64,000 nt of DNA from Asterias rubens (Eukaryota), in assembly GCF_902459465.1 (NCBI RefSeq), contig NC_047082.1, positions 8,122,001-8,186,000 of the forward strand. Direction: 5' to 3'. The notes under the pieces are model-generated. The model was not told the origin of the DNA and made no database searches. It saw only the letters and a program-made list of their open reading frames with translations. How positions within the stretch are numbered: position 1 is the stretch's first letter; the number at the start of each line of letters is the position of its first letter. A program made the translations under genes and the position numbers. Positions 1-64,000 of this stretch are shown here, one piece after another.

Positions 1-376
1 TGTAACATGATAAGGGGCAACATTTTGCGTAGTTACGGCACCCATACACAATTCTGAATGGATGTGTGTGGCACAATGTTACCAGGGTCTGCTCATCTGG
101 AGGATGCTATACAAAGTCTTGACCCGAACCATTTGACATAGCAACTGTCTCTTAAGTCTACGGAATTCTGTAAGCGGTACATTGTGACTAAGCAAGTCAT
201 TGTACCAGACAGTATTCAAAGTCAACTCGGAAATGGCCTGTTGATGATGCCAGATACAGTTGCGATTGGATTCTATTGTAAAGTGCGTTAAGGCAAAACT
301 GACAATCTCTTTATATAAACATTATACAGATGTCTCCCTCTCGTTGTTACAAATAAATAGATGAATGAAGACTCAC

Positions 377-2632
377 CGGGATGAGATATTTGCGCACTTC
401 AGCAATGCCATACGCCAGTCTGTTGTAGGCATCAGCTGCCGGTGCGTAGACCTCTATTAACACATGGAGGTCTTCGTTAAGATGGGCATGTTTCTCTGAT
501 CCCTCTTCCCTCAATTCATCTTCCTGTTCATTAACGGGAGAAGAGGATAGTAATAGTAAGTAATTCATATTAAATAAGTAGGATTTGAAACTGGGTGGAA
601 GTTTTATTAGGCGAGGTTTTTTGCAGCTACACCATGTGAAAATCTCTTTTGAGTAGTGTTGGTTCTGAAAAGAACAATTAATTGGGGCATGGCCATTTGC
701 TGGGGCAGACCGGAGGTAACGTGATCAGAGTGCAAAGACCGGCTGTTATTCCCCAGGGGCGACCCTAGGGACGGGAATTTGTGTAAAAAGTGTTTACAAG
801 TACTTACCTTTTTCTTGTCTCTTAATGACCCCCTTCCAAGTATAGACATTCTCGTTCCAGTCATTTCTTGCATTCGCTTCAAGGAATTTCCTCTCGGGCC
901 AAGAAGTTTGCCGACAAAGTTAAACTGGAATCAAAACAAACAATTTACATCTTGTCTACCCTTTCATAAGTTTTCAGTGTGAATAAATTAAAGTAAAGGC
1001 AAAGTATTCCTTCGTTTTGAACTGTTTGATTGTTATGTAGAATGTAGATGTACTAAATGCAGGAAGAATAATTAAGGAATACACAATATGAGAAGCGTAA
1101 CACAGTCATGCTTCTCAGATTCAAATTATGGGCCATAAAAAAAATTCTCTTTTTTTATCTAGCCATATTCCGAGGTGAAATGTTTCTCAAAATGCTTTAT
1201 TCTCTCAAACCCTAACCAAAGGTTGTTATTGCCATTAATTTAAAGAGAGTGATACGTTCCCATAATCCCTTTAAATCTGGATTGATCTGCCTTACTTTAA
1301 AGAGCCTGATGACAATTAAAGTAAAGCATCTTGCCCAAGGACACAAGTGTCATGGACGTCGGGAATCGAACCCACACCCTGATGACTTAACTGCTCAGCC
1401 ATGGCTTGATTTGTAGATGATTTTACAAACCTTTGGATGTTCTTCAGTAGGGATAAGGACCCTGACTTCCAATTTGAGAGGCTTGTCTGTTATTATGTCA
1501 ATATATTTGGGTTGTTGTATTATGCCAGCTTCAAGTCTTTTTATTTCTGTGGAACACAAAAGAAAGGGGGTGAAAGGTCACAAGAAAGTTTGTTAAAATA
1601 TCTTGGCAAGAATTTTGTAAAAAATACATTGGATTGTATTATAATTGTCTTATTATTATTCAAATAAATATGGGTTCCTTTTTTAATCTGCCAGTTGAGC
1701 ATTATTGGACATGGTCACCTGTCTGTCAAAGCCTCTTGCATCAACCGAGCTTGAATTGGAGCGAAATAATAATAACTGAAATAACATTTTAGCAACATCC
1801 ACATATTATTAAATTGGGATTTTGAAAAGAATACTGAACCTCATAAGTCCCTGAATTACAAGGCACACATAGTTCTAATGATATTATATAAAAAAGGTCT
1901 TTGTTTGTTTGGTTTATTTGTGGTTTTAGAGGTAGGCCTGTTTTAAACTTGTAATATCATCGTGTTATAGGCACTCTGGACTTGTTGTCGGCTTGTTCTT
2001 AGTAGGACTGTGATCAAGTCAGTGCATGGAGGTAGTTGCGATAAAGTAATCCTCCTGCCAACGGCGCATCGATCATCGCAACTATGCCTGGAGGTAGAAA
2101 TAGCCTCCATATGGTCAGTGTCTGTCATGTCAGTGATGTCGTCACTCTACCACTCTACTACTCTCTGTCTGGTGTGGTGGAGTTACTCTGATTCTAAATA
2201 AATCTAATTTTTATTGATTTGAATGATAAATGATATGAAAACTTGGGTCGGGAGGTAGAACTTCTTTATTTATAATTTACCAGATAACTTTCCGTATGGC
2301 GCCACCACTTTTTCACTCATTTTTACAAAAGGGGATATCTCATTGAGGTAAATTAGATACTATATTATTTCATATCGAATGAAAAAGTGGTGGCGCCATA
2401 CGGAAACTTTTCCCTTATTTATGTGGTAGTAAAAACAAAAAGTCAAACAGGACCATCGATCGAGCGGGACAGTAGACAGAGAGAGAGGTCATCGAAGCTG
2501 TCCGTAAACTGGGCATCATTTTCACTCACCATCGTTTATGACTTTCTTTGAGAGTGTCAAAGCAGGATCGAGACCCTCCTTTTCTTGCTTTAAATTTTGG
2601 AGGCGAGCACTTCTGTCTTCAACATTCTCCAT
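377..2632 (-). CDS. KHDRBS: KH-domain STAR-family RNA-binding protein (Sam68/SLM-like); first four coding exons, gene runs off the left edge of the window
   Basis: Exons 2632-2530 ([34 protein letters not shown]), 1546-1431 (EIKRLEAG...[18 protein letters not shown]), 924-808 ([39 protein letters not shown]), 523-377 (EDELREEG...[11 protein letters not shown]...VRKYLIP). All GT-AG with matching phases. [17 protein letters not shown] is KHDRBS-type rather than QKI-type. Confidence 0.95.
2289..2405. mobile_element. Small MITE in KHDRBS intron 1
   Basis: 26-bp TIRs TTCCGTATGGCGCCACCACTTTTTCA / TGAAAAAGTGGTGGCGCCATACGGAA. Confidence 0.8.
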
Positions 2633-2893
2633 TGTCTTGGCTGGTCTGTTTTGACAGTTTCCACAATAATAAAAGTGATTTTTTTTCTTCTACCCCGTGT
2701 GTCACGCTTAGGGTGCTTTCACTGGTGTACAAAATTGTGTTCTTATAAAACGTAGTATTTGTTAAAATTGCCGAGTACCACCCTTTCAGTAATTCTAGCG
2801 CCCTCTGTAGGTAAAAACTGTTTACTTCCTGACCACTCGGAACTTTTCGTGTGCTCTCGGAATATTCCGGCACGGTTCGCGACGATCCCCCAC

Positions 2894-3216
2894 GCAGCAG
2901 GTTTGGGGAGTTGTTACATAAGAGTGGACTAACCACTAGGACCTGGTTGTTAATGATTTCATGTCTAAAAGATGCAAGTACTGCTTCAGACCTCTTTATT
3001 CAAGTACATTTGTAGCAGCAGGTTTGGGGAGTTGTTACATAAGAGTGGACTAACCACTGGGACCTGGTTGTTTATATTTTCATGTTTAAAAGATGCAAGC
3101 ACTGCTTCAGACCTCTTTATTCAAGTACATTTTGTAGCAGCAGGTTTGGGGAGTTGTTACATAAGAGTGGACTAACCACTAGGACCTGGTTGTTAATATT
3201 TTTATGTCTAAAAGAT
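2894..3216. repeat. Tandem repeat, 121-122 bp unit, about 2.7 copies, just upstream of KHDRBS
   Basis: Units start at 2894, 3015 and 3137 (GCAGCAGGTTTGGGGAGTTGTTACATAAGAGTGGACTAACCACT...). Confidence 0.95.
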
Positions 3217-3802
3217 CAGTATAAATTGTGTTAAATTGTGTTTAATCGCATCAAAGTCAAACTTGATAAAATGTGAATAATTATAAACAATCGATGAACC
3301 CTGCCTGTGATTGTAATGTACCTGATACGCCTTCTCCATAGAGCTATATGGCCCTATGGCCTTCTCATAAACCATGACTCAATTCTCATTATGAACTTTT
3401 TAAAAACTATAGTTTGAGGCCTGAAAGACAGAATTGCTCCATTACAAGACTCGTTGTGGTCTATTTTCAAAAGTCGTGGGTTCGAATACAACCCATTGCA
3501 AGTTTTATTATGCCTTGTAATTTGTTTTCAGAAGTCGTGAAAGTACTGAGTATACAGTGCTAACAAACATCGGTAGGTTGCATATGGGTAAAACAAATTT
3601 ATTAACAAAACTAAATTAATATTATTTTTTACGCCCGATGCATTTTTTTTAAAACATCTATTATAATATCATGGTGGGTCGCAATTCTGTACTCTATACC
3701 GATACAAATTATACAATGAATAATACGCTGAATGCTACTTGATTGTTATAATTATTCTCCATGCTTGAGTTCAGTTGATCTTGGGTCGAGTTATGCCATA
3801 GA

Positions 3803-5448
3803 TTAAGAACTTGGTTGATCATGTGCGCTGATAGCCATGATGTAAAACTTGTATCCATCCGCAGTCTTCTTGAGGAGGAACAACCCGCTGTGAACAAACC
3901 AGAAGTGAAGAAACAAAAAAATTGTTTAGGAAGTTTGTTTATAATATTTTGTTGTCCCTGTTATTTAAAATTTCGTTTACAAGATCCAGAGATAATTAAT
4001 TTAAAACCACAGCTGAAACAAAATGGACTATGAATTGCTTTTTAGGATGAGTTTGGATGCGTTGATTTGAATGAGAGAAGAACAATAAAGAGTGTGACAA
4101 GCATTAAAATGTGATACGGCCATTGTGTTAGATCTTCATTTCAAACATTAAAGACAGTGGATACTATTGGTAACTACTCAAAATAATTTTAAGCGTAAAA
4201 TCTTACTTGGCAACGAGTAACGGGGAGAGAGGTTGTTAGTAAAGCTGAGGTGAAGACTAGTGTGCGTGTAACCGGTGGAAGTGCTAAGTAAACAAAAGTG
4301 CTAAAAACAATACTGTTTTGAGTGACTTACCTGCCATCCTTGTAGTTTACGCCCGACTCGTTGAAGAAATCAAAGTGAAGCGTGACGTATACATAATTTG
4401 CGTCTTCGTCCATGGGCACCACATCTTTGTATGTATTTTCGATGTGAGAGGCCGTCTCAGGTAGTGCTTCAAACATAACTTTTGCTCCTTCGTAACAAAA
4501 ATAATGTAAAGTTAGGACACATTGACCGAAAGTTTATTATGTGGACGTGATCACCAAAATAGCATTTCTTTGGAAAACCACTTGTTTTGTGATGAATGCT
4601 ATAATAAAAAAAATTGCCAAAATAAAACGGACAATACACACAAAGAAAACAGTTGATTTGATAGTTCCCCGCCCAATAGATGGTCGTAGAAAACTTAACA
4701 GTTTGCTTGTTTTGGGTCATTTTCATCACAGAGCAATGGGGCAGGAAATTCTGGTCCCCACGGCGAACGCACTAATTCATCTCGGATATCACCCTGTTTG
4801 AAATCGACCTCGTTCGACCCATCTATCTGGGACGGAAGCTCTGGTGCCGGAATTCCCTCAAACGAAGTCTTTTATCACATCAACCACGTGACAGTCTTCG
4901 ACAAATCAAAATGCATAATATATCCAATGAATCTTTTAATTCACACTATCAGCCCTGATACTTTTCGGTGGCAATGAAGTCAATTAAGGCGATGGTGTCC
5001 TTAGTGTCCTTAGAGAAATTTACAATTTCCTCATAGGGTACCCTTTACCAAAGAGAAAATGCATTGGTACCCTTGTCCTTTCAAAAACGAAGCATAAAAT
5101 GCCTGCTATTTGGCTTCTTCATATGAGTTAAAGTAAGCTTTACCTTCAAATCCACTTAAAAGTGGATATCCATCCATCACTATTGTTATCTCTGGGTCCA
5201 CTAGCGTCATAAGGGCGTCCGTGTCGTCGTTTACGCAGTACTGAACTTGCTGGTCCACAACAGACAGAATGGTTTCTGAGAGGAGCCAACAATAGTTTTC
5301 ATGTTTATTTGTGAATTGTTTCGGTTCCTGCTCGGTGTTCTGGTATGTTCCGACATTCTTCTTATTCTCAGTTGCTAACCACACTGGATTCACATAGGCC
5401 TATCACACCTAGCAACAGAAGCAGCCGCACGAAGTTGCCGAAAAACAT
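3803..5448 (-). CDS. NTF2/SnoaL-like (DUF4440-type) protein with predicted signal peptide, paralog A; exon 1 junction irregular, possibly a pseudogene
   Basis: Exons 5275-5144 (ETILSVVDQQ...DTDALMTLVDPEITIVMDGYPLLSGFE), 4487-4331 (...ENTYKDVVPMDEDANYVYVTLHFDFFNESGVNYKDG), 3887-3803 (GLFLLKKTADGYKFYIMAISAHDQPSS*). GT-AG phases 1 and 2. The signal-peptide exon starts at ATG 5448 (MFFGNFVRLLLLLGVIGLCES) but reaches TGA at 5370-5368 unless a weak donor at 5384 is used. Fold assignment is by motif recognition only. Confidence 0.75.
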
Positions 5449-6039
5449 CTTGTTTTTGTTACTTGACTTGAAAAACGAGTATTTTTGTATACTTATAAGT
5501 TTGTTTTACTGCAACGTACAGATCAAACATTCACCAGCACAGGTTTGGTTTTGATCTTAGTCTTAGTTGTCAGTCCCTTTTTATAGGCGTGTGTGGCAAT
5601 GTCCATCAGAAACTTGAGCTATGGTGAAATAACGAATCTCTCTTTTGCTCATTAGCGTTAAGGCTAATCTGTAATTAGAAAATAATAATAGTACAATTAT
5701 GAAGTCGGTTTTTAATATTTTGAGCTTGCTGTTGCGATGTGGAAAATCCCCACTAATTAAACAAATCGTACTTATAATCCACATGGATCATGTTGGACTA
5801 TCAGTTTCTTTCCTAGATTTAAACGTTAAATTAATGTTTGTCGAGGTATGCCCTCACGTGACTTGTGGTATGCCCTCACGTGATTCGCAGTTTCAACCGA
5901 TCGGTCTTTTCCACTAATCGATGTTTATTCAATAGCTCTTTTTTCTATGGATCAATGCAAAACACCGATCAATGTGTTGATCTGATTATTTGCCTGTTTG
6001 GCGTTCCATAGTGAGCTTTCCGACACTCGACACAAGAGG

Positions 6040-6130
6040 GCGCGCTAAACTTCAAGCTGTTCGTCGTTTGTTGTGTGTTGTGGCCGTGTATCTCTGCACA
6101 ATTTGGAGATCATTTGCTTCAACTTTAAAG
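6040..6130 (+). other. ARFRP1: Probable non-coding first exon of ARFRP1
   Basis: Donor AAG|GTAATT at 6130/6131 and acceptor TATTTCAG| at 6879/6880, upstream of the ATG. The 5' boundary is approximate. Confidence 0.55.
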
Positions 6131-6774
6131 GTAATTAAAAAATCTTGAATTGAATAAATTGTATGAGTTTGACTTGTTTCTAAGTAGGTTGAGAGTTGAG
6201 CCCGAATGTGGCCTTAATTGAACGTCTACTAACCCTATTCTAACAAAACAAAATAGTGCGAATTGCGGGGAGGAAAAACCAGCATGTCATTCTACTATTT
6301 TACTATAGTATAATTTCTAGTGCAACTGAACTGGGCCGGGACAACAGGGTAGGGGGTGTGGTGAGGAGGAGAGCCACGGATGTAGTATTCTACCTCCAAA
6401 AAAGGGTGGCAGGCAGAGCCTGCTGGGATCATTTTCAGTTTTCCACACCTCGCCACCAATCGACCTCTACCTTTTCACTCATTTTTCAAAAACTTAAAAA
6501 CGTATATCTCATAAGTCATATATAATGCAATGATGAGGTTTATTGCGATTAGCAAAATATCAAGAACCCACACAAAGGTATAGGCTTTGCGTGCGCGAGT
6601 CGTAGAAACTGCATTGAAACCGCCCCATATTCCTTCCCACAATGCATTGCATTTCTGAATTGCGATAAACCTTATGCCTCATTTACATTATAAATAATAT
6701 TATTTATAATTAGGCCTATTATTAGTATTACTAACACTAGTATACTGGTTATTTATTAATAATAATAATAATAA

Positions 6775-6832
6775 TACAATCGCACAAAAATAGTTAATGG
6801 CCTGACGTTTCGACCCTAGTAGAGTCTTTCTA
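6775..6832 (-). mobile_element. Truncated hammerhead-family copy in ARFRP1 intron 1
   Basis: Plus GGCCTGACGTTTCGACCCTAGTAGAGTCTTTC, the reverse complement of the family consensus; cut off within the catalytic core. Confidence 0.55.
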
Positions 6833-6895
6833 ATAGTATAATCACTAACAACCTATTTTGATGTATAATTGTATTTCAGATCGCAATTGTTCACC

Positions 6896-9800
6896 ATGTT
6901 CAGCTTACTGTATGGATTGTGGCAGTACATGTTTAGAAGAGATGAATATTTTGTGCTGATCCTTGGACTTGACAATGCTGGAAAATCGGTAAGTTCAAGG
7001 ATTTGTGCAAAGTTGTGAACGGCAAAATTGTTTAAGTAATAAGAATCCAATGAAAGTCTTGAATTCATTCAAATAGAAATTGTTTACAAGCTAGGTCATG
7101 CATTTTGTTTCATCCTGTTCAAGGTCACTGGCATAGCGCCCTCGTGTGCTTCTAATTAGTCAGTCAGTTTATATCACCATTGTCTCAGTTTGTTTACCTT
7201 ATTAGTCCTATGTCAAATAAGTACGGACATCGGTAAAATTTACTTATTGGAATTTTATGCATGGTTACGGTGAGATATTAATCTAATGCCAACGTGGCTT
7301 TAGCAACTGTGTGCCAGTAAAATTACTTTCCGTACAAAATATGACTGATCATTGTTCCATTGTTTGATGTATGACTTACGAATAGTGTTTTGAAATTTCA
7401 CCTTGCAGACTTTCCTTGAAACAACACAGATGCAATTCAATAAAAACTACAGAGGCTTGCCACTGGATAAAGTCACAACTACAGTTGGTCTCAATAGTAA
7501 GTAGGCCTAACAGTCGTTTATTCATTTATTTGTTCACACATTTAACAGCACAATTAGCACTAATAATGGGATGAAGGGGAAACAAGAAGGAAGAATATAT
7601 AATTATTTGATATACCATTACCTCACCATGCAATGCTTCAAAACAAGAAGAAATTATCAGTTTTAGATGTGGGAGGATATCCCCAATGGGAAAACCCAAA
7701 CAATCAGGTAGGAGCTGACAACTCAGTCCACATGCAAGGCTCCGGTCTGAGGTGGGATTTGAACCTGGGTCCACAGAGGTGAAAGGCAGGGAAAGAAACC
7801 GATGAGCCAATAACTATGTGTTGACCCCTTGCACTACTCGCAGCTCAATCACAGTTACTTTGCCGTTCATCATTTTGTTAATGTACCGCTAGTCTACAAA
7901 CTGAGCTGTGTTGTTCAAATAAGAGGGTTGATTTTACCATTGTCAATTTGTAACACTTTGAGTTCATGACACATGCAGACAAACTGTTGGATTTTAATCG
8001 ATGCCCCAATGGCATTGAAAAGCCTTTAAGAATAGGGTAGACTAAAGACACGTAGAGTAAAAGTTTAGTTTTTGTTTTCTTAATAGTTGGGAAGATCGAC
8101 ACTGGTCGGATACGTTTGATGTTTTGGGATCTTGGAGGACAGGAAGAGCTACAAGCATTATGGGATAAGGTAAGAAGGATTCATTCACAGGAAGCCATTC
8201 TAGTAAGCAGCTCTTTTGATGCAACACTAGATTAATGCACACTATGATTATCACTATAGATGATAACGAAACATTTGCTTGCTGGAATGGCGCTGTACAT
8301 AATTTACATTCCAACATAATAGAGCGTGAGGCTTCCAGTTCTCCATCTTGCACCTTGGGCGCTATAAAATCTTGAGTCTTATATTATTCCTCTATTCCAC
8401 CGAGTCTGTCTGGTGGCGAGAAGGCAGTCCAAATGCAGGTGGTGTATTGTTTAATCGATTATACAAAAAAACCAGCAAATTACTTTGTAAGGTTTTGAAC
8501 CTTGCTTTTTGAAAGTATACATGTAGTCAGGTGAGGTTTGTAAATCTCTTTTGAATTGTGTTGGTTCTGAAAAGAACCAGTGGCTGACAACGTTTCGATC
8601 AGTATGCTCTGATTGTCTTCAAGAATAACAGATCAGAGCATTAAAACATTGAGTTGTCATTCACTGGTACTTTTCAGAACCAACACTACTCAAAAGAGAT
8701 TTACAAATGGTGTTACCACAAACCTCACTGAATCCTTACTTTATCAACTTTTTGTATCTGTGTACTCTAGCTGTACAAGTTTATATTTTAGAATGAAAAA
8801 CCATAATCTCACCCTTGATATTCCTCTTTTCCCAAAATTGTTTTCAGTATTACGCAGAATCTCATGGACTGATCTATGTTGTGGATTCATCGGATAAGGA
8901 GAGATTAACGGAGTCAAGACTAGCATTTGGTAAGTATATTAAACACTTATTGTTAACACTAAACACCACAGAGCCTGACTATGTTACTCTTGAAGGCCTT
9001 GAAGTAACCCATGATCCCCAGAGTAATTGCGTGGTGCCGTTTTCAATGTTTCAATACAAGTTAACATTTTCCTCGTAGAAGAGCTAAGTCTTTGTTTTTC
9101 TTTTATCTTTTACAGGAAATTATTCCCCTGAAGTTTAAATCTTTGCTTTTGTGATTTCCATATTGTGTGTATTTCAAATATTGTCTATGTATTTCTATGC
9201 TACAATGTGACTGATTGACATTTTACAATAACTGTGATATTTCCATTTGAATGTCTGCTATTTATGAAATATTTCGTTGCCATTTTTCTGTAGCCTTCTT
9301 TGCTTGGATCTATTGTTTTTTATTTGAAAATTGATAATTCTGCTTTGTTTTCTGTGCTTTATATTTTAATTTTTATGCAGTTGTATAACTGCAACTCTGT
9401 TGACTTGATAATGAAATCTACCCATATTGCCATATTTGATGATTGTATTGTCTTCTTATTTTGATTATAACATGACTGCCCAACTATGTTGACTTGATAA
9501 TCAAATCTAGCCATATTGCCATATTTGATGATTGTATTGTCTTCTTATTTTGATTATAACATGACTGTCTTTGCTTCCTAAGCATGATGAGATTTAAACT
9601 GAATTTCTTCTGTAATTTTTGCATATATTGAATGTACAATACTAATATGACTTGAGTATGATTTCTACCAATATTGCCATTCTTAGTTGCCATGTTTGTT
9701 GATTGAATTGTCTTTTAATTTTTATTATGACATGACTGTGTTTGCTCCACAAAATTGATGATATTTAACGTGAATTTCTTTTATCATTTTTCATATTGAA

Positions 9801-11507
9801 TATACATTACTGACATGAGATTTTTGTGATAACTTTTCTGTTTAAAAGTAATTTCTTTATTTTTCATGTATATTGATGATATTTTCTAACTTAAGTTGTA
9901 GGCTTATACCATTTTATCAGATCTTTTAATTGTTTATTCTTTATACCTTTTAAGTATAAGCTATAGGCCTAGTTGGGGATGTTGATTTCTGAAAGCAATC
10001 AAAAACAATGATTGTTTGTTTTCTAAGTACAGACTTTTTAAAATTTCAGTTTCATTGCATTTAAGGAGGTCTCGTAATTAGTCATAAGTATTTGTTGCCA
10101 CAACTTTATAAATGAGAAAATAAAACTATAACCGTTGCAAAATAGAACCAAAAGGACCTATGGTAAAAATGCAAACAATCAATATTAGCCTGACGTTTCG
10201 ACCTTAGCAGAGTCTTTCTCAAAGGCTAAATGGCAACACAACACAACACACATGAACAGGAGTCGTTGTATTACATTTTAGCCTTTTAAAAAGACTCTGC
10301 TTGGGTTGAAGTCTCAGGCTATTAACGATTTGTTTGCAAAATAGTTTATACTAATACTTTTGATTTGCTTTCTTCCAGACATGATGCTATCAAGTGAAGC
10401 TCTTGATGGTGTGCCTTTACTTGTTCTTGCCAATAAACAAGACTTACAGGTGAGCGTCTTATAAGACTTTTGGTTGAACAGAGAATAATTGTCAAGATCA
10501 GGACTTGAACCTGTGGCATATGGATTAAATTTATTACCAACCAAATTTCCATTTGTGCATATTGCTTGTTTCTGGTATTCAGCTGTTGTTTGCTTATCCT
10601 GAAGCTCAGGTGGAAATTTGGTTGGTAATTCGGTTTTTATCAAGGAAGAAATTTCATGCTAAGCAAATTTGTGTGCTTAGCAGCTCTATGAAAATGGGCT
10701 CTGGGCACTAATGTATTAAAGTGCATTCATATATCATTGTAAAATGCGCTATATAAAAAAACTTGTTACTACTATTATCAGATTCTTATGTTTGTTTGAA
10801 CAGGATGTGTTGAACATGTCTGAAATCAAGGCAGAATTTAATCAAAGTTCAAGAAGTATTGGAAAGAGAGATTGTCATATACAGCCAGTGTCTGCGCTCA
10901 CAGGGTGAGTTGGGTAGAAACGAATCAGGTTTCTTAAAAACTCAATTCCTGGTTCGTACTTCCTGCGAATGCGATGCAAGTTTGATGCCACAAATTCACA
11001 ACAAACAGTTCAGAAAATTTAGATGTGTATATGATTTAAGGCATTGCAGGGTGAGGTTTGCAGTTACACCATGCGTGTATCTACTTGCCAGGTACAGTTT
11101 GTTCTTTAGAGAGCTGTCTTTCTATATTCTACTACCGCGGAGTAGAGATGTGCTGAACACCTGCGAAACATTCACAGTGAAAACTGAGCTGTGACGCCAA
11201 AATTGTCATCGCATTCGCATGAAGTATGAACCTGAATTAATGCAGACACATTTTGTGAAAGGGAATCACAAACAAACTTAACTTGGAGTCTTCTTCTGGT
11301 TTTTAAATGCTTTTAATTTACTTTCAACTATGCTTGGTTTAACATCAAGATGAATAGAAGATGGGTAAAACAGAGTCTTCTTTAAGATAATTCTTAGAAT
11401 TATTTTGTATTTGCAGCCAAGGAGTAAACGAAGGTATTGATTGGCTAGTCGAATGCGTCCAACGAAACTCTTATCGGAGACCACCACATACCAAAGAAAT
11501 CAGCTGA
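6896..11507 (+). CDS. ARFRP1: ADP-ribosylation factor-related protein 1, 202 aa, complete
   Basis: Coding exons 6896-6988, 7409-7496, 8087-8169, 8848-8929, 10379-10449, 10804-10904, 11417-11507, all GT-AG and in phase. Motifs MFSLLYGLWQYMFRRDEY, GLDNAGKS, TTTVGLNIG, WDLGGQEELQALW, LANKQD, SALTG and C-terminal RRPPHTKEIS*. Confidence 0.98.
7630..7812 (-). mobile_element. tRNA-headed SINE in ARFRP1 intron; similar heads at about 1315-1400 (-), 15730-15800 and 20730-20775
   Basis: Minus strand TGGCTCATCGG..CCCAGGTTCAAATCCCACCTCAG (A/B boxes) continuing into non-tRNA body. Confidence 0.6.
8525..8735. mobile_element. Inverted pair of Penelope-like terminal-repeat fragments with a central hammerhead-like motif (second family)
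   Basis: GTTGGTTCTGAAAAGAACCAGTG at about 8560-8582 faces CACTGGTACTTTTCAGAACCAAC at about 8661-8683. Minus strand TTGAAGA-C-AATCAGAGCATACTGATC-GAAACGT at 8590-8622. Related copies at about 615-680, 32105-32205 and 41305-41420. Confidence 0.6.
9398..9570. repeat. Tandem duplication of about 90 bp in ARFRP1 intron 5, with a degenerate third copy at about 9660-9740
   Basis: GTTGACTTGATAATNAAATCTANCCATATTGCCATATTTGATGATTGTATTGTCTTCTTATTTTGATTATAACATGACTG occurs twice. Confidence 0.9.
10185..10229 (-). ncRNA. Minimal type I hammerhead ribozyme motif (U3-A8 variant), Penelope-like/retrozyme-type
   Basis: Minus strand TTAGCCT-TTGAGAA-A-GAC TCTGCTAAG GTC-GAAA-CG-TC-AGGCTAA: 7-bp stem I, core UUGAGAA, stem II, GAAA, self-complementary ACGU in place of stem III, GUC cleavage triplet. 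Confidence 0.7.
10951..11232. mobile_element. MITE in the last ARFRP1 intron
   Basis: TIRs GGTTCGTACTTCCTGCGAATGCGATG / CATCGCATTCGCATGAAGTATGAACC. Confidence 0.75.
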
Positions 11508-11984
11508 GGTCAAAGGGTCAAGATCTCAAACTTAACCCTTTAAAAGGTGAAAGCTCTCGAAGTACACATCTAAACTCAGGAAGTCATCTGGCTGGTCAAC
11601 AATAAGTCTTGTACCATAGCTTCATAACATGCTACCACAATTTAAAATGTGTTTATGGGTTTAGAGAACAGAGGCGTCAGACCAGTCAATTACAAAATTA
11701 TTTATGAAGATACACTTCCGGGGTTATGATGATCGAGATCGTACACCACTGGGAAGGAGGTTGCAGAGCATAAAGTCAGCTGAGGTCGTAAATTAGAAGT
11801 TTGGTATCGCGGCTTCAAAGCATGGCAATACAATTGTGTTAAAGATTTAAAGACCAGAAGCACCAGACGAGTCAAGTGCCAGTGGTCAATCTTTAGTGAC
11901 TTGAGAAACACTATTGAAATTGTTCTGTAAATATGGTTATATGGTAAATCAATTTGATCGCAGTTGGCATTGGTGTTACATTTT

Positions 11985-12335
11985 GGGGTAAACTTCTGTA
12001 AACACAATGTCCACAGATATACATTAAACTTACACCGTTTGAAGATAATGATAGTAGAATACGTACCTCAAAATATTAGATGCTGAGGTGCTGTAGTTTT
12101 TGAGAAATTAGTAAAACAATGTCATGAAAATACGTTTTTACATGCTTAAATAATTTTCGTCTCATGATCAGTGAGACGAAAATGATTTTCATGACATTGT
12201 TTTACTTACTCAAAAAGTACAGCACCTCAGCAAGTAATATTTTCAGGGAAGCTTTCTACTATCATTATCTTCAAACTATGTAAGTTTGGTGTAGATCTGT
12301 GGACATTGTGTTTTTTGTCAGATCCTTAGTAATTT
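11985..12335. mobile_element. K2 MITE copy with eroded ends, between the ARFRP1 and paralog B 3' ends
   Basis: AACACAATGTCCACAGAT ... ATCTGTGGACATTGTGTT inverted arms and K2 interior. Confidence 0.75.
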
Positions 12336-12416
12336 AAATTGCAAATTTTACATTAGAGAAGGAATGATATGATGGCTGTGTGCTATACCTGTATTATTTA
12401 TACCAGGGTATAGCCT

Positions 12417-12592
12417 CAGGCCTGATACTTCCTGGAGGCAACGAAGGCGATTGCCTCCATGCCCCCAGGTCATTGCCTTGGTGCCCTAAAAATTCTCCAG
12501 TAGAATTTTACAATTTCCTCATAGGGTGCCTATTAGAGAGGAGAAAATGCCTTGGTGCCCTAGCCCTTTCAATAACGAAGCATACAGGCCTG
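12417..12592. mobile_element. Unclassified 175-190 bp dispersed repeat bounded by CAGGCCTG
   Basis: CAGGCCTG..GGAGGCAACGAAGGCGATTGCCTCC..TTGGTGCCCT..CATAGGGTGCC..AACGAAGCATACAGGCCTG. Copies at 44007-44194, about 58144-58341 (rc), 29065-29192 (rc), 37318-37470 (rc), 31875-31990 and 4975-5105. Confidence 0.75.
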
Positions 12593-12615
12593 TAACCACA
12601 TGATCACAGGGTGCA

Positions 12616-15600
12616 CTATTCAGCTGTTGACTGACCATGTTTGTTAAACATCGTCAAGTAAAACTTGTATCCATCTGTAGTGTCCCTGAAGACGAACAAT
12701 CCACTGTAAACAAACCAAATAAATAAATAGCTTTTAGGCAAATGTATTAAGTTATAGTCGGCACTTTCTCTGTTTGTTTTTATCTGTCTCTTCAGGGTGC
12801 GGGCTACAATAAACTTTTTCCCCCAGGGGCAGTTGCCACCTACTTCTGGGTCGAAAAGGGGCTGATACCCCCTTTACAGTCCATACGGTGTGAGTGTCAA
12901 AATATATTAACACGATTAAAAGTGTTGCCAACATTCGGTCAACCAGCGCGGCTAATATGTATCAACAATAGGAATGTCTATTGCATAAAAAAACGAGATA
13001 ATACCAATTTATACAAAGGGCGAGTACACAAGAGTTCACGCCAGAATTCGATTTAGAAAGACGGCAAGCTTACCTTCCATCCATAACATTTTCATCCAAT
13101 TCGTTGTAAAAATCAAAATGGAGACTGATGAACACATACTCTGCATCTTTGTCCATGGGCTGAATCTCTTTATAAGTATTCTCGACACGAGTTACTCCCT
13201 CAAATATGAGGTGAAAAACCATGTTTTCCCCTGCCGTAGATTTACAAAGTACATACATAAAAGATAATAAATTTGCATTGATGGGGATAAAGAACATTAC
13301 TTATGGTTTGACCCATACACCGATGTGTGTTAGCACTGTGTACCCAGTTGGTAAGACACTCTCTAAGACACTCTCTAAGTGCAAGGGTCGTGGGTTCGAA
13401 TCTCACCCGAGAAACATGTCTGTGATATTTTTTTTTCACAGGACTCGGGGGGAAAGTGCTGAGTATACAGTGCTAACACACATCGGTGTATGGGTAAAAA
13501 ACAAATATAGTTACCAACATATCTTATGTTTAAAACAAAAATATTTTTCACCGAGCTTGGGAAAAATACTGAGTAGGTGTTTTACAGTGCTAACACACAT
13601 CGGTCTGTATTATGGGTCAAACGAATAGTATTGTTCTTTTCCCCCCGTAGTGACGCACCTTTTTTTGGCAATAATATTGGACAACCATTAGGCCTAGCCT
13701 ACTGAGCCAATTCTGGGCCAAATATTGCAATGGTGGCATGCCACAATGGCCCAATACAGAAGTGCCAGCAACGGCATGAACGTTATTGGGCCCGTGAGGT
13801 GTGGCAACTGTACTGGGCCGCTTAAAATTAGTGTGTATTCTCAGTGACGCTGCCAACATCTGGTCAGCCAAAATAGAAGAAAGAAAAAATAACCTCTGTA
13901 CGGTTCTGTTAACTAATGCGATGGGGAGTGTGGCAATCGCACTAGGATAAAATAAGAAAAAAGATTATTCAATAAAAATAAAAAAAGGATATTAAATAAA
14001 TTAAACTAATTAGTTACTTTGCAATAAATAAAATATACACTAATAAAGTGTATTTGTCCATGATATATAAAAAATAAAATAAAAACTAAGAAAACATCAG
14101 TAATAAATAAATTAATTAAAAACAAAACTCTTAAAATGCATGAAATAACAATTAATTAATAGGCTAATAAGTTGTCGGTTTTCTCAAAATGCCGGTACCG
14201 TCAGTTTCAATTATTTGCATCCGGCCTAATTCATTTTCTGGGCCAATAGGCCTTCTGTTTTTTTTATTATTTTAGCGGCACACCATTTTGGCAAAATGGA
14301 ATAGAAAACCTTCTCTGGGCCAATACCGGTTTTGTAGCGGCGCACCATTGGGCCGGCACTGAACCGATGGTCATAATATGCAAATTTCAAGGGAGGGTGT
14401 CAGCAGTGTCAAGTTAAGATATGGCTTAAGATTGCGACACATTTTTAGAACTGAACAAGTAGCGTAATTTGTTTGGATCTTTTTGCTATTAATTGTTACT
14501 CCCCAAAAATGTGTAGGTTTGCTTTTTGACGAGCTTTTTTGATATGTTTTGATTACAATGATGTGGCCAATTGGGCCAATAGTGAAATACTGTAATGGCC
14601 CAACACAGAAGTTATTGACCCATCATCGATGCGGCATGAATGTTATTGACCCATCATCGATGCGGCATGATTGTTATTGACCCATCATCGATGCGGCATG
14701 AATGTTATTGACCCATCATCGATGCGGCATGAATGTTATTGACCCATCATCGATGCGGCATGAATGTTATTGACCCATCATCGATGCGGCATGAATGTTA
14801 TTGACCCATCATCGATGCGGCATGAATTTTATTGACCCATCATCGATGCGGCATGAATGTTATTGACCCATCATCGATGCGGCATGAATGTTATTGACCC
14901 ATCATCGATGCGGCATGAATGTTATTGACCCATCATCGATGCGGCATGAATGTTATTGACCCATCATCGATGCGGCATGAATGTTATTGACCCATCATCG
15001 ATGCGGCATGAATGTTATTGGGCCTGTACTGGGTGAGTTATGTCAATTGTACTTAGCCAACCCTTATATGGACCGATACACCACACATCTTTAGGTCTTT
15101 ATTCGCCAGTAACGGGGCCAATACGTTTGATGGGTTGCACTATTTGCAAAGGTCATGGGTTCGAATCCCGACCGACTGTAAAATGCATTCTGAAAGAGTC
15201 TAGTAGGCCTATATTGCTAACATCAGTGTTGGGTAAAACCGCTATTGAAGTTTTGCCTGATATAGGCATAACCATATATTAAACTCGCTAACATGAATTG
15301 TAATATTACTTGTTGATATAACCTAGACATTCAGTAAATCGAAATCGTACATCCGGATCTCTGACTTGCAATTTTGTTTTTCAAAATTGGTCAATATTAG
15401 ACTAGGGATAATTTCAGACGGGGTATATGTTGTAAATTTTTACAAACCATGCTACAATTTAGCAGGGGACCCTTGTGAAATTGCTCTTGTGTGAATGGGC
15501 CTACCTTGTTCTGCAGAAATAGGTGGCAAACCGTCTATTAGTAACTGACCATCCGGATGAACTACGGCCGATAAGGCATCCATGTCACCCTTGTAACTCG

Positions 15601-16277
15601 CCTGAAGAAATCGGTCAAAAACGGACACGATCTTTTCTGAAATGCCAACAAATTAATGATGTCTGTAACATTGTTCATCACATTATTAGGTGGAAATTTG
15701 AATAAACAAACAGGGAGACCGCCATCATAGGGCTTGTGGTTAATCCAGACTCTCGTTGGTTCAAATCTCGCTCTGGTCGATGTTTCTTTATTCAAATCTA
15801 AATAATAAAAAAAATCAATACTATACAAAACAAACAAAAATAAACGGCTGAACAAATAGTTTGACAATTAGCAAGAAGATGTCATGTAAAATACATTGTT
15901 AAAACGTAATGTCGAATTCAAACTCTGGTGTTTCTGATCAGCAGAGTGTGGGTTCGAATCCCCAGCCGTGACACTTGTGTTCTTAACTATTGCTTCGTCC
16001 TTCGGATGGGACGTAAAGCCGTTGGTCCCATGTGTTGTGTAACGCATGTTAAAGAACCCAGTGCACTTTTCGAAAAGAGAAGGGGTTCGCCCGGGTGTTC
16101 CTGGCTGTGGCTGCTGTATATGCGCCGTAGCACCTTGTAAACCATTATAAGGTCCTAAATAAATGGGTCTCAAAATTCATCACTGCAATTACATATCTTT
16201 CTGAAAGTTTGTATTATACTCAGCGCCTTGAGTACCTTGTTTGGTAGATACGTGCGCTGTATAAGACTTCGATATTC

Positions 16278-16343
<66 letters not shown>

Positions 16344-16584
16344 GATCGGCATCAGTTTGCAAAAAAAATCTACACTTTCATCAATAGAGTGACGTCATAG
16401 AAATAGTTAAAAATTCTACGTGTCCTTAATGTATACAAACGATAAGACTCCTCAACTGCAGTGAGTACTCGTATTCACCTCGAAGATCACTTGCTCGTTC
16501 CCTCTGATATTCAGCTGCATCTCCACTTGATTCACATTTCACACCAAGCAACAGAAGCATGGGCACGAGGTTGACGAGAATCAT
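12616..16584 (-). CDS. NTF2/SnoaL-like (DUF4440-type) secreted protein, paralog B, 160 aa, intact
   Basis: Exons 16584-16479 (MILVNLVPMLLLLGVKCESSGDAAEYQRERASDLR), 15636-15505 (KIVSVFDRFLQASYKGDMDALSAVVHPDGQLLIDGLPPISAEQ), 13230-13074 (...ENTYKEIQPMDKDAEYVFISLHFDFYNELDENVMDG), 12703-12616 (GLFVFRDTTDGYKFYLTMFNKHGQSTAE*). All GT-AG and in phase. Internal exons are 132 and 157 nt, the same as paralog A. Confidence 0.88.
13330..13620 (+). mobile_element. tRNA-headed SINE, second family; related copy at about 3445-3600
   Basis: CCCAGTTGGTAAG..GTGGGTTCGAATCTCACC (A/B boxes), then GTGCTGAGTATACAGTGCTAACACACATCGGTGTATGGGTAAAA, with the tail partly duplicated at 13580-13615. Confidence 0.7.
14611..15020. 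repeat. 31-bp minisatellite, 13 near-identical units, in paralog B intron 2
   Basis: Unit GTTATTGACCCATCATCGATGCGGCATGAAT; I saw only two single-base variants (units 2 and 8). Confidence 0.97.
15910..16343 (+). mobile_element. tRNA-derived SINE with Deu/Nin-like central domain and (TTA)n tail
   Basis: B-box GGTTCGAATCC at about 15950. Centre CGGATGGGACGTAAAGCCGTTGGTCCC..AAGAACCCAGTGCACTTTTCGAAAAGAGAAGGGGTTCGCCCGGGTGTTCCTGG. Tail of about 22 TTA units at 16278-16343. Confidence 0.8.
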
Positions 16585-17495
16585 GTTGTTCTTGTAGCGT
16601 GCTTTTGATCGTGTTGTAGAAAACGATTGTTTTGGATTCATCTGTGAATGTGACTGCACGTGCATCGGTTTTCTAGCGTAAGACGGACAGTGACATTGGT
16701 ATCTCCTCCTAATATTTACTTGCATCACGTCATGTGATCCGTGACGTCACACGGTTACGAAAATCCATGGGAGCCTGGACTTTAAAATGAGCTTTTTAAA
16801 TGAGCTTTTTATTGCCCATCATCTTGAATTTGTTCATTAGGATTTGTTATGATGGACTTGGATTTAAAGTACAAATCTCCCAATTAACTGATCATAATTG
16901 TAGCAATCTATATAATTATTTTTTAATCTTTTGAGCTGCGCACAATATTTGAAACATTTTACATCACTTCGTATCTTGGTGGAAAGACGGTGTTCTGGGA
17001 GCACGACAAAGTGCAGAGTCGGAGGCACTCGTCGGAGAGGTGGCTCGTGGGGGCCAGCGGCGCTCCGTCCCCCACGAGCGTTACGTGAAGACCCGGTCCG
17101 TTATTAAAGTACGGCCGAGGAGGGCTGCGGGGCTCTCGCCCGGCTGCAGTGGGGGCCCTCTGTGAACAACTTTTATTTGAAAAAGAAAAGAACAAGAAGA
17201 AGGAGACCCTAACCACTACACCTATACCCTAACACTATCAAGACAGATTAATGTTATTCTTAGTAACTATGTTTTTATAATACAGGTTCAATTATAATGT
17301 ATACGACACTTAATCACAGTTATTTGTATAAGAAATGAATGTGTCACGTAAAGTTGAACATCGCAATCTTAGGTACATCGTGGGAACTCAACATCTTAAG
17401 TCGAAACCCTTTCAGAAAGAATCAATAAGTTCTTACACATGACCCAAGTCTTATATAAATTGGGAATTTTCTTTTTAAATGACAGCAGTCTGTAT

Positions 17496-17760
17496 TTAAA
17501 GGCAGTGGACAGTATTGGTAACTACTCAAAATAATTATTGGCATACAATTTGATTTCGAGACCTCAAGTTTAGGTCTCGAAATCAACCATCTAAACGCAC
17601 ACAACTTCGTGTGACAATGGTGTTTTTTTCTTTCATTGTTATCTCGCAAGTTTGACGACCAATTGAGCTCAAATTTTCACAGGTTTGTTATTTGATGCAC
17701 ATGTTGAGATACACCAAGTGAGAAGACTGGTCTTTGACAATTACCAATAGTGTCCAGTGT
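17496..17760. mobile_element. Internally deleted K1 MITE
   Basis: TTAAAGGCAGTGGACAGTATTGGTA ... TTACCAATAGTGTCCAG. Further K1 fragments at about 4148-4235, 23845-24150, 25840-25935, 27590-27770, 32870-33110, 43547-43790 and 44640-44760. Confidence 0.8.
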
Positions 17761-17957
17761 GTCATAACCAAGGTCTGAGTAAAAGTCTGAAATGTCTAAA
17801 AGCACATGATTCTATGGGGCGTCTGCAGCGGTAAAGCAGCCCCCCCCCAAAAAAAAAATACCAAAATTTGGACCTCCCTATTCTGCATGGGTTCTTTGGT
17901 CAGGATACACTATTGGTAATTCCTAACTTCTTATTGGAAATTCGGGTCCTTGCACTT

Positions 17958-18112
17958 CCGCACTTCCGCCCCAGTACGTCTACACGTAGGAGGGTTGGTG
18001 TGCATGTGCACAGCTCAGTACATCCAGTGGATGCATCTCATGCTACGTGTCGAGCAGCAAACTGTACAGACCTAAGCTTTCTTCCCCCACGTGTATAGAT
18101 AGGTATAGCATG
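17958..18112 (+). promoter_or_regulatory. Probable promoter and non-coding exon 1 of the zinc-finger gene
   Basis: Tandem CACTTCCG ETS/GABP-type motifs at about 17952-17968 and a strong donor ATG|GTAAGT at 18112/18113. Confidence 0.5.
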
Positions 18113-18214
18113 GTAAGTGGTGTTTATTTTCAAGTTACATTCACTTCTTTGGTCTAAGTTATATACTGACGATTTTTAAAAACCTAACTTCTGCATGCTG
18201 GGTGGTCTGGTGTA

Positions 18215-18254
18215 AACTTTAGTCATGGAGCAATATTGCTCCATGACTAAAGTT
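18215..18254. repeat. Perfect 40-bp palindrome
   Basis: AACTTTAGTCATGGAGCAAT|ATTGCTCCATGACTAAAGTT. Confidence 0.95.
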
Positions 18255-18524
18255 AGTTTGCCCTGTGTGTACATATTGTTTATGCAACGTGTCTCGTTCA
18301 TATCCTTGCTATATGTTCATATAAAAAGTCTGTAAGCATGGGTTGTTTTGTGTGAAGGTTCAAGCATGGAGGTAGACTACCTCCATGGTTCAAGGTGGGT
18401 TACAGATCCAAGGGTAGAATGGCGTGTGTATGGGGCGCCAATAGGACGTAAAACGGGCATGCACACGATCGGCCGGCCTTTCAAGAGGGTCTGTGTATGC
18501 TTAGTGATAAGGAATAAACGATTA

Positions 18525-18790
18525 AGTCGAAGGAGTGTGGGTTCGAATCCCGGTTGAGACAAGTGTGTCCTCGAGCAGGATGGGTACCTCCAATGGTAGA
18601 TGTTGATATCGTGTTTAAAAAAGCAGTTGGAGCGCCATGGCAGCCCTGGGCTGTATACTCCCCATAGAGCTGAGAAAGATTAAATGAATTATAATTATTG
18701 GCCCTACGACCAGGGCACTAATGTAAAGCACATTGATACTGTTAATGTAAAATGCACCGTATGAGAATTAGTTATTATTATGATTATTGT
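18525..18790 (+). mobile_element. tRNA-headed SINE in the zinc-finger gene intron
   Basis: GTGTGGGTTCGAATCCCGG..GACAAGTGTGTCCTCGAGCAGG head; (TTA)-like tail at about 18770-18790. Confidence 0.6.
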
Positions 18791-19060
18791 GGAAAATAAA
18801 TAATAAAAATACATAAATGCATAAGTAAACAGACAAATAAAAACCATTAACAAATATAAATAAATCAATAAACAAAACACACAATTACCAACGGTGGCCA
18901 GTGCCTTCGTTGATGTATTTTATTGAACCTAACAACCAACTAAAGAGAAACGTGATGTGTTATTTTTCAGACAATTATCTGAAACTCGACAAGAACCTCT
19001 CCAAGCTATATCTCATCCAAGTTCTGACGACTCGTCTCTTAGTTCCTAGAAGTGCAAACA

Positions 19061-20728
19061 ATGGGAAAAACAAATGAGAGGTTGTTTGAATGTGATATCT
19101 GTGGGAAAGCATTCAAGAGACGAGATCACTTGAAGGTGCATACCACAGTGCACAGAAAGAATAAACCCTTCAAATGCACCTCTTGTGGCAAATCCTTTGG
19201 ACAGTCGGCCCATCTAGTAGATCACAAGTCGGTTCACACTAAGGATAAACCGTTTGCATGTGACTTATGTGGGCAGACTTTCGGTCACAACAGTAGCAGA
19301 AGAAGGCACCGAAAAATACATACAAATGAAAGACCTTACACTTGTGACAAGTGTGGGGTCTCCTTCGCGCGCAAAGGCGGTCTCAAAAATCACACAAGAA
19401 CTCATACTAAAGAGAGGCCTTACTCATGTGAAACGTGCGGTAAAACTTTCGCCCAAAGAAGCACCATAAGCCAGCATCGTTTGATTCACACGAAGGAGCG
19501 CCATTTTGTTTGTAGCCACTGCGGCAAAGCTTTCCCAGACAACGGGGCTTTAAAACGCCACGTCCAGATCCATACCAATGAAAAACCATTTTCCTGTAGC
19601 GTTTGTAAGAACTCATACGCACGAAAATATCAGCTGAAAAATCACATGAGAACGCACACCAATGAGAGACCATTCATGTGTGACGAATGTGGGAAGTCCT
19701 TTTCTCGCTTAAGCTCTTATAGAGTTCACCAGTTAACCCATAGTAAGGAGAACCTGTTCAAATGCGATCAATGTGAGAAGTCCTTTACACATAAAAGTTA
19801 CCTCAAGAAGCACACCATGCGGATCCACTCAGGCGAGAAGCCATACCAGTGTGACGTCTGTAACAAGTTCTTCTCGGTCTTGAACGATCTAGCGAGTCAT
19901 CGGAAGATTCATACTGGTATAAGACCATTTGGATGTAGTTTGTGCGAGAAATTTTTCCCGCGTAGAAGTGAGCTTCGACTTCATCAGGTTGTCCATACGA
20001 AGGAGAAACGTTTCGGTTGTGAGACCTGCGGAAAATGCTTTGCACAACTCGGACAATCCAAACGCCACCAGCGAATCCACACAAAGGAAAGGCCATTTTC
20101 ATGCGACATCTGCAGCAAAACCTTTGCGCGGAAGTGCACTCTTACCGCACACAAGCGAACCCACACCACTGAGAAACCATTTACATGCGATCTTTGTCAT
20201 AAATCGTTTGTCCACGGACGAAATCTTAGAGTACACGCTAAGGTTCACACGAATGAAAAACCGTTTTCATGTGAAATTTGCGGGAAATCGTTCCTGCAGT
20301 CCAGCTGCCTTAACAGACATCATCAGAGAGTACATGCAGCAGAGAAACCCTTTGCTTGTAAGACTTGCGGCAAGGCTTTCGCCCGGTCACCTGACTTGAC
20401 CAATCACTTACGAATCCATTCCGAGCATAAACCATTTGCATGTGAAGTTTGCAAGAAGGCATTCGTAGATAAGAGCTCTCTGAGGAAACATCGAGGGATT
20501 CACACGGATGAGAAACCTTATTCTTGTGATATCTGCGATAGGCCATTCCTTCTTGAAGGTAATATGAGAAGCCATCGGGCAACTCACTTCGAAGAGAAAC
20601 AATTCCTTTGTGAAATATGTGGGAAGTCATTTAGACGAAACGGATACCTTGGAGAACATCTTCGAATTCACGAAAGGAAGAAGCGTGAAGGCCTATCAAA
20701 AACACCCTTGTCTTCCAAGAGAAAGTAG
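19061..20728 (+). CDS. C2H2 zinc-finger protein, 19 tandem fingers, about 555 aa, no recognisable effector domain
   Basis: Single ORF with 19 CxxC-x12-HxxxH units counted by hand. An in-frame TAG at 19040-19042 lies before ATG 19061. Acceptor TTTTTCAG| at 18970. Confidence 0.95.
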   Translation: MGKTNERLFECDICGKAFKRRDHLKVHTTVHRKNKPFKCTSCGKSFGQSAHLVDHKSVHTKDKPFACDLCGQTFGHNSSRRRHRKIHTNERPYTCDKCGVSFARKGGLKNHTRTHTKERPYSCETCGKTFAQRSTISQHRLIHTKERHFVCSHCGKAFPDNGALKRHVQIHTNEKPFSCSVCKNSYARKYQLKNHMRTHTNERPFMCDECGKSFSRLSSYRVHQLTHSKENLFKCDQCEKSFTHKSYLKKHTMRIHSGEKPYQCDVCNKFFSVLNDLASHRKIHTGIRPFGCSLCEKFFPRRSELRLHQVVHTKEKRFGCETCGKCFAQLGQSKRHQRIHTKERPFSCDICSKTFARKCTLTAHKRTHTTEKPFTCDLCHKSFVHGRNLRVHAKVHTNEKPFSCEICGKSFLQSSCLNRHHQRVHAAEKPFACKTCGKAFARSPDLTNHLRIHSEHKPFACEVCKKAFVDKSSLRKHRGIHTDEKPYSCDICDRPFLLEGNMRSHRATHFEEKQFLCEICGKSFRRNGYLGEHLRIHERKKREGLSKTPLSSKRK

Positions 20729-20934
20729 CATGTCATGGATTCGAATCCCGGTCGATTACTTGTGTCATTGAGTAGTTGTTTTACATCAGTTCTTTTGATG
20801 ACCCTACATCTCCATTACTGAAACAATTGTTATTAAAAAAGGCGTATACCTCCACATACTGTTATTAAGTTGTATAATTATTTGCCCCCTATATTGTATA
20901 TGTACAAATGGTATGAAAATAAACCTAAGACCTG

Positions 20935-21168
20935 AATGTAAGAGTGAAGAGGCACTCTTTGAAGAGCCATATAAAGGACAACTCTTTTTCGAGTGGTCTT
21001 CCGCTCTTTTAGATTTAAGTTTGCATCTTTTTGAGTTATTTTTTACTCTGTCCTAGAGTGAAACCCCTCTAAAAGAGTGAAATAACCACCACTCTTTTTG
21101 AAGAGCCATATGAGGGACAGCTCGAAATGTAAAGAGTGGTGTTTTTCACTCTTTTACATTTAGAGACC
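20935..21168. mobile_element. Small inverted-repeat element, possibly CACTA/EnSpm-like
   Basis: AATGTAAAGAGTG ... CACTCTTTTACATT, with multiple internal AGAGTG/CACTCT and GAAGAGCCATAT repeats. Confidence 0.55.
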
Positions 21169-21422
21169 AACAAACGTGCTGCTTAATTTGATATTATTTA
21201 AAGTTTATCTCAAAGCATTGAAGAAGTTTCTAGCCCTGATGATCTTTGGCCTGCAGAGGTACATTTATTTCCTCTGCTTCAGCCCGATAACGACCTAATG
21301 ATATTTCAGGATGTTTCCAAATGTTCTATCGTTAATATTTTATTTCCTGGTAACGGACATGTGAAGCTTCTTCTCGAGTTGTAAACGTGTGTGTGCACAA
21401 TGTACATGTAACTAGACTTGAC

Positions 21423-21804
21423 TTAAAGGAACACGTTGCCTTGGATCGGTCGAGTTGGTATTTGAAAAGCGTTTGTAACCGTTATAAAATGCATATGATT
21501 TGAAAGACGTTTAAAAGTAGAATACAATGATTCACACAAACATGCCTCGAAATTGCGTGGTTTTCTTTTATCTCGTCGACTAACACGGTCGGCCATTTAT
21601 GGGAGTCAAAATTTTGACTCCCATAAATGGCCGACCGTGTTAGTTCGCAAAGCAAAAGGAAAACCACGCAATGTCAAGGCATTTGTGTGGATCATTGTAT
21701 TCTACTTTAAAAACATCTTTCCAACCATGTGCATTATATAAAAACGGTTACAAACGCTTTTGTTTTGACCAACTCGTCCGATCCAAGGCAACGTGTTCCT
21801 TTAA
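21423..21804. mobile_element. TTAA-flanked foldback MITE, family K4, near-perfect 380-bp palindrome; decayed second copy at about 21830-22213
   Basis: TTAAAGGAACACGTTGCCTTGGATCGG ... CCGATCCAAGGCAACGTGTTCCTTTAA, with central palindrome AACACGGTCGGCCATTTATGGGAGTCAAAA|TTTTGACTCCCATAAATGGCCGACCGTGTT. Confidence 0.9.
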
Positions 21805-22757
21805 GCCTTGCACTAACACTTGTCTTGAATCGGGCAAGTTGGTTTATGTCTATATGAAAATCATTTGAAACCGTTTGTTATAAAATGCACAAGGTTAATA
21901 GAAAAATGTTTTACATGTAGAATATAGTGATCTTCACAATAATATGCTTGGAAATCGCGTGGTTTTTCTTTTACTTTGCTAACTAATAACACGATCGGCC
22001 ATGGAGTCAAAAACTTGATTCCACAATTTGGAGTGCCATGTTTAGTTCACGACGTATAAGGAAAACTCTCGTGCAATTTGAGGCATATTTGTGTGGATCA
22101 TTATATCTTACTTTTAATAAATCTTTATATTAACCATACGCATTAATTATCAAACGATTTTAAATGCTTTCCATAGACCAACTCGCCCGATCCAAGGCAT
22201 GCTGTCCCTTTAATCGAACGTTCTTTACAAACATTTTTGGTGCTAGTATAATCATGTGTAAAATATCTCATCAAATTAAATTTAAAATGTATCCTTAGAA
22301 ATGATTAATGACCCCTGCCAGAATCTTGTATTACTTTTATTGTTTTTGCTCTATTTCTGCTAAAACGTGAGGCCAATTAAATTACAACTTGTGCATTTTT
22401 GTTAATTTGTCTTGGTTTCACGAATATGTTGGGCAGGAGTTGCATTGCTCTGTTAGTGAAATAAAATCGTCCGGAAGTTAAACTTGTAACTTTAAATGCA
22501 GTACACGAAGCGTATTATGCAAACTTGTAGTAGGGACTTCATTCAGTTCGAACATCTGGATCAAGAGGTTGAGCTGAGTTGAATTGAAATTGATTAAAAA
22601 ACGCCATCGCAGCTGGAGTCCTATTGAGACAACAGCTAAAAGTACATTTAAAACATAAATAATTTTGATTGTCTAAGTAAATTTAGCTGTTATTTCTCCC
22701 TATAATTCCTTTTTATCTTTTTTTGATATAAATGGATATGTTTTTGTACTTGTTTAT

Positions 22758-22799
22758 GCCTCTGATGACGAGGGTTCGGTTTGGATCGCAAGCTTGGGC
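22758..22799 (+). ncRNA. Degenerate hammerhead-like motif with canonical CUGAUGA
   Basis: GCCT-CTGATGA-C-GA..TC-GCAA-GC-TT-GGGC; one core mismatch (A13 to C), self-complementary AGCU in place of stem III. Confidence 0.4.
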
Positions 22800-23253
22800 C
22801 GTCTTCCCTAACACTGTAAACAGTCTGCTATTAATTTCAGATAATGCATGTTGTTTTCACACAAAGATAAGTCCCAATGCACTGCACGCATGACGTACTT
22901 CCTGAACAAGAATCTACGCAAGGTGATTTGCCCATCCCAGCGGTCCTGGATGCTATTTTGCTTTCGTACCACTCGCTGGCCATCGCATACACGCATAATC
23001 GCATGTCCTGGATAGACCTGGCCGCTGGGGCCGAGCGAAACAGGACCATTTGGGTGTCGTAACTTTCGCTCGGCCCCAGCTGCCAGGGTTCAAGCAAGGC
23101 GCTGGGGACGAGCGAAGTCGTAACTCCACATCGAAGGAAGTAGAATGGTGGCGCTATTGATGTTGCCGTACACAGCGCTGGGCGTACGCTGGGCCTTTTC
23201 GAAACCATGGCTTCACTTGGGACTGGTTGTACATGCACACAAACGCAGACAAC

Positions 23254-23643
23254 TTAAAGGCAGTGGACACTATTGGTAATTACTCAAAATAATTATTGGC
23301 ATAAAACCTTTCTTGGTGACGAGTAATGGGGAGAGGGTTGATGGTTTACAATATTGTGAGAAACAGCTCCCTCTGAAGTGCCATAGTTTTCGAGACAGAA
23401 GTAATTTTCCACCAATTTGAATTCGAGACCTCAAATTTAGAACTTGAGGTCTCGAAGAAATCAACTATGTAAACGCACACAACTTCGTGTGACAAGGGTG
23501 TTTTTTCTTTCATTATTATCTCGCAACTTCAATGGCCGATTGAGCTCAAATTTTCACAGGTTTGTTATTTTATGCATATGTTGAGATACACCAACTGTGA
23601 AGGCTAGTCTTTGACAATTACCAATAGTGTCCACAGCCTTTAA
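23254..23643. mobile_element. Full-length TTAA-flanked MITE, family K1 (Kolobok-like)
   Basis: TTAA|AGGCAGTGGACACTATTGGTAATT ... AATTACCAATAGTGTCCACAGCCT|TTAA. TTAA target with purine-purine termini fits Kolobok better than piggyBac. Confidence 0.85.
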
Positions 23644-26600
23644 GCTGCACTGATTAGGTTCACTGATGAGGTATCCTTGGTTTCAGTTCCAGAAATGTAA
23701 AACAATATTAATAGGTGTTTTTGAATATTTGCAGCAGGCTATGTTTGCTAACGTGAAAATGGTGTACGCATTGTTTACTTTCTATTTAGAAGTAATCATG
23801 TGCATGCTTATAATGTGGACACTTTGGTCTTTACTTAAAATAGTTTAAAGCATAAAAACTTACTTGGCAACAAGCAATGGATAGCTGTTGGAAACACTGC
23901 TGTGAGACACGGCTCCCACTCAAAGTAATGTTGTTTTGCGAAAGAGGTGAATCTCTTACTCAATTATTAAAATACGTATTTTAAAAGACGTCTTTTTAGT
24001 CATATGAAAGCACATAATGCGCATCAAGGGTGTTTTTTGTTTCATTATTCTCTTGCAACTTCGATGACCAATTGAGACAACATTTTCACAGGTTCGTTAT
24101 TGTATACCTATGTTGGGATAGACTAAGTGAGAATACTGGTCTTTGGCAATTAACAACGGGTTCCCAATGCTTCATACCTTGCAGCTGAAATATGGCTACA
24201 CTACCGTGCCTGCATCGTATAGGCCTACCGTGTGGGTTATATACTACACGACAGTTCACTCTGAGCACACTTTTTTTGCTCTCACCATAGAGAAACATAT
24301 CAACTCTTGTTCTCGCATATGGAGTCTAGACATGGTGTCTACGATTAGTGTATACATGGTTTATACTGGTACACTAACCAAATACAAGCCCATCCATCCA
24401 TCTTTCATTTTAGCACAAATTGCGGACTTGGCTAGAATTTACGATCGTACTCGGCCTTAGGCAAAAGTCTCCAAGGCGGTAATAATGCTGAGAGGCTGCT
24501 GCCTTGGATCTTGGAGTTGACCAGAGTTCGTGAGGAGTGGATGATGTGAACGCCCGGAGGCTACGTCTATTGTCAACACCTCATGAAACGTGCATGACAT
24601 TATTTTGGCGATAATCCATCTTGGACGCGTCAGTTGCAGCGTGATTAGAATTGAAATAGCGCCACCAGTTGACGACTATTGCACAAAAGAAGTCTTGTGT
24701 GGGTACATCCGCATGCAATTTTTTTTCATTTGAAAATTGCTACTGTCGACACTTCGTAGTGCTTTCAATGTTGAAATTCTAAATCGGTTCTAAAAAGGGG
24801 GAAAGTCAGGCAAATATTTGAGGATGGTAACTCTAAACTACAGACAATTATTGATGTCACCTGCATTGTAAACGGATCATACGCCCAGTCTCAACATAAT
24901 CATTATTTTGCATACCCTTGATCTATTTCTAAGCAGCTAGCTAAGATTCGAATGAGGGTTATATGTTTCGAAGAAATCTGTCGAAATGTGGTCCATCACT
25001 GTGCTCTGGGGTCTTACTACTACTTGTCTTTAAAAACTGCAGGGTTCATCCATTTGCTTAAGATGAAATTTGTACAGCTAACCTACCAAACAGGAGTTAG
25101 GTTTGTTTTGCCAAAAGAGGCGGAGAAACTTTCACAAGTAATTTATTTTTTATTCATTTTAGCATGTTTTATTTTATTTTTGTTAATATTAAAAATGTTG
25201 CAACACTCTAGTGTGGTGCAGCATTGTACTGCGACTTGGCTTCAACTAAATGCGATAAGATGAACAAAGTGTTACACTACAGTAGGAAGGAGGCCGAGAA
25301 GGATGCGTCAAGTTCTTATGAGCCGTGTGAGCCGTCTTAGATATCCCCTTCCTCCATCTTAAGAATTTGAGTAATACTTTGAAATTAACAGAGACATGAG
25401 AATAATTCTACATTCGTCCATGTTTCGTCTGGCCACGCCACCCCAGTGTATAGTTACTACCTACTCCAATGTCTGGTTAATGACCCGCTTAGATATCCAT
25501 ACGATCAACAGATGTTCTTGTCTTTCGGACACATTGCTCATTAGCGAGAAGGGGGGGGGGGAGAAAAATCATTAGAGTCAACAAAAGGTTACGTCATCAT
25601 TCGTCAACACTTAGGGTTCGGTAGGCGTGGGACTGCCAGTAGGATACAAGTCGTCTCTTTGTGCACGTGGGGTTCCCACGCATATCACTTTCCAGTGTTT
25701 TAAGCTTGCTGCATGGAACTGCATGGGATTAAAACTTAATTAAAAATCTTTGCGTCACATTTAGAACAGATAACGTATAGGGTCTAACCGAGGCATAGAA
25801 TCGATTTGTCGTAATATCGTACTCGGAGTAAATATCACAAGATGCAACGTGTATCTCAACATATTGCATAAAATTTGGACCCAATTGGTCGTCGAAGTTG
25901 CAAGAGAACAATAAAAGAAAAACACCTTTGGCCAGCAAGTTGATGAAACCATAATTTCAGAGCGAAATATTAGTACTCCACTATGAACTTCATTATCAGT
26001 AAGCTTTCATACTATACATACTGATTAATTGATTGCTAATTTCTTTAGTGAAGCGCCTCGGAACATTTGTGTTGGGCGCTGCATATATAAAAGTACAGTT
26101 TATTCAAATTTGTACTGTTTCTCTCCCCCCCCACCCCCTCAATCCAGTATAATACCTTACCAATACTTTACATTCATAATACTTTAATAATATGCCAGCG
26201 TACTCATGGTCATGCTATACGCTTGGGTTAAATTGTTCATCTTGCTAATTGCCAGTCAGGCTTTCTCAACATACAACACCTGCTCGTTACACTCATTGCA
26301 GACAGGTAGAGTTATTTAGTTATCACAGAAGGATGATTAGGAACAATGGTAGGTGAGACCACGGGACAAACTGCAAGGATCATCAAGGTTAAGCATTCCT
26401 TTTGGATGCGTACCTTCTCATCTTTCACGATACTAAAACCGAAGTTTATATCGACACAGATGTATGAGCAAGTTGAAAACGCATGTGCAAAGTCACGTGC
26501 CAACGCACAAGACAATGGCGCTTTCATAAAGCTGCTTGACAACAAATTCCTCCTTCATTTTCATAGCAGAAATAAGCAGGATACCAGTCAGAAATGGTAC

Positions 26601-27332
26601 ATGTGACATGTTTCTTTGGCTGGTAACCTTACAATGGTAAGCATAGTTATGTTGTGCTTAGCCTTGTCCGCAGCTCTATATGAAATTGAGGTTTTCTTTT
26701 GAGCTCCACTTTTTCTATGAGAATTTTGTACAAATTGTGTTCCTGGAAATATGTTTCTTAACGTTTTGTTTATTATTTTAATCAATAGACATTCTTTGTC
26801 ATTAGCACAATGGATTCTTTGGTGGCTTTAGAACTTGACAATAATATGGCAGGTGTCAGGTCGTAGTTAGTGACCGGACGTGACTATTTAATACGAGTGT
26901 GTTGGAAACCAACTGCCCGACTGAGAAGGAGGGCCCACGGGGGACACTCTGACACTGACAGGCCGTAGAGTCTGAGATGGTTCGCGTTTATAGCAAGCAG
27001 CTGGTAGGGAACCCACGGTTTGGATCAAAGTCATCATTGAGTTTTAAAAAGAAAGTCCACGCCTGGAATTTTTTTTTTTTTTTTTACCAAGAATTCGACA
27101 TTGGGGTATTTAAAAAAAAAAGGATGAGTCAAGTCTGTTTATTGAGCCCCCGAAACTCTCGGCACCTGTGGATTAAATTTTGAAGGTTGAATTGTAAAGC
27201 TAAATTGTATATGGAACCTTCAATGACGATGAAAGAAGGAGGACCGCTTCACTTGCCTGTGTTTGGCCGTGGTCAGGACATGGCCTTGCTCGGACCAGCG
27301 CCCAATTATATACAGGCTGTTAAAGGCACTGC

Positions 27333-27582
27333 TGGGATGGATTTCACGAAGAGTTAGGACTAGTCTTATCTCGAGTTAGGACCAGTTACTCGTCCTAACT
27401 TAGGACTATCCATGCAATTTGTATATACTCTCTGGGAGTATTTACTCTCCGCTTCCGCACGACAAGTGCACACACCGATTGGGGACCCCAAACACGTACG
27501 TGTGGCCATTTGGTTAGTCCTAAGTTAGGACATGGAGGAAGAAATTAGGACTAGTCCTAACTCTTTGTGAAACCGACCCCTG
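27333..27582. mobile_element. MITE with GATTTCACRAAGAGTT termini
   Basis: ATTTCACGAAGAGTTAGGACTAG ... CTAGTCCTAACTCTTTGTGAAAC; related to 51489. Confidence 0.7.
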
Positions 27583-29411
27583 GACACCTTTTGTAAATGT
27601 CTAATACCATTCTTCTCGGTGTATCTCAACCTCTATGATCTCAACATAGGCATAAAATAAATAAGAAGTTACAAACCTGAGAAACTTTGGACTAAATTCG
27701 GTCGTCGAAGTTGCGAGAGAATAATGGAAGAAAAAACACCATTGTCACACAAGCTGCGTGCTTTCATATAATAATGGAAATTTATATAGCGCCTATCCAT
27801 GTAAATATGCTCCTGGGCTCTGAACAATTTAAAAGAAAACATAATTAAAATCCATACAATTAAAACACCCAAGAGAAAATACAGTTAACATGTAATAAAT
27901 GCAGAATTTGTACACAACAATCAATGATTACCAAACACTGAGAATAAACCCCAGTTAAAAAACTGGAATTGCTACAGAGAATACAAAAAATATATGTACA
28001 TTGAATTCGATACCTCAGCTGATGAAATAAACAATAAGGTCCTCTGAAGAAAGAAAAAAAAAACAAGAGATAATTACCCTCGTATATTTTTTACATCAGT
28101 TCTTTTGATAACCCTACCTACCTCCATTACTGAAACAATTTGTAATTAAAAATAAAAGTGTTGTTAATTTTTCAGCAAACGTACTGTTAAGTTTGATAAT
28201 TACAAGTGTACCTCCCACGTGTATCACTAACCCTCACAAAGTACAAAACGTAATAAAAGGACCAACGAATACCTATTAAAGCATTTAACATCTCATACGT
28301 ATGCATAATACAATTACTAAGTAAGAAGGACCGACGAAAAAGCAGCAGAAAGACAATTGGGATAATTAATTATTAATTTTGCAGATTAACTTTACCAATT
28401 ATTACTGTGCGGGCGTGTGGCTCTGTTAATAAAGTCAGACTCAATAGCAATGCTCTCGAGAGATGCAATTATACCTGTTTTTTTTTTCAAAACAACAACA
28501 GCAACAAAAGCAACAACACCATGTTGAATTTTCAGACCCACAGAAGTGAAAATAACTTCGAGTATATAAATGTGAAAAACAATAAGTTTTTGACTTGTAC
28601 AAACTTTGCACGTAGGGTATATGCTTGGCATAAATAAAGCGATAACAAACCCTATGGAAGACAACTGTTTAAATATTTCTCAGCTCGTTGTGGTTTTTAT
28701 AACTGAATAAATAAATAAACGTATTTTTTATTACGTGGATCCTGAGTAACATAATTCGAAGTTTGTGGTTCGAAACCCCTATTACGATTAATGTAACCGC
28801 CGCTACCATGATATAAGTAAACCTTCGCTGTGTTGTGTTATTGAACCCCAAAACAGGGTGAATTTTAACCTGAAGTTATGAAAGTGAAACATAAAACATT
28901 GCTTATTAAAAAAAATAAAATAAAAAAAACTTCAGCCTCTGTGGTCTCCTCTGCCACTGGATCGCTCTATGTCCTTCCTCCACGGTCTATATCTAACCAT
29001 GGAGGAATGTGTTCTTATTCCTCCATGATCTAACCATTGAGAAAGGACCATAGACCATGGAGGTATACTCAGGACTGTATGATTTGTTTTTAGAAAGGGC
29101 AAATGCACCAAAAGTGCACCTGTTGAGGAATTTTTCATGGAGCATTTCAAGGGCACCAAGGCAATCGCCTCCCTTGCCTCCGTAACAGGCCTGTAGACTC
29201 TAGCTTCGTAGCCCAACAAGCTGTCCACTCTAGACGTGATCGCTTTTGGTGTAATCGGCCCACCTCTCAACGTTTATCTGCTTGCCAAAGGGCCCCTATT
29301 GTTGCTCAAACTACCCTTGTAATACCCATTGTTGTGGTCGCTCTAACTCCACACACGTGTGCTTGGTGAGTCCATGTACTACACTCGCCCCTATTCAGCC
29401 TACCTGGGCCC

Positions 29412-29427
29412 GGCGCCGGCTTGTCTG
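29412..29427 (+). promoter_or_regulatory. Bipartite BMP-Smad element GGCGCC-N5-GTCTG
   Basis: GGCGCC GGCTT GTCTG; exact match to the GRCGNC(N5)GTCT Smad1/Smad4/Schnurri consensus. Confidence 0.6.
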
Positions 29428-31633
29428 GCCCGTTGAATGGGCTGACTGGACGAGTGTGCATACCGATAGCAGTGTTTACAAACACGTGGGAAGAGATCTC
29501 TGTTTGGTGGGACCGCTTCTATTTTAGGATGGTATCAACTTTGTACGTGATTGTGTGTGTGTGTGTGGATGAGTGCACCATGTTGTATGTACTGTGTTCT
29601 GGAAGCTGTCATGGCCAGAGCTACAGAGCAAGAACCTTTGACCATGAAGGTAGAAAATAAATTATCTCCACGCTTGGATGCCAAAAACTTAATAGCACCA
29701 AAATGAAAAACAACAAACAAACATAAAACAAAATAGACTTGCCTAATCTGGAATGTCATAACGTGCAATCGGTGCCAATAATAGCGTTATCATAACTGAT
29801 AATCTTTGAAGTGTATACAGAAGACGGATTTTTCAGACGCACAACACAAAATGTGCCAATACTTCGAAAAATGTGGCACTGTAGAAAATTGAATACAGTG
29901 AACATCCCAAGTAAAATGCAATAAAATGCATCTGTACAAAAATGTAGATACGCTAGTTGATAAGTAAGTATTGTGACAATTGGGTAGAAAATGGCTGCCT
30001 CTCCGTTTTTTCTAGTTCACCCACGATTTTATGTCCTCTCCCGATCGTGAGGATTCTAAACTTCGTTTTTGGATTTGGAGTCAAAAGGTTTGATTGTTTT
30101 TCTCGTTAACTGACTAAACAGATTACATCAAAGTACGCTCTGCATGTGACGCAGCACATCCAGACCCGATGCACCTGTTAACATCTTTGCAGGAGAGAAA
30201 ATTGAAAAAGACAAATTTTGTCTTGACCTTCGAACATCTAATAATAGGCAAAAAAGCGGTTTTTCTGTTTTTATTTTGCATGTGAGTTTTGTCCGTGTTT
30301 TTAATGGCTCTATGTACGTTCTCTTCCTTTGGATATAGTTAATGTGTTGTCATTTAGCCATCGAGAAAGTCTCTGTTAGTGTTAATCGCCACTTGGATTA
30401 CATATGCGGCCAAGAACAAAGTGGACCCTATAATTTATTTGGTCCAAGGATGAGGACCATGGTTGGATTTGCTCCATTCCTTCCTCCATGGTAGGACCAC
30501 AGAGAAAGGTAGAGAAAGGTCCTTTCTGGTTGGACGCACGTTTATAGCACTGTTCACCCCACCGACATCAAAGCTCAATCGATCCCTTACGAAAGGTTTT
30601 ATAAATGCCGGAGATGCACCTGCGTTGAATTCAGAAACACTCATTGAAAAAAAAAAACAGGGAAAAACGACACCTCATTGTGTCCAGAAATTAGGAAACT
30701 TTCGCAGAAATGTGTTGACTAGGGGGATCAGCGGCGATGACTAACATAATAATTTCCATTGTTCAGAAAAAAAAAAGAGGAACTTAAAAAAAGGAGAGAG
30801 AATAGCTTTTTAAAGTTTCGGCACTAGCCCAGCTGCGACCGTGACCGTGCCAATATTTCTGTATGGACATGTTTACCATAAGCCGTTTGTTGACACTTTA
30901 TGATCTTGGTGTGTTGTGTGCGGTTGTTGGTGGCATTGTTGATTTTTAGAAGTGGAATACCCGTATCATTTTACGTTCGTACAAGTGTGCAGGTGTGCTG
31001 CGCTATTGTTCCCAAATTGATCAGACTGAGGGAAACCGACGACTGTTTTATGTGCCACTTCAAGATCCCTCGGGTTAAAAAAAGAGTAAAATGTTTGTTT
31101 GAACCTGAAACAGACAAACAGAACAGAGAGGCATACTTACGTCACACACCCGCATACCATGGAGGAAACCTCCATGCACACACTTAAAACATTTACCAAT
31201 GAGCTTAAACATTTAATACCATACTTAAGAATACGATCAGGGCAAAATATTTGTTTACCACTAGATATTAAATATGTATCAACTCATAATTGAATCGCAA
31301 CCTGAAGCATTTTGCTAAAGCAAACCAAATTATACTTATGCATGCAATAGCAATCGAGAAGTCCGAAATGCCCATGCGCAAAAGAATTAGCAAGCCCAGC
31401 GGCCAGAAACGTACAAAGACCGATCATAAATGTGAGAAACTGGTATTTCACTGTCTGCTTTGATGTTCCCGACTCAACCGGGTTATCTTCGATCAAACAT
31501 GTAAAATAAATACGACTAAATATTATTTGGAATTCAGTTAGCAAAGTATGGAATGGATAGAGGCACTAGTTGAAACATATCACTTGATGATACCACTGCT
31601 GGCCTGAGCTCACGGAGGCCTCCATGTTCCCAT

Positions 31634-31873
31634 GGCCCATCTTCATAGAGCTGCTTAAGCACAAAATGTTGCTTAAGCAAAAAAAAACTTGCTTAGTAAA
31701 ATCAGATGACCGTCCAAAACTCCACTCAATTGTTATGCTAAGTAAACAACAGCTAAATACCAGTCACAAGCAATGTATATTGCATGAAATTTTGGCCCGT
31801 AACACTAAAACAAGCGAGCTATTTTCGTGCTTAAGCAAATTTTTTGCTGAAGCAGCTCTATGAAATTGGCCCC
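31634..31873. mobile_element. PIF/Harbinger-like MITE; fragment also at about 10645-10705
   Basis: GGCCCATCTTCATAGAGCTGCTTAAGCA ... TGCTGAAGCAGCTCTATGAAATTGGCCC. Superfamily is inferred from the GGGCC-type termini. Confidence 0.7.
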
Positions 31874-32375
31874 TGCCTCCCCGCCCTTGAAGTGCTCCGG
31901 TAAAAGTTTACAATTTACTCATAGGGTGCCCCTTCCAAGGAGAAAATGTCTTGGTGCCCTTGCCCTTTCCAAAAAGAAGCAAACATACCTGAACTACGCC
32001 GAGAGAGGAGTTTAACCGCCAAAAGACTGGAAACTCATCGGGAGGACATAATTTGTAAGAAACGGCTCGTAGAATATGTTGAAAATCAACCCTTTTTTTA
32101 ACAGCAACTAAAGTGCTCGAAACGTCGAGTTAAACCAACGGTTCTTTTCAGAACCACCCCAACTCATAGTCATTACATGGTGTTACCGCAAACTCTTCTA
32201 TAACTAAAGTGCTAAAAAAAAATTTTTTTTTAATACATTTCCCGCAGGCCTTACGACACTAGAAGTTTCCCATGAGCGATTTGCTTTAATTTATGGGTAT
32301 GTCTGGACAGAAAACACAGACGTCTTTTATAAAAAAAGACAAAAATAAAGCAGAAAAATGTTAATGACTAAATTA

Positions 32376-32420
32376 GCCTTCGATGAAGACTCTTCTAGGG
32401 CCGGGGTCGAAACGTCAGGC
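32376..32420 (+). mobile_element. Hammerhead-like motif, same family as 10185
   Basis: GCCT-TCGATGA-A-GACTC..GGGTC-GAAACGTC-AGGC. The downstream flank resembles those of the 42.8 kb and 10.1 kb copies. Confidence 0.6.
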
Positions 32421-34723
32421 CACTAACGACTTGTTTGTTTGTTTGGTAAACAGTTTGCAACAGCCAATTCTGTTTCTCAAAAAAAAAAAAAAAAAAGGAT
32501 GTGCAATATTCACCTGTTTGGTAAATTTATTTTGAATATTCAAATTGATATTTGCATGTGAGGATTTTCATTTTACATGCACTAGTAAGTTCCCATGTAC
32601 AGAGTTGCTGGTATGGTGGTCGCAACCCAACCAGCCTGACAATAGAGCAGTGTTGATAGCGATGTTATTACACGCTATATACAATCACTTGACAAGTTCC
32701 CAATGGCGGTCAAGGACCCTAAAATTGAATACGTTTGGTTTGAACACCTGGCTGCGAACGTGATCAACAGAGTATTTCCTCTACCTCTGTTGAGGACGTT
32801 CGCGTCAAGCATTGCGGAAATGTCATTCTTTTGTAGATGATGATGAATGCATTAGGAATGATAGGTGTATTAAAGGCCCTACACATATTTGGTATAATTG
32901 TCAAAGACCAGTAGTCTCACTTGGGGTATCTCAACCTATGCATAAAATAACAAACCTGTGAACATTTTGGACTCATTTGGTCATCGAAGTTGCAAGAGAA
33001 TAACTAAATAAAAAAAAACACGCTTGCGGTACAAATTATGTGTGTGCTTCCAGATGCCTTATATTACAAAAAAGCTTCAAGCCTGAAGTCTTTTATTTTA
33101 AGTTAGGTATTGCACCTTTCTCAAAAAAAAAACCCTACGTTACTTAATGAGACTGAGCCGTTTCTCTGTTTTATACTACCAACATCTCTCCATTACTCTG
33201 CAATACTCGTAACTTATACAATCAGTTTTAGTAATTACCGGTGTCAATTGCCTTGTACGATGTACCAAATTGCTGACCAACCAAAAGGACATGCTATAAA
33301 CAAAATAAGAGGGTAAATGTCCTGACGATGACCTTCGACCCGTAGTCTTTTTCGAAGAGCGATTTTATTTTCTATAAACAACCATCAGAGATAGAGATCA
33401 TACTTTGAGTTGCAGGAAAGAAGTCAGACACTACGTTTATGGCAGGAGTTATGTTCCATCTCAATGGTGTATTTTTGTTCGCAGCCGACACATGGCAAAG
33501 TTCAGTCAGATATGAAGTGCATTCACCGCATTTAAACTAAAACAAAACGAGAACGAAAAGAAATACTCATCTCGTTCGTCGCTAAAACACCATGTTCTTG
33601 TTTTGTCCAATTTGTTTGCAAGAAGTCGGCAAACACTGTTATTTAGCCTTATTGCTAAGAGTTCAAGAGTGTTCGTTTTGTAGTGAAATTGAGGTTGTTT
33701 GTTTAAAAAGGGGAACACATAACACTCATTTTAGAGGGAACAACTATAAAATCATCGAGTGTCATTGTTGAAAAACAACACCTGCACTGCAAGTGATTGT
33801 TAGATATTTAGTATTTAAAGTATCTATTGTTTGATTCATCTGTTCAGGAACACTAAACAAAACTGCAAAAAACTCAATCAATCATTCACCATCTTATAAT
33901 AGAGGCCAAGGTCACTGGGATTGAATGTATCGATGGACTATACATGTAGAGAGGTGGCAATGTGTGACAACAGCTTTGCACCCCAAACGGCAGCTGTCAG
34001 TTATGTATACCAAATTGTTTATTCTTATACACTTTTGATTTTTTTTTTTTTTTTTTTGGGGGGGGGGGGTGGGATGGAAGAAAAATGACGTTGCAATAAA
34101 CACTCTCCCCGGATGTAGAAATCATCAAGTCTAATTGGAATATAATTGACACAGGCGTTCATATTGACGGAAACACACTACATAGACCAGTTTTACGCCA
34201 CGATGAAAACTAGACATTCCTTCATAAACTTTCATCACCTGCAAATAATAATGGCATGTCGTTCTAGCGTTAACAGTTGAATACTTACGTTGTCCTTACT
34301 GCGAGATAGATTTATAACTCCACACTGACTGTTAACATAAAACTCTACTTATTTCGGTTTGGTTATTTATCTCCAACAGTCAGCATGATGCTGGGTGAAA
34401 TTTTAACGATCTCAAAATGACAACCACAGTGAAACTTTGGAATAATAATTATAAAAAAAGCCTCTTAGCGTATAAAGAGAACAATTAAATATACAATGAG
34501 AGAAAGATACAAGGTACAAATAAGCATATTACAAAAAACAGCTTTATTAAATAAATAAGTTTTAAACAGAGACTTAAAACATTGTAAAGAATCAACTCAG
34601 TTTCAAAATAGCTCTTAACTATTTACGTTAATATGAGAAATTATTTCCGCAGAAACTTTACCACTGCATAATATCAAAGATATCAACCATTATTTACTCC
34701 ATCCTACCTACCACAACATTGTT

Positions 34724-35092
34724 TTAAAGCCATTGGACCCTTTCGGTAAACAGTGTTGTCCAAGGCCCACACTTTGTGTACCACAACTTCTATATCAAAT
34801 AACAAACCTGTGAAAATTAGGCTCAATCGGTCATCGGAGTCGGGAGAAAACAACGGAAAAACCCACCCTTGTTTCCGCGCGTTTCGCCGTGTCATGACAT
34901 GTGTTTAAAATAAATCCGTAATTCTCGTTAACGAGAATTTATATTGTTTTGCTGTTTTCTCAAAAAGTAAAGCATTTCATGGAATAATATTTCAAGAGAA
35001 GTCTTTCACCATTGCCTTCTGTAAACCCTGTAAGTTATTTGTAAATCTGTAAACTTTTTTTTTTCTGAACCGAAAGGGTCCAATGGCTTTAA
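34724..35092. mobile_element. TTAA-flanked MITE, family K3
   Basis: TTAAAGCCATTGGACCCTTTCGGT ... ACCGAAAGGGTCCAATGGCTTTAA; about 20 bp of perfect TIR. Confidence 0.85.
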
Positions 35093-35873
35093 AGAACCCT
35101 TGGTCAACAAACTCTAAACTTAGAAGCAGTAGGCCTTAATACACGCAAAATCGTTCTAGCTGTACATGTTGTATTACCAGCAGATTATTTCAAGTATAAT
35201 ATGTTCATCTTGGTTCTAGCTTGATTTCAACATGGAGGAATTCCTCCACAATTTCACAAAGCACTAAGATGAGTATGAGTTGAGAATATTACCACTAGTG
35301 ATTTGTATTGTGACGTCACATGTTGCCTATAGTAAAGATAGAGTTGCTCTTCAGACGAATCTTGGTTTTTTGTGAATTCGTGCACAGAATGTAGCTTTAG
35401 TGTTTTATTATCTGTGTAACTTACTTTGGCCTTGCTGGTCGATGTGAAAATCCCCATAAATACGGTTTTCATCGACATGAAAACACAATCTATTAATATT
35501 AGGGATAATAGGCAATGCTGACAAAAACAAGGCTGATACCGGGACCCAGATCTTGGGAGATACATGTACAAGGAAATGTGGGAATTTCACCCTTTCGATA
35601 ACCCCTGGAGTTCATATAGATTCCAGTGAAGCTTCTTAGAACAGTGTCCTCGGTGCTAGAGAAGTAGATCACTACGTTTTTACGTTGGAGAAATATACAA
35701 CAATTTATACTACCAGGTAGACTTTGAAAAGTCTGAATTCAGATAGAAGTCTGAAAGAATATCACCCCTGTTCATGATCGCAATAAAAACGACGACAACA
35801 TCAACAGCTATTTGTGTACTACTATTAACGGTCCCATTATCATGACATACTTGAATACTTTTCAATCAACTTT

Positions 35874-36231
35874 GGCCTAGTAAAAAAAGAAACATGTTTA
35901 ACGTCCCCGCCCGCTTCCTTTTTACAGGCCGCCTCCTTTTTTTATTACTTTTTATTTTAATGCACATTTTTTAAAGTTTTTTTTTTTTTTAAATAGGGTT
36001 AGTTTAAATGATCTCAGCAAAAACAATCTGAATGTCTTGTCTGAATGCCTCGACTAAATTGTTTCATTTATGTTTTGTGTATTTCAGCAGTAGAAAAAAC
36101 AATTGATATTTGACATTTAAACAAAGAATGGCGGCCATCTTGAAATAAAGAATACAAAATAAAAAGCCCCTCTTCCTCCTTTTTTTGAAAAACCCGGACG
36201 TGAAACATGTTTTTTTTGTTTTTACTCGGCC
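35874..36231. mobile_element. MITE with GGCCNAGTAAAAA termini
   Basis: GGCCTAGTAAAAAAAGAAACATGTTT ... AAACATGTTTTTTTTGTTTTTACTCGGCC. Confidence 0.7.
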
Positions 36232-36709
36232 TTATTCCATCAGAGCTTTAACTCTCCGTCAAGCACAACCACCCAATTTAACAACCCACGGGAAGTTAGA
36301 CCATAGAGCGGTGATCTACAGAACCTTTTACGACGTTGACTAGCATTTGGGGAGCAGTTTTTATATCATATTAATTTCTCATATGCAGGTGTTCATAAGT
36401 ACATACCTTTTTGTCGCTCCCACGAATATCAGTGGGCGACCCCGAGTATTGTTAGGAGTACCGATTAAACTGTAAATTACACGGCCGATCATTTGGGGAA
36501 TTACCGCCTGCACCTGGTGCTCCTCGGTCTTTGCCAAATGCAGCTTATTATCGTAATGCATTTTATTACATTGCATTCGTACTCAGAGTGTTGTAGTCAG
36601 AGGTTAGTAAGCTCTCGGTTTTAATGGATCTATCTCAGCAGAATATTTACTGGAAAATGTATTAGCTGATTGTGAACCATGAATGTAAACACAAATCGGG
36701 AGTTCCAGT

Positions 36710-37092
36710 TTAAAGACAGTGGACACTATTGGTAATTGTCAAAGACTAGTCTTCACAGTTGGTGTATCTCAACATATGCATAAAATAACAAATCTGTGAA
36801 AATTTCAGCTCAATCGGTCGTCGAAGTTGTGAGATAATAATGAAAGAAAAAAACACTCTTGTCACACGAAGTTGTGTGCTTTGTGATGCTTGATTTTGAG
36901 ACCTCAAATTCTAAACTTGAGGTCTCGAAATCAAATTCGTGGAAAATTACTTCTTTCTCAAAAACTACTCCACGAGGGAGCCGTTTCTCACAATGTTTTA
37001 TAATACCAATCTCTCCCCATTACTTGCTACCAAGTAAGTTTTTATGATGATAATTATTTTGAGTTATTACCAATAGTGTCCACTGCCTTTAA
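36710..37092. mobile_element. Full-length K1 MITE, opposite orientation
   Basis: Same TIRs and interior as 23254, TTAA at both ends. Confidence 0.85.
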
Positions 37093-37977
37093 CAGAAATA
37101 TTTGTCCGGCGTTTGTTTGTAAAATCCGTATTGTAGCCTCCTTTTGTAAATGTATATCGCTTTGTATTTGTATATTTCCCTATTTAGTATTGCCTACTGC
37201 AGTTCATGTGAAGGGACCCAGTTTATCCTATTATAGTTTCCCTCGAATTATTATCATATTCCCTCGGTATAAGTTTCGTTTTGATCCTCAAACTAACTTT
37301 TAGTTCTCTCGAAATAGTGTGGATGATTGGGGGCGTTTTTGCAAGGGCAATGGCACGTATGCATTTTTCTTCTTGGTATTAAGGGCACACTATATGAGGA
37401 AATTATAAATTTCTACTGGAGCATTTCAAGGGCACCAAGGGGGCATGGAGGCAATCGCCGTCGTTGCCCACGTGTGGTATGATGGGTGGGGTTCTTTTAT
37501 GGTCATGAGGCAATGTGTGGATGTTCAGATGAGGTTTTCTCATGCATGATGCATTGTTAGGGAAGTAAATGGAGTGGAGGTCTCACCTCAGCCAGGAGTG
37601 TTCAATTGGGGGGGGGGGGTATTTTATGATTGTGGATTACTGAAGGGTTCTGTGGTGGTCATAGTCACGAGGTTTCGTGTCATAATGTCAACACAAACGT
37701 TTTAATAACAGCTTGAATCTCCCTTCTTTTCAAAAGCTTATACGTACAAAGAATATCCCTGTGAGATTTTAAGTTTTCATCGAGCTGTGTATGAATCGTG
37801 CCACAGAAATGCACATTTTGTATTTGTAACATCTCTGTTTTTTTCCCACCGCAACTTTTCGGTGTGATGATAACATGTCAAACTGACATTCCAAAAAATG
37901 AAGTTAAAGAGCAAATGAAGAAATATTCCTGACGCTGCCTCACGATAAAGTTCTGATTCTATGGACAATAGTGGGTC

Positions 37978-38654
37978 TTGGAGGCACTGGATCAATGGTA
38001 GTTACTCAAAATAATTGTTAGCTTACACACTTATTTGGTAACGAGTAATGGGGGGGGGGGGGGGGGGGGAGGCTGTTGATAGTAAAAAACATTGTGAGAA
38101 ACGGTTCCCTCTGAAGTAACGTATAGTTTTCGAGAACGAAGTAATTTTCCACGAATTTGATTTTGAGACCTCAGATTTATAATTTGAGGTCTCGAAATCA
38201 AGCATCTGAAAGCAAATAACTTCGTGTGACAAGGGTGTTTTTTCTGTCATTATTATCTCGCAACTTTGAGGCACTGGACACTTTTGGTAATTATCAAAAT
38301 AATTATTAGCATAAAAACCTTACTCGGCAACGAGTAATGGAGAGCTGTTGATAGTAAAACACACTGTGAGAAACAACTCACTCTTATAAGTAACGTAGTT
38401 TTTGAGAAAGAAGCAATTTCTCACTAAAATATTTGAACTCGGGGTTCGAGACCTCAGATTTAGATTGTGAGGTCTCGAAACCAAGCATCTGAAAGAACAC
38501 AACTTGTGCAACCAGGACGAAGTATTCATCCATTATTCTCTCGCAATTTTGACGACCAATTGAGCTGAAATTTTCACAGGTTTCTGCATATGTTGAGATG
38601 CACAAGTGAGAAGACTGGTCTTTGACAATTACCAATTGTGTCCAGTATCTTTAA
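37978..38654. mobile_element. Two head-to-tail K1 MITE copies (truncated 37978-38265, near-full 38266-38654)
   Basis: The K1 interior is repeated twice (GAGACCTCAGATTT..TGAGGTCTCGAAA); right end TTAA at 38651-38654. Confidence 0.8.
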
Positions 38655-38814
38655 AGTGCAGTGACGAATTGCAAGAGAATTAGCAGGTTCGTAGCAATCG
38701 TAATTTTTATCACTATCAAATTATGATTTAACTTTGTTTTCGGATATTATGGTAACTCTATTATTAGTGAATACCAATTGTCATCTTACTCCAACAGAGT
38801 CAGACTATACTGGG

Positions 38815-39196
38815 TTAAAGGGTCTATGTACTTTTTGTAGGACAAAAAACACAATGTCTACAGATTTATACTAAACTTACACCGTTTGAAGATAATGATG
38901 GTCGAAAGATTCCCTGAAAATATTAGTTGCTGAGGTGCTGTATTTTTTGAGAAATGAGTAAAACATTGTCATGAAAATAATTTTCGTCTCAGTGATCATG
39001 AGACAAAAAATTGTTTAGCATGTAAAAACGTATTTTCATGACATTGTTGTACTCATTTCTCAAAAACTACAGCACCTCAGCAACTAACATTTTAATGTAC
39101 GCCGCTTTCTACTATCATTATCTTCAAACGGTGTAAGTGTAATGTAAATCTGTGGACATTGTGTTTTGTGTTACAAAAAGTACCCAAATCCTTTAA
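38815..39196. mobile_element. TTAA-flanked MITE, family K2 (Kolobok-like)
   Basis: TTAAAGGG..TTTTTGTAGGACAAAAAACACAATGTC ... GACATTGTGTTTTGTGTTACAAAAAG..CCTTTAA. Confidence 0.8.
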
Positions 39197-42100
39197 GCAC
39201 AGAGGAGTTTACAAGGTGTATAAACGGCTTCAACCGTTGGCAAAGTAAGCCCAGCCCACTCATGTAAAAACGTATCATGGAAATTAGCAGTTGATGCCCA
39301 TTGTGGTTGGGAACTTTTCCTGTTGGGAATACCATGGAAAAACAATAAATAAACAATGTTCATGCCAACAATATTCATTTTGTTCCTCACGATTTTAAGA
39401 ATGTTGGCGACTAAAGTTTCTTGATGCTTACGACAGCAGATCAAACTAGCACATACGTACGACCCCATACGCTTGTTATGCGATCATTAATTGATTTACT
39501 GGGTGACCCTAAGTGACCTCAAAAATCTTAGCAGTTCGTTTACAAGGAATGCTGCACCTGTTACCGTATCATATAACAGTGTTGTGGCACACCCCAGTGG
39601 GATTCATGGGTGTGCAACTAGCAGGACTTTGCCCCGTTGTGACTTCAGGGGCACGCAGTCGTGGAAAGATCACGTACTTTGGCAGCCACATTGGCGCCTT
39701 TTATGTGTGATAATTTTCTTCCAAAGCTAATTAGTTCGGTCAAGGGTCCAAACTGGTGGAGACGTTACCCTAGTTAGAAGCTGCAATCCAGGGGCGATTG
39801 AGTACTACACACCCTTGGCTAAAAAGCCACACATTATAACACCACGCAGGCACTTGGTGAGGGGTTCGACCACTTGGCTACACTTATGGAGCCTAGCTAT
39901 ACTCAGTGCGCACACTACGCACGGCCTGATACCTTTCATGTACCGGCAGTGCTGTATTGTTCACCTGTCAATGAGGCCACGCCCCAAACTCATTTGAATA
40001 CAGCTGGCACGCGCCAGACCCTGTCATTCAAGTGGCGGCACGCGACATGAACACTTCGCACTAAAGGATTTGCACCGATTTCTCAACGAAGTCACTTTCT
40101 CTGGATATCATATTACCAATTTCCTTGAAGGATTTTTGACAACAAAAAATCAAAATAAAAACGGGACAAGTGGATGGGAGATGGCCTCTCCATAGGATGA
40201 TAAAGATGCCGTGGATATATTGGACTGAGGACTTTTGCAGATTGCCGATGGGGTGCTATGGTCTCATGACCGGCCCAAGGGATTTAACCATCGGCAATAG
40301 TCCGGCATTTTCTTCCTTTGAATATGGCAGACCTGGACATCTTTTGTTTCCGGAGTTTCGCCTCAATTCGTGGGGAAATCGGCAAAATTTGCACCTGTTT
40401 TGAACTCAGGAAAAAGGCCAGTGCCGAACCAGTGATCATGGTCTGCGTGTGGAGTGCCCAGGGAAATCGCATAATTGACACCGATTTTGCGGCCGCGTTT
40501 CTTATGGCACATAAGTTATTGAAGGGGGTTCGTGAGTGCAATGACCACAAGTCTTCAACTGATAATTTAACGACGAAGAGTTGTAACCTTTAAACACACG
40601 GTAAGTTGGCTTTCGACAGCATTATAAAATTCTCCTTTATTTTACCATAAAGCTGGGCTACTTTTCATAATTTGACTCCGACTAATAACTTTAAAGTATG
40701 TCGTCTTGCAAGCTTGTTAATTAACATTCTAAAGTGCTCATGATGGAGAAGTGAGTTTTTTTCGGGTTATTGTTGTACATTTTGAAAGAAAGTTTCCCGT
40801 ATTATGGACTATTCACAGACAGTTGTTCGATATTTAACTAAATATTTGGGGCCAAATCATATTCGACGGCCAGAAAAAAACATCTAACAAATTTAACCAC
40901 ACAGCATGCAATGACCATTTTATGATCAAGACAATACGTTGTCTTCTATATGTTTTCACTTGAGCTGTGTACGAAATCGTGGAAGCACAGGTTCCTCGGC
41001 TCTTTTATAGTACAAGTCGCATAACCTAGTGTTGCCAGTTATTACTATTTAGGTGAAAGTATTAAGTTCGTGTGGAATGGCATGTATCATTGGTTGCGTG
41101 GGAAATTGTCACTAAAACTCCATGCCTCATAAAGTTATACAAAAGTCCCCTTTAATTATGGTCGTCAATAACCACGTGTACAGGTGTGCTGAGATGGTAT
41201 CACTTGCCTAATGACCATGTGTTGACCGAATAACGTTTATTCCTATACAATATGTTCTTGCATCTCAAGCGAGCGGCCTGCAAGTTTGATCACATATCCA
41301 TTTAATTTTAGGACGATCAGAGCATACTGATCGAAACGTCGAGTTGAAACCTTCGGTTATTTTCAGACCACCAGCTCAATGTTAGAGATAACCATTACAT
41401 GGTGCTGTCGCAAACCTTGCTATATTGTATTTCCATCTTGCAAAGTTTCAAATCCAGAAACGATCACCAGAGCCGAATCAGGTCGTGCACTTAGGAAAGT
41501 CTAAACGCAAAAAGGCAGAAACAGACCCGGCTCAAGATCCAGCAATTTTAATGTATTTTTTTTGAGGAGGGTTGAATCCGGTGAGTGGTGGATCAGATCC
41601 AACCGGGAAAGTGGATTCTGAAAATGGATTCTGAAAATAATGTGTACAAAAATGCAAAAGTGGACCAGACACCGCAATTATTCGACCTGGCCGTCTCTGG
41701 TGTCGCTAGGTAGGAGTTGTTCAAGTTCACTCGTATCGGAGTGACTGTCGATCCTTGACAGGACAATGTTTTTTCCCACCTGAAATGGGTTTTTTTTTTT
41801 TTTTTTTTTTGGGGGGGGGGGCACTGCTAGTAAAGCACATCAATTATACAAGTATCTTACATCTTACTTTTTGTGGGCTGTCTTGAGAAACATGAAGTGG
41901 CATTGCGAGTTGACTTGTGATTTTGTTCGGCAAGTAACCTCCACAGTCCACTTTGAGCAAACTGACAGATGGTTGCAGCACATTGGGGGTTGCATCAAAC
42001 TGCCCCCCCCCCCCCTTGAAGACGAGCAGAGTACTGTTTGAACCGTTGGGACCAACCGGCTCGTTTCAGAGGCAACACTCCTACAAAAACGAATTATTAC

Positions 42101-42746
42101 ATGCTTGTATACCCGCAAGTTTACTATTATGTATAGTTTATTAATAAACTGTAGGAAGGGTTGTTAGAATATTACACAGTTGTTGTTTCCGATCTGACAT
42201 GTGGAAGTTTGCATGGACACAAGAAACAAACTGTATTGTCTCTCCATAATAATGGGCTTTCTGTTCAGAGCACTTACCAGACTTTGAAAACCAACAACGG
42301 TCTCCGGTCCTTACAGAATCATAGAGAAAGGACCACATTTCTCTATCACAGAATTCACCCTCTTCTCAATCAGCTGGACTCAAAAGTTGATAATACAACA
42401 AGGGTGTAATTGTGAGTTTCTGGTCACCGGGGGGCACGTTGACGCCACAAGACTCCTTCAGAGAGAAAAGAAACCCATCAGAGGTGAAAGAAAACAGGAG
42501 AATTGGACAACGCAGCGAAGGGAGTGCAGTGACAAGTGAGATGGTGAAAGACAAGAACCCCGGAGCGACATGTTTGAAGAGACTGACTGCACGGTACCCA
42601 ACCACGAAGACGTTTTCTTAATTGTTATATATTTTATTATTCGCTGTGGTCTATTCATTTGAATCATAAAACAACCGAAAAGGCTGACACTACTCAAATT
42701 GACAAAACGAGTCAATGAAAACATAATATGCATACATCTAATTTTT

Positions 42747-42890
42747 TAGCCTTCGAGAAAGACTCTGCTAGGTCGAAACGTCAGACCTTTTTAAAACTAT
42801 TTTGTTTGCATTATACCATCAAATGTCCTTGTGGTTGGTAGCAGTTTGCAGCAGGTAATTTTGTTTTCTCATTGAAAATATCTTAAGTAT
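42747..42890 (+). mobile_element. Hammerhead-like motif plus flank, Penelope-like fragment
   Basis: TAGCCT-TCGAGAA-A-GAC TCTGCTAG GTC-GAAACGTC-AGACC, followed by about 100 bp shared with other copies. Confidence 0.6.
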
Positions 42891-45193
42891 ACACCAACCT
42901 CGTGCAGCAGGTGTGCCACAATATTAGTGATTGAAGGGGAACACAAAGTTGTATTTATGTTAAGAAACCACAGAATAAATAAAATAGTTTATGCCTTTAA
43001 TTACGATCCTCTTTCTAAAATGGCTTCATGACAAAAACTATAGCTGGAAATCTGCGGGCACAACCACGGAGGGTCTAGCTATAAAGTTCCTTCATCCATT
43101 AACAAGGAAGGATCAACCATGTAGGCATACACGACTCTTTGGGGAAAAAGTTTTTGTTTCCAAGAAGAACCGGTGTGGTCTTTTCGATTTATGTTTCAAA
43201 GTGGAAATCTGACTCAAAGTACGTAAAAAGTACTTTTGGAAATCTGTTTCGCAGCTGTCTGACTGGCCTCTCCAATAAATCTATGGTGAAAATACTTGAC
43301 TTGCCTTGATCCTTACTGTGTGGTCAGTCCAATCAAGAGCTGTACGTGGAAGTTCAGCTGAAGTTGAGTTGTACAAGAGACGTCTTTATGAAAGTCAGTG
43401 TTTGAGAGAGTTCGTAATTTGGGTCCTTTTTCTAGGCGTATTGCCTGTTTTCGTTTCATAGTGTAGACCTCTCACCTATAATGGTGGTTCTATTCAGCTC
43501 ACTGGTGTTCAGTTTCCTGAAACAAGGAGGGCATAGTAGCTAGCACTTAAAGGCACTGGATACATTTGGTAACTGCCAGAGACCAGTATTCTCACGTGAT
43601 GTAGGATAACAAACTTGTGAAACGTTTCTCTCAATTGATAATCGAAATTGCAAGAGAATAAGGAAATAAAAAGAAAAAACACACAATTTTGTACACAAAC
43701 CGTTGTGCTTTCAGATGCCTAACACTTTTTTGTAGACAATATTTGAGTGGAAAATTACTACGTTATACTTCAGAGGGAGCCAGTATTTAGTTTTTCTTTT
43801 TCTACCACACAGGAGAAGTTGAAAATGGCTCCTGATAAGAAAGATCTCTAACGCTCCATTATAAATCTGGACATATCAAATGACCGATTGATAGATCGTC
43901 CTGTGACCTACAGTGCAATGAATCGTGATTGACTAAAATACCAGTTTGTTCGACTTTAATTATTGTATCAACATTTATCAAACGGTGTGTTCCAACATTG
44001 ATATAGCAGGCCTGATTCTGATACTACACACGGAGGAAGGCGATTGCCTCCAGTGCCACTGGGCTTGCCTTGGTGCCCTTAAAGTATCCAGGAGAATTTT
44101 ACAGTTTTCTCATGGTCATCAGGGTGCCCTTCAAGGTGAAAATGCCTTGGCGCCCTCGCCTTTTCAAAAACGAAGCATATAGCCTACAGGCCTGTATAAT
44201 TCCACCCTTGCTTTCATTTTATTTTGTACCAACAGCAATTAATGGCACAGATTACATTTCGTCTCAGCATATATTAATCGAGCAATGGCATGAGAACTTT
44301 ATGATCTAGAGCAAGAAATTGAGAAGATAATGTGGGCTCGTGCACCCACACACTCCCAGCATGTGGCAGCCCACACCCTCTGCTAGTCCCACTCCACTCA
44401 CACCCTCTCCCTCCCCAGGCTCGCATCCAGCGGCGTCCGACCATTTCCTGACCCTTGCATTCCAACTGCAAACTTTCAACCTAACATGACTGTTAACGTT
44501 GTCAACGAATGTCTTCTGGTTCACAAACTGTTTTTTTTTGCTTATTGGTGTTGTTAGTGTACATATACATGTACACATGTACGAGTGCATTTCTGTGCGT
44601 GTTTGTCACCAAAGGATGGACCAAGGGCAAAGTTGAACCATTAGAGGCACTGGACACTATTGGTAATTACTCAAAATAATTGTTGCCATAATTAATAAAA
44701 ACTTATTTGGTAAAGAGCAATGGAGAGCTGTTGGTAGTATAACACATTGTGAGAAGCGGCTACGAACAATAAGGGGGCTGGATAAATAATCACAAAAACA
44801 GAACAACACCTTTACAAATTATTCATAAACAGATAAATTGCAAAAGTTTTGGACATTCTTTCTTAGCATCCTAACATTTTGCAGTTATAATCTAAGTCGT
44901 CAGAATGAACAATCAAATAACAATAAACAACACAGACAAGAGAAAAAACACGTGCAAAAGCCATGGTCGCAACAAGCTAAACGTACAGCGAAAACAAAAT
45001 TCAATTTACGAAAAAAAAATTACCCAGTGCCAAATCAATCTTTCCATCCATTCGCTGGCAGGCACTTTGCTTTGATTATTTTGTTGCGTTCACCCATCTA
45101 GCACCTTGGCCCTCTTTTTTTTGTTAATCGGTGCCTGATAGGACTAATCTTAGAGGCATTGTTGACTAGGCACAGGTGTTCACTGGAAGATAC

Positions 45194-45209
45194 CAGACAG
45201 GCTGGCGCC
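45194..45209 (-). promoter_or_regulatory. Bipartite BMP-Smad element GGCGCC-N5-GTCTG
   Basis: Plus strand CAGAC AGGCT GGCGCC, about 3.5 kb upstream of the ID ATG. Confidence 0.7.
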
Positions 45210-46899
45210 TGTAGGGTTATCGAGGTCAACATGGTAAATAGTTCGACCCGCTCCGCTGAGTGCAGTACATTGCGGCTCACTCCCCCGGCCGCCTCCCGGA
45301 CCACGGAGCGCCATTTCTCTCTCTCAGGCTCATTGGGACCTCTCCAAAAGCTCTCTTCAATATTTGTCAAAAATCTTATCCTAGTTTTTCTGTAACTTAT
45401 TAAAGGTCCCCCCTGACTGGAAAACATTATGGACTTATTCAAATAATAATCACGTGTTGCAAGACTAAAACACAAAAACCAAAATGTAAAGTCAAACTTT
45501 ATTCCAAAGTTCTGATCAAGAAATAAACGTCCCGAATCTCATTTTGGATGTTCTTTGTTTTGCTGTTTTCTTATAATGATGTTTCTGTTATGAAGTGGTA
45601 ATTTGGCCAGTCCAAGTATAGTGTTATAACGAACAAGAGTCGCATGTATGAAACCTTTAAGATTTCTTTAAATCATTCATCGACTAGAATGCAGCTACCC
45701 GGTGTAAAAAGAAACCCCAAATTCCATCAAACTGCTGTATTAAAATCGGTCATTATTTTGTGCACACAATTAAAGAGAAATGATGTCATCGCCATAGAAA
45801 TGGCATTGTAGCCTACTCCTCCACGTGGAATGTTTGTTCGAATCTAGGTCAGCTTAATACCATGATATTTGTTTAACTTTTTTTTAATACTATTTTTTAT
45901 TATTATAATTTTATTTTATTCCATAAGCAATAAAAAAAACATACAAATACTACGAATCAAAGAAAGGCATACACAAAAAGACCTAAGGTGCAATAAACGA
46001 GAAAACGTTTTTGAACAATAATGTGACCGGGTATTACGAGACCCCCAGAGTTTGTATTCTTCCTTATTGTAAGATTAGGACAGATGACATTTCCCAGATC
46101 AAGATTGTTGACTCGAAGAAGCGTATTGGAGGAACCATGGAGGAATAATTTATTCCTCCATAGAGGAACTAAACATTTTGACAGCTTTGCACATCATCCA
46201 CTGTGTACAGTGTTAGTGAACTGGAGGTACCAAATAAACGTCGTAGCACTACCTCCATACCTTAATCATTTGATTACCTTTAAAAAGCAGGTCAGTAAGT
46301 TTTTGAGCGGACGACGTGATGCTTTTTCGTTTGAAGATTGCATTTTATATGGGACGTAAAGACATTGTCGACAAGGATGTTGGTATCCACAAAGAGAAAC
46401 AAAACTAATTCGCTATGATCGTCCATCGTTATTTGAACCCAAAAGTTGATTACGTGTGTTTTTAAAAGATAGGGCAATAACTTTGAAGGAGTTGACATTA
46501 TCGAAATTCAAAATAACAGAGTTGTTTAACGACAAGGGCGATTGATCAAAGTTCAACCCTTCTCTATGATTCAACATGGTTCAACATGGTTGGTCCTTGC
46601 TCTATGGTTCAACTCACTCAAGGAACAAAACTGCAGCTGAAAGGTTTTCTCCTAGTCCTATAAAAAAGTTTTAATAGCTTAAAAATGTCTGGGCCTGCAA
46701 CACCCGCTGAACAACCAACGGTCTCTGCAGCTGGCAATGTATCGGCATGGACCACATGTGATTACAGTTGTAGGGTAACAATGCTGACAGGCGCGGGGTG
46801 CTAACGATTTTGGGTACCACTATTTGCAGAACCCTTGAATACCTCAAGTGGGCACCGCTACTTGAGCCCCCAGATAACTTAGTGTAATTTACAGCACAA

Positions 46900-46915
46900 G
46901 GCGCCAGCTTGTCTG
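46900..46915 (+). promoter_or_regulatory. Bipartite BMP-Smad element GGCGCC-N5-GTCTG
   Basis: GGCGCC AGCTT GTCTG, about 1.8 kb upstream of the ID ATG. Confidence 0.7.
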
Positions 46916-47960
46916 GAGGGTCGTGGCGCTACGTAAACTTTCTTGTTCGCACTAAACCCCAACAACAAACGTGCCAAATGCCAGCTGTGCTGTCAAGACC
47001 TAGAGCCTGGACGCCGAGCCCGTATTGATTGCACCATAGCGGAGGCGATGGTATTTGGAAACCAATTCTTCCGCCCATTACGAGCCCTTTACAAAACCGT
47101 GTGAAAAGTAGGTTTCATATTAAGCTGTGAAGACTAACTTCTCTATTTGAAGATTTTGTGTTCATGATTTTAAGAAAAACATTCAAGAAGAATCTTTACT
47201 TTAATATTTATATATAATGATAGACACATTAGTAATTGTAATTCACAACTGCAAAGTTTTAGGGTTTGGTTGGACAAATTAAAATATTTTTAATTGATGT
47301 TTTGTTGGAGTCCAATTTGGGAAAACATTTAGCAATTTGTAATTACAGAACTTTGGTTTTGGTTAAATTAAATTTAAAAAAGATTAATAATTGGAGTCCA
47401 GTTATGTTTAACTTTTTAAAGAAATACTGACTGTTGTTTTTTCTCAAAGATCGCGTAATTGTACTTTCATTTCCAAAGCACCGCAGATACACATAATATT
47501 GCCTTAAATGTCATCGAAAGGGAAGCACATTCCATGTCAGTACAACCATAAAGGTAGGGCTGCCCAACACCACACGCGTTACAGAAGCAGCCACAGGTTA
47601 AAACAGCGGGGTGTCAGTGTTGACTATAGACATTTTAAACACGCCTAATTTATTCACATAATTTACTAGCAAATCAATTCAACATATCACTTTTTTGGGT
47701 GACAGAAAACACTCCGAAAAAAAGAAGAAAAAAAATCCCCAGCAAAATCCGGGTGTGAAACTATGTCCTTGCTGACTTATTGGCGAGGGTTGATAATTAG
47801 CGTAGAAAAGAAGTACGCAGATTGCAGGTGTGCCTGTGCGAACTGACACCGGTTCGGAGGTGGCGATTTAAAAACCTATTTATCACCTCTCAATGGCGTG
47901 TAAGTAATTGACTGAAGCGCGGCACCCTTGTGTTCCACTTTGATTGACAGGGCGGTTGCT

Positions 47961-48036
47961 GGGGCGACCGCCATCTTGTCGCCAGCCTGTACGCAGTGAG
48001 AATGGGTGACGTCACACGGCCGGCGCCGGTCTGGCT
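47961..48036 (+). promoter_or_regulatory. Conserved ID upstream element (Bicore1 / Id1 BMP-response-element-like)
   Basis: GGCGACCGCC..CGCCAGCCTG..GAATGGGTGACGTCAC..GGCGCC.GTCTG. CRE TGACGTCA at 48007-48014, GGCGCC at 48022-48027, GTCT at 48029-48032, YY1-like CGCCATCTT at 47969-47977. Matches the vertebrate Id1 element as recalled from memory. Confidence 0.8.
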
Positions 48037-48359
48037 GAACGTTCTGTTGTTGATTGTAGCTAACACTCACCAATTAATCACGTGTCAATTCTTATTCAGA
48101 TCTTTATGCGAAAGATACACAACCACACTGGGCCCAGATGTTCAACACCGGCTCCCAAACAGCTAAATCTCTTTTGGGGTGAGGATAAAAAACCCAACCT
48201 CAGAAAACCCCCCAGAGAAACAAGGTTTTTTGGCTTATTTTTTTTTCTTCAAGTGAAAACCGAGAGAATTTTGAAAGCAAATGTGTGGTTGTAGACATTA
48301 AAAGGGGCGTGTAGATGTTCGGAGATCGGTAAAGTCAGCTTTGGTCCGATATGCCGCAG

Positions 48360-48500
48360 GGTAATGCTGATTGACATAGGGGGCGTACAGCTCCAACCTG
48401 ATTGGTCAATACGGTGTCACCGCTGTCAGTGCGCTCCTAAAGTTCCCACAGTCGGCTTGCCATAATTAATCAGTTTGCGCACGCTCATTGGTCGAGAGCA
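48360..48500 (+). promoter_or_regulatory. ID proximal promoter with CCAAT (ATTGG) boxes
   Basis: CTGATTGGTCAAT at about 48398-48410, CATTGGTC at about 48486-48493 and TTCCCACA at about 48443, in a GC-raised region 250-350 bp upstream of the ATG. Confidence 0.5.
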
Positions 48501-48734
48501 TATTTCGGCATTAGATCAATGCAGCCAGCTGATGTGAAATTTGTGTACAGATAACTCGTAGCAAGCATCAGATGTGTAGGATAGCCCAGTCGTGGATGGT
48601 TGAGACGAGAAAAACCCACGGTCATTACCACACAGTGTTAGAAACCTAAATACTTCCATCTCTCACTTCAACATCGAAGTTATTTCGCCAGTATATTTTT
48701 GACACTTGCGCAGGGATTATTACCCACGTTAAGT

Positions 48735-50650
48735 ATGAAGACGACACTTGGTGGTCATCAGAGCAGCTTGCCTCTTGCTTCCCAATCTCACCTAGCAATG
48801 CATAGAACACGACCAGCAGAGGATGGTGGGATGAAGGGACACGGTCCCAATCACACCTCGACGACGATGATGAGGACATCAAAAGGTAGCGCTGCCTTCA
48901 ACTACACCATGCATGACTGTTACGAGAAACTCAAACAGCTTGTCCCAACCATACCTAAGAACAAGAAAATCACAAGAGTTGAGATTTTACAGCATGTGAT
49001 TGACTATATACAGGACTTGCAATCAGCATTGGAGTCGCACAACATCAATATGAGGACGACGCAGGTCTTACCTGGAGCAAGTAGGACGCCGTTTACAACC
49101 CTCACTCCTCAGCAGAACCTCGGCGATATGTTGAGCGGTTTGGCAGACCTCGAAAACTGCGACTGGCAGAAAGTGAGTGATTTAAATTCCCTAGTACCTC
49201 AGTTATATTGTCCATTGAGGTAGAATCCTACCTCCATGAATTGTCCATGTTGTTATGCTAGACTAGAGAGGAGCGAAACCGATATTTATTAGTATTTGAA
49301 GTACATTGTAATTTCTGTTTAATAAGTATGATTTACTTCCTTCATTCATCATGATATTATGAGAAGGCGATGTTATTTTGTCATGTAATAATTCAACCAG
49401 AATTGTTGCGAAATACGGTGCTTCCCTTTACCTTTCACTTCCGAGGAAACCCATATAGCTGCTATCCCTGTTCAATACGTACATACAGTACATCTTGATG
49501 ATGCGTATGCATTATATTATGTTGATGTGATGGATGGTAGCTCATCTGACATGGTCAGGCGAATTTCCATAGTCATTACAGTTGCACCATTATGATAACT
49601 ACTGCGTTACCATGACGATACAGAAGTCGTCATGGCCGCTGGTTTTTCAGGAAACCAAAAAGTGAAATTGAATTAGGATTGAGCCTCCTTGGCTAGGGTA
49701 GGGGTGTGTTGTTGGTTGGAGACGAGATGCGCGGCACACATTACAGTCTTCAGGAGGAAGCTAGATAGATGATCTTACACACGTTGCTTGCGCGGGTGGT
49801 CGTGGAGAGGGAGAGGTGGCGAAATGGTTAAATTCTGCACATTTTACCAGCCATTCAGAGAAGAACCTGATCCGTTACCATTACAATACACTGGCATGTT
49901 TGTAATTAATTAGAATTTGAGAAATGATGTTGAAGATCGTTACGTTGCCTTACACCGTCTCTCTCCAGAGTTACTTAACTGACGGCTTATGCATAATTAT
50001 ATGATGGAAATCAGGATTGAAAAAAAAAAGGAATTTGGGTTTCCCCTTGGTCCGAGTTGTTTAATTAATTGTGTGTGTGTCAACAAGTGCGTCGCCCATC
50101 TAAACTTGACAGAGAGACAAAAACACAATTGGGTCTGGCATGGCGTGCTATGTTTTGCTGTTTGTCTTGTTCCATTGCTCTGCGGTAAAAGGATAATCAT
50201 ATATACCAGACAGAATGAACCTTTCCTCTTCCTCCATGATGTGTACAAGGAAGGAAATGGGACAGCCTTTATCTAGAGGAACACAACAGCCACTGCCTTC
50301 CTTAGGAAACCCCTCATAGTTCAATGACCGAGCCGGGGGGGGGGGGGGGGTGATGGTTGACCAACAAAATAAATAATTTGAACTTCTCTCTAACCTTTTT
50401 ATGAAATGTACATTGCCCCGAATATGACCCCAAAATAACCCTCTGTCTCCGAGGAATCGCTGGAACAAATTACAAATGGCACCTGCCGTATGTTTTCAAG
50501 ACCCTCCAATTGGTCATGCTAATAATCTATCAACCTCCTCAAGCTGCACTAAGATGGACAGAGGGATGCTATAAATTATTCCCAAAGTTGTGAATCTGTC
50601 AAGACGCTTTTGGGGATGGCAGACGAGGATGATAAACACAACAGTGTCTG

Positions 50651-50688
<38 letters not shown>

Positions 50689-53600
50689 GGGGGGGGGGGT
50701 CATTTTGTAGACAGGAACAGGCTAGTGATTGTCAATCACTATCAAGCTGCCCTACTCGGGTCAAACGACCACTAACTTCCCATTGGTTGTCGGGTCCTTC
50801 GACGCCTCTGGCCTGGCGACGTTGTAGAGGACGTACCATGGTGGTCCACATGTGCCACTTGTTTGATTTATTTACCGAGAAATTACGAGCTGTTTGTGGA
50901 AAATGTTCGGCCGCTGTCCGTGCTGGCGCCAGCAACTACGACCATCGGGGTTGATGTAAGGACATAACCTTAGTTTTGTTTTCAACATCGAAAGTGTTGA
51001 TCGAAAAATAAAAACCTTCAAGGAATGTACGAGTTTTGCAACATCTCTTTTCATGTTCTATAATTGGAATGTGTATTGTTTTAAGAGTACGCACTTTGTT
51101 TTATCAGTGGTTTAGCATTCTTGGGCTTGTAGCTAATCATGCACGAAGTTTGTTATCGAAACTATGCAAAGATTCGATTGTACTGGTGGTGGAAATGACA
51201 TGCCGTGAGGTATCTGCCTGATTATCGTTGTACTTCGCTTCTGATGTGCAAAGCATGGCCAAACATCTGGTTGAACTGTTCTTATAGTGGAAGGAATATC
51301 AGAGAGCTATTTGTAAAATTCGAATATCGGAATCCATCACCATGGGGTAGCAACCCAAGGGCTGTATGGCTGAGCTGATGCTTCAGCTTTATCATCCTTT
51401 AACTGTCAATGACAGTTGTTCTACAGCGGTGTATGATGAGAGCTTGGTCGTTTCCTTGTTCCTTTGATCTAAAGGTATTATTATTATACAGCCGTCGATT
51501 TCACAAAGAGTTGGGACTCGCCCTTTCTCGAGTTTGGACGAGTAACTCGTCCTAACTTAGGATTAATCTTAAGGTATGCATGCTACAGTGCTGGGTTGGG
51601 ACTCGTTTAAAGTCCTAAGATAAGTCTTAAAATAGGAAGAGTTTTGTGAAATCGACGGCTGTGACTGGTAGAGCTGACAAAATACATACAGACAGTGTTC
51701 ATGTTTGGTGTGATCAACCGCATAGGCCTACATGAAAGTACAAGACTTAGAAAATATTATAGACTTGGTCCGTTTAAGTGAGTCAGGAAAAAATGATGGG
51801 TAACAAAACATGCGCAATTTGCAGCACGTAACAACCAAAATCAGCAGTGTTTTTTCGGTTTTCAGAAACAGTTTTCTCGAATAGGCCTCTATAACTCTAT
51901 TTTTAGAGGAAAATTACTCAACTTTCAGAAGAAAAATTACTCAACTTCCAGTAGAAAATACTTCACAGAAATAATGCTCCAAATGCCAGTTAAAACTCCA
52001 GAGAACCAGCTAAATGATTCACACCAAGTGATCAGAATGGCTTAGTTCAGTCTAAAAAGAATCTCTTTTTCATTTGAAATATGGAGCAGTGAAAAAGGTG
52101 CTTAGCTATAGTACTAGTGAAATGCCATGCTAACGGGTCTTGCTGGCCAGTCACTTAAATAGTTAAGGGCAAAACACTACAAGCGCTCTGACATATTTTA
52201 TTAAGGAAATCATGGTTTTATTTCCATTTTGGGAGAGTTTTGAAGGTGTGAGAATACCCACTTACCACACCCTTCTTGGCCAATATTTCCCCTCGCATAG
52301 ATAAATAAATTGTTGATAAGACAAATGAAAGAAAACGATGCATTGGTGTGTTTGGGGTATCGTCTTCAATTCCCTTCAATGCAATCAATCGATCGTCAAG
52401 ACACAATAACCAATAGTTATTTCAAAGATAACAGCTTGCTTGAAGAAGCCAGACTGGTAATTACATTATTGGTGGTCCTTCACCCCATTTCAAATCCATT
52501 TCTATCGATTACTTGGAAACTTTCTTAGAGAGATAATCGAGCTCCCATTCCAGTCCAAGAAACCGATTATATATTGGAACTAAAGAAGCCAGTACACATG
52601 ATATAGACAGCACTGAACGGCAACTAGTTGCTTGCCAAAGCTTGACCCAGTTGCAATCACTTTTTGAAAAAGTGACATTTTGTGTGTGTCATATTTTAAA
52701 CTGAAAAGATTATTTTGGTTGTACTTTTGTTAGAAGCATCCGTAACTTGGGTCGCGCATTTTCGTTGACTGGGTCTGCATTTTGATATTGCAATATATTT
52801 TGTACACAGAGTATCGCGTAGCTAAATTGGCGTCGAACTATCGTGGGAAAGTCATATCATGTGGTTTCGGCTATCTCGAGAATGCATAGCCTGGTGTGCA
52901 GTATCAACAAACACAGTGTTTCGGAATAATATTGAATCTAACACTTTCATAAAGGTTATGAAAACTTAGCTTCAATGCAGACAACAATAATTGTTCTCAC
53001 TTTCTTATTTATCCTGAGAAGTGGATGATTTGAGCGAAGAGGGAGACGTGGGAACCAGGCTCAGTTTGTGGTTTAGAGACGAATGGGTGTGTCATGTACC
53101 CGTTTTGTCATATTATTGAAAACATGTTCTGAAAACACACCACGTGTACATTAAAAAAAAAGTATCGGTAGAGTGGAGTGTACACGGTTTCAGAGAGTTG
53201 AATATTTAGGGCAAAAATTGGAAAGGAACGTTTTCGTTGGTGTCGGGCGGGAATCAAAAACTTAAACCAATTCTTATTACTTCCTTGTTTTAACAGTACA
53301 ACATCTGTACTTGTCTACTCTGCAACTAGTGTACAACACACAAGTTATACCATAGAGTAATACCCACTTTTTAAACACGGTTAAATGATAAACATGCTTA
53401 TCATTTTTACACCTGCTCAAGTCAAAAATAATGGCATTCAATACACACGCGAATCTAAACATATTTAAGATTATACCGTTTATACATTTGAAAACAAGTG
53501 GGTAGGCTTACAAAACTTAATGCTTGAAAATGTACTGAAATTCTAAACGCTGTTTTAAGAGTGAACGTTACAATGATTTTGTCAAAGTGTGGTTTTGTAT

Positions 53601-54244
53601 AAGTATGCGACTTGTGGTGTATTTGTGGGCTATTCACCATTTATGTAAATGGTAGCATATTCTTCCTTCAATCTAAGCGTAGTCAATCAATCACAAATTT
53701 ACTCCATAAAAAAAGACACCGACACGCCTATAGTGCAGGTGATCCTAACATGTGTCCACTGTTTTCGCGTTTTGTTTAGCCTCGTGCACCCGTTTGAGAA
53801 ATATATTCTAGTATTGTTTCCTTGTGACTTGGTTTCACTTCAGATTAAATAAACCTTTTTATAATTGAATGTCGAGGCAGCTGTCAATATGGATAATAAC
53901 CGTGCAGCTGCAGAAGGAGTAGCCGACGAAACACGCATTTTTTACGACTTCCTGCTTGCAGCTTTCTGAACTGTAATTTTCGATCTTCAGAAACGATTCC
54001 TTTTTAGGAACTGCGCCATTATTTATTCTTCCAGGAACAGGTGATATCTCAATCGCCGTAATTGCTAAACCAAGTTTCATGTGGCATAGTTAAATGACTC
54101 TCTTTTTAAATTTTCGATTCGTATTTTTTATTCCCTTTGCAGACACTATTAAGTTTAACATCAGCTGCGAGAGGAACAAAGCTTCACCCGTATGAAACAC
54201 CAGAGAGCTCCCCCGAGTCGATGTCTGCATGTAGTAGTTGCTAA
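48735..54244 (+). CDS. ID: Inhibitor of DNA binding / extramacrochaetae HLH protein, 179 aa
   Basis: Exon 1 48735-49172: MKTT... start, [41 protein letters not shown] with no basic region, ID-type SRTPFTTL motif, donor AAA|GTGAGT. Exon 2 54143-54244 follows TTCCCTTTGCAG ([11 protein letters not shown]...SACSSC*). Exon 2 is less certain than exon 1. Confidence 0.93.
51489..51661. mobile_element. MITE in ID intron 1
   Basis: TIRs CAGCCGTCGATTTCACAAA / TTTGTGAAATCGACGGCTG. Confidence 0.8.
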
Positions 54245-57200
54245 CACTATTTATACAACTGTACATATCTGTTGTATATAGGGAAAAAGGTTAGTTGACA
54301 TCTATCATAACTATATCATAATATATACATACCTCAAAGGTGTAACAATAATACACATATTAAGTCGTTGAATTCTAGCGAAGGAACAGAGAGCTGCAAA
54401 CCTTCTCGACAAATTACCATGAAATGCAAAATTGAACCTGAATTTACCTGTTTTGCTTGCGAGTGATACGGTTTGTAAAAGATGTTTTTTTGTGCAGTTG
54501 AATATTACCTCAAGTTAAAGTAAAAATTAAAAACACATTTTGTATGTATCTAGTTGAAAAAGATTCAGTTCTAAAATGTAGCCAGATCATTATGTTAGTC
54601 CCTGTCTCTATAGTCTTATGACGTTTTCTTTGCAATGTGTGACTAGTTTAGTGTCAACATTTTTTGGCCTTAAAATAGGTCACTGTAACTGTATTCTTAA
54701 GGTACATCATGACACCATTGTTTTTAGGTTGAAGAAAACGCTGTTTAATTTTGTTTCTTCAGAAACTTGATGAATGATTTATATTACCCTCAAGTTGGGA
54801 CACTTTGGGCGCATAGTTGGAATTCTCTGTCGACGATAAATTATGAATGCATTGATATATTTTCTGTTTTCATATCCAGTCGGCTGTGAAATTGAGCCAC
54901 GCTCTATTGCAGATAAATAAATTGCCTGAACTCGCACATAAACATTGGTTTTTATATTCCCCGCCCACTTCTTGGGTCAATCTCGACAAGCCATGTCGTT
55001 AAAAATACGTTGCTTGCTGGAAAGTTTCCACACCCCCGTCTCAATTGCGATGAAAGAGTTAATATTTCTGTTTAAAAAAATCAAACAAATAGTTCAGGCA
55101 GAAATGAGAATAAATAATGAGTAATATTTGATCAGACGTACAATTTCTTTTTCAATATCAAGGTGAATTTTAAAGCACCTGTCCCAACCTGTATCTCTTA
55201 ATTAATCTGTTTTCTTCTTGTCTTTTTTTCTTCCCCCACTGCAGCTGTAAATATCTGAATTGTCTTTATACATAAATCTTATACGTGATCCAGTATCGTC
55301 GCTCTGCATAAATGGAAGGATAGCTGACGCATTGCCTCCGCTCAGACCGTGGGTTGCTTGTTGATGACGCTCCAGTGATGTCATGGGCAAGATGGAGGTG
55401 TTGTGTACCCGCACTTCTGGCTGCTACCTCTGGGTACCCGTAGAGCTACTCCACCAGCGCAAGACGATTACTGCAATCATGCATTATTTATAATATCAAA
55501 TCAGTCGGTTTCAAGAACTAGACATACATTATTATAAAAGTACATGTGTTTACGGTGTTTACGGCGTAGCTTGTTAACACTTAACTAAAATTGGCGCTAC
55601 AAGTACTGTTTTTTTTTCTATTTTAATATTATATTATTATAGTGACCTGATCAACAAAATCTTGAAGACGTTTGATATATTTGAACAAAATTGCCATTGA
55701 AGATCAGTACATATAGTGTTAACTTTATTTTAAAAATATAAAATAAAATAAAAACGACCAATGTTGTTGGACCAACACTCTCATCTTGCATAAAGTATTA
55801 TATAATGTAAACTTTTATTGTATGCTGTGTTCGTCAGGAACTTGGTATGTTAAATTTCAACTGAAAGAATATAGCTTACCAATGGTCCGTCCCCAACTGA
55901 ATGATTGCGTGCCGTTATCGACTCGGGAAAATAAAATAAAAACAGATTTAGTCTTAAGTTGATCTCTCTCCCTTTTGTACTGATAAGTTGGGCGTAACTT
56001 TTGTTAGATTCTGTCCAACCCTTTTTGTAGGTAATGGACTTCGCTGAAGTTGGGAGAGAGTTGCCACGCTAACATCATGTTTACAGCCGGGCATATTATG
56101 ATATTTTTGTTATGCTTACCAAAATGGTTTATCTTATTGAATTTACTCGAGAGTGTAACTGGCGTACTAAAATTACAAACAGTACAACCAATAGCATTAC
56201 ATGTGCTGTATATTCATTTAAACTTCATGTACACCGATGTGTGATATCACTGTATACTCAGTACTTTCCCGAGTTCTGTGAAAAAAAAAATCACATGCAA
56301 TATTAGCATTATGTTAATTAAGCTGTTGTGGCACTACTTAAAAATTGAAGGTTGATATTGCGCGCATCCGCAACCATTCTGTTTGTGTAATGCAGGCCTT
56401 TTTTAAGCAGCTAGGTGAAATTGGGCCATAAGCATTATTAGAGATGCGGTTTTGATTTCTTCATCGTCTCGAAAAAGATTGTTGAAATATTTTAAAACCA
56501 GAGTTTTCCCCTTCCATTTGTGTGACTGAAACCAGGGTATGGTCTGTGTTTATGTCACCACTTTGGAGGTCACTCTGGTGATGACGAGGGCAATGCACGG
56601 ACTCAATAGAGGGCCTTGGTGGTGACAAGCCAAGCAGATGATTGTCACTGTGATCCCTTTAGGACGTCCTTGTGGCCAAGACAATCAGATGGTTTCAATT
56701 TAACTGTTCAACATGACACGATGGCCTTGCGAGACCTAAAACCCATGTGATACTCTGGTCAGAGTTCGGCTACTGAATTTCTATAGTGTTGTACAATTGT
56801 AACAACTGGGTGTGGTTAGGAGACAATGGGTGTTGGGTAGTGTTGAATTCTTGCGCTGTGGGTGTGTTACAAAACTAAATGTAAACGGGAGGACCACATA
56901 CAACAAAATCATCAATCAATCAATCATTCTGATACATGTAAATTTAAAGAAAAATTAATTTGCTCTTAAACAATTATAAGAAACTTGTTGTTAAACAATA
57001 TTTGTATGTGTTCTTAAGGTGCCAACCGAAGAAGACGATCCTTGTCTGATACAACCCCCCCCCCCCGTCACGAGGGTTGACATCTTACTCTGTGCTTGAA
57101 CTCAGTTCTACTCGACTAATAGCTACTACCAATTCAGTTTCTAGATGCTATATTTTTCATACCTCTTAAAATATTAAACCTATGAAAGAAACCTTTCTCT

Positions 57201-57562
57201 GTTGTCACTACCTTGATCACTATTTAATTGTTTTAATGACTGATATTTGTTATGGATGTAATATTTTTATGTTCGAGAAGTGTTGCATTTTCTTGTGGGG
57301 TATGTTGATGCTGTTCTTTTGAAGTGTTGAATCACGATGAGGGTCGGTTTTTATAAAGTGAAAGTACGTGGTCATATGGTGTCTCGTCGTTGACGTAATT
57401 TTATTGTTATGTTATGTCTACTTGTAAAATGGTTGTTACAAAGAAATTAAACAAAATAATACAAAACAAAATTCGAATAATTGCATTCGTGTCTTTTTGT
57501 GTTTGACATTTTTCCCCGTTTGTTTTTTATGACAATGGTACATGTACGTGTACATTCTGTTT

Positions 57563-57899
57563 TTAAAGGATGTTGGTACTTTTTTAAAATGTCCACGGAT
57601 TTACATTAAACTTACAGGGTTTGAAGATAATGATGATGGAAAGCTTCCCTTCAAATATTACTTATTGAGGTGCTGTAGTTGTTGAGAAATGAGTAAACAA
57701 ATTTCATGAAATTACGTTTGTAAATGATTAAAATAATTTTCATGACATTGTTTTACCCATTTCCCAAAAATTACAGCACCTCAGCACATAGTATTATCAG
57801 GGAAGCTTTCTACTATCATTGTCTTCAAACTGTGTAAGTTCAGTGTACATCTGTGGACATTGTGTTTTTTGTCCTACAAAAGTTACATAGACCTTTTAA
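57563..57899. mobile_element. K2 MITE copy
   Basis: Same interior as 38815 (GAAGATAATGAT..GAGGTGCTGTAG..CAGCACCTCAGC), TTAA at both ends. Confidence 0.8.
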
Positions 57900-60800
57900 G
57901 GGTTTGAGATTCATGTGATTTCTCATTACTTAACTCGGATGTTTCTCAAAATATATTTAAGCCCTCAAAATATTTTTGAAAAGAAGTAAAGCAATCGTTC
58001 AAAGGACAATGATGTACATGATTGTACACGCGTATCACATTGTGCCCAAACTTTTTGTTGTCTCGAGGAAGTCGTCCACTTCATAGTTTTAAGATCGGTA
58101 TCCAGAATTGAGATATTATTGACTCAATGCCAGTCTTGAAACTTGTAGGCTTACAGTACTTCGTTATTGAAAGGGCAAGGGCACCAAGACATTTTTCTCC
58201 TTGGTAAAGGGCACCCTAAGAGGAAATTGTTAATTTCCACTGGAGCAATTCTAGATTTCCACTGGAGCAATTCTAGGGCACAAAGGCAACCCAGTGGGCA
58301 TGGAGGCAATCGCATTTGTTGTCAGTGAAGTACCAGGCCTGATGCTGTGAAAAGATGCATGTGGCGGAATTGGGCTACAAAAACCTAATAATCGCTAATT
58401 GGGGTTTAGGGCGCGGCGCGAAAGAGGAAGTCTGTTTTTTAATCACTCTCTGTTTCGCTCCCCTCTCTTTGAGTCGATCCCACCACCCGGCATCTGTGCA
58501 CCGTCCATGATCGGACCAGAGACACCAAAGAACACAGCAAAATAACAAAAATGTGAACATCTGGGCCGTTCCGCTAATATAAACTCAATTTCAGAGAGAG
58601 AAAATGCTTCCATCTGTTAGTGTGTACCCGGTACCCGTACTGTAGAAAGAGCGAACCGTCCCATTTACCATGCCGCAACCAGACGAGTCTGGTCGTAGAG
58701 GGCGCCGTTTAGCAATTTATTCGTGTGACTTGAATGAGTCCAGTAAAAAAATGATTTCCACTCTTCAAAGGGATAGGGAAAACAGGACCTATAGTTGGTC
58801 ATCAACTCCGAAAGAAATTGGAGCAATGACTTACACACTTTTTTAGAAAATAAACTGTGCTGAAAATTGTTTCAAGTTTTATAAAATTATTAATGTTTCA
58901 ATTTGCTGTCCACTCGGAAAGAAAACAAAAACCATGGAATTCCCTTCTTATTAAAGCAAGAGTCGTACGTTAAAACGCCAATTTTTAATATCAGATGAAT
59001 TTGCCCACCATGATAATATCTTGACAGAAAGCAGTGCAAGTTGCCGCAAACAGTATTCTGAAAATGTGTATGGTAGTCTCTTTTGTGTACGTTTAACCAT
59101 TTCCAGAGTGATGCATTATTCCTCCCCCACATCCCACTTGAACACAGTGCCCGACTTGTAATGTATCCGAACCCCGTATCGACTGAATCTACAATATGCT
59201 CCCTACAAACCACAAGAGAAAACGCTGGATGCATTTCATTCCTTAGCAACAATGATTATTCCTGCCTCATTATGATGATGAGAGCAGAAAAAGCATAGCC
59301 CTTCGCGCCTGCACAAACCAAGGCGCAATATGTCATCCCCACTAGCGCCAGGTTGTGTCGTGCATTTGCTCAAATTGGACAAGATTTCTCATGGGTTCTG
59401 CCGTTCAATTCACTCTAATGGAGGTTCGCGTATCGCCAGAATGTCCAACAGTAATCCTATTAGTAGAGAAAATGGCAAAGTTCCCCTGCTGTATACTTTC
59501 TAGCGTGCATCACCAGTGATAGGGTTATGTAGGAGACGCCATCGTTATGTTATTCTTTCCCCCGTTATGTGTTTCTACTGTCAAGCTGTACAGATGGCCA
59601 AGATTTTACACAGAAGTGATTGTGTTTGTGTTGATGATCTGCCGCAAGTCGTTTTCCCAGAGAGTCTGGGACCGTTTGATGTTTAAGTCTCGACAACTGT
59701 TGTCACTTTCTCCCATCTACAAAATGAACTAACTATTATTTGTATTAAGATCAAATTTAGACGTCTTCCAAAAATAAAAAGGGCCTACAATCATGAAGCA
59801 CTCAATGTTTCGGAATAAAACATATTTTTTATTCGAATATCTTCAGGTACTCTATTTGTAAAATGATAAGATTCATTAAAATATTTAGAAAATTTCCTCC
59901 ACCGATTGTTTTTAAAGACAATTTTATGCTAAAAGCTACCCAATAAAATCACCATTCATTAACATCGTGTTCGAATTAAATAAAAATCATTGATTTTATC
60001 ATCAAATGAAACAATATATTGTTTTGATGTATAAAGAACTGTACTTCGAGAGAAAATTCCACCAGTTTTTTGCACAATACAAAACTGAAGATAGCCCTGC
60101 AGCTGGAGCAGATACAAACCAAAATTTAATGACTGATTCAATGAAAATTCCAAACCATATTTTTTTTTTATAGAATCTGCAAAGCCATGAAAAGAACAAC
60201 AAACACAGAGACGTATACCCGCATAATATTTCACCCAGCAGTAGGAATGAATGGCCCCCAGCTAAAAACGTAAGCACATTGGTGGTCTATACACAATCAA
60301 TATGAAAACGTGTCAGGATTTTTCTTTGACGTGAAAGATAACCGTTTTAAATTTAATGAGTTTTTTTCTTTTCGGATTTGTGGTAAGAGTCTATTTCCCT
60401 TTTGGGTAAAAGCAAATCGAATGTGAATGTTCCTGGTGTATTCATACATCTTTGCTATAGGACTGTCACTATAACTAAAGAGTGATGCCTGTCAGTTAAA
60501 TAGAAACACAAACTAATCATAAATAAAGCCAAATAATTTAAAATATTATTGAACAAAATACAAATGTTTTGACTATCTAGTTGGAATACACTCTATCGCC
60601 AATTGTAGATGATTCGCGAAAATAGAAGAAAGAACGAGAACATGTGGATTTGTGCCGAACGAGTGCATTCATTAAAAAACAACTCATTTGACTTACTTCA
60701 TTCATCCCTCAAAACTATTGATTTTATAACGTCACTTCTGTCATTTTAGTGTGTCTTGTAAAATGGACGTCTTAACAAATTCATTGAAGGGTGTATCTCT

Positions 60801-62267
60801 TTTTTTTTTGTGCAATTTAATTTCCTTTAGTTTAAATTGTAATATTGTCTCTATCCATTTATAACGATTTTCACAGAATGAGACCAATACAGCAAACTAT
60901 AACTTCACATCCAATTTAAATAACGATCTCATGTAAAGACATGAAAAAAGAAAGAGTTAAACAATATACAAAGGTATAAATAAAGAGAGAAATTAACCCG
61001 ATGAATTAAGAGAAATGCTTTTCTAACAACCAACTAATTATGCAGGGGTCAGATTAGTCAGCACACTGCTTGTACCCGCACAAAATTCCGTAAAAATAAA
61101 GATGCAGGTATAGTGTTCGCTAAAAAAGGAACTGGCAAAGATGAACGCATCGCTGATAGTGTGACTTGTATACATAATTTAAAAAAATCCACTTGGAAAG
61201 TGTTGCACATCGAAATAACGGCAGCATTTGGGCGACAGACGGTAGGACTTATCCACTCTGGGAAAACACGTTGTTGGTACTTCTCCGGACGGGACTAATT
61301 GCGAGTTTTACACGGGCGAGCGAAGTGAGGCGACAACCGGAGCAAGGAGGGGGACTCTTATCAGAAAACCTGTTCACTAGTTTTCGTTTTTTCCCCTTCT
61401 CTCTATTGGGTTGATTAAAGTGACGACTGTTTTGTGTTCTGACTGTGAAGGGCTCTTCAAGTTGCGAGTAAGGGTCAACACGCTCATTGCAAAATTTTTG
61501 AGTAACGGATTTTTCCCTGTAAAATTACATCACTAGTACAAGTTAAAAAGTTAAATAAAGACGATCAAGTGCGGCATATTTCTTTGAACCGTTTAGCTAC
61601 AAATCGAAAGAAAAAGGACAAATTTTGTGATAACATCCCACAAAAACACCCAAAGTCATCGTGTACAAAGAAACTGATTGTCCGTCGCCCACACAGATCA
61701 GTGTTGCCAGCAATAACAGAATCACAGGCAGCAGTTTGGACTCTCGAGAAATACCGTCATAAAACAGTCGTCGCATCTTCTCCCATCTGGACATCATACG
61801 AGCTTCACTACACATAGCGACGGTAAAACCTGACTGCAGTCAGCTCACTCACACAGTCTCCCATCTTCATCTTCGTTCTCCTCTCTCTTGAGAGTACCTG
61901 TCTTCTAGACATGAGATGCATGGTTTATTTTCTTTGCATATCAAGACAATCTCCCCCGTGCTCCATATGGGCCCATCCCCTTATAATGAGAAATACGCAT
62001 CCATATGGCCTCCTGCTCGATTCAAACCCAACCATTAATCTCGTAAAACCCAAGCAGTGCAGGAGACTTAGACCTCATCTTCCCGACGCGATGCTTCTTC
62101 ATCTCTTTGCTTCTTCTATATTCCCATCGTCTCCCTAAGCCTAACATTATTCTCGTGCTGTTGTAATATATGGATAAGTTACCTGCTTTACGCCCAGCCC
62201 ATACTGCATGTCTATTTTTGTGTGTGGTGGTTTTCAAATAATTTATAAACAAATAATACGTAAAGCC

Positions 62268-62700
62268 GGAGGTCCCGTGTTGTGAAATGCACGTTAAATA
62301 ACCTAGTGCACCTATAAAGAGAAGGGGTTCGCCGTTTCTGGTTTGATCGGCGGCACATTGTGCCACAGCAGCACCTTGTAAACCTTAACATAGTGTTTTG
62401 GAACAAGGAACTTGTCTCATACTTTATAAATGTGGCTCAACAATCTTGAGGACAACACTGGATATTGAAGCGCATTGGGAATCACTAAGTGACGGTCTTG
62501 ATGTGTCCTTAAGCAAAGCACTTTGCCATTATTGCTTCGTTCTACGGATGGGACTTAAAACTGTAGGTCCCGTGAGTTGTGTCACTAATGCACGTATTAG
62601 AACAAAGTGCGCTTATCGCAACGTCTAATGGACAGTGTCCCTGTGTTTCATGCCGTGGCTGCTGCCGAGCTGTTCGCCGCAGGAACCTCTTGCTACATAA
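62268..62700 (+). mobile_element. Two decayed copies of the same SINE central domain
   Basis: GGTCCCGTGTTGTG..AAGAGAAGGGGTTCGCC..AGCACCTTGTAAACC (62270-62385) and CTTCGTTCTACGGATGGGACTTAAAACTGTAGGTCCC (62535-62575). Confidence 0.65.
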
Positions 62701-64000
62701 ATGGGTCACATCATTCTGAAGTTTTTTTTTTCTTGTTCCATCGCGAATATCTTTGAACCCTCTACGCCCCTGTTTCCCACAGGTTAGAGGATTTTTTAAG
62801 CTGTTTTTTTTTTCCTCGAACGAGTGTATTATTAACATGTCCAGGCTTATTTGTTGGCTTTATATTATGTAAGTTTTATAATAAATTATTTGGTTTCATG
62901 TACATGTTTTCTTCTGCTCCATTCTAACCAAATCACTAACTCTAAGTTGATTGGCACCCCTCTAGGACTTGTGGAATAGTCTAGTTTAGGATATGATGGC
63001 ATTATGAGATGACCAGTCCGCACGAGGTGGTTAAGAGAAGACAGTGGACATTTAAAAACATATCAGCATGGGCTGAGAGTGACCGTCACTGCAGGGCTTC
63101 AGTAATAACTGACTTTTTTTTTGTTTACACAAAACAGCCGTGGAGTATCTGTTTTGTTTATATATATTTTTTAAATTTAATTTTTTTTTTTTTTTAATAT
63201 TATTATTATTATTATTATTTTTTTTTTTTTTACGAAACAGTCGTGGGGTATCTTGCTCGAAACAGATGGAAGCGCACTGCATTAGGCCGTCCCATCAATC
63301 ACGTGCAAGGGCAGGCACCTCGGAATAAATATCTCACACCTCAGTCAATCAAATATACATGGACTTGACAGGATGCTCCCCAACATCTACATTAATGATA
63401 CTGCTGAAATAATTGGCCTGGATTCCATAGGCTAAGTCTTTTGGGACTCCTTGTAAATCATCACAGACGGCTGTTCTCTAAATTAAAATAAAAACCTGTA
63501 TTCCTTCAAAAAAGGGCCGCGACAAACTGAACAGCAGTTGAGTAATATTTGTGACGTAGAAAAAAAAAGAGAAGGACTATATGTTCTGATTCTAAAATTT
63601 GAGGGTACAACTTTTCCGAAGTCTACAAGCACAATACATGCACTGTTGGGTCAGTTGTTATGATGATGTATCTTTGGGAATTTTATTAAGGGAATAAAAG
63701 AGTAGCGACGTGGTTTCAAACAGTCGTTGCATTTCAGTGTCAATAGTTTCCTCTCTGCCTGATTTATCCTAAAACAATAACGTAGATTGTTATCAGTTTG
63801 CAGAGAAGATTAAGTTTTAGTCCTCTCGCATTTTTAATTACATTTCAGTCACAGATGAGCTGTTAAATACATTCGAAAGAGTCATGTTAAACGAGGGAAA
63901 TGTCATCCTAACGCACACAATCAGGGTTTACTGTTGAAAACTTCGGTAGAGGTTTTTGATATAATAACCAAAAAAACATTTATGATTGTTATCTTCCGAT

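What the first reader, a model, noticed from the sequence alone, without database searches (positions are those of the whole stretch)
3803..16584. Pair of uncharacterised secreted NTF2/SnoaL-like genes sandwiching ARFRP1
Seen: two minus-strand four-exon genes share internal exon sizes (132, 157 nt), intron phases (1,1,2) and hydrophobic N-termini. They are roughly 40% identical by eye, with shared blocks DxDAL, DGxP, ENTYKxxxPMDxDAxYV, LHFDFxNE and DGSGLF..T.DGYKFY. The ORF track shows only fragments of them. Known: the helix-DxDAL / beta-sheet / G-(L/Y)-hydrophobic-K-x-x-DG-(W/Y)K pattern typifies NTF2-like folds (SnoaL cyclases, ketosteroid isomerase, DUF4440), whose pockets bind hydrophobic ligands. 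Inference: these could be extracellular carriers or enzymes for steroid/saponin or polyketide-type molecules. The function is unknown.
Basis: partly seen in the sequence, partly recalled or inferred. Interest (0 to 1): 0.72.

Follow-up and report, generated by a model that had tools for sequence, protein, structure and literature searches.

The report
Secreted NTF2-like gene family in starfish
Two starfish (Asterias rubens) genes flanking an Arf-type GTPase gene encode small, probably secreted proteins with a well-known bacterial-type small-molecule-pocket fold (NTF2-like); they belong to an undescribed family of at least nine genes whose ligand and role are unknown.

Summary
Two minus-strand four-exon genes sit at 3803-5448 (gene A) and 12616-16584 (gene B). 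Both have internal exons of 132 and 157 nt and intron phases 1,1,2. They are 44% identical.

The window is Asterias rubens. The genes are LOC117304802 and LOC117304501, both annotated "uncharacterized".

The NTF2/SnoaL reading is supported:
- Weak Pfam hits to A and B become clear at family level (DUF4440 in 10 of 12 relatives, best E 5e-10).
- The family profile matches PDB 3hx8 at E 2e-11.
- AlphaFold models have pLDDT 90 and 86, and fold searches give TM up to 0.84 to DUF4440/YybH proteins.

Three corrections:
1. This is not a pair. Seven more complete paralogs lie on another contig, with the same exon plan and a strongly conserved exon 1 (signal peptide plus acidic linker).
2. Transcripts read on to 5356 and carry 23 nt that are absent from the whole reference genome. 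The reference copy of exon 1 is therefore deleted or mis-assembled.
3. No catalytic residue is conserved across the family, which favours a binding protein over an enzyme.

The function is unproven. The scan index lists only this same stretch. Verdict: a new member of a known kind, of moderate interest.

The parts
3803..3887 (-). Gene A (LOC117304802) exon 4, coding part with the stop codon. The 3' UTR continues to at least 3600.
   Evidence: Splicing. RNA contigs X1 and X5 join 3887 to 4331, and the X1 contig runs on to 3600.
4331..4487 (-). Gene A exon 3 (157 nt).
   Evidence: The junctions on both sides are seen in RNA contigs of two studies. Identical in NCBI's P0002.
5144..5275 (-). Gene A exon 2 (132 nt).
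5356..5448 (-). Gene A exon 1 as far as the reference holds it, with the ATG at 5448 and the signal peptide. The transcripts continue upstream as 5' UTR to at least 5593-5803. In the reference the ATG frame meets TGA at 5370-5368.
   Evidence: Alignment with the exon 1 of the paralogs is.
5354..5356 (-). Breakpoint. Here the transcripts carry 23 nt (the family-typical end of exon 1), and presumably the donor, which the reference lacks. DNA-like contigs of other runs also stop or diverge here.
   Evidence: tables 5, 5c and 8. The 23-mer is absent from the window and from the whole genome.
6869..10908 (+). Arf-family GTPase gene (ARFRP1-like) lying between the two genes. Only exon fragments were checked.
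   Evidence: Pfam Arf hits to fragments 6869-7015, 8116-8232 and 8815-8940, in colinear profile order. The ARFRP1 subtype rests on recall of motifs only.
12616..12703 (-). Gene B (LOC117304501) exon 4 with the stop codon.
   Evidence: Identical in NCBI's P0003.
13074..13230 (-). Gene B exon 3 (157 nt).
15505..15636 (-). Gene B exon 2 (132 nt).
16479..16584 (-). Gene B exon 1 (106 nt): signal peptide plus acidic linker, ending CTTCGAG|gtgaat as in all the paralogs. NCBI starts 27 codons earlier, at an in-frame ATG at 16665.

Best explanation
Genes A and B are two members of a sea-star multigene family of small proteins (about 160 aa). Each protein has a cleavable signal peptide, then a short acidic linker that extends the first helix, then one NTF2-like (DUF4440/SnoaL-type) cone domain.

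Shown: the gene structures, the paralogy, the fold, the conserved signal exon, purifying selection on the family (measured on gene B and the contig-12 paralogs), and transcription of gene A.

Inferred: the proteins leave the cell and hold a small hydrophobic molecule in the pocket between the helices and the sheet. That would make them carriers or sequestering proteins rather than enzymes, because no polar residue that could be catalytic is conserved across the family. The ligand is unknown.

The reference copy of gene A has a damaged exon 1. It has one extra base and has lost the last 23 nt and the donor. This is either a deletion allele or an assembly error, because transcripts from other animals carry the intact form.
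For: Identity and paralogy:
-.

Fold:
- The models have pLDDT 90.3 and 86.2.
- Foldseek against the PDB puts 3d9r, 3hx8 and designed NTF2-scaffold steroid or vitamin-D binders on top, at TM 0.72-0.78.
- AFDB clusters return DUF4440 and SnoaL proteins.
- The ESM Atlas gives TM 0.84 to YybH/DUF4440 clusters.

Sequence:
- P0002 hits SnoaL_2 at E 8e-4 and P0003 hits SnoaL_3 at E 0.05.
- DUF4440 hits 10 of 12 family members, best E 5e-10.
- The family profile matches 3hx8 at E 2e-11, positions 15-134 against residues 5-126.

Family:
- Seven complete paralogs lie on contig 12, with exons of 106(97)/132/157/82-88 nt.
- Their exon 1 encodes MFLVNLVPLLLLVGVLTQS plus an acidic linker ending LR.
- Named relatives occur only in Asterias amurensis and Acanthaster planci, and most have hydrophobic N-termini.

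Selection:
- Nei-Gojobori dN/dS of the mature part is 0.26-0.42 for seven diverged pairs among gene B and the contig-12 paralogs; gene A was not in the comparison, and the near-identical pair p1/p2 gives 0.8 on almost no substitutions.

Expression:
- Spliced contigs in two runs from two studies match exons 2-4 and the 3' UTR with no mismatches.

No conserved catalytic residue:
- Across the family only three glycines are invariant or nearly so.
- The Asp/Glu before the conserved Gly varies as D/E/Q/P/C.
Against: - A and B themselves stay below Pfam's gathering scores.
- No signal-peptide predictor was available; secretion rests on hydropathy and on conservation of exon 1.
- No protein-level, tissue or ligand data exist.
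- The mature domains contain at most one cysteine, so they have no disulfides, which is unusual for extracellular proteins.
- Within the Asterias-type subfamily several polar residues are invariant (E55, D71, N87, D107, Y109, K110, Q121 in gene A model numbering). A subfamily-specific active site is therefore not excluded.
- NCBI's models differ at the N-terminus: gene A is annotated without a signal peptide, and gene B with a 27-aa extension.
Confidence: 0.55

Rival explanations
1. They are secreted enzymes of the NTF2-like class (isomerase, cyclase, dehydratase or SgcJ/EcaC-type) acting on an extracellular steroid, saponin or polyketide-like substrate.
For: - The fold is shared with ketosteroid isomerase, LinA, SnoaL-like cyclases and SgcJ.
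- TIGR02246 (SgcJ/EcaC) hits 5 of 12 family members, best E 1e-4.
- Polar residues are invariant within the Asterias-type subfamily.
Against: - No polar residue is invariant across the whole family.
- The acidic position before the conserved glycine varies as D/E/Q/P/C, and the helix-1 aromatic position varies as Y/W/L/I/A.
- SnoaL proper (PF07366) is hit by only 1 of 12 members, at E 0.07.
- The closest solved structures (3hx8, 3d9r) have no known activity.
Confidence: 0.2
2. They act through protein contacts rather than a ligand pocket. They could be oligomeric scaffolds or defence, immune or signalling effectors of a birth-and-death gene family.
For: - NTF2-like domains often oligomerise; CaMKII hub domains are among the fold matches.
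- The genes sit in tandem arrays with diverged mature domains (about 40% identity) behind a conserved signal exon.
Against: - The mature domains are under purifying selection (dN/dS about 0.3), with no overall sign of diversifying selection.
- No partner is known, and no oligomer test was run.
Confidence: 0.12
3. Gene A, or both genes, are decaying copies without function.
For: The reference copy of gene A lacks the end of exon 1 and its donor, and is out of frame there.
Against: - Transcripts with an intact-looking exon 1 and perfect exons 2-4 occur in two studies.
- Gene B and seven paralogs have complete ORFs.
- dN/dS is about 0.3.
Confidence: 0.05

Closest known systems
DUF4440 (PF14534) / YybH-type NTF2-like proteins, such as PDB 3hx8 (Mesorhizobium loti 'putative ketosteroid isomerase') and 3d9r
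   Same: - Same fold and length.
- The family profile aligns to 3hx8 end to end at E 2e-11.
- The C-terminal motif G-K-x-hydrophobic-x-W/L-K-K..D.YK.Y...N is shared.
- TM is 0.72-0.84.
   Different: - These are animal genes with introns, an N-terminal signal peptide and an acidic helical linker.
- Identity to the bacterial proteins is only 13-20%.
- A and B do not reach Pfam's cut-offs on their own.
- The bacterial relatives themselves have no assigned function.
Ketosteroid isomerase (Comamonas / Pseudomonas KSI)
   Same: NTF2-like cone. The family profile matches KSI chains weakly (E 5e-4 to 0.02, mostly the N-terminal two thirds). Foldseek gives TM about 0.6.
   Different: KSI's catalytic residues (Tyr14, Asp38, Asp99, recalled from knowledge) have no conserved counterparts in the family alignment. 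KSI is cytosolic and bacterial.
SnoaL-type polyketide cyclases and SgcJ/EcaC proteins
   Same: Same superfamily. Weak hits to SnoaL_2, SnoaL_3 and TIGR02246.
   Different: SnoaL proper (PF07366) matches only 1 of 12 members, at E 0.07. There is no biosynthetic gene cluster context, and the proteins are secreted.
Uncharacterized sea-star proteins: Asterias amurensis XP_071801121 and XP_071807653; Acanthaster planci LOC110980129, LOC110978028, LOC110979863 and LOC110981138
   Same: True family members found by an exhaustive profile search. They have the same domain, and most have signal peptides. XP_071801121 is the ortholog of A. rubens contig-12 paralog 5.
   Different: They are 19-44% identical to A and B. 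The Acanthaster set is closer to canonical DUF4440 (IWKK..MYN). None has been studied.

Membership tests
NTF2-like fold superfamily | An alpha+beta cone: three N-terminal helices packed against a curved antiparallel sheet of five to six strands. | tested here: met
   DSSP on the gene A model gives H3-15, H19-23, E26-34, H42-51, E59-68, E76-86, E92-105, E108-118. Gene B has the same order. At least 500 PDB matches have E <= 1e-3, and all the top ones are NTF2-like.
Pfam DUF4440 (PF14534) / SnoaL_2 (PF12680) | The protein itself scores at or above the curated gathering cut-off. | tested here: not met
   - Gene A: SnoaL_2 20.3 bits against 27; DUF4440 12.7 bits against 25.2.
- Gene B: SnoaL_3 14.3 bits against 22; SnoaL_2 12.7 bits against 27.
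Pfam DUF4440 (PF14534) / SnoaL_2 (PF12680) | Homology can be shown through intermediate relatives or a family profile. | tested here: met
   DUF4440 hits 10 of 12 family members, best E 5e-10. PF14534 is precomputed for P0025 and P0019. The family profile matches 3hx8 at E 2e-11 over its full length.
Ketosteroid isomerase (EC 5.3.3.1) | A conserved general base (Asp38) and oxyanion-hole residues (Tyr14, Asp99); numbering recalled from knowledge. | tested here: inconclusive
   The family alignment has no invariant polar column. The candidate equivalent columns vary. Residue equivalence to KSI was not established by a structural superposition that I could inspect.
SnoaL polyketide cyclase (PF07366) | A significant match to the SnoaL model. 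| tested here: not met
   1 of 12 members, E 0.069.
Classically secreted proteins | An N-terminal signal peptide (charged n-region, h-region of 10-15 hydrophobic residues, small residues at -3 and -1) and no other membrane segment. | tested here: met
- Nothing above 1.7 occurs elsewhere in the proteins.
- ..GV.C|ES and ..TQS|G fit the -3/-1 rule by eye.
- No SignalP run was possible.
- For gene A in the reference, the link from the signal peptide to the mature domain is broken.
ARFRP1 (the gene lying between A and B) | An Arf-family GTPase with ARFRP1-specific sequence. | tested here: inconclusive
   The Arf family is met (PF00025, E 1.5e-5 for fragment 8815-8940, with colinear weaker hits). 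The ARFRP1 subtype rests only on recalled similarity of motifs.

The most novel reading that the evidence does not exclude
The family would be the first known extracellular NTF2-like carrier system in an animal: a sea-star-specific set of secreted pocket proteins that bind the animal's own membrane-active steroid glycosides (asterosaponins) or other hydrophobic signals. The carriers would serve transport, self-protection or chemical communication, and the different paralogs would be tuned to different ligands.
Probability: 0.12. Interest if true: 0.6.

Novelty: new member of a known kind. Interest (0 to 1): 0.35.

Why it matters
NTF2-like and DUF4440 proteins are abundant in bacteria and mostly have no known function. 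Here a divergent branch has become a signal-peptide-bearing, tandemly expanded family in sea stars, and no paper in the searched library mentions it. If the proteins carry sterols, saponins or pheromone-like molecules, they would give a handle on echinoderm chemical defence or signalling. On the practical side, the work corrects two NCBI gene models and flags a local defect or deletion allele in the reference assembly.

Tried and rejected
- **Word-indexed protein searches** returned almost only A. rubens proteins and were of little use for mapping the family's distribution.
- **P0006** (1160 aa, 15 weak stretches) is a repetitive false positive.
- **The ENA contig encoding P0001**, which seems to carry a different sequence upstream of gene A exon 2, could not be fetched. 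The other haplotype was therefore not read.
- **The crown-of-thorns "spine-secreted protein family"** paper (PMC11957666) describes another, Acanthaster-only family said to resemble no known fold. It was not used.
- **Literature searches** for the LOC and XP identifiers, for DUF4440 with echinoderm, and for NTF2-like secreted invertebrate proteins found nothing relevant.
- **tRNA and Rfam scans** of 3000-17500 found nothing at gathering scores.
  - Word shares only show that RNA-like runs hold gene B (0.27-0.32 in two runs).
  - One run holds 0.85 of the words, so it holds the intron too.
- **NCBI's first exon for gene A** (ATG 6009-6007, GC donor at 5993) has no cover in the two spliced RNA contigs.
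- **A recent bacterial transfer origin** was considered and dropped. Identity to bacterial proteins is only 13-20% and the genes have conserved introns.
- **No complex prediction** was run, because no binding claim is made.
Full report
**What is there.** I spliced the two minus-strand genes from the window sequence.

- Gene A has exons 5448-5385, 5275-5144, 4487-4331 and 3887-3803.
- Gene B has exons 16584-16479, 15636-15505, 13230-13074 and 12703-12616.
- A database search with the exon 2 ORF found identical proteins named by NCBI as Asterias rubens LOC117304802 (P0002, 129 aa) and LOC117304501 (P0003, 187 aa), both "uncharacterized". Their exons 2-4 are the same as mine.
- The plus-strand gene between them gives colinear Pfam Arf hits. 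Its ARFRP1 subtype rests on recalled motif similarity only.

**Fold and family.**

- Alone, A and B give only sub-threshold Pfam hits: SnoaL_2 at E 8e-4 and DUF4440 at E 0.19 for A; SnoaL_3 at E 0.05 for B.
- An exhaustive HMMER search of 1.84 billion representatives with the A+B profile found only 26 proteins at E <= 1e-3.
- The full-length hits that carry names are all from sea stars (Asterias amurensis, Acanthaster planci). Three more come from unnamed transcript-like contigs. One hit, P0006, is a repeat artefact.
- On a 12-sequence alignment (A2), DUF4440 is hit by 10 of 12 members (best E 5e-10) and SnoaL_2 by 9 of 12.
- The family profile matches the solved DUF4440-type protein 3hx8 end to end at E 2e-11.
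- AlphaFold2 models are confident: gene A has pLDDT 90.3 and pTM 0.82; gene B has pLDDT 86.2 and pTM 0.78. Both show three helices on a curved sheet.
- Foldseek against the PDB, AFDB clusters, Swiss-Prot and the ESM Atlas all return NTF2-like proteins. These include 3d9r, 3hx8, YybH, CaMKII hubs, dioxygenase beta subunits, KSI and designed steroid or vitamin-D binders on this scaffold. TM reaches 0.84.

**Not a pair but a family.**

- A six-frame search of the same genome found two clusters on contig 12, at about 16.76-16.78 Mb and 16.946-16.957 Mb.
- From the fetched DNA I built seven complete four-exon genes of 157-159 aa and found one partial copy.
- All have exons of 106 (one of 97), 132, 157 and 82-88 nt.
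- Their exon 1 encodes a nearly invariant signal peptide (MFLVNLVPLLLLVGVLTQS) plus an acidic linker ending in LR, with the donor TTCGAG|gtRaat. Gene B has exactly this.
- In a maximum-likelihood tree, A and B are sisters (support 85/84) inside this Asterias-type clade. A. amurensis XP_071801121 is the ortholog of contig-12 paralog 5.
- Mature domains evolve under purifying selection: seven diverged pairs among gene B and the contig-12 paralogs give dN/dS 0.26-0.42, and gene A was not in the comparison.
- In the more diverged pairs (mature dS 1.4-1.7), synonymous divergence of exon 1 is four to six times lower than that of the rest (0.26-0.37). This points to gene conversion or nucleotide-level constraint on the signal exon.

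**Gene A exon 1.** Contigs of four public runs were laid on 3600-6300.

- Two runs from different studies hold spliced contigs that match exons 2-4 and the 3' UTR without a mismatch. They confirm junctions 3887|4331 and 4487|5144.
- They run colinear with the genome from at least 5593 (one from 5803) down to 5356. They then carry 23 letters that are not in the reference, and then exon 2.
- Those 23 letters end in GATCTTCGAA, the family-typical end of exon 1. They occur nowhere in the window or in the whole assembly.
- The X1 contig also has one base fewer than the reference between 5356 and 5593.
- *Inference:* this missing base lies between about 5399 and 5371, because only then does the ATG-5448 frame join the exon 2 frame. 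In that case exon 1 is 93 - 1 + 23 = 115 nt, phase 1, giving about 162 aa with a linker ..QASDDLR-K that parallels gene B's ..RASDLR-E. As it stands, the reference frame stops at TGA 5370-5368.
- DNA-like contigs of two other runs end at 5354 or continue for 139-194 letters unlike the reference (table 8).
- The reference thus carries a deletion (end of exon 1, donor and part of intron 1) plus a 1-nt difference. This is either a real allele or an assembly fault.
- NCBI's model avoids the problem with a 5' exon (ATG 6009-6007, GC donor). That exon has no cover in the two spliced contigs.

**Secretion.**

In two further relatives (P0025, P0029) and in NCBI's gene B model it lies behind an N-terminal extension.
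- Three relatives and NCBI's gene A model lack it. No second hydrophobic segment occurs in any of these proteins.
- An N-x-S/T sequon recurs in the loop after the fourth strand in about half of the Asterias-type sequences (by eye).
- No signal-peptide predictor was available.
NCBI's upstream ATG (16665) would bury the signal peptide; which one is used depends on the unknown transcription start.
- In the gene B model the linker prolongs helix 1 to 30 residues.

**Mechanism.**

- *Shown:* an NTF2-like cone behind a signal peptide, in a constrained, expressed, tandemly expanded family.
- *Inferred:* a secreted binder of a small hydrophobic molecule.
- The argument against an enzyme is that only three glycines are invariant or nearly so across the family. 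The positions that would correspond to catalytic acid and aromatic residues of KSI-type enzymes also vary.
- The argument is not conclusive. The Asterias-type subfamily keeps several invariant polar residues (E55, D71, N87, D107, Y109, K110, Q121), and I could not inspect the pocket.
- The ligand (steroid, saponin, lipid, quinone) is pure conjecture.

**Novelty.**

- No paper in the searched library mentions these loci, or DUF4440 in echinoderms.
- The fold and superfamily are well known. What is new is the secreted, sea-star-restricted expansion with a conserved signal-plus-linker exon.
- I rate it a new member of a known kind, of moderate interest.
- The scan's own index holds only this same stretch.

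Noticed in passing
window 4146-4236 and 4965-5146 (introns of gene A): Summed contig depth rises to 10^4-10^6 in all four runs, against tens elsewhere, and many contigs end at 4148/4188 and 5014/5096. These are copies of highly repeated dispersed elements.
   Followed up: no
G000 contig 12, 16.758-16.779 Mb and 16.946-16.957 Mb (loci L013-L018), and gene B exon 1 (window 16479-16584): Across the more diverged paralog pairs, exon 1 (signal peptide plus linker) has synonymous divergence of 0.26-0.37, against 1.4-1.7 for the mature exons. This suggests gene conversion or strong nucleotide-level constraint on the 5' exon.
   Followed up: partly
window 5992-6009: NCBI's model of LOC117304802 starts with a short exon (MERQT) that needs a GC donor. 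It is not covered by the spliced RNA contigs of runs X1 and X5, and it looks like a patch around the damaged exon 1.
   Followed up: partly
window about 16283-16344 (intron 1 of gene B): A long perfect (TAA)n/(ATT)n microsatellite of about 60 nt.
   Followed up: no
window about 13375-13440 and 15950-16010 (introns of gene B): Stretches with GGTTCGAACCC-like, tRNA T-arm-like motifs, possibly tRNA-derived SINE fragments. ARAGORN finds no tRNA gene there.
   Followed up: partly
An Rfam scan of 3000-17500 at gathering scores found no family there. Permissive thresholds were not tried.
   Followed up: partly
window 16585-16665: An in-frame upstream ATG lies 27 codons before the family-typical start of gene B, with no stop between them. 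If it is transcribed, it would turn the signal peptide into an internal segment.
   Followed up: no

What the first reader, a model, noticed from the sequence alone, without database searches (positions are those of the whole stretch)
10185..10229. Dispersed minimal hammerhead-ribozyme family; this copy has an intact U3-A8 variant core
Seen: the minus strand reads TTAGCCT-UUGAGAA-A-GAC(loop)GUC-GAAA-CG-UC^-AGGCTAA, with a perfect 7-bp stem I and only the self-complementary ACGU where stem III should be. Family copies lie at 6799-6832 (-), 10279-10321 (+, decayed, inverted against this one), 32376-32420 (+), about 33322-33358 (-, decayed) and 42747-42787 (+); most share part of a common flank of up to about 100 bp. 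Known: Penelope-like elements and metazoan retrozymes carry minimal type I hammerheads that cleave as dimers, and C3-G8 can covary to U3-A8. Inference: this is a non-autonomous ribozyme-bearing retroelement family that may make self-cleaving or circular RNAs. Caveat: other copies read U3-C4, so the family consensus may be off-canonical and this copy may have gained U4 by CpG decay.
Basis: partly seen in the sequence, partly recalled or inferred. Interest (0 to 1): 0.78.

Follow-up and report, generated by a model that had tools for sequence, protein, structure and literature searches.

The report
Penelope retrotransposon tail with minimal hammerhead
The motif is a worn-out copy of the small hammerhead ribozyme motif near the end of a Penelope-like jumping gene, a known association; the one unusual trait is that this genome's master copy carries a base change at a normally fixed ribozyme position.

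Summary
The minus strand at 10184-10229 reads as a minimal type I hammerhead (min-HHR): 7-bp stem I, core UUGAGAA, an extra A, stem II, GAAA, palindromic CG, GUC. It is the only descriptor match in the window, against none in 60 shuffles.

It belongs to a family of at least 1,498 copies in this 417.6-Mb genome. The family is not a non-autonomous retrozyme. The motif lies about 300 nt downstream of the stop codon of an RT + C-terminal GIY-YIG ORF and 81 nt before the element's 3' end. That ORF has open frames of up to 931 aa. This is a canonical endonuclease-bearing (EN+) Penelope-like element (PLE).

The window copies are dead, 5'-truncated insertions. The pair at 10114-10338 is a long arm joined to an inverted short arm, a known PLE insertion layout.

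Homologous elements in Apostichopus japonicus and three unnamed ENA assemblies carry the same motif. Its 3-8 pair reads C-G, U-A or A-U, and stem II shows compensatory changes, so the fold is under selection.

This genome's master core is UCGAGAA (U3, C4, A8). The U4 in the window copy came from CpG decay.

PLE hammerheads are already published (Cervera & de la Peña 2014). Earlier reports of this scan found PLE-type hammerheads elsewhere in this genome.

The parts
10184..10229 (-). Min-HHR motif (the finding): stem I 7 bp, core U3 U4 G5 A6 G7 A8 A9, extra A, stem II GAC(UC)/(AG)GUC, G12 A13 A14, A15.1-CG-U16.1, C17. Predicted cut between 10192 and 10191.
10114..10260 (-). Long arm of one old insertion: the PLE 3' UTR from about 30 nt upstream of the hammerhead to the element's 3' end (...TTTTATTTTCTC). 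78% identical to a young genomic copy used as the blastn query.
10277..10338 (+). Inverted short arm of the same insertion. Its hammerhead is decayed (TTTTAAAAAGAC...GGGTTGAAGTCTC), and it ends at the family's second, inner end point (...TTTGTTTGCA), about 22 nt after the cut site.
6786..6831 (-). 46-nt young fragment (98% identity). It starts inside the core (GAAAGAC...) and ends at the inner end point.
30343..30382 (+).
32373..32475 (+). Diverged copy (69% identity) with core UCGAUGA (U3-G8 wobble), a lengthened stem II and a full tail, followed by an A18 run. This core form is rare: 2 exact hits genome-wide.
33265..33358 (-). Strongly decayed copy (TCGAAAAAGACTACGGGTCGAAGG...GTCCTTTTGGTTGGTCAGCA). 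Recognisable by eye only.
42745..42878 (+). Old copy (80% identity) with the family core UCGAGAA, a 1-nt deletion in stem II and a full 3' tail.

Best explanation
The motif is the minimal type I hammerhead that sits in the 3' untranslated region of an autonomous, endonuclease-bearing (EN+) Penelope-like retrotransposon (RT plus C-terminal GIY-YIG). By analogy this region is the pseudo-LTR (pLTR).

Shown:
- The motif lies about 300 nt after the ORF stop codon and 81 nt before the element's 3' end.
- Copies are variably 5'-truncated, flanked by 10-15 bp target-site duplications, and often carry an inverted 5' stub that ends about 22 nt after the cut site.
- The window pair at 10114-10338 is one such long-arm/short-arm insertion. 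It sits in an intron of an Arf-family GTPase gene.
- The hammerhead fold is conserved by compensatory changes in homologous elements of other echinoderm or echinoderm-like assemblies.

Inferred:
- In the element's RNA, two copies pair through the ACGU palindrome, or the element's own protein assists, as reported for an Anolis PLE. The RNA then cuts after GUC and trims read-through or tandem transcripts.
- The inverted arms arise because both target strands prime reverse transcription from internal start sites downstream of the ribozyme.
- This genome's master core is U3-C4-G5-A6-G7-A8-A9. U4C is expected to weaken catalysis. The rest of the core stays fixed and the family is recently active, so I take the ribozyme to be attenuated but still used. 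I put this at about 55:45 against a non-catalytic relic.
- At this locus the copy is dead and has no function.
For: PLE identity:
- GIY-YIG (PF01541) hit in L055, and RVT_1 (PF00078) plus GIY-YIG in the 496-aa ORF of L070. The motif lies 303 nt downstream of that ORF's stop.
- 150 genomic matches to the ORF's C-terminus. Open frames reach 931 aa, and several are 100% identical over 212 aa.
- Retroelement hallmarks: 10-15 bp TSDs, variable 5' ends and inverted stubs.
- These features match the published PLE layout (PMC8557442; PMC4209133 reports opposite-strand pairs 100-700 bp apart).

Min-HHR features from PMC4209133 are all present: an extra nucleotide after A9, G10.1-C11.1, palindromic 15.2-16.2, and U3-A8.

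Selection on the fold (alignment A2):
- 3-8 pair: UA 6, AU 2, CG 2, always paired.
- 10.3-11.3: UA 4, AU 3, CG 3.
- 10.2-11.2: AU 7, CG 2.
- 15.2-16.2: CG 7, UA 2.
- 86% of cells are paired, against at most 42% when the partners are slid.
- The motif lies 226-564 nt after the ORF stop in every foreign locus.

Other points:
- C4 is the master state: 610 TCG, 114 TTG, 0 CTGANGA.
- A natural U4C hammerhead is reported to lose activity in vitro yet support viroid infectivity (PMC3088659).
- Protein-dependent cleavage, internal RT start sites and extension of both strands are reported for PAc (PMC11167929).
Against: - No cleavage data exist for this or any U3-C4-A8 core, and position 4 is normally invariant.
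- No Rfam hammerhead model matches at E <= 10. The genome-wide RF00163 search was blank, though its controls were also blank.
- Folding energies are no better than shuffles: z = -1.26 for the window copy and -0.47 for the master.
- In the master, C4-G5 can pair with C15.2-G16.2. That alternative fold scores -12.4 against -10.6 kcal/mol for the hammerhead secondary structure, and it would sequester core bases.
- The covariation rests on only about four lineages. Three of them are unnamed ENA assemblies, with 1-6 copies each.
- I could not fetch a full-length copy, so an upstream pLTR with a second hammerhead is assumed, not shown.
- Hammerhead cleavage was not needed for PAc insertion in vitro (PMC11167929).
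Confidence: 0.85

Rival explanations
1. The motif is a non-catalytic relic in this genome. The U4C change killed the ribozyme, and the conserved stretch persists because it serves as a protein-binding or RT-positioning structure in the 3' UTR, or simply because too little time has passed for it to decay.
For: - C4 is fixed in the master: 610 copies against 114 decayed TTG copies.
- A C-to-T change at this CpG would be an easy reversion, yet the master kept C4 in copies ranging from 69% to 100% identity.
- The master's lowest-energy fold pairs C4-G5 with C15.2-G16.2.
- PAc insertion in vitro does not need hammerhead cleavage (PMC11167929).
- Naiad PLEs thrive without canonical hammerheads (PMC8557442).
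Against: - All other core positions, the U3-A8 pair, G10.1-C11.1 and the CG palindrome are unchanged in the master. By eye, the adjacent 81-nt tail shows about 6 subfamily-diagnostic changes between old and young copies, against none in the 46-nt motif.
- A U4C hammerhead is reported to retain enough activity in vivo for viroid infectivity (PMC3088659).
Confidence: 0.4
2. One reading: a non-autonomous, ribozyme-bearing retroelement (retrozyme or SINE-like) that makes self-cleaving or circular RNAs and is mobilised in trans.
For: - Most copies are short (about 45-190 nt) and non-coding.
- Micro-arrays of the motif exist: L038 with a 44-nt period and 4.5 units, and L051 with a 51-nt period.
- A 2026 preprint argues that animal retrozymes derive from PLE pLTRs.
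Against: - The same sequence is continuous with the 3' UTR of the RT + GIY-YIG ORF.
- 5' ends are variable, not fixed as in a SINE.
- No arrays of 150-400 bp units were found in the loci examined.
- The two micro-arrays have units too short for a retrozyme.
Confidence: 0.07
3. A chance resemblance to a hammerhead inside an ordinary repeat.
For: - No Rfam hammerhead hit.
- Folding z-scores are not significant.
- The family consensus breaks the CUGANGA box at position 4.
Against: - 0 descriptor hits in 60 shuffles.
- The motif sits where PLE hammerheads are known to sit.
- All four non-descriptor hallmarks of PLE min-HHRs are present.
- The A. japonicus homologue has a fully canonical CUGAAGA core in the same register.
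- Compensatory changes occur at four pairs.
Confidence: 0.02

Closest known systems
Minimal hammerheads (min-HHR) of metazoan Penelope-like elements (Cervera & de la Peña 2014, PMC4209133)
   Same: - Type I topology with no helix III and a palindromic 15.2-16.2.
- An unpaired nucleotide between A9 and G10.1.
- G10.1-C11.1, a short helix I (4-5 bp) and a longer helix II.
- The U3-A8 covariant core, as in Cercyon of Schistosoma.
- Mostly single, dispersed motifs from truncated PLEs.
- Opposite-strand pairs about 100-700 bp apart.
   Different: - The master core here has C at position 4 (UCGAGAA), which is not part of their descriptors.
- The homologue in one ENA assembly has A3-U8, a pair I did not find reported as natural.
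- The host appears to be an echinoderm.
Poseidon PAc of Anolis carolinensis (Frangieh et al. 2024, PMC11167929)
   Same: - An EN+ PLE with a hammerhead upstream of the point where insertions end.
- Insertions end at internal RT start sites downstream of the ribozyme (the 'tail').
- Both target strands can be extended, which would explain the inverted arms.
   Different: - In PAc the hammerhead spans the ORF start codon. Here no ORF continues through the motif: the only frame stops in loop II.
- The PAc core is canonical C3-G8.
- Protein dependence and RT start sites are untested here.
Metazoan non-LTR retrozymes (Cervera & de la Peña 2020, PMC7229834; Li et al. 2026 preprint)
   Same: A type I hammerhead with a weak, palindromic helix III. 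A proposed evolutionary link to PLE pLTRs.
   Different: Retrozymes are tandem arrays of non-coding units that give circular RNAs. These copies are dispersed, truncated tails of a coding element, and no such arrays were seen.
Natural U4C hammerhead of a viroid (cited in Perreault et al. 2011, PMC3088659)
   Same: C at the normally invariant U4, in an element that is still biologically successful.
   Different: The viroid hammerhead has full tertiary contacts and a C3-G8 pair. Here C4 is combined with U3-A8 in a minimal, helix-III-less motif.

Membership tests
PLE minimal hammerhead (min-HHR) | Catalytic boxes CUGANGA (or the U3/A8 covariant) and GAAA | tested here: inconclusive
   The window copy fits: UUGAGAA and GAAA. 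The family master has UCGAGAA, so position 4 fails the box: 610 TCG, 114 TTG, 0 CTGANGA. The homologues in A. japonicus (CUGAAGA) and ERZ26222911 (UUGAGAA) meet it.
PLE minimal hammerhead (min-HHR) | One unpaired nucleotide between A9 and G10.1 | tested here: met
   An extra A is present in all 10 rows of alignment A2.
PLE minimal hammerhead (min-HHR) | G10.1-C11.1 closing pair of helix II | tested here: met
   GC in 10 of 10 rows.
PLE minimal hammerhead (min-HHR) | No helix III; A15.1/U16.1 flank a palindromic 15.2-16.2 | tested here: met
   ACGU in most rows and AUAU in the ERZ25070167 copies. 15.2-16.2 reads CG 7, UA 2.
PLE minimal hammerhead (min-HHR) | Located in the terminal repeat or UTR of a PLE | tested here: met
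   303 nt after the stop of the RT + GIY-YIG ORF in L070, and 226-564 nt after it in the foreign loci. A repeat of the motif upstream of the ORF (a true pLTR) was not tested, because no full-length copy could be fetched.
PLE minimal hammerhead (min-HHR) | Site-specific self-cleavage (as a dimer or with protein) | not testable with these tools
   Needs in vitro transcription or RNA-end mapping.
Rfam Hammerhead_1 (RF00163) and other Rfam hammerhead models | Covariance-model score at or above gathering (34 bits for RF00163) | tested here: not met
   No hammerhead family appears even at E <= 10 on 106-2,501 nt stretches or at gathering threshold on the window. The genome search was blank, but so were its controls. 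This is plausible for helix-III-less motifs, since PMC4209133 needed its own descriptor to find them.
Canonical EN+ Penelope-like element | Single ORF with RT followed by a C-terminal GIY-YIG endonuclease | tested here: met
   PF00078 at residues 11-161 and PF01541 at residues 399-482 of the L070 ORF. Open frames reach 931 aa.
Canonical EN+ Penelope-like element | 5'-truncated insertions, inverted 5' stub, variable TSD, tail extension | tested here: met
   TSDs of 10-15 bp in L016, L018, L027, L033, L044, L046 and L057. Inverted arms in L009, L017, L032, L033, L046 and L055.
Metazoan non-LTR retrozyme | Tandem arrays of non-coding units about 170-400 bp long, each with a type I hammerhead | tested here: not met
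   Copies are dispersed or form inverted pairs. The only arrays seen are micro-arrays with periods of 44 and 51 nt.

The most novel reading that the evidence does not exclude
The U3-C4...A8 core is a catalytically competent natural hammerhead variant that has not been described. On this reading the sea-star PLE lineage keeps it on purpose. For example, C4-G5 pairing with the 15.2-16.2 CG might hold the monomer in an off state until two copies or the element's protein open it. Together with the A3-U8 form seen in a related assembly, this one PLE lineage would then show three Watson-Crick versions of the 3-8 pair plus a tolerated change at 'invariant' U4.
Probability: 0.2. Interest if true: 0.5.

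Novelty: new member of a known kind. Interest (0 to 1): 0.3.

Why it matters
Mostly it does not change anything. Hammerheads in Penelope-like elements have been known since 2014, and this window holds only dead copies.

Two small points may interest ribozyme and transposon specialists.

1. Orthologous hammerheads of one PLE lineage show C-G, U-A and A-U at the 3-8 core pair. This is clean natural evidence for that tertiary pair.

2. A family of more than 1,500 copies, with intact 931-aa frames, spread while carrying C at the normally invariant U4. That is a natural test of whether ribozyme catalysis matters for PLE transposition, a question the literature leaves open.

Tried and rejected
- **Rfam scans.** I ran gathering threshold on the window, and E <= 10 on 2.5 kb around the finding and on 106 nt of a young copy. 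No hammerhead family appeared. The only hits were weak miRNA-like matches that reflect the inverted arms.
- **Genome-wide RF00163 search.** Blank, but the tool's controls were also blank, so it says nothing.
- **Single-strand folding.** The hammerhead-like fold is the lowest-energy fold of the window copy, but z-scores of -1.26 to +0.33 are not significant.
- **Dimer folding.** The lowest-energy form is a domain-swapped duplex through the near-palindromic loop II, not a double hammerhead, so it gives no support either way.
- **A 'subfamily C' with core UCGAUGA (window 32373).** Only 2 exact hits genome-wide, so it is not a real subfamily.
- **Histone stem-loop lead from earlier notes of this scan.** This family has none. 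The stem-loop belongs to a second hammerhead family, which also has copies in the window.
- **Full-length copies.** The upstream pLTR and the ORF start therefore remain unseen.
- **One contig look-up (P0037).** It was not sent because of a queue and was not repeated.
- **TSD of the 10114-10338 insertion.** Only a doubtful A(C/G)TTTATA match, so it is not claimed.
- **Organism.** The closest named homologues are from the sea cucumber Apostichopus japonicus.
Full report
**What is at the site**

The minus strand of 10184-10229 reads as a minimal type I hammerhead:
- stem I: UUAGCCU/AGGCUAA, 7 bp
- core: U3 U4 G5 A6 G7 A8 A9, then one extra A
- stem II: GAC(UC)...(AG)GUC
- G12 A13 A14
- A15.1-C-G-U16.1 with no loop
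- C17

The predicted cut lies between 10192 and 10191.

A min-HHR descriptor of my own finds this as the only hit on both strands of the 64-kb window. It finds nothing in 60 dinucleotide-preserving shuffles. The window is eukaryotic. The motif lies in an intron, 41 nt upstream of a plus-strand exon encoding MMLSSEALDGVPLLVLANKQDLQ, an Arf-family GTPase segment.

**The family**

The decayed copy near 33265-33358(-) is visible only by eye.

Genome-wide, a 27-base anchor around an N8 core gives 1,498 hits at up to 2 mismatches, against 0 for the reversed control. A second pattern gave 1,293 against 0. The genome is 417.6 Mb in 150 contigs.

In 89 distinct copies from fetched loci the motif is nearly invariant. 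Upstream it continues into a shared leader (...ACCTGTTCATGTTTGTTGTGTTGTCAT). Downstream it continues for 81 nt to a fixed end (...AATTCTATTTTCTC).

**What the element is**

Copies start at variable points. They are flanked by 10-15 bp target-site duplications, for example in L016, L018, L027, L033, L044 and L057 and L046.

Many copies carry an inverted partial copy at their 5' side. That stub ends at a second fixed point, about 22 nt after the cut site (...CTATTTTTTGCA).

Longer copies extend upstream into an ORF. L055 holds a 214-aa frame with a GIY-YIG domain. L070 holds a 496-aa ORF with RVT_1 followed by GIY-YIG. In L070 the hammerhead core starts 303 nt after the stop codon.

A search of the genome with the last 224 residues finds 150 places. 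Open frames reach 931 aa, and several are 100% identical over 212 residues. A second family at 46% identity has frames of 921-930 aa.

This is the published layout of canonical EN+ Penelope-like elements:
- RT plus C-terminal GIY-YIG
- strong 5' truncation
- an adjacent inverted 5'-truncated copy
- a tail extension
- a hammerhead near the 3' end, inside the pseudo-LTR (PMC8557442; PMC4209133)

The window pair at 10114-10260(-) and 10277-10338(+) is one such insertion, with a long arm and an inverted short arm. The other window copies are truncated tails.

The family is therefore not a non-autonomous retrozyme. I saw no 150-400 bp tandem arrays. There were only two micro-arrays of the motif, with periods of 44 and 51 nt.

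**Comparison with the published min-HHR**

Cervera & de la Peña list features that emerged beyond their search descriptor:
- a conserved G10.1-C11.1 pair
- palindromic 15.2-16.2
- families full of compensatory changes

They also report the U3-A8 core covariation in Cercyon, motifs on opposite strands 100-700 bp apart, and mostly single motifs from truncated PLEs. All of these hold here.

Rfam's hammerhead models do not match. That is plausible for motifs without helix III. The genome-wide RF00163 search was uninformative because its controls were also blank.

**Is the fold selected?**

Within this genome the copies are too uniform to tell. I therefore searched for protein homologues of the ORF's C-terminus and fetched their contigs. 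In every usable locus a hammerhead in the same register lies 226-564 nt after the stop.

| Source | Loci | Core | Stem II | 15.2-16.2 | Triplet |
|---|---|---|---|---|---|
| Apostichopus japonicus | L086, L089 | CUGAAGA (canonical) | GAUCC/GGAUC | CG | GUC |
| ERZ26222911 | cores in L087, L090, L094 (two copies), L095(-); L095(+) lacks the 5' half | UUGAGAA | GAACC/GGUUC | CG | mostly GUA |
| ERZ25070167 | L085, L096 | AUGAUUA | GCUUC/GGAGC | UA | AUC |
| ERZ1764468 (94% protein identity) | L092 | UCGAGAA | as in this genome | CU (mutated) | UUC |

In ERZ26222911 the CpGs of GAAACG are intact in several copies, so U4 is the master state there.

On a 10-row alignment the pair counts are:
- 3-8 pair: UA 6, AU 2, CG 2, always paired
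- 10.3-11.3: UA 4, AU 3, CG 3
- 10.2-11.2: AU 7, CG 2
- 15.2-16.2: CG 7, UA 2

Overall, 86% of cells are paired, against at most 42% when the partners are slid.

This rests on about four lineages, three of them unnamed assemblies. It is good qualitative evidence, not a statistical proof.

**The odd position**

In this genome the master core is UCGAGAA: U3, C4, A8. With exact flanks I count 610 TCG, 114 TTG and 0 CTGANGA. The TTG copies more often carry other mutations, as expected if they arose by CpG decay.

Its 'intact' U4 and its perfect 7-bp stem I are accidents of decay in an old copy, 78% identical to the young copy used as the blastn query. The master has only 4 bp, a mismatch, then 1 bp.

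U4 is normally invariant. It contacts the A6-N7 phosphate. A natural U4C viroid hammerhead is reported to lose much activity in vitro yet stay infectious (PMC3088659).

In the master, C4-G5 can also pair with C15.2-G16.2. This gives a fold of -12.4 kcal/mol, against -10.6 for the plain hammerhead secondary structure.

**Mechanism**

Shown: the anatomy above.

Inferred from the literature:
- The motif would act on element transcripts as a dimer through the ACGU palindrome, or with help from the element's protein. PAc's hammerhead cleaved only with protein present (PMC11167929).
- The two fixed end points would be internal reverse-transcription start sites, used on the two target strands. This would produce the long-arm/short-arm inverted insertions.

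Whether the C4 core still cleaves is open. Everything else in the core is unchanged in a lineage that has kept transposing. By eye, the neighbouring tail shows about 6 subfamily-diagnostic changes, against none in the 46-nt motif. I therefore lean slightly, about 55:45, towards an attenuated but used ribozyme over a relic.

PAc insertion in vitro did not need cleavage. Naiad PLEs do well without canonical hammerheads. So dispensability is a serious rival.

**Relation to earlier notes of this scan**

Earlier reports on other pieces of this genome describe PLE-type minimal hammerheads followed by a histone-mRNA stem-loop. I checked this. The family studied here has no such stem-loop. Copies of that other family do occur in the window, near 8500-8640(-) and 32110-32170(+), and in L004 and L045.

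**Limits**

No full-length copy was examined, so the upstream pLTR is assumed.
The closest named homologues are from a sea cucumber.

**Verdict**

This is a real feature of a known kind and a new member of it. The interpretation as a retrozyme is not supported. The U4C master core and the three-way 3-8 covariation are the only points of note.

Noticed in passing
window about 8500-8640 (-) and about 32110-32170 (+); also L004 and L045: Copies of a second hammerhead-type repeat (..CTGATCGAAACGT..) followed at once by a histone-mRNA-like stem-loop (GGTTCTTTTCAGAACC). This is the family described in earlier notes of this scan, and it is distinct from the one studied here.
   Followed up: partly
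G000, many places: A second PLE family, 46% identical over the GIY-YIG region, with dozens of copies and open frames of 921-930 aa. Its 3' tail was not examined.
   Followed up: no
family tail, about 20-45 nt before the element's 3' end (e.g. L006, L048; window 42836-42856): A conserved hairpin, AGCUGUU-UGC-AACAGCU (7 bp; AGUUGUU in the youngest copies), just upstream of the fixed 3' end. It may correspond to the stem-loop in which PAc starts reverse transcription.
   Followed up: no
L038:1368-1570 and L051:1546-1656: Micro-arrays of the hammerhead unit alone: 44-nt period with 4.5 copies, and 51-nt period with 2.2 copies. These look like local amplifications, too short to be retrozyme units.
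   Followed up: partly
L085:2798-2843 and L096:2717-2762 (ENA assembly ERZ25070167): Two independent copies of the homologous hammerhead have A3-U8 (core AUGAUUA) and UA at 15.2-16.2. I did not find A3-U8 reported as a natural core pair in the papers I read.
   Followed up: partly
L086:3088-3220 (Apostichopus japonicus): Two hammerhead motifs lie tail-to-tail on opposite strands, about 40 nt apart. This is a different inverted arrangement from the head-to-head pairs in this genome.
   Followed up: no
window 10114-10338 and the exon at 10379-10449: The two inverted arms form an imperfect hairpin in the intron, ending 41 nt before an Arf-family GTPase exon. Rfam gives only weak miRNA-like matches here (MIR6140, 26.8 bits against a gathering score of 140).
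   Followed up: partly
master motif (L048:1496-1541, minus strand): Loop II plus its closing pairs (CUGCUAGG) is nearly palindromic. The predicted homodimer is therefore a domain-swapped duplex (-32.6 kcal/mol), not a double hammerhead.
   Followed up: no
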